Below, one piece after another: positions 1 to 30,285 of a stretch of DNA of 30,285 nucleotides. Position 1 is the stretch's first letter. Each line of letters starts with the position of its first letter. The position numbers and the translations under genes were made by a program. Source of the DNA: a virus (taxonomy: Duplodnaviria; Caudoviricetes); IMG/VR virus record IMGVR_UViG_3300032303_000212, positions 1-30,285 of that record; one strand, 5' to 3'. The notes beneath the pieces are model-generated. The model worked only from the letters and a program-made list of their open reading frames with translations, was not told the origin of the DNA and made no database searches.

Positions 1-86
1 ACTACCAAGAGTCCGATTCTTGTTAAGACGCATCAGCTTTGTGTTCTAGACCACGCTGCCTAACTTCGTCATAATATGTTTTTATA

Positions 87-160
87 TGGTGCTCCTTACT
101 GGTAACGATCCAGTGTCTATACATTACCAATGTATTATAATACCTTTATACTAAAAGAGC
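87..160 (-). tRNA. tRNA-Thr(GGT), encoded CCA, non-canonical T-loop
   Basis: Reverse complement folds as GCTCTTT/AAGGAGC acceptor, ATACA-TTGGTAA-TGTAT anticodon arm, ACTGG-ATCGTTA-CCAGT T-arm, ending A-CCA. Confidence 0.9.
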
Positions 161-169
161 AAGAGTGAG

Positions 170-844
170 TTATTTTTCTATTATGATACAACTTTGTATG
201 CACCCTAGAGCATTCTTTGGTGCAGATACTAATGTATGCTTATATGACTGTAACATGGTAGACAGATACTCTTTTTTAAAGAAAAGTAAAAGCCATGATT
301 TACTTTCAGCAATTTTACTTAATTCGTTATTATTGAGATATGCATAATCATTTGTTTTGATTATGTCACAATATCCCATATCTTTAATTCTTTTGTTATA
401 AAAGAAATTAGTTGTGATAGTGTCATCTACGTCTAGCCAAGTTAACAACATTTTCCCAGAAGGCTTTAATTTACTATAAAGCCATTCGATTGTTTCAACC
501 ATATCTTCAACAGAAGTATGTGTTAATACACTATAACTGATTATAGTATCATACTGATTATGAACTAAGGTTGGTCTGTTGCCGTATATACCCTGTGGGT
601 TATATACATGATTAAATCCATTATATAATATAAAGGTTGCATCTGGAAATAATTTTTTCCCCTCACTTATAGCGGTCTCATCAATATCTATTCCGGTATA
701 GTTTTTTTCTGGAAAAACATTATTACTACTATCCAAAAATGTTCCGTAATTTGATCCATAATCTAATACGGTCCCATTTAAAATTTCAGGATGTAATGTT
801 TTAAAATAGTTAAAAGTATTTTTATGATAATTAATTTTTGGCAT
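170..844 (-). CDS. Class I SAM-dependent methyltransferase
   Basis: 224 aa; motif I VLDYGSNYG, acidic motif YTGIDID, YDTIISYSVLTH, LKPSGKML; TAAATA element 4 nt upstream of the ATG. Confidence 0.85.
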   Translation of the reverse strand: MPKINYHKNTFNYFKTLHPEILNGTVLDYGSNYGTFLDSSNNVFPEKNYTGIDIDETAISEGKKLFPDATFILYNGFNHVYNPQGIYGNRPTLVHNQYDTIISYSVLTHTSVEDMVETIEWLYSKLKPSGKMLLTWLDVDDTITTNFFYNKRIKDMGYCDIIKTNDYAYLNNNELSKIAESKSWLLLFFKKEYLSTMLQSYKHTLVSAPKNALGCIQSCIIIEK

Positions 845-865
845 AGAGTATTTAACAAAATAAAT

Positions 866-942
866 TGGTGCGACCGGAGAGATTCGAACTCCCGACTCCT
901 AAGTTCGTAGCCTAGTACTCTATCCAACTGAGTTACGGTCGC
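866..942 (-). tRNA. tRNA-Arg(ACG), encoded CCA
   Basis: GCGACCG/CGGTCGC acceptor, ACTC/GAGT D-stem, CTAGG-CTACGAA-CTTAG anticodon arm, canonical TTCGAAT T-loop, A-CCA. Confidence 0.97.
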
Positions 943-952
943 ATAATAAAAC

Positions 953-1010
953 AGGATAGCATTTTTTTTCATAAACGTTGAAAGTTTTTTTGATTTGCTG
1001 TTGCTATCCT
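953..1010 (-). ncRNA. Putative small stem-closed RNA between tRNA-Asn and tRNA-Arg
   Basis: Perfect 9-bp terminal stem AGGATAGCA/TGCTATCCT enclosing ACAGCAAATC and A-tracts; fills the inter-tRNA spacer. Confidence 0.45.
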
Positions 1011-1015
1011 AAAAC

Positions 1016-1094
1016 TGGCTCCGTATCTGGGTAACGATCCCAGCTAGTCATTGATTAACAGTCAAGTCCGTGCACCATGCTCGGATTCTACGGA
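1016..1094 (-). tRNA. tRNA-Asn(GTT), encoded CCA, non-canonical T-loop
   Basis: TCCGTA/TACGGA acceptor (G7.A66 mismatch), TCCG/CGGA D-stem, TTGA-CTGTTAA-TCAA anticodon arm, CTGGG-ATCGTTA-CCCAG T-arm, G-CCA. Confidence 0.88.
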
Positions 1095-1103
1095 ATAAAT
1101 TAC

Positions 1104-1218
1104 TGGAGATGTTATGAGGGCTCTTACCCCATCGTTGTTTGTATAGGTTGCGCAGCCTATACGTCCCGGACACATTTCCTGACCCGGCGATGCTTACTTT
1201 GTGGCTCTTGCTTTCCAC
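1104..1218 (-). ncRNA. Putative structured RNA of unknown class
   Basis: GC-rich spacer with hairpins GTGG/CCAC, CCGGG/TCCGG, GTATAGG/CCTATAC, a CATCG/CGATG closing stem, a T-arm-sized hairpin and a 3' CCA. Confidence 0.5.
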
Positions 1219-1225
1219 TTGATTT

Positions 1226-1299
1226 TGGCAGGGGCACTAGGGATTGAACCTAGGCTAACAGAGTCAAAGTCTGTTGTGCTACCATTACACAATGCCCCA
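1226..1299 (-). tRNA. tRNA-Gln(TTG), encoded CCA
   Basis: GGGGCA/TGCCCC acceptor (U1.U72 unpaired), ACAGA-CTTTGAC-TCTGT anticodon arm, CTAGG-TTCAATC-CCTAG T-arm, G-CCA. Confidence 0.95.
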
Positions 1300-1305
1300 A
1301 TAAAT

Positions 1306-1533
1306 TTGTAACGCACTATTTCTAATGCGTGTATTAAAGCACTCTACATGGGTACGTACCCACTTGTCACCTTTCGGCTAGAGAATGCTTTAATACGCTT
1401 AGATTTTTTACACTACAACTAGTGCTTCATCCCTAAGGCCGCCCGTTCGTCCATGTTTAAAGTGCAGACTAGGTCCTCGTTACCTATACACACTGTCTCT
1501 CCACTACGCAACTTTATAGCTGCTTCTTAATTA
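1306..1533 (-). ncRNA. Putative ~230-nt structured RNA heading the tRNA array
   Basis: Starts at the predicted TSS of the 1540-1568 promoter; 11-bp stem GTATTAAAGCA/TGCTTTAATAC, two GAAA-tetraloop hairpins on the minus strand, further hairpins; no ORF in the track. Confidence 0.6.
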
Positions 1534-1539
1534 ACCCTT

Positions 1540-1568
1540 AGTATAACAGAGTATCCATTTACTGTCAA
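1540..1568 (-). promoter_or_regulatory. Sigma70-type promoter for the ncRNA/tRNA array
   Basis: TTGACA-17 nt-TATACT with extended -10 TG on the minus strand. Confidence 0.88.
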
Positions 1569-1577
1569 ACTTTGTTA

Positions 1578-1595
1578 TGTTGTTTTTATACAACA
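1578..1595. promoter_or_regulatory. Palindromic operator-like site upstream of the -35 box
   Basis: TGTTGT-N6-ACAACA inverted repeat 9 bp upstream of TTGACA. Confidence 0.45.
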
Positions 1596-1596
1596 C

Positions 1597-1637
1597 AAAA
1601 GCAGAAACCCCTGAGACTTTTTAGTTTCCCAGGGGTT
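1597..1637 (-). terminator. Intrinsic terminator (attenuator-type)
   Basis: 11-bp stem AACCCCTGGGA/TCTCAGGGGTT (one G-U), 10-nt loop, followed by TCTGCTTTT. Confidence 0.75.
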
Positions 1638-1663
1638 GAATAAATTTGTTATGATGTAACTTG

Positions 1664-1798
1664 TTATTCCGTTCCCCGGGCACCTCTTTGGTTATCATTG
1701 CCGCGAATACTTGTAGGATATGATGCCGCAAAGGTCGCTAAGGCCTCTATAGACCATAGCCCCGTATGTTTCGGCATGTAACAAGTTTTATTCATCAT
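1664..1798 (-). CDS. Putative leader (attenuator) peptide, 44 aa, MMNKTCYMPKHTGLWSIEALATFAASYPTSIRGNDNQRGARGTE
   Basis: ATG..TAA ORF below the ORF-track cutoff, downstream of a sigma70 promoter and a CTAAATA element; its last codons can pair with the terminator 5' arm; Shine-Dalgarno is weak (AGGA 14 nt upstream). Confidence 0.65.
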   Translation of the reverse strand: MMNKTCYMPKHTGLWSIEALATFAASYPTSIRGNDNQRGARGTE

Positions 1799-1865
1799 AG
1801 TATTCTATTTAGTCCTGATTAAAAATAACAGCAAATAACATAGTGTTTTTACTGTTTATGCATGT

Positions 1866-1894
1866 ATTGTATAGCATCGTCCTATTAAAGTCAA
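1866..1894 (-). promoter_or_regulatory. Sigma70-type promoter upstream of the leader ORF
   Basis: TTGACT-17 nt-TACAAT on the minus strand in an intergenic gap. Confidence 0.8.
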
Positions 1895-1910
1895 CAGTCA
1901 GATTACCCAT

Positions 1911-2477
1911 TTATTTGGTTCCTATAATCATATATCTTGTAAAATCCCAGTCAACATAATCATCGTTTCCTGGCACAGCATAATCAAATTTTATACTACC
2001 TTCATATTCAATACTAGATAAAGGATAATTTTGTTTAAAACTATCCAATGATTCACTATGCACAAAATGATCATCATGTAACATATTGTTACCCTGAAGT
2101 ATCATTCTAGTTCCTGCAGGAATATTATGAAACCAATCCGTCGACAGAAAATGTTCAGTAGAAGTGTTAATAATCAAATCACAATAGCCTTCAACTATGT
2201 TACTACAATCGCTAGTATGTGCGTTAAATTTACGTTGTATTACCCAATTGTCGTTAATCATTCTTGCAACTGATTCACATTCTGGATCAATGTCAAAACT
2301 TTCAATATTATTAACTTTAAATTTTCCGCGACTGAATAATAAAAAAGCGGTCATAGCGTACCACCCGCCATAAATGTGAGTAGTATCACTAGACCACTGT
2401 AAATTCTCTAATTCTTCACATAGCCAGATTTTACTAGTGATCTGACCGTGTGAGAATGAATCTTTGTTTACTTCCAT
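1911..2477 (-). CDS. Putative SAM-dependent methyltransferase (phage type)
   Basis: 188 aa; IYGGWY Gly-loop, IESFDIDP acidic motif, DLIINTSTEH motif consistent with a Rossmann methyltransferase fold. Confidence 0.65.
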   Translation of the reverse strand: MEVNKDSFSHGQITSKIWLCEELENLQWSSDTTHIYGGWYAMTAFLLFSRGKFKVNNIESFDIDPECESVARMINDNWVIQRKFNAHTSDCSNIVEGYCDLIINTSTEHFLSTDWFHNIPAGTRMILQGNNMLHDDHFVHSESLDSFKQNYPLSSIEYEGSIKFDYAVPGNDDYVDWDFTRYMIIGTK

Positions 2478-2488
2478 TGTAAAATGGT

Positions 2489-2623
2489 TTAGAGTGCCAT
2501 TTCCTCATAATCTTCCTTACCACATCCGCACTCAGGACAAACATGGTCATCGGGAAGTTGTTCCCATTTACCTTCAATTGATTCATCGTGGACATGTCCA
2601 CATATTACACAAACGTGTTCCAT
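2489..2623 (-). CDS. Rubredoxin (short form), 44 aa
   Basis: Not in the ORF track: MEHVCVICGHVHDESIEGKWEQLPDDHVCPECGCGKEDYEEMAL; two CxxCG motifs and WxxLPDD; start overlaps the rubrerythrin stop (TAATG). Confidence 0.92.
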   Translation of the reverse strand: MEHVCVICGHVHDESIEGKWEQLPDDHVCPECGCGKEDYEEMAL

Positions 2624-3072
2624 TATAGTGTCTCCAATTTTTGTTGATATGCTGCTGCGTGACGTTGTTCAACTTTAGCTAAGGCAGCAAATCGTTTTCC
2701 AGCTTTATTCAATAGTTCTTTGAATTGTTCCGCGTGTTCTTTTGATTCTTGTATTTGCATATTAGCTTCGTTAGCAAAAACTAAATCACCTTCAAATTCA
2801 GCAGTTTCTTTAAAGTCTGGGTACATGATTTCAAATTCATATGTTTCCCCTTTAATTGCCATTTCTAAACATTCTTTAGTCGTAGGTTTCTTAATCATTA
2901 ACTCTAAGTGACCCCATGCATGTAGAATCTCTTGGTCTGCGGTGTGTTCAAAATGTTTTGCTATTTCTTCATGACCTTCTTCTCGGGCAATTCTAGCAAA
3001 ATAACGATATTTGGTATGTGCTTGTGACTCACCTGCAAAAGCGTCTGCTAAGTTTTCCATTGTTTGTGACAT
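2623..3072 (-). CDS. Rubrerythrin-family diiron protein (no fused rubredoxin domain)
   Basis: NLADAFAGESQAHTKYRYFA, EILHA, AIKGETYE, ESKEHA diiron motifs; AAGGAG RBS. Confidence 0.92.
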   Translation of the reverse strand: MSQTMENLADAFAGESQAHTKYRYFARIAREEGHEEIAKHFEHTADQEILHAWGHLELMIKKPTTKECLEMAIKGETYEFEIMYPDFKETAEFEGDLVFANEANMQIQESKEHAEQFKELLNKAGKRFAALAKVEQRHAAAYQQKLETL

Positions 3073-3096
3073 AATTACTCCTTGTGTGTCTAAAAT

Positions 3097-3104
3097 TATT
3101 TATC
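3097..3104 (-). promoter_or_regulatory. Late-promoter-like GATAAATA element
   Basis: Same octamer recurs upstream of genes at 14649-14656 and 27100-27107; resembles T4 late TATAAATA. Confidence 0.6.
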
Positions 3105-3119
3105 TAGTCACAAGTGGCA

Positions 3120-3641
3120 TCACTCTTTTTCTGAGTCAAGAACACCAATAAAATGCAATCTGCTTTCTTCAGAACAATTCATAAAAGTATGTAGTTCTGT
3201 TGTTTTTACTTTATAAACTTTACCAGCCGGCATATGCTCAATCAACCCCTGTTTAAACACAAAAAAACATTGCGGATTGGTAATTAATGGAATATGTAGC
3301 CTAGGGGTAGTATCTCTATGCATAGAATAACAAGACATTGGATTAACCCACAACAATCTTGCTCGTTTTACGTTATACTGATTGATTAATTCTTCAAAAA
3401 TAGTATCTTTAAAAAATGGATTTATTTCAGTATATGTTAACTCTTGTCCTTTACTAACTCCAACTGCGCTAGTCCAGGGGTCTTCGCCAAATTTATATTG
3501 AAGTCCTACTTGACGACCCTTTGTGCCACCTTGAAACCATTGAATATTTTCTTCTAATTTAAAATAAGATTTTAATATTGGTTTTGTATCTATATCACAC
3601 AAAGTACGCATTAGTGTCATCTTATTGAATAAATTAATCAC
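3120..3641 (-). CDS. 2OG-Fe(II) oxygenase, aspartyl/asparaginyl beta-hydroxylase-like
   Basis: YSMHRD (HxD), RLHIPLITNP, HTFMN..ESRLH motifs; true start may be the ATG at 3620 or 3611. Confidence 0.75.
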   Translation of the reverse strand: MINLFNKMTLMRTLCDIDTKPILKSYFKLEENIQWFQGGTKGRQVGLQYKFGEDPWTSAVGVSKGQELTYTEINPFFKDTIFEELINQYNVKRARLLWVNPMSCYSMHRDTTPRLHIPLITNPQCFFVFKQGLIEHMPAGKVYKVKTTELHTFMNCSEESRLHFIGVLDSEKE

Positions 3642-3905
3642 TTAATCATCTTCCCATTTAGAAGTTTGATTAAATCTTTGTTCTTGTATGGATTTTTCAC
3701 CAAACACTTTTTCACTATGGCATATTAAACATTTTGGATTACCGCAATCTAGTGCGTGATGTTTTGATAGTCTATGTGGTTCTCTGATGAATTTATTATG
3801 ACCCATATGACCCATTTCTTTAACAATTTTTAATTGTTTATTGATGGCATTATCATCCTTAAGCAATCTTCTACTATGCTTAAGTTTATCAGCTTCGGTG
3901 CTCAT
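3642..3905 (-). CDS. Hypothetical protein with Cys/His cluster
   Basis: 87 aa, HHALDCGNPKCLICH possible metal site; packed between neighbours. Confidence 0.7.
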   Translation of the reverse strand: MSTEADKLKHSRRLLKDDNAINKQLKIVKEMGHMGHNKFIREPHRLSKHHALDCGNPKCLICHSEKVFGEKSIQEQRFNQTSKWEDD

Positions 3906-3906
3906 A

Positions 3907-4287
3907 CTAGTGCTTCTTTCTGTAATCTTCTACTGCGGCTTTGATGGCGTCTTCGGCGAGGATGGAGCAGTGTATTTTAACTGGGGGGAGGGCGAGGTGT
4001 TCGGCGATGGTAGAGTTCTTGAGGGTTGCAGCTTCATCCAATGTTTTACCCTTGACCCACTCTGTGACAAGACTTGAAGAAGCAATTGCCGACCCGCACC
4101 CGTATGTCTTAAATTTGGCATCTGATATTATTCCTGTTATTGGGTCTACTTTGATTTGCAGTTTCATTACGTCACCGCATGCTGGGGCACCGACCATTCC
4201 TGTACCTACATCAATGTCATCTTTACTAAAATTGCCCACATTGCGGGGGTTTTCGTAATGATCAATAACTTGCTGTGAATATGACAT
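3907..4287 (-). CDS. iscU: Fe-S cluster assembly scaffold IscU
   Basis: YSQQVIDHYENPRNVG, APACGDVM, FKTYGCGSAIASSS, LPPVKIHC (HscA-binding motif); three conserved Cys. Confidence 0.97.
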   Translation of the reverse strand: MSYSQQVIDHYENPRNVGNFSKDDIDVGTGMVGAPACGDVMKLQIKVDPITGIISDAKFKTYGCGSAIASSSLVTEWVKGKTLDEAATLKNSTIAEHLALPPVKIHCSILAEDAIKAAVEDYRKKH

Positions 4288-4409
4288 TATTTAGCCTCTT
4301 TGGTAAACATTGCTAAAACTTTTGCTTGAATGTTTTTAGCAAATTGTGGTTGTGGGAAGTTCCATCCAACGAATGCACCTAAAAATAAATATAACAAAGT
4401 TTCTAACAT
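4287..4409 (-). CDS. Small membrane protein, 40 aa
   Basis: Not in the ORF track: MLETLLYLFLGAFVGWNFPQPQFAKNIQAKVLAMFTKEAK; AGGAGA RBS, CTAAATA upstream, TAATG overlap with iscU. Confidence 0.75.
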   Translation of the reverse strand: MLETLLYLFLGAFVGWNFPQPQFAKNIQAKVLAMFTKEAK

Positions 4410-4430
4410 AATATATCTCCTGTATTGTAT

Positions 4431-4994
4431 TTAGTCGGTATAATTATCTTCTAGTACAATCCAACCCAATTTAAGTAAATCTTCACGGATTTCGTCAGTA
4501 ACTATACTTTCACTAACATATGCTTTAGTTTCAAAAATCTCTCGTCTTTGGTGATCATCCATATTCTGAAATACTTCTTCATCTATTGGTTCATCACTCT
4601 GTATACCAGTACAGTACCAATCCATATAGTCACCTTGTTCACGCATGTCAGCAACAATTGCCCCAGCATGTCTCCAACTACAACCCCATTTTTTACCAGT
4701 TAGTATAGGCCATACATCATTTCTTTGAAACTCATTATTACAAATTGCTGCGTATAGGTGTTGAGCATATACATTATCACTTTTAGCTTTCTCTATGATC
4801 CACTCAGTAGAACGCAAGTCATACTCTAAATTATCTTTGCGCCACTCTGGGTCTTGTGACCTTAATTTATCCTGAATATCATAATCCTCGTAATGCTGTA
4901 TGCTATCAATAGCATCTTGATTCAATGGATCTTCTGCTAAAGTTTCTCTATACATTTTAGTACGAAACTCATGTCTTGTTGGGCTTCTGTTCAT
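4431..4994 (-). CDS. Hypothetical phage protein
   Basis: 187 aa acidic ORF filling the gap; YAAICNNEF and SWRHAG..VADMR..GDYMDWYC motifs, no function recognised. Confidence 0.75.
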   Translation of the reverse strand: MNRSPTRHEFRTKMYRETLAEDPLNQDAIDSIQHYEDYDIQDKLRSQDPEWRKDNLEYDLRSTEWIIEKAKSDNVYAQHLYAAICNNEFQRNDVWPILTGKKWGCSWRHAGAIVADMREQGDYMDWYCTGIQSDEPIDEEVFQNMDDHQRREIFETKAYVSESIVTDEIREDLLKLGWIVLEDNYTD

Positions 4995-5511
4995 TCTTCA
5001 CCTTCTGCTTACTATAGAAAATGTGATTGCCAATTATTGCTACTTGTTTATAAGGCCACAATGGATCAATGTGTATTGAATGAAAGAACAATGCTGATTT
5101 AGGGACAACATTCTTATACATATCAAAAACCATTACATCATACGCAACTTGTAATGCTCGTTTATATTTTGGATTTGATTTACTTGGATCAGTTTTGTCT
5201 GCACAAACCCAACTAAACTGACATACTACATTTTCGTTAATTAATGTTTTTTGGTAGATAACTTTGCAAGGTGTTTCAGCAAACCCATGATTAACACGAT
5301 TCAACACTACTCTTGCAACTGCGGCTTGTCCGGGCATTGCTTCTGCCCCTGCTTCATAATAAATATTTCTTGCCATACATGCTATTTGCTTCATATCAAT
5401 TTTCTTTAAAATAGGTAAATCAATAGCAATTTGTGTAGGCGAAGGAATAGCCATGATTGTTAAAAACAGCATGGTCATTATTATTAACTTATTTTTTAAT
5501 GATAATAACAT
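4969..5511 (-). CDS. Cell wall hydrolase, SleB/CwlJ (Hydrolase_2) family with N-terminal hydrophobic segment
   Basis: CMARNIYYEA (catalytic Glu), AVARVVLNRV, CQFSW, IGNHIFY. Confidence 0.92.
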   Translation of the reverse strand: MLLSLKNKLIIMTMLFLTIMAIPSPTQIAIDLPILKKIDMKQIACMARNIYYEAGAEAMPGQAAVARVVLNRVNHGFAETPCKVIYQKTLINENVVCQFSWVCADKTDPSKSNPKYKRALQVAYDVMVFDMYKNVVPKSALFFHSIHIDPLWPYKQVAIIGNHIFYSKQKVKNEQKPNKT

Positions 5512-5522
5512 AATTTCCTTTC

Positions 5523-5568
5523 ACTGTAGTATACTACAGTTTTGTTGATTAACCAAATCTTTTGGTTA
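5523..5568 (-). promoter_or_regulatory. Candidate promoter of the hydrolase overlaid by two palindromes, one matching a LexA box
   Basis: TTGGTT-17-TATACT; perfect 18-bp palindrome ACTGTAGTATACTACAGT (5523-5540) and TAACCAAA-N3-TTTGGTTA (5550-5568). Confidence 0.55.
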
Positions 5569-7626
5569 GTGTATCCAGCAATCGCAGTTACAAAGTATAA
5601 CTTGTTCAATTGCGGCTTGTACTGGTAATGATGCAGGTAACAACACTCCAGAAGTATATATCGGATTTAGTGATGGTGGGATTAATTTAGTATATGGTGA
5701 TCCTGCTAAACTTCCCGGTACAATAGGCCCTCCACCTTGACCACCTAGCCCACCTCCCGCCCCGGGTGCGACTAATGGTGCACCGCCTGTTATCCCCGGT
5801 GATCCTATCCCGATAGCATTTGGTATGACAGGAATATTGTCCGGCGTGCCTATACCTAAAATAGAAGCTACCGTTGTTGCAGGCGCACCTAAAATGCTAG
5901 GTTGTACTGCAACAGTATTTTGTGATGGATTAGTAATAGGATCAGTAGGGGTAGATGTATTAAACGGATTAGCAGCCGGGTTGGCTGCTTGACTAGTTAT
6001 AACAGGAGCTTGAGTTATTAAAAAGTTTTCAGTAGCTGGATCAAAGTAGCCTGCAGGTTCAGTATTAAAAGGGAATGCAGGTGCTGAATTTGCTACCGTA
6101 CCATTAGATATTAATGCTATCTGTTCTGCTAGAGGTAAAACATCATCTATAACGTCATCAGTTGATATACCAGCTTCTAACAATCTTGCTTTGTTTCTGT
6201 CCGCTCTCATCATTGCTACTATACTTTGCCCTGCATTTATATCTAAATCTGATATAGCTTCTAATGTTTGTGCAGCCATGTTTGGTTCTGTTAATTTAGC
6301 ATAGCTAGGAACTAAGTCAGTAAAGCTATACACCATTATTGGATATGGGAATAAACTATCTGTTCTTGGATCTGGGACTATTGATAATCCTGTGTTTCTA
6401 GCACGCTGTTCAATATTTAATTGAGTACCTAAATTATCCCACGTGTCATTTAATTCTAATGATTGTCCGGGATGAGTGGAGCGTATTATTGCTATTTCAG
6501 CATTGGCTGCGTTAATGTATGATTGAACTACTGTATCTAAATCAGGTGTTAGTGCAGGAGGGGCTTGTATAGTTACATTCAATGTAGCAGGAGGTGCAGA
6601 TGGAATGGGACTAGCACCCGAACCATATAGAACACTTGATCCTGGCGAACCTAGCAATCCACTAAGTACTTTACCAAATGTAGTAGACCCGTTATTTACT
6701 ACCGGTTTAGTATCAATTGTCGTTATTAAAGTAGCACCTGATCCGCCATCTATAGTTGCAGTTGGGGCCGCTGCTCCATTTCTCCCGTAGCCGCCACCAC
6801 CATTGAATGATGATATTCCCTGAATTGAGAGTATTTGATAATAATAATTATAGTTACCAAATCCGTCAGAGACAGCAGATGTTGAATAACCTGGGGTAAC
6901 AGTTGCTGTTGCTTGTTCCCATGTAAGTGCCAACCAAAGATTTTGATATATAGTTGATAAGGTGTTAGATTGTAGTCCTATAATAGCAGGTTGTATTTGT
7001 ACCCAGGGGTAAGGCAAACCAGACATACATCCAAAGAAATCAGAAAAAGTATATGTCCCGTATGGGCCGCTGCCCAATGCCATCAACGCAAGTGCAGCCT
7101 TTGCTTCAGCGGTATCAGTTGGAACATCAGTTCCGTTGACTAAGTTTAATCCCCTAGTAGTTTCTAGTGTTGCTGCTACCTGTGCAAATTTCTCTATAGG
7201 AATATTCCGTATGTTTTTTATTTGTTGCATCGTTGCAGAGAATGCTCCTGCAGTAGTAGCTAAATCTTTAGGTAATATACCGCCAAGATACGAACCAAAC
7301 CCTTCTGGTATTATCTGTAGATTAACTTGTATGGTACTTGATGTTGCTACAGTTGCTGCTGCAATATCTTCTGGCTGTGCTGTAGGGAGCAATGCAGGTG
7401 CAACTAGTTGAGCAGAAAATATTGCTGCTTCATTCGTTGTTGTTGATTCTGTTACTGCTGCTGCAATTGCTTCTACTTGTGCCGATGCTGCCATTGCCGG
7501 AGGAATTATATTAGGAACATTAGTTATACCTCCACCATTATCTACGGCGTAGGTCATCCTATTCACAATACCACCACCTTCAATCTCTGCTCTAAGATTA
7601 AGAAAATCTCTATACATCTGTACCAT
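5566..7626 (-). CDS. Hypothetical, probably virion tail-tip/baseplate-associated protein
   Basis: 686 aa Ala/Gly/Pro/Thr-rich, C-terminal CNCDCW; next to PAAR; function inferred from context only. Confidence 0.65.
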   Translation of the reverse strand: MVQMYRDFLNLRAEIEGGGIVNRMTYAVDNGGGITNVPNIIPPAMAASAQVEAIAAAVTESTTTNEAAIFSAQLVAPALLPTAQPEDIAAATVATSSTIQVNLQIIPEGFGSYLGGILPKDLATTAGAFSATMQQIKNIRNIPIEKFAQVAATLETTRGLNLVNGTDVPTDTAEAKAALALMALGSGPYGTYTFSDFFGCMSGLPYPWVQIQPAIIGLQSNTLSTIYQNLWLALTWEQATATVTPGYSTSAVSDGFGNYNYYYQILSIQGISSFNGGGGYGRNGAAAPTATIDGGSGATLITTIDTKPVVNNGSTTFGKVLSGLLGSPGSSVLYGSGASPIPSAPPATLNVTIQAPPALTPDLDTVVQSYINAANAEIAIIRSTHPGQSLELNDTWDNLGTQLNIEQRARNTGLSIVPDPRTDSLFPYPIMVYSFTDLVPSYAKLTEPNMAAQTLEAISDLDINAGQSIVAMMRADRNKARLLEAGISTDDVIDDVLPLAEQIALISNGTVANSAPAFPFNTEPAGYFDPATENFLITQAPVITSQAANPAANPFNTSTPTDPITNPSQNTVAVQPSILGAPATTVASILGIGTPDNIPVIPNAIGIGSPGITGGAPLVAPGAGGGLGGQGGGPIVPGSLAGSPYTKLIPPSLNPIYTSGVLLPASLPVQAAIEQVILCNCDCWIH

Positions 7627-7629
7627 ATA

Positions 7630-8919
7630 TTATCCCCTAAACGTTCTAGTATTTGGTTGTACAGCTGGGGGAGAATATGCTGATCCCACACTACCGTCAC
7701 GTCCAACAGGGACTGAGGCGTAATTCCACAATCCATGTGCAAGAGCCGCAACATCATGTTGATTCAAAGATTCTTTATCAGTATAGTTTGATGCTGCTAC
7801 TGGTGCTGCGGCTGGAGTCTCAACTACTAATGGTGGCAACGGTGGAATAACTGAACCAACTTGTGCTACTACAGCAGGTGCAGTTAACCCTGGACTTACT
7901 GCATTAGTAACAAAGATTGGGTAATATGTTTTACTATTCGTTGGGCCAGGCACTGAATTATATAAAGGTACGGTTAATGTTAGATAACTGTTTGGAAACA
8001 TCTTACGTACATCAAGTAAATCTGCCAATGTTACTAATCCCTGAGTATTACAATTTAATGATACTAATATTTCAGCTAAATCAACACCAGTGATTATTAA
8101 AAATGCAGCATATGTTTTTTGTTGTTGTTCTTTAGTAACATTAGTATTATTTGAAATATTATCTATATCAATTGTAGTTAATCCAGTTGATAACAACGCT
8201 ACTGAAACTGATGCAGTTAAAGCATTATATTTTTTAAGTGTTGCTAATAAATTAGAAGGATAACCAAATGTCCATATAGTAGATAAATCTAATGCTTTAC
8301 CTAAATTAATTAAATCTCTTCCAAATACTTGGGGAGATAAACTTACATTAGTAACATCAGCAGTAATCAAATCATTCATATTACTATATGTGCCTTTAAG
8401 GAATCCTATTGAATTCTGTGCAGACATAATAGATTTATTTGATAAATCAATAAATGAACCAGCAGCTATGAATGAACCAACAAAATCATTATACATACTA
8501 GTCAATTCTAATGTATTATTATAATTAAATTCATTATAACCTTGCCATGGGAATAACCTTACATATCCCCAACTAGCAACTTCATCAGTATATCCGGTCG
8601 GACCGGCCCAACTTGGACTTCCTGTATATGTATACGTGGGCGGAGGACTATTTCCTAATGCAGGGATTGTACTGCTACCTATTGCTGTAATATTAGCATA
8701 GGTTCCTGAAGTTACATTTCCGTATGATAAATTAATAGAGTGTGTAAGCCAGTACAAACAACTATTGTTTATTACTGATCCTGTAGTATAGTTAGTTGAA
8801 CTAGTGCTAGACCCCACATAGCTAGCAGTGGGATTATTTATCCAAAAGCCTTTGCCTTGGACTAAACCACTCATTACATTTACACCTAACGGAGTTTGTT
8901 TTCCTGTACTCATGGACAA
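7630..8919 (-). CDS. Hypothetical, probably virion-associated protein
   Basis: 429 aa directly after PAAR (ATG at 8913 would give an ATGA overlap); same frame as 5566..7626. Confidence 0.65.
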   Translation of the reverse strand: MSMSTGKQTPLGVNVMSGLVQGKGFWINNPTASYVGSSTSSTNYTTGSVINNSCLYWLTHSINLSYGNVTSGTYANITAIGSSTIPALGNSPPPTYTYTGSPSWAGPTGYTDEVASWGYVRLFPWQGYNEFNYNNTLELTSMYNDFVGSFIAAGSFIDLSNKSIMSAQNSIGFLKGTYSNMNDLITADVTNVSLSPQVFGRDLINLGKALDLSTIWTFGYPSNLLATLKKYNALTASVSVALLSTGLTTIDIDNISNNTNVTKEQQQKTYAAFLIITGVDLAEILVSLNCNTQGLVTLADLLDVRKMFPNSYLTLTVPLYNSVPGPTNSKTYYPIFVTNAVSPGLTAPAVVAQVGSVIPPLPPLVVETPAAAPVAASNYTDKESLNQHDVAALAHGLWNYASVPVGRDGSVGSAYSPPAVQPNTRTFRG

Positions 8920-9191
8920 TTTACATTAGGACTTCCTTGAACGATACTATGACCGCAAGTGTTTCCTGATCCTACTCTTAATACAGGACTTCCCTCTGCT
9001 ATTACAGATGGACTTCCGGCGGTTGTTGTTGGAGCATCATGTGGAGGATGAGGTTTTCCCCATGGGGCATGCGGGGTGATACCACTTACGTGTAATCCAA
9101 CAGCAATCCCATTAGCAAAAACCGTGCCGGCTCCGCGAATAATTGTTCCGCCTGTTTGATTTGCATCACCCTTCCTACTCAATGCTGCCAT
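8910..9191 (-). CDS. PAAR-domain spike-tip protein (T4 gp5.4-like)
   Basis: LSRKGD, TVFANGIAV, HAP..PHPPH, GSPSVIAEGSPVLRVG, CGH, GSPNV. Confidence 0.9.
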   Translation of the reverse strand: MAALSRKGDANQTGGTIIRGAGTVFANGIAVGLHVSGITPHAPWGKPHPPHDAPTTTAGSPSVIAEGSPVLRVGSGNTCGHSIVQGSPNVNCP

Positions 9192-9197
9192 ATTATC

Positions 9198-9491
9198 CTA
9201 ACCTAATACAATTTTCTTTTCTGGTACTTTAATTCCAGTTGTTGCTTCTAAATACTTCATTTTTATACTATCATCAGTCTCAGCATAGAGACTAATACTA
9301 GTAGTATTTAGTGTAAATTTACCCTTTGGATTTGCAGTAAACATACTGGGTATCATTTGCATACCCTGCTGACTAGGTGCAATACTTACAGGTTCCTCAA
9401 TAATGATGTTATCTCTAGTGATTTCAACTACTTTAGTAATTAATTCTTCACCGCTATTCAATTTAAATGTGTATACTTTTCCTACTTGCAT
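9198..9491 (-). CDS. Hypothetical protein, possible Sm-like fold
   Basis: 97 aa; FKLNSGEELI start and YLEATTGI end typical of small myophage proteins; TAATG coupling to glutaredoxin. Confidence 0.65.
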   Translation of the reverse strand: MQVGKVYTFKLNSGEELITKVVEITRDNIIIEEPVSIAPSQQGMQMIPSMFTANPKGKFTLNTTSISLYAETDDSIKMKYLEATTGIKVPEKKIVLG

Positions 9492-9721
9492 TAGATACTT
9501 TCTGTTAATTTTTTTCTGAGTTCTGTGAACCCGCCCACAAGTTCTCCATCTAGGAAAATCTGTGGAACTGATCTGGCAGTTGGTACTGCTTCTAATAATT
9601 CTTCTTTAGTGTAACCATCACCAATTTTCTTTTCTTCAAACTGTATTCCCTTGCTCGTTAACAATGCTTTTGCTTGGTCGCAATAAGGGCAGTCGTACTT
9701 ACTCCATAGTATGGCCTTCAT
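9491..9721 (-). CDS. Glutaredoxin
   Basis: CPYC active site, SVPQIF, VGGF; follows nrdB. Confidence 0.95.
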   Translation of the reverse strand: MKAILWSKYDCPYCDQAKALLTSKGIQFEEKKIGDGYTKEELLEAVPTARSVPQIFLDGELVGGFTELRKKLTESI

Positions 9722-9732
9722 ATTATTTCCTT

Positions 9733-10833
9733 TTATAAACTTGGTAGTTGGTCGTAATCAAGTTGTTCACTCATTACACCCAATACATAATTGGTTGATT
9801 CATTTTCTTGTAGTGCTGTCTGCTTCTTGCTTGTATCACTATGTTTGTTAAACCAAGGGATAGGAGTGCTTCTAGGAGCATTGCCTTGATACTTGATACC
9901 AATCTCTTTCAATGCGCCCACTGCGGTGTAATCAACAAAGTCTTTTAACACATTAGCATTCAATCCAATGACTGGGCCTTTGTTAAACAAATAGTCTGCC
10001 CAGGCTTTTTCTTCACGGATAACATCCATGTACAATTGATAAACTTCAGTTTCACATTCTGGCTTGATAGCTGCAAAACGATTATCATCTTTAATAACTT
10101 GATTAATAAGATAAGCAGTCCAGCCTTTATGTAACAATTCATCTTGGAGAATTAAACTGATAATGTTACCATTACCAATAAAGATTTTGTTCTCAACCAT
10201 TGCTAAACTTGTAGCAAATGATACCATAAATCTAAATGCTTCTAGTGCGTAACTAGCATGTAATGCCATATAAATTGCTCTTACATGTTCAGTTTCTTCT
10301 ACTGGTTGACCTAACTCTTTCGCACAGTTGATTCTGTGTAGGTCATCATAATACTTACCAACACTACTAGCCATGTCAATAATCTCTTGTGTGTCATGTA
10401 TAGTATTGAATACTTCTTTAGGCACATTATAAATATTACGAATAATATGACTATAACTTTTACTATGAATATTAGTTTCAAAGAAACTCCAGTTATAAAT
10501 CAATGCTTCAAGTTCTGGTAATGATACAACAGGAGTGAATACTTGACTTGGTGCTCGTCCTTGTAAACTGTCTAGTGCAGTTTGTCTTAACAAGTTACTA
10601 GTAAAGATATGTTTAACTGCATCGCTGGCTTCTTTAAAGTCATTGGCATCTTTAGTTAAACTGATTTCTTCTGGTTGCCAAAAGAAACCCCTTGCAGTTT
10701 CTTCAAACTTAGCAATCTTTGGATACTTTACTTCTTCAAAACGTTGAATAGTAACTGGACCCGCTGGGTCTAGAAACATCTTACGATTTAAATAGTCTGT
10801 CTTTGTGTTTAGGTTATATTGTGCTTGGCTCAT
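9733..10833 (-). CDS. nrdB: Ribonucleotide reductase class Ia beta subunit
   Basis: FFWQPEEISL, LDSLQGR, ETNIHSKSY (radical Tyr), LEAFRF, DELLH, QENESTNY. Confidence 0.97.
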   Translation of the reverse strand: MSQAQYNLNTKTDYLNRKMFLDPAGPVTIQRFEEVKYPKIAKFEETARGFFWQPEEISLTKDANDFKEASDAVKHIFTSNLLRQTALDSLQGRAPSQVFTPVVSLPELEALIYNWSFFETNIHSKSYSHIIRNIYNVPKEVFNTIHDTQEIIDMASSVGKYYDDLHRINCAKELGQPVEETEHVRAIYMALHASYALEAFRFMVSFATSLAMVENKIFIGNGNIISLILQDELLHKGWTAYLINQVIKDDNRFAAIKPECETEVYQLYMDVIREEKAWADYLFNKGPVIGLNANVLKDFVDYTAVGALKEIGIKYQGNAPRSTPIPWFNKHSDTSKKQTALQENESTNYVLGVMSEQLDYDQLPSL

Positions 10834-13148
10834 AATTTACAACTTTCACATGATTCTTCATCATCAAAATCTATATGTTCTAACATCGGCGGTGCGATTT
10901 CAGCGTCAGCTTTGCTACCCTGTTTATTCACGAGGCTATAATAGAAGGTCTTGAGGCCCCACATATGTGCCTGCATCAAATTCTTTGCTATCAATGTAGT
11001 TGGAACTTTACGGTCACTATAGTGAGCAGGGTTATAGAATGTGTTTGTGCTAATGCTCTGGTCAATGTATGCTGCCAATACTGCTGCGGTTTTTAAATAA
11101 CCATCACAGTCTTTCTGTTCCCACATCAATTGATATTTGTTCTTTAGTTTGTGATACTCTGGAACAACTTGTGTGAAGCTACCTGCTTTGCTTTCTTTAA
11201 CACTAATCAAACTCATTGGCATTTCAATACCATTTGTGCTGTTAATAACTACACTACTTGATTCTACAGGAGCAATAGCCATTTGTGTAGCATTACGGAC
11301 GCCATACTCTTTCATGTTAGCACGTAATGTTTCCCAATCAAGTTCTGGATTGAAGTCAGTTAATTGATTAACACCATCTGCACGTAATTCCCAGGGGAAA
11401 GTACCTTGACCATATCTTGTCTTGTCGCTACCCTCACACTTGCCTCTTTCTTTGGCAAGTTCTACTGATGCTTCTGTTAGATAGTATGCTAAATGTTCTG
11501 CCCAGATTTTAACTTCGGCCAATGAATCTTTCTCTCCGTACTTCAAGCTACGCTTTGCATGCCAATATGCTAAGTTAGTGACACCAATGCCTAGCGGACG
11601 AATCTCATCGTTGCTTAGTTTAGACTGGATGGAAAGAAAGTCTTGGTAATCCAGTATATTGTTAAGACTCCTATGTAGAATGCGACAAGCACGGCGCATA
11701 TCTTCGGGATTTCTAAACGCACCCCAATTTATACTCCCAAGTGTACATAAGGCTATCCTGCCGGTGTCATCATCTAATCTTTTAAAACTTTTTGTCGGAA
11801 GTAGGATCTCACAACACAAATTGGACTGATAAATTGTATGATACTCTGGATCAAATGGACCCTGCTTCATTACATTATCAATGAATACTAGATAGATACG
11901 TCCTGTATCAGTACGCTCTTTCAGTATGCCCGACTTGAATACCTCTTCAGCGTTCATTGTCTTTTTGCGTAAGTCTTTACGCTTTTCGTATTTAGTATAT
12001 AATTCTTCAAATAGTTCGGTATTGCTATAGAATGCTTCATATAGATCGGGCACTTCGTTAGGATCAAAGAATGTTATATTTTCTTTGTTTTTGAATCTAC
12101 GCCAAAAAAATGCGGATAGAACCACACCATAGTCCATGTGTCTTACTCTAGTTTCTTCTGTGCCTTGATTGTTTTTAAGAACGATTAGGTCATCAAATTG
12201 ATGATGCCATATAGGGTAAAAGACAGTGGCGGAAGCGTTGCGAATGCCACCTTGACTACAACTTCTCAAGTCACCAAACCATTTCTTTAAGAACGGAATC
12301 ATACCGGTGTGCATGATTTCTCCACCGCGAATGGGACTACCTAATGGACGTAGACGTCCGATCTCTAGTCCAATGCCAGCACGTTTACTGGCATACTTGG
12401 CCATCATTTCTCCCGAAGCAAAAATACTGTCCAGATCATCGTCACTACGAATAAGCACACAACTACTGAATTGCTTGGTTGGAGTTCCCAGGCCAGCCAA
12501 CACAGGGGTAGCCAATGTAAAAAGACCATCACTAGCAGCATTGTAGTATTCTTTGATGTATCTGAGTCTTGCGGTGTTTGGTTCTTCACTGTGAAAAACT
12601 GTTGCTGCTGCAACCATGTAACGAATTTGAGGTGTTTCATATATTTCTTTTGTTGAACGATTCTTTACTAGATACTTTTCAATCAATTGTTCAATGGCGG
12701 CATAACTATATGTCTCGTCCTTAGAATGATCTATTAAATCATTCATCTTGTTCCAATCTTCTTCACTATACCATTCTAGTAATTCACTTGTATATAATCC
12801 AGTTGCTACATTCTTTTTAACAATATCGTAGAGGTGGGGAACTTCATATTGACCATACACAGATTTTCTTAGCATTGATAGTCGCTGTTTACCTGCTACA
12901 TATTGATAGTTTGTGTGACCTACATCGGTGTTTGATTCTACGTCAATCAAATCAACTATTGCTCGCAATGTTATTTTATCTATTTGACTAGTAGTAATGC
13001 CGTCATAAAAATGAAGTTGACTTTTAATTTCAACCATTGACGGGCTAACATCTGCTATTCCATTACATACTTTTGCCACTTGTGCTTGCCACTTTTCTAT
13101 CATCAATGGCTCTTTTTTTCCACTTCGTTTAATAATACTGATATTCAT
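10830..13148 (-). CDS. nrdA: Ribonucleotide reductase class Ia alpha subunit with N-terminal ATP cone
   Basis: IIKRSG start, FSSCVL, SNLCCE, IALCTLG, TFYY, C-terminal CESC; no intron or intein visible. Confidence 0.97.
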   Translation of the reverse strand: MNISIIKRSGKKEPLMIEKWQAQVAKVCNGIADVSPSMVEIKSQLHFYDGITTSQIDKITLRAIVDLIDVESNTDVGHTNYQYVAGKQRLSMLRKSVYGQYEVPHLYDIVKKNVATGLYTSELLEWYSEEDWNKMNDLIDHSKDETYSYAAIEQLIEKYLVKNRSTKEIYETPQIRYMVAAATVFHSEEPNTARLRYIKEYYNAASDGLFTLATPVLAGLGTPTKQFSSCVLIRSDDDLDSIFASGEMMAKYASKRAGIGLEIGRLRPLGSPIRGGEIMHTGMIPFLKKWFGDLRSCSQGGIRNASATVFYPIWHHQFDDLIVLKNNQGTEETRVRHMDYGVVLSAFFWRRFKNKENITFFDPNEVPDLYEAFYSNTELFEELYTKYEKRKDLRKKTMNAEEVFKSGILKERTDTGRIYLVFIDNVMKQGPFDPEYHTIYQSNLCCEILLPTKSFKRLDDDTGRIALCTLGSINWGAFRNPEDMRRACRILHRSLNNILDYQDFLSIQSKLSNDEIRPLGIGVTNLAYWHAKRSLKYGEKDSLAEVKIWAEHLAYYLTEASVELAKERGKCEGSDKTRYGQGTFPWELRADGVNQLTDFNPELDWETLRANMKEYGVRNATQMAIAPVESSSVVINSTNGIEMPMSLISVKESKAGSFTQVVPEYHKLKNKYQLMWEQKDCDGYLKTAAVLAAYIDQSISTNTFYNPAHYSDRKVPTTLIAKNLMQAHMWGLKTFYYSLVNKQGSKADAEIAPPMLEHIDFDDEESCESCKL

Positions 13149-13792
13149 TTATTTCCTTTTATATTTTTATTTTTACATTTACCATTAAGATGCCATCTAT
13201 TAAACATACCTGCACTTGCTAGTGTACCGCAATCTGAACATTTTTTCTTTGGGTGTTTCTTACCAAAATTTGGATTATCACTACCAGTCTTTCCATACAT
13301 AGGATTTTTTGTGCCCGATTGATCAAAGTTAATTCGTTTAACTCCTAATTTTGATAACTGTATAGCATCTCTACTTTCAGTAGTATGTTTATACCCATAT
13401 GCCGGATGTTCTTCTCTTTTTTTACCATGCATGGGATTATGTTCTCCGGTCATGTCTGGTCGTTTTTTACCATATGCATGATGTTTTTCTTTTGTTCTAC
13501 CAAACATACCATTTTGTTCACCAATTAAACAAGCTCCGTCACCACCGTCTGTTTTATTTCGTAGTATGCCGTTACCTAAATCTATCCTACCGTATATTTT
13601 TATTAAATTAATTTCATGTTCTTTTGCTTCATCATCGGATAAATTTTCCTGTAATATAACAATGCGTGATATATCTATTGGTTTGCCTATTTCATCTTTA
13701 CCTTTTTTCCATGCTCTTTTGTCTTTTCCCTTACCTATATAATAAGGTGATCCATCATGTCTTAAATAAGCATATACATAAAAATGATTCAT
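13145..13792 (-). mobile_element. Free-standing GIY-YIG-type homing endonuclease with NUMOD3-like repeats
   Basis: YVYAY..PYYIGKG..R, LRNKTDGGDG, repeated G..NPM(Y/H)GK units, C-terminal CxxC..H..C; ATGA overlaps at both ends. Confidence 0.85.
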
Positions 13793-14238
13793 ATTTTGTT
13801 TTTTAATAGATGAATATTTATTGGATTGGTAAGTGTAAAATCAACGTTGTTATTCAACAACACCGTTCCCGGATGATAATTTAATATATGAGTTTTATTT
13901 ACCATGACTAAGGCACATTCTTCACTATTATCGTCTATTGCTATACAAAAGTCAATATCTTTAATGCCCACTAATTGTAATGTATAGACCATTCCTAGTC
14001 CTCTAGCAATTTGACAGTAGTTATTTTCTACTAGCAAATCCCATGGTTCGGGCCAGTTATCTATATCATCTGGGTGAAGATAGTGATTTAATAGAGGTGC
14101 GTATTGCCACCACTTGTCTATTGCTAGACACTTGGTGGCAATATCTTTATCTTCTAGTGACTTTCTTAAGTCGTACCAACTCTTAAGTCTTGCTTCATAG
14201 TTTAATTGAAATACATTAGTCACTATTCTACTTATCAT
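13789..14238 (-). CDS. Hypothetical phage protein
   Basis: 149 aa ORF; start may be GTG at 14223 after a GATAAGTA element. Confidence 0.7.
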   Translation of the reverse strand: MISRIVTNVFQLNYEARLKSWYDLRKSLEDKDIATKCLAIDKWWQYAPLLNHYLHPDDIDNWPEPWDLLVENNYCQIARGLGMVYTLQLVGIKDIDFCIAIDDNSEECALVMVNKTHILNYHPGTVLLNNNVDFTLTNPINIHLLKNKI

Positions 14239-14258
14239 TTAATGATAATGATAGAAAA

Positions 14259-14630
14259 TTAGACTTCTGGTGTAGGTGGTTTTTCTGTTCCTAGCCAAGA
14301 CAATGTTGCTTCATCCCAACTATAGAGTAGTGTGTCATCAGTTGGCATTGGTGTAGGTGCTTCCCACAAACAAGTATCTTCATTTAATAACCAACTATTG
14401 AATGGGGTTGGTGGTATAAACGCATCACGTTCACTGTCATAAGTATAACCTACTCCAGCATAATTCTTACGTAATGGTGTTCCACCTAACAAATGTACTC
14501 CACCATGAGTGTTGTAACTTGTTTGTACCCATAGACTAGGCTCTCCAAACAATCCTGTATCTAATACATCTTGTTCTACTACAATAACTTGTGTTACTGT
14601 ACCGTTTTCTACTTTTGCAAAATGACTCAT
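14259..14630 (-). CDS. Hypothetical fibre-associated protein
   Basis: MSHFAKV..VTQVIV, WVQTSYN, RKNYAGVGYTYD..DAFIPP, YSWDE; AAGGAG RBS; function inferred from position beside Gly-rich fibre genes. Confidence 0.75.
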   Translation of the reverse strand: MSHFAKVENGTVTQVIVVEQDVLDTGLFGEPSLWVQTSYNTHGGVHLLGGTPLRKNYAGVGYTYDSERDAFIPPTPFNSWLLNEDTCLWEAPTPMPTDDTLLYSWDEATLSWLGTEKPPTPEV

Positions 14631-14672
14631 TTTTATCTCCTTATTATGTATTTATCAACATATTAGTATATA

Positions 14673-15566
14673 TTAAAAAGTTATTGAACCTGAACTAGTG
14701 AAAGCATAATACCTATACCCATTACTTGTTGTAACTGTTGGGCTACCTGTAGTTGCTGATGCCGCTGCATATCCATCAGGATAAGAAATGATTACTATAC
14801 CACTACCTCCTGCACCGCCCGGGGCTGGTGTACCAGTACTGTTATGCCCAGAACCTCCGCCGCCACCGCCACCGCCTGTGTTCTGTGCTCCTGGCAGTCC
14901 GGTTTGCGCCGACACACTTGAGTTGCCGTTTGGTGAATTACCACCGCCACCTCTGCCGCCCACAGTCAGACCATATGCCCACCACTGACCACCTGCACCA
15001 CCTCCACCAAAATATCCTTTACCTGAGGACGGGAGAGTACTGTTTGAATCATCTGTTCCATACATATCAAATGTTGAAACTAATTTTCCCCATCCACCAC
15101 CAGCTGGTGGGGAAGCGTTATAGTTAAACCCAACGGTTGCATCGCCACCACCTGAACTACCTTGTCCATTATTGGGTCGGCCGATACCTCCCGTATTTCC
15201 AGATCCAGATGTGCCTCCCCACGGATTCCCTCCATTGGCAAAGTTTTTGCCGTATTGTCCTGGAAGCGCACTAATAGTGCCGCCTATTGCGATTGAGGAA
15301 TTTCCTCCATTTGTACCGTTTGTTCCATCAGCAAGTCCATTAGTGCCACCTGCGCCAACAGTAACAGTAATACTAGTGCCTTGACTTAATCCAGAAAGAG
15401 TTGTGTTTATAACTTGACCGCCGCCGCCGCCGCCTCCGCCGTAAAAACTTTGATTACCGGCACCTGCGCCACCGCCTCCACCAACTAGTAAATAATCAAT
15501 TGAACTTGTTGGTGGAGATGGAGTCAAATTTAATCCACTGCTTAATAATAGTCCTTCTAAAAGCAT
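14673..15566 (-). CDS. Glycine-rich domain protein (paralog A)
   Basis: IDYLLVGGGGG ... [11 protein letters not shown] ... [14 protein letters not shown]; same domain occurs twice in 17238..27074. Confidence 0.85.
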   Translation of the reverse strand: MLLEGLLLSSGLNLTPSPPTSSIDYLLVGGGGGAGAGNQSFYGGGGGGGGQVINTTLSGLSQGTSITVTVGAGGTNGLADGTNGTNGGNSSIAIGGTISALPGQYGKNFANGGNPWGGTSGSGNTGGIGRPNNGQGSSGGGDATVGFNYNASPPAGGGWGKLVSTFDMYGTDDSNSTLPSSGKGYFGGGGAGGQWWAYGLTVGGRGGGGNSPNGNSSVSAQTGLPGAQNTGGGGGGGGSGHNSTGTPAPGGAGGSGIVIISYPDGYAAASATTGSPTVTTSNGYRYYAFTSSGSITF

Positions 15567-15622
15567 TTTTTATTCTTTAAAGGTAAAAACTTATTTATTG
15601 TTCATTAACACATTAATATATA

Positions 15623-16885
15623 TTAAATAGTTAATGAACCTGAACTAGTGTAAGCATAATACCTATACCCATTGCTTGTTGTAACTGTTGGGCTACCTGT
15701 AGTTGCTGATGCTGCTGCGTATTCAACAGGATAAGAAATGATTACTATACCACTACCACCTGCTCCCCCATTACCACCTTGGTTAGTTCCGCCATTCCAA
15801 CCAGGCGCTCCACCACCCCCACCACCACCTGTGTTCTGTGTTCCGGGTCCGCCATCGTGGTCGTTTGGATGGGGGGCATTACTGTCGCCGTCTCCATTTG
15901 GTGAATTGCCTCCACCACCCCTGCCGCCAAAGTTGGGGCCGTTGCCAGCTGCTCCCCACCACTGCCCACCGGCGCCACCTCCTCCAAAATATCCTTTAGT
16001 AGCGGTTGAAGGTATCACCGTATACGTTAATCCGGTTAACGTACCGGGTGAAGTTGTGATTGGAGATCCACCGAGTGTAGCTGATAGTTGAAATTGAGTT
16101 ATACCGTTAGTTGAAGCATCATATCCACCGGATTCAGTATTGTAATAGTTATTGCTAACTATATAATATGTTGTTGGATTTGTATAACCAGTGATAGAAC
16201 CGGTACCGCTCTTTGTACCTGATATAGTTACAGCCATTCCAACAGTGAATACTATTGGACTATAGTCACAATTAAACATTCCAACAGTTTGAGGATCTGG
16301 TGCGGCCGGACCTATATATTGTGATACATTACTAAGTGTAAATGCTGAATAATTATTAGCGGTAGTTCCATACATATTAAATGCTGAAACTAATGTTCCC
16401 CATCCGCCACCGGTAGGATATGTGGGACTGTTGTAGTTAAATCCAACGGTTGCATCCCCGCCGCCTGAACTACCATATCCTTGGCCATTATATCCATATC
16501 CCCCCATATTTCCAGATCCAGATGTGCCTCCCCATGGGTTACTTGCGATGGAGGAACCATTGGTGCCGTACTGTCCTGGGAGCGCACTAATAGTGCCACT
16601 TATTGCAATTGAAGAATTTGTTCCTAATGTACCGGGTGTTGAGGTAGCGTATATGCCTGCGGTTCCACCTGCCCCAACAGTGACAGTAATACTAGTACCT
16701 TGGTATATTCCAGAAAGAGTTGTGTTTAAAACTTGACCGCCGCCCCCGCCCCCTCCACCACCAAATCCCTGATCACCGGCACCGCCGCCTCCACCACCAC
16801 CGACTATTAAATAGTTAATTGAACTTGTTGGTGGCGGTGGAGTCAAACTAAATCCACCACTTAATGTCATTCCTTCTAAAAGCAT
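15623..16885 (-). CDS. Glycine-rich domain protein (paralog B) with ~110-aa inserted domain
   Basis: Collinear with paralog A at both ends; extra block between MYGT and KGYFGGGG. Confidence 0.85.
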   Translation of the reverse strand: MLLEGMTLSGGFSLTPPPPTSSINYLIVGGGGGGGAGDQGFGGGGGGGGGQVLNTTLSGIYQGTSITVTVGAGGTAGIYATSTPGTLGTNSSIAISGTISALPGQYGTNGSSIASNPWGGTSGSGNMGGYGYNGQGYGSSGGGDATVGFNYNSPTYPTGGGWGTLVSAFNMYGTTANNYSAFTLSNVSQYIGPAAPDPQTVGMFNCDYSPIVFTVGMAVTISGTKSGTGSITGYTNPTTYYIVSNNYYNTESGGYDASTNGITQFQLSATLGGSPITTSPGTLTGLTYTVIPSTATKGYFGGGGAGGQWWGAAGNGPNFGGRGGGGNSPNGDGDSNAPHPNDHDGGPGTQNTGGGGGGGAPGWNGGTNQGGNGGAGGSGIVIISYPVEYAAASATTGSPTVTTSNGYRYYAYTSSGSLTI

Positions 16886-16886
16886 T

Positions 16887-17216
16887 TTAATTAGGCCAAG
16901 GCAACGGTAATACTACGATAGGTGGATTAACCTGTACTTCAATCTCAGCAGCAATATTTTCTTGTACTTGTGCTTGATCTACTCCACCTGAACCCCATAT
17001 CCAATCTAACACTTGTTCTTCAGTTAGTTGATCATAGGGTGTAAAGTTTGGATCAGGAGAATAGAACACAAGGCTTGTTAGGCCAGGTGTGCTTGCAGAA
17101 TAAGTACCGTCTGTACCAAAGCAAGACCAAGCTACTTGTATAACTACATCCGTGTAATCATCTAGTTGCTTTTGAGCAAACATATTTTGTATTGTCCATG
17201 TGTATGATATTGACAT
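16887..17216 (-). CDS. Hypothetical acidic protein, possible fibre assembly chaperone
   Basis: 109 aa, FTPYDQLTEEQVLDWI and LPLPW motifs; directly follows the giant fibre gene; AAGGAAA RBS. Confidence 0.7.
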   Translation of the reverse strand: MSISYTWTIQNMFAQKQLDDYTDVVIQVAWSCFGTDGTYSASTPGLTSLVFYSPDPNFTPYDQLTEEQVLDWIWGSGGVDQAQVQENIAAEIEVQVNPPIVVLPLPWPN

Positions 17217-17237
17217 TTTATTTTCCTTTTAAATTAT

Positions 17238-27077
<9,840 letters not shown>

Positions 27078-27105
27078 TTAGTATTTGTACTTTATATTAT
27101 ATTTA

Positions 27106-30100
27106 TCAACTTAGAATTACCGGTATTGAAATATTCCCTGCTCTACCCACTACTGTTATAGAACCTGTCTTAAAACTCATTGTTCCAGAACCATTTGTAC
27201 TTAATAGTTGATTTGCTGACCCACCTGAAACATGTAAATTAGCGACTGCAACATTTAAGCTAGTTGTTTGTATTGCTGTTGTTTGCCAAGTACTACCATC
27301 ATATAAGATAGTACCTGCATAAATGCTACTAGAAAATGGTACTGCTTGTAATACAACAGTTACTGAATTATTATTGGTAATTGCTAATGCATAGGTAGAA
27401 TTATCAACTATTATGCCATTTTGTAACGTCAATAAACTAGTAGCTGTACCTGTAATCGCACTAGTGTTAGCGCCACCGAATGGGTTGGCTGAAGCAGTAG
27501 CGGTTAGCGGACCAGTTGGGACGGTAAACGCACCGGTGTATACTGCTACACCTTTGACTATACGGAAATTACTAATATAACCAGTAAACCATTGTGTTGC
27601 GCCGGCAGAGGAACCAATATATAATGCAGCTCCAGAGGTAGCAGGTGCATTACTATTAGTTGCTGTTGCCGCTGATACACCATCTATCCAAAATGTATAT
27701 GTATTTGTACTTCTTGTAATTGCAAAATGGTGCCACGCATTTAAACTAGCAGTTCCACTTAATGTGAAATAATTACCACCTCCATCACCTATTTCAACTG
27801 TCCAAGTTGTACCTTGGTGATATAACATAAAAATGTAATTACCATAGTTAAAAACTTGATCAACCCCATTTGTTGTTGCAGTAGCATATGCCCACGCTTC
27901 AACTGTAAAATTAGCTGTTAAATTTAATACTGCATTTGCAGCAACGCTTAAATATTGACTAGTACCATTAAAGCTACCAACATATCCCTGCCCTGCTACT
28001 GTTACCCCGCCCACTAGACCAGTATTGTTTGTTGGGGTGTATAGATTGCCATTAGTTAGTGTTAGTGTGTTAGTTGTATTGTTGAATGTTAAGTTAGCAC
28101 TAGCACCTGCATTACCTGCGTTATTAAAGATAACTTGCGTATTTGAACCTGCGACAGGCCCAGTTGCACCTGTACTGCCTATTGTGCCAGTAGCACCTGT
28201 TGCTCCGTTTGTTCCTGCTGTACCAGTAGCACCTGTAGCACCATTTACACCTGCTGTACCAGTAGCACCTGTAGCACCATTACTACCTGCTGTGCCGGTC
28301 GCACCTGTAGCGCCGTTCGTTCCTGCCGTACCAGTAGCACCTGTTGCTCCGTTTGTTCCTGCAGTGCCAGTTGCTCCAGTTGCTCCTATTCCAGTAGCAC
28401 CTGTAGCACCGCTTGATGGGGCAATCCAGCTTAAGGTGTTTGCTCCGTTTGTACTTAATACATAACCACTACTGCCACCTGACACATGTAAATTGCCTAC
28501 TGCTACATTCAATCCAGTTGTTTGTATTGCTGTTGTTTGCCAAGTACTACCGTCATATAAAATAGTACCTTGGGCAGCACTAGCAAACGGTGGAGGCGAA
28601 CTTTGAGACATAGTTACGCCGTTAGGAGTAATTGTTAATCCATATGAAGAATTATCAATTAATGTACTATTTTGTAACGTTAATATTTTAGTTACTGTTC
28701 CGGTAATAGCCGCGGTATTACTACCACCGAATGGGTTTGCTGATTGAGTAGCAGTTAATGTTCCAGTTGGGGCGGTAAAGTTACCTGTATATACTGCTGT
28801 GCCATTAACTATTCTTAAATTAGTTATGCTACCTACTGTTGAGTATGAAGCCCCAATTCCGTTATCTTTTGACCCAATCAATGCGCTAGTTGTACCTGGA
28901 CTTATGGCAAACGTACCAAACGATGGACGGGCGGTATCAAGAACACCATTTATATAATAATTTAACGCACTTCCTGATCTTACAACAGCAATATGTGACC
29001 AGGTGTTTAACGGAACAGTACCTGTTCCTAGATTATAACTTCCAGTATAAAAGTTTATTTTACCATTTTCAATTGAAAAAATCCAAGATGCCGGGGTGCC
29101 ACCACTAACCCTAGCATCAAATATACCCCAAGCGCCGGATGAACGATAAGTGGGATATACAAATGCTTCAAGTGTAAAGTCACCAGTTAAATTAAATGCT
29201 GATGTACTACTAACTGATGGGTATGAAGAACCATCAAAATAACCAACATAGGGTGCGCCACTGATACCGCCCACTATACCTGTATTAGTAGTTGGGGTGT
29301 ATAGATTACCAGCTGTTAATAAATTACCACCGGTGATATTGCCAGTGACACTGGCATTACCGGATACTGTTAACTCAGTTGTTTCTAATGCTGTTGCTTG
29401 CCAAGTACTGCCGTCATATAATATAGTACCGGCATAAAGTCCACTACCAAACGGTACAGATTCAAGTCCAGTAGTTACTGTACCTGTATTTGTAATTGAT
29501 ACTGCATAGGTTGAATTATCAACTATTGTTGAGTTTTGTAATGTCAACAAACTTACTTCAGCACCAGTAATAGCAGCACTTGGATTACCATTTGTATTTG
29601 CTAATTGAGTAACAGTAAGTACTGCGGTTGGTGGACTGAAGCTAGTAGAGTATACAATTTTGTTAGTTACTCTAAAGTTTGTTATTTTACCATTAAAGTA
29701 TCCACCTTGGCCGTAGTTTATACTACCAATAACAAAGTCACTAGCGGTTGCATTGGGTGAGGCTGTGGCAGCACCGGCTAAGACACCGTCAATATAAACT
29801 TTGATTTGACCGCTACCGTTCATTGTAGCTGCAAAATGTTGCCAAACTCCTGCTGTTAGTGTGAATGAAACTAACCCATTATCCCCGCCTATTCCCACTT
29901 GATTTATATCGTATTGTCTTATGTTGCTTTGAGCAGGTGCCGCATCAAACAACCCAACAACGGATGTAGTTGTTGGTTTTATCCAGCATTCAATTGTTAT
30001 ATTTCCCAATGGTGCTGTTAAACCAGCAGTTAAATATTGACTACTGCCATTAAATGTGCCAACATATGCTTGTCCTGCAACAGTTGACCCACCAACTAGT

Positions 30101-30285
30101 CCAGTATTGTTGGTTGGTGTATATAAATTACCATTTGTTAATCTTAACGCATTTGTTGATTTGTTAAAAGTTAGATTAGCACTAGCACCTGCAGCCCCTG
30201 CATCATTGAAGATAACTTGTGTGTTAGATCCAGCTACTGGACCAGTTGCACCGGTAGAACCATTATATCCAGTAGCACCAGTTGC
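27106..30285 (-). CDS. Second mosaic collagen/LamG fibre protein, 5'-truncated by the window
   Basis: Frame stays open from the track's TTG at 30009 to the window end ([28 protein letters not shown]...); three LamG-like domains visible. Confidence 0.9.

Follow-up and report, generated by a model that had tools for sequence, protein, structure and literature searches.

A double-pseudoknot RNA, apparently undescribed, at the head of jumbo-phage tRNA arrays and its candidate role in antitermination

Directly ahead of a phage tRNA array lies a region whose minus strand folds into several stems, which raises the question of what this RNA is and whether it works as a separate product or as part of the tRNA transcript. 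The window, meaning the whole 30,285-nucleotide stretch analysed here, is a 30-kb virus record with genes for ribonucleotide reductase (RNR), IscU/NifU, rubrerythrin, PAAR and long fibres. Relatives of this phage are represented by genome records of up to 320-365 kb. A search with the 686-aa neighbour protein gave no cultured relative, and the best RNR match reached only ~60%.

Fold of the conserved core

The first-pass annotation had proposed a structured non-tRNA RNA of ~230 nt (1306-1533) at the head of the tRNA operon, on the minus strand. Both the RNA and its strand were borne out: covariation is strong, the core lies ahead of the first tRNA, and the minus strand of 1306-1533 has a folding z-score of −3.48, none of 200 shuffles being as good, vs −1.79 for the plus strand. 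Its extent has to be revised. Comparison of homologues indicates that the RNA structure is real and that the conserved unit is a ~100-nt 5' core (1395-1494, minus strand; match to covariance model R1 at 1373-1501 with 111 bits), not one 230-nt RNA, the 3' features being variable.

The core consists of helices P1 to P5 and two pseudoknots, all on the minus strand. P1 (1494-1490/1465-1461) and P3 (1469-1466/1452-1449) form an H-type pseudoknot with an A-rich loop 3 (1460-1454), and hairpin P2 (1486-1482/1474-1470) is inserted in its loop 1. The second pseudoknot joins the 7-nt P2 loop (1481-1475, AACG(A/C)G(R)) to the J3/4 strand (1439-1447, AAYGGKCG(G)) by base pairing. There follows the P4-P5 domain (1395-1439) with P4 and its short extension (1437-1432/1403-1398), a purine-rich internal loop and P5 (1425-1410), which varies in length and in loop type. 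The stem now called P4 and the hairpin now called P5 had been recognised at the outset, and P4 proved to covary; P1, P2, the P3 pseudoknot and the second pseudoknot, all covarying, had been overlooked.

The main alignment was made with MAFFT from 75 of the 118 usable sequences, and no structure was used in fitting it. Its 12 top mutual-information pairs are all predicted pairs. For the named structure, 88.1% of cells are paired vs 61.4% after shuffling, and two-sided changes occur in 23 of 24 pairs. Among the single helices, all five pairs show two-sided changes in P1 (93.5% paired), in P3 (90.3%) and in P4 (85.9%), and P2 is 100% paired over the three pairs counted, its closing pair occurring as AU, UA, CG, GC or GU. 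P3 is 4-8 bp long in 122/122 sequences. A second set of mostly more distant members, in an alignment that was fitted to the model, gave 81.1% paired cells and a covariation score of 0.37. On these alignments every helix of the core covaries and the fold is well supported.

A non-functional chance structure or an inherited spacer would agree with the minimum free energy of the core, which lies at shuffle level. The folding-energy signal of the region comes from the 3' stems P6 and P7 (z = −7.05); the core alone reaches a z of only −0.04 because its pseudoknots are not modelled. Against such a reading stands the covariation score of 0.63 vs 0.18 for shuffled alignments and 0.07-0.12 with slid partners. 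Repeated switches of the tertiary pair speak against it as well, and chance matches to our search patterns, used as controls, show neither P2 nor coupling of the tertiary pair. Covariation thus largely refutes the chance or spacer reading, which we regard as very improbable.

The second pseudoknot could be followed through its lone loop-junction pair 1475:1445. Across 190 cores this is GC in 123, AU in 63, UA in one and GA in three, so that a G-C, A-U or U-A pair is present in 187/190. On a rough tree built with those columns masked, 21 switches were counted, and 7/7 independent pairs were concordant (p = 0.016). The neighbouring combination 1477:1442 is AG in 178, CG in 10 and AU in two of the 190. 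Pairing of 1479-1478 with 1441-1440 is only inferred, because those adjacent C-G pairs are invariant.

Downstream of the core, the 3' stems appear in the comparison as variable carriers around a conserved 5' unit. P6 (1331-1396, minus strand) is a long stem with an exchangeable insert, here a three-way junction with a GNRA arm and a palindrome, and may be an RNase III-type processing stem; P7 (1311-1330, minus strand) is a hairpin, GNRA-capped here and variable and often enlarged in homologues. The stem 1396-1386/1341-1331 with its extension and the terminal hairpin 1330-1311, both described by the first-pass annotation, are present on the minus strand and correspond to P6 and P7. Its GNRA arm (1378-1369) and palindrome (1362-1349) also exist in the window, the former being kept in only 9/190 homologues and the latter being exact in only 5/190. 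A proposed long-range 6-mer pairing between a loop and the 3' end is found in 6/190 and has to be dropped as a family feature. A further hairpin on the 5' side (1508-1523, minus strand) is lineage-specific and outside the family, being present in 10/190 homologues and absent in L004 and L043. Inserts of P6 differ between homologues, and in L266 tRNA-Gln lies within a short stem at the corresponding place. The P6/P7 loops of L164, L170, L096, L099, L109, L163, L167 and L266 hold differing structured inserts that are common to several lineages; these include a tRNA-like or tmRNA-like fragment and the whole tRNA-Gln of L266. Such inserts may be further small RNA families freed by processing.

Distribution and genomic context

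Eleven related loci were available at the start, from a neighbour-protein search and an initial pattern. Looser patterns run over IMG/VR and metagenomes added hundreds more among the matches listed, and the whole-collection estimate is ~850 stretches. P2 length is bimodal among 230 distinct pattern matches, with 0-2 pairs in 79 and at least 4 in 147. The first set kept comprised 145 sequences with at least 4 P2 pairs and an A after AAAC, two having been removed by eye; the final set, obtained with a wider filter and used for all counts out of 190, holds at least 190 distinct cores, drawn from contigs of phages and metagenomes. Of the 111 distinct matches listed by the last loose scan, 89 had at least 3 P2 pairs, four of them representing a coding-region look-alike. 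The search patterns themselves impose the invariant motifs. The same motifs are present in 12 members that the covariance model picked from 65 protein-selected loci, and in the two cores of G006 and G007.

The family looks confined to phages, since a pattern scan of GTDB, with a pattern that misses the second subfamily, gave seven stretches of which the covariance model accepted a single true member, on a short (6-kb) MAG contig (L297). BLAST of the element or of three core variants against 50,697 GenBank phages yielded short chance matches or nothing. No core was present in 14 leader or early-region stretches of T7- and SP6-like phages (that of PSP2-22 without a recognisable leader), and none of the 8 and 27 stretches from two anchored scans of IMG/VR was core-like.

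In the window the core is preceded by a leader and followed by tRNAs, all on the minus strand. A sigma70-type promoter match (10 of 12; 1866-1894) stands ahead of a leader ORF of 44 codons that uses 19 of the 20 amino acids (1664-1798), a candidate attenuator. The ORF is followed by the leader's intrinsic-terminator-like hairpin with a U-rich tail (1597-1637), and leader positions 1680-1674 are predicted to be able to pair with the terminator's 5' arm. A strong sigma70-type match with an extended −10 (11 of 12; 1540-1568) then lies directly ahead of the element, and its prediction is what suggests that the element comes first in its transcript. The array starts with tRNA-Gln(TTG) (1226-1299) and continues with tRNA-Asn(GTT) (1016-1094), tRNA-Arg(ACG) (866-942) and tRNA-Thr(GGT) (87-160) past the contig end. 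The Gln, Arg and Thr genes were found by ARAGORN and Rfam, the Asn gene at a relaxed ARAGORN threshold only, being missed by the defaults of both programs.

The spacers of this array hold features of their own on the minus strand. Between tRNA-Gln and tRNA-Asn (1225-1100) several hairpins are possible (z = −0.78), and near-identical contigs cover this spacer in two runs; it is possibly another small RNA. A stem with an A-rich and U-rich interior lies directly before tRNA-Arg (1010-950), and similar stems recur ahead of tRNAs in L105, L110 and L147. Between tRNA-Arg and tRNA-Thr (844-170) there is an ORF with a methyltransferase fold, which is not at that place in L003.

The position of the core relative to the tRNAs is nearly constant. 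Of the 110 homologues whose downstream DNA extends for 1.4 kb, 109 have same-strand tRNAs after the core (108 at the default threshold), and 105 loci have on average 0.4 tRNAs upstream vs 6.8 downstream. The first tRNA after the core represents 16 different amino acids and begins at a distance of 141-1363 nt. In eight homologues a tRNA-Met is located ~240-310 nt upstream of the core, apparently before the leader, as checked in L108 only.

Upstream, the leader architecture recurs. A terminator-like hairpin precedes the core in 150 of the 157 homologues with upstream DNA, and lies within 300 nt in 108/115. Among the 157, the core abuts the terminator in 43, a promoter match lies between them in 48, and another spacer, mostly a short ORF, in 59. 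In those 108 homologues the leader ORF ends 47-63 nt before the terminator U-tract (null 208/1780). The encoded peptides have a mean length of 46 residues, with a mean of 19.4 different amino acids, and the 3' ends of the ORFs can pair with the terminator 5' arm at a mean of −13.9 kcal/mol vs −2.8 kcal/mol for a control segment. In L043, L094, L272 and L276 the core begins a few bases after a −10 match; directly following it in these four lineages, the core needs no upstream sequence.

Two kinds of protein gene are found in the interval between leader and core. A ~52-aa helical protein family with an invariant lysine and an invariant arginine is encoded at L163 (1308-1478, plus strand) and at about 55 other loci, its stop codon lying 3-10 nt before the core. 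It received no Pfam, PHROG or Atlas assignment, and as an obligate partner of the core it was rejected, being missing from two complete genomes that carry the core. In L140 the gene that immediately follows the leader terminator, before the core, encodes the alternative ribosome-rescue factor ArfA (1358-1471, plus strand; Pfam 31.9 bits, cut-off 25.5), and a similar ORF is present in L102 and L281.

At the scale of whole genomes, 20 large records were inspected, 15 selected for carrying the core and five selected via a protein. The core is single-copy in 19 of them, including two complete genomes picked by protein. In the five genomes mapped it stands before a tRNA block that spans several kb; small clusters of 2-3 tRNAs elsewhere lack it. 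In G004 a larger tRNA block begins 16 kb downstream without its own copy of the core. The exception in copy number is the 524-kb record G016:C1, with copies at 126617-126749 and 416810-416942 in two leader-RNA-tRNA regions that are 81-90% similar and have a similar tRNA order, reflecting either a duplication or a chimeric record.

Comparison with known RNAs

With Rfam 15 at the gathering threshold the window gave tRNAs only. At E ≤ 10 the region 1306-1533 had nothing except a sub-threshold plus-strand ctRNA match touching 1513-1533, and at E ≤ 0.05 eight homologue loci had no match over the core. Together with the positive covariation among homologues this sustains the initial suggestion of an uncatalogued family, as it does the exclusion of tmRNA and RNase P RNA: ARAGORN and Rfam were negative over the element for a tmRNA with its tRNA-like domain, CCA end and tag frame, and Rfam was negative for RNase P RNA. 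The latter is built around a P4 helix with conserved regions CR I-V, and the invariant motifs of the core differ from it on inspection. T4 species 1 and 2 are non-tRNA RNAs inside a tRNA cluster with tRNA-like ends; they share with the core their origin in a phage tRNA cluster and differ from it in these two respects. Likenesses to glmS, pistol, group I, RNase P, T-loop and 23S P-loop were inspected by eye and dropped, the strand order or the covariation being at odds with them. The core RNA was not described in the literature within reach, subscription papers falling mostly outside it. A survey of viral structured RNAs comprises 10,006 candidate alignments, and the core motif was not found in its readable tables, the alignment supplements lying outside the search (Fremin et al. 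2023, PMC10690425). The core thus apparently represents an undescribed double-pseudoknot RNA family of jumbo phages from a large uncultured clade, as judged from its sequences.

The large phage RNAs GOLLD and ROOL are likewise found near tRNA islands, according to PMC12286853. They are far larger than the core, lie inside the arrays at 3-10 kb from it, and their models do not match it. Identity with GOLLD was rejected, as the RF02032 3' domain was not matched and separate GOLLD genes lie kilobases downstream within the same tRNA arrays in L417 (3416-3882, minus strand) and L420 (6283-6747, minus strand), two of the 12 sources scanned.

Could the core be a small ribozyme of a new kind, self-cleaving or otherwise active in processing, whose cut frees the tRNA precursor from the leader or from an ORF upstream? 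Small ribozymes have a comparable size, double-pseudoknot cores, invariant junction bases and helices free in sequence, all of which the core resembles, and the core often begins 3-10 nt past a stop codon. There is also precedent for small double-pseudoknot RNAs linked to phage tRNA genes: PMC10879173 describes HDV-like theta ribozymes in phages, which share the HDV topology and have their catalytic C in J4/2, and proposes that they act on tRNA 3' trailers. The core, single-copy and in one context only, lies 5' of the array and has another strand order, its first pseudoknot strand following the inserted hairpin and the partner coming directly after the A-rich loop; with no match to an Rfam ribozyme, an HDV-like or theta identity was rejected. 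A cleavage function also has to contend with the absence of a conserved base immediately 5' of P1, with the free distance to the first tRNA, and with predicted starts at P1 in several lineages, which leave nothing to remove. We therefore consider a ribozyme improbable.

A closer parallel in placement is provided by the put RNAs of phage HK022. According to PMC9378689 and PMC8632103, these are factor-independent processive antiterminators that bind the beta-prime zinc-binding domain and suppress termination at a distance. putL lies just after a promoter and putR ~270 nt after one, and put acts over at least 10 kb, also on Rho-dependent terminators (PMC9378689). As far as these sources describe put, both it and the core would be phage cis RNAs of 70-100 nt that follow a promoter or a short ORF, precede a long unit and have no dedicated protein apparent; the core family shows this placement, which appears to mirror that of putL and putR (PMC9378689). 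The structures differ: put, ahead of early protein genes, consists of two stem-loops (~70 nt) with a short triple helix, whereas the core precedes tRNA arrays, has no sequence match to put, and by covariation is a five-helix double pseudoknot with an internal-loop domain, so that identity with put was rejected. Bacillus EAR and E. coli RARE are also named as RNA-based antitermination elements in PMC8632103, and would resemble the core as structured RNAs proposed to let polymerase pass downstream termination; they belong to bacterial chromosomal operons, and the core has no Rfam match.

A proposed cis-acting role at the head of the array and its alternatives

Since the core is always first while the array is otherwise shuffled, its position argues for a role in cis over that of a free, separate ncRNA. 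We tentatively propose, at somewhat less than even confidence, that the core is a cis-acting, RNA-only processive antitermination element of the put/EAR type. Such a function would fit a core that is present once, ahead of a long and largely untranslated unit, at no set distance from the tRNAs and with no partner gene. The leader-peptide switch upstream would set whether polymerase goes into the tRNA array, and the core RNA would set whether polymerase completes it. The core would fold co-transcriptionally, its invariant loop and junction bases offering a binding surface to polymerase or to a Nus/Rho-level factor, and host RNA polymerase would be kept elongating through several kb of mostly untranslated RNA. 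The threat countered would have to be Rho-dependent polarity and not intrinsic terminators, because the arrays are nearly free of the latter: eight array regions contain 0-1 intrinsic-terminator-like sites each, and several internal promoter matches. The same scarcity, together with the internal promoter matches, would lessen the need for antitermination. The downstream block of G004 without a core copy counts against it. RNA-library contigs of relatives overlap the core in three of four runs, these being assembled contigs with possible DNA carry-over and without ends or strand; in three RNA runs the structural genes at 5.7-8.4 kb are almost uncovered, with the same possible carry-over in the contigs. 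We give these contigs no weight as evidence of expression.

A likeness to Nus-factor sites was also considered. Like the boxB/boxA sites of rrn operons and T7-like phages, the core has a hairpin followed by a boxA-like strand at a similar distance, and like rrn sites it would serve long untranslated transcripts. In T7/T3-like leaders a conserved hairpin carries a loop of the AACGAAA type, with boxA following at 18-20 nt (L496, 790-825; also L498, L499, L620-L622 and L624), and the core family has an AACGAGR loop 14-21 nt before its boxA-like strand. Aligned with one gap, this strand reaches at least 9/11 in 122/190 cores vs 18/190 antisense and 39/950 shuffled sequences, related sequences counting as one observation. 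The strand is base-paired in P1 with covariation, needs a one-base insertion to align, scores ungapped no better than antisense, and has A at the third position in 175/190, where boxA has U; for these reasons it is not a canonical NusB/E site, and boxA identity was rejected. The T7/T3-type spacing hints at ancestry or convergence at most, because the sequences are related and the strand is paired. In L621, L622 and L624 an extra insertion of ~100 nt lies upstream of the AACGAAA-loop hairpin.

The fixed 5' position would also be predicted by a 5'-cap or processing role, in which the core either protects the 5' end of the polycistronic tRNA precursor or senses a ligand as an aptamer, and so governs how stable that precursor is or how fast it is processed. 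The core is always 5'-most, its invariant bases are pocket-like, and the sharp boundary that P1 sets on its 5' side can fall on a predicted start. Many homologues have an ORF or leader upstream, so that the core is not at the 5' end of the transcript. An expression platform is also missing, P7 being without a conserved U-tract and most homologues without a following ribosome-binding site. We rate this candidate as rather unlikely.

Alternatively, the core could act in trans as a stable RNA that is cut from the precursor at P6/P7 as processing stems and is induced along with the tRNAs when translation is under stress; its target would be the ribosome, a tRNA or a host defence protein. Its compact tertiary fold with many invariant unpaired bases is consistent with this, and the same operons hold translation-rescue cargo, with ArfA just upstream in L140 and GOLLD further down the array in the two sources mentioned. 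In a specific form, J3/4 would pair with the 16S decoding-centre strand: it is an exact 8-nt complement of E. coli 16S 1399-1406, a length reached anywhere in 16S by 58/3000 shuffles, and 8/10 positions agree between the P2 loop region and 16S 1497-1506. This complementarity was noticed post hoc. It stops at 8 nt, being extended in 0/190 cores on one side and 13/190 on the other, and is broken in ~15/190. The variable J3/4 bases are better explained by pairing in cis than by 16S because they track their loop partners, with U-A in L202 and A-U in L026 and L441. Moreover, a trans-acting RNA has no need to stay first in a shuffled array, and GOLLD does not. An RNA acting in trans therefore seems unlikely to us, although it is a serious alternative.

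Returning to antitermination, the features above could mark an RNA-only polymerase modifier of a new structural class. The double pseudoknot would load on host polymerase after a translation-sensing leader switch, and the phage would sense any charged-tRNA shortage and then transcribe its 5-13 kb array termination-resistant in one run. This fuller proposal, drawn from sequence comparison, is a possibility that we put forward with some doubt.

The number of RNA-only antiterminators named so far is very small, put, EAR and RARE being the cases in the available part of PMC8632103. A new fold that covaries richly, spans a clade and keeps a fixed place is a directly testable candidate for another one. 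From the alignment one can already specify the ~100-nt construct, with its compensatory mutants, on which probing, cleavage assays and structure work would rely. Should the core turn out instead to be a ribozyme or a ribosome-binding RNA, it would be a new class of either. If it is an antiterminator, it would explain how these phages transcribe long, mostly untranslated tRNA arrays with the host polymerase.

Follow-up and report, generated by a model that had tools for sequence, protein, structure and literature searches.

Why large phages carry near-complete sets of tRNA genes is a long-standing question, with codon bias and compensation for tRNA loss as the two competing answers. The locus described here raises it in a specific form: can transcription of such a set be made to depend on the state of the tRNA pool in the infected cell? 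The window (the whole stretch analysed, 30,285 nucleotides of IMG/VR record IMGVR_UViG_3300032303_000212) is part of a large phage and encodes a class Ia ribonucleotide reductase, a cell-wall hydrolase, an IscU-like protein and giant collagen/laminin-G proteins, with genes for tRNA-Gln, -Arg and -Thr on the minus strand at its left end. An earlier reading, made from the sequence alone, had proposed that a short ORF upstream of these genes is a codon-sampling leader peptide gating the tRNA array. As judged from sequence and its conservation, the leader element is real and strongly conserved, and it probably represents a new form of ribosome-mediated attenuation.

Origin of the locus

Close relatives were found on IMG/VR contigs of up to 303 kb, and no cultured phage in INPHARED matched window positions 1400-1900. 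The one pointer to affiliation, the late-promoter motif described below, suggests a T4-like phage. Among 12 matches in a scan of bacterial and archaeal genomes, one was a family member (L273), located on a phage-like 13-kb MAG contig. Its leader groups with the phage clade, and it was not accepted as evidence for a host.

Leader ORF of the window

The leader ORF (1664..1798, minus strand) comprises 44 sense codons, 37 of them distinct, specifies 19 amino acids (all but Val) and covers 24 of the 25 tRNA decoding classes defined below. The counts of the sequence-only reading were reproduced in full, including the presence of all four Thr and all four Gly codons, of three codons each for Arg, Ala and Ser, and of many GC-ending codons (GC3 of 43% vs 22% in the genes of the window). 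Its estimate for uniform codon sampling was likewise accurate (31.5 distinct codons). At least 37 distinct codons were obtained with a probability of 0.010 under uniform sampling and 0.006 in open nucleotide shuffles, and they occurred in 0 of 8402 windows of real genes; the permutation against genome codon usage that had been suggested as a check placed the diversity beyond expectation (1e-5). The most repeated codon is ATG (three copies), and the leader is maximally diverse, lacking any control-codon run devoted to a single amino acid or a few. Ala accounts for 5 of the 44 residues (mean of 3.8 copies across 28 leaders). Codon 25 is GCA, with GTA in close relatives, and this Val-to-Ala allele is common to 3 of the 20 closest loci, two others of which lack Phe. 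The peptide matched no Pfam or PHROG family. When Rfam was run on window positions 1-6000 at E<=5, only tRNAs reached the gathering score, and no T-box, riboswitch or ncRNA model did.

Upstream of the ORF, the sigma-70-type promoter P1 (TTGACT-17-TACAAT; 1866..1894, minus strand; 10/12 consensus positions) was confirmed at 1894-1866, and an equivalent precedes 23 of 28 diverged leaders (shuffle background 0.2%). A 5' UTR hairpin is predicted at 1828..1856 (minus strand), with similar inverted repeats recognized by eye in relatives. The ribosome-binding site had been flagged as weak, and it is: the SD-like AGGA lies 14 nt before the ATG and is fused to CTAAATA, a candidate T4-type late promoter (1806..1816, minus strand). 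CTAAATA, from position -12, is described as a putative late promoter of the T4-like phage Aeh1 in part of a published report (PMC1524935). The spacing between CTAAATA and ATG is 7 or 8 nt in 92 of 97 family members, chosen with a spacing of <=8, among the matches listed, and ATAAATA stands 18-25 nt before four successive genes of the large-gene block of the window. A transcript from the candidate late promoter would begin about 2 nt ahead of the ATG; being near-leaderless, it could explain the weak ribosome-binding site.

Collection of related leaders

Since the single-locus probability is only 0.006-0.01 against composition-matched nulls, the relatives are decisive. A scan with the terminator pattern yielded at least 121 loci (about 330 estimated), of which a peptide-pattern filter kept 41, with tRNA genes downstream of most. 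The loci were then collected afresh so that the outcome itself played no part in their choice: a 15-base motif preceding the ATG, which depends neither on what the ORF contains nor on the terminator, served as the anchor, and 120 of about 180 viral loci were listed. A complete ORF of 35-70 codons followed the anchor in 97 of the 120 listed loci, which bears out the expected conservation of a short ORF upstream of tRNA arrays, and the remaining 23 (short, long or truncated) were set aside. Among the matches listed, all 20 amino acids are present in 90 of the 97 leaders (3 others lack Val, 2 Asp, 1 Cys and 1 Phe), at least three tRNAs follow each of the 46 leaders with a 1.5 kb flank (relaxed ARAGORN threshold), and tRNAs follow none of the 13 set-aside loci with such a flank. 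A metagenome scan, with 119 of about 340 loci listed, gave 81 loci with a 35-70-codon ORF and 38 that were set aside; among the matches listed, 68 of these 81 leaders are complete for the 20 amino acids and 26 of 27 precede tRNAs. Completeness is not absolute, because the Val-less allele circulates (3 of 97 viral and 5 of 81 metagenome loci, among the matches listed).

At <70% identity, 28 leaders were retained, 25 of which contain 20 of 20 amino acids (1.15 expected from pooled composition); the corresponding rate was 18% in column-resampled and 65% in single-crossover chimeras. Cys, His and Trp average 1.0-1.1 copies per leader. As the leaders are related to one another, the family counts are not independent.

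Terminator and antiterminator

The predicted antiterminator (1628..1680, minus strand) pairs CCCGGGG (1680-1674, codons 40-42) with CCCTGGG (1634-1628), so that the stop codon of the leader sits within the hairpin. It folds as the sequence-only reading had drawn it, at -18.1 kcal/mol (4 of 200 shuffles as good). The intrinsic terminator (1597..1637, minus strand) consists of the proposed 11-bp stem at 1637-1606 (-17.1; 1 of 200 shuffles as good) and an imperfect U-tract (5 T of 8); it was not listed by the consensus scan, whose loop limit is 8; the loop here is 10. The proposed mutual exclusion of the two structures applies to the outer 7-bp helix but not to the inner GAATAA/TTATTC stem, which can coexist with the terminator in a 150-nt fold.

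In all 27 testable leaders, the end of the ORF is predicted to pair with at least 6 nt of the 5' arm of the terminator, and in 24 of them this pairing beats shuffles at p<=0.05. Two architectures were distinguished: the pairing strand lies about 7-15 nt before the stop codon in short leaders and about 21-42 nt before it in long ones. Covariation, anticipated for both hairpins, is clear for the terminator (in two alignments of 13, 95.8% and 98.8% of the cells are paired and the two-sided changes number 3 and 2) and modest for the antiterminator (80-86% pairing, in structures derived from the same sequences; two-sided pairs equalled in 60/500 and 29/500 shuffles). Because RNAalifold on MAFFT alignments recovered the antiterminator weakly, per-sequence folds were used.

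Ribosome stalling was simulated by masking the RNA under the ribosome, assumed to extend 12 nt past the A site. For the window, the antiterminator had a probability of about 0.8 with stalls at codons 1-36 and of zero from codon 39 onward, the latter following from the mask. The same step was seen in all 27 leaders, and in each of them the antiterminator dominated the simulated nascent RNA at >=80% of the upstream stall positions. The claim that stalling at any upstream codon gives read-through would thus hold up to about codon 37 and fail for later codons, given the assumed footprint. At equilibrium with an upstream stall, the terminator wins (about 0.9 in the window; mean 0.71; <0.5 in 6 of 27 leaders), so the decision must be kinetic, as it is in trp attenuation. 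The simulations revealed no helix that sequesters the antiterminator strand, and at equilibrium the terminator forms when the whole leader is folded without translation. Among contigs from RNA runs (4 examined of 20 listed, all 20 with <0.3 of the words), X4 spans the leader of relatives, and X1 and X10 bridge the terminator; they were set aside as support, since contigs cannot tell RNA from DNA or show transcript ends.

Coverage of tRNA decoding classes

With the peptides fixed, the synonymous-codon count of the training set was 1041 (998.5 +/- 10.2 by chance). Of the isoacceptor classes of Ile, Leu, Ser and Arg, the numbers present in the 28 leaders were 27 for ATA (Ile), 28 for TTR and 27 for CTN (Leu), 28 each for AGY and TCN (Ser), and 28 for CGH and 23 for AGR (Arg). 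Codons were grouped into 25 classes on the assumption of a minimal bacterial elongator tRNA set; the division was fixed after the isoacceptor counts had been seen and may not be that of the host. At least 24 of the 25 classes are covered by all 28 diverged leaders, as compared with 5.9 and 12.1 under two nulls with fixed peptides, and by 1 of 8402 real-gene windows. The held-out set consisted of 15 ORFs <80% identical to earlier ones, with two evident non-members left in. Eleven of the 15 cover at least 24 classes (nulls 2.6 and 5.3), their summed coverage was equalled in 0 of 1000 randomizations, and at a 70% cut 6 of 10 cover at least 24 classes (vs 1.6 and 3.0).

The raw count of distinct codons did not reach significance in the held-out leaders (p=0.088 and 0.33), which ruled it out as the selected trait. 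Of the excess codon diversity that had been predicted, decoding-class coverage stands above every null tried, and the distinct-codon number does not. On the evidence of these comparisons, the selected trait is coverage of tRNA decoding classes, so the 37 distinct codons of the window are partly luck. The content of a leader does not follow that of its array: L248 and L263 have a Val codon in their leaders although none of their 35 tRNAs is for Val, and tRNA-Phe is present in L253 and L256, whose leaders have no Phe codon. The idea that the leader matches its cargo was accordingly rejected. In 39 leaders, 24.0 classes are sampled before the antiterminator strand (22.6 in shuffled codon order); allowing a ribosome margin of 9 nt, the sensing zone no longer includes Arg-UCU in 20 of the 39 or Gly-UCC in 14.

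Proposed mechanism

The DNA directly shows the ORF and its class coverage, the sequences of the two hairpins together with their conservation, and the tRNA arrays downstream; from them we infer translation, coupling, read-through, feedback and the trigger. The locus is probably a ribosome-coupled attenuator whose leader would serve as a test track for the tRNA pool of the infected cell, in all classes but one. A ribosome keeping pace would cover CCCGGGG (codons 40-42) while the 5' arm of the terminator is made, the terminator would fold, and transcription from P1, or from the candidate late promoter, would stop near 1600. A ribosome delayed at or before about codon 37 would leave CCCGGGG free; the antiterminator would then form before the 3' arm of the terminator exists and hold until RNA polymerase has passed, and read-through would extend into the first block of tRNA genes. 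Translation of the leader would recover with the newly made tRNAs, closing the loop. Having lost its only Val codon, the window copy would be blind to Val.

A more specific version of this attenuator, to which we give a little less than even weight, is a tRNA homeostat in which a leader of 44-58 codons polls each essential host tRNA. Cleavage of a single tRNA by an anticodon nuclease would open the array, whose products would close it again, and the near-leaderless transcript from the late promoter would make the switch a gate on late tRNA supply.

The proposal that the leader senses the tRNA pool rather than an amino acid gains support from the retention of isoacceptor classes and from the coverage before the antiterminator strand. 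The same switch could have evolved to signal amino-acid starvation or a general slowing of elongation, caused by ribosome damage or drugs, with tRNA loss being incidental. With this geometry any stall would operate the switch, so there is overlap between the two readings, and coverage of all 20 amino acids is the most visible trait of the leaders. The published descriptions available in part also provide precedents: whiB7 leaders report starvation and drugs (PMC10274678), toiL senses several ribosome drugs (PMC12121999), and general translational stress switches on a tRNA array in Anabaena (PMC8421152). Twenty codons would suffice for such a sensor, yet the retention of isoacceptor classes exceeds what the peptide would predict, in the held-out leaders as well, and additional uncharged tRNA would presumably not cure starvation. 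Isoacceptors do differ in their sensitivity to starvation. Loss of tRNA remains the favoured reading, given the retention of isoacceptor classes and the fact that a greater supply of tRNA remedies its loss but not a shortage of amino acids; we consider starvation or general slowing an unlikely signal.

If the attenuator works as proposed, a class-complete leader wired to transcription of the array implies on-demand production, which would make the compensation idea testable with a 300-base reporter. The locus would then represent an inducible phage counter-defence and could be turned into a small genetic sensor of how healthy the tRNA pool is, of use in screening tRNA-cleaving defence systems, with the natural Val-less allele of the window as a built-in specificity control.

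Promoters and the tRNA array

All tRNA genes of the window lie on the minus strand: tRNA-Gln(TTG), the first of the array, at 1226..1299, tRNA-Arg(ACG) at 866..942 and tRNA-Thr(GGT) at 87..160, where the array runs off the end of the contig. Besides these three, a fourth, for Asn, appears at a relaxed ARAGORN threshold only (1016-1092), next to a degenerate hairpin-like element at about 950-1010 (both minus strand). The close relatives L248 and L263 carry their 35 tRNAs within 9.9 kb.

The second strong promoter noted as a caveat is present. P2 (TTGACA-17-TATACT with TG; 1540..1568, minus strand) is of the sigma-70 type, matches 11 of 12 consensus positions with an extended -10 element, is nearer to consensus than P1 and, lying downstream of the terminator at 1568-1540, bypasses the switch. 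Of 56 loci, 39 have a promoter of this kind after the terminator and before the first tRNA. In 4 of the 5 long loci among close relatives, no additional strict sigma-70 promoter lies within the first block of about 13-21 tRNAs; late-type motifs occur inside this block, and the distal half of the array has several promoters. Gating of the tRNA array, as originally proposed, is therefore retained for the first block, which is shared with P2, but not for the rest; given P2 and the distal promoters, the switch would only modulate the first block. In this arrangement, P2 would set the basal level and the attenuator would add a demand-driven boost.

A different division of labour is conceivable, in which the leader and terminator are real but minor for tRNA output, P2 dominates, and the product that matters is a short terminated RNA or a trans-acting peptide. 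The strength and frequency of P2 and the advantage of the terminator at equilibrium are compatible with it, and peTrpL and rnTrpL are described, in sources available in part, as acting in trans. Leader and terminator are nevertheless retained in the 17 of 56 loci that lack a strict P2, and the antiterminator is kept in two different architectures. Moreover, residues are kept for presence rather than position (see below), which a functional peptide would not permit. We regard the dominance of P2 as improbable, more so than a starvation signal.

Several other elements were noted around the array. A methyltransferase ORF (170-844) lies between tRNA-Arg and tRNA-Thr, and the cargo between tRNAs varies among close relatives. 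The arrays of L248, L263 and L245-L247 include the unusual anticodons Leu(AAG), Ile(TAT) and Arg(TCG) at the relaxed threshold. At the head of the array, just after P2, a conserved structured non-coding RNA (1394-1500, minus strand) has no Rfam match; its core motif recurs in 18 of 63 loci with a 400 nt flank and in the distant L242/L243 family, and 13 of its 24 predicted pairs show two-sided changes (11 sequences). It is possibly a processing element or ribozyme. A palindrome, GTTG-N8-CAAC (1579-1594, minus strand), lies between the terminator and the -35 box of P2. The loose pattern was found in 12 of 28 diverged relatives, with one match overlapping P2 itself; the palindrome is a candidate operator, and P2 could be regulated too.

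Conservation of residues

Across 36 leaders, rare residues lost from their usual column were found elsewhere in 4 of 4 cases for Trp, 5 of 8 for Cys, 4 of 4 for His, 10 of 10 for Tyr and 18 of 19 for Asp (pooled odds ratio 13.9, with an alignment slip of one column allowed); a second Trp occurs in 3 of 32 leaders otherwise. This pattern indicates that residues are kept for their presence and not for their place. In 39 nearest-neighbour pairs, substitutions hit single-copy residues at 5.6% vs a background of 14.2%; the leader pN/pS in these pairs (0.61) was counted on the negative side. Relocation and the avoidance of single-copy residues would be sensible only if the frame is translated.

A nascent-chain arrest peptide of the SecM, TnaC or ErmCL type, stalling at W...PxSIR for one ligand, would call for position-fixed invariant residues. 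Such residues were not found in the leaders, though SIR is near-invariant in the training set: its Arg codon is CGC or CGT in 28 of 28 leaders, 26 of 28 have the Ser and the Ile, and in 24 of 28 Trp occupies a single column. However, Trp relocates in 4 of 36 leaders, and of the held-out leaders L335 has lost the Arg and L295 has no SIR. The motif is often the sole source of the Arg-ACG class (29 of 36), which accounts for its constancy, and an arrest peptide does not need all 20 amino acids. We consider arrest very unlikely. That the ORF is a chance frame in a structured non-coding RNA or spacer is hardly credible and strongly disfavoured, in spite of the weak SD and the modest single-locus probability, given the open 35-70-codon frame at fixed spacing in 97 of 120 listed anchor loci, indels that preserve the reading frame, near-complete amino-acid coverage, avoided single-copy residues and no Rfam family.

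Comparison with known systems

In the trpL, hisL, pheL, thrL and ilv leaders, the codons of between one and three amino acids are repeated in runs, and the genes under control are those of biosynthesis or of synthetases. Attenuators of the trp/his type share with the phage locus a short leader ORF, an antiterminator and terminator with a common strand (predicted here) and a decision set by the position and kinetics of the ribosome. They differ from it in their control-codon run and their biosynthesis or synthetase target, as the phage leader has rare residues about once each and precedes tRNA arrays; no counterpart of their 1:2 protector helix was found in the stall simulations.

The remaining systems were compared by their published descriptions, available in part. 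In the whiB7/wblC system of Actinobacteria, efficient translation of the uORF leads to a Rho-independent terminator and slow translation to an antiterminator; the amino-acid content of the uORF sets what is sensed, and that of M. smegmatis includes 19 of 20 amino acids (PMC10274678). The likeness lies in a uORF of broad composition coupled to a terminator/antiterminator pair. By these accounts, whiB7 uORFs contain 25-40% Ala, often with several residues missing, and control a transcription factor; the phage leader is near-complete down to the isoacceptor class, with Ala at 5/44, and is followed by tRNA genes and the methyltransferase ORF, with no whiB7/wblC gene. The trn operon of Anabaena, a 26-tRNA L-array induced by translational stress (PMC8421152), is similar in that impaired translation turns on a long array of tRNA genes. 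It is controlled by the protein repressor TrcR (PMC10272220), acting at the promoter, and the main text of PMC8421152 does not contain 'attenuat' or 'leader peptide'. In E. coli toiL, one uORF senses stalls at several positions (PMC12121999); as described, its targets are a ribosome-binding site and the Rho-dependent termination of a toxin-antitoxin operon, rather than an intrinsic terminator before tRNAs.

A likely purpose is suggested by phage tRNAs that counter Retron-Eco7, PrrC and PARIS (PMC11555353; PMC11464382), in that escape from tRNA-cleaving defence is sensitive to how much tRNA is supplied. With Retron-Eco7, rescue by phage tRNAs depends on how strong the promoter is (PMC11555353); a strong promoter is described there, whereas the phage leader is a putative sensor. 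No published case of a leader-peptide attenuator on phage tRNA genes was found in a search of titles and abstract openings of the matches listed, with few subscription papers. By analogy, the leader switch would work like the whiB7 attenuator.

Related elements

Elsewhere in the window (4287-4434, minus strand), CTAAATA is followed by a canonical AGGAG and an unlisted 40-codon ORF (4409-4287), whose stop codon overlaps the start of the IscU-like gene. A distant leader family (L062/L242/L244 and L089/L243) has CTAAGTA in place of CTAAATA and leaders of 41-42 codons with 17-19 amino acids, followed by a terminator of like kind and tRNA arrays.
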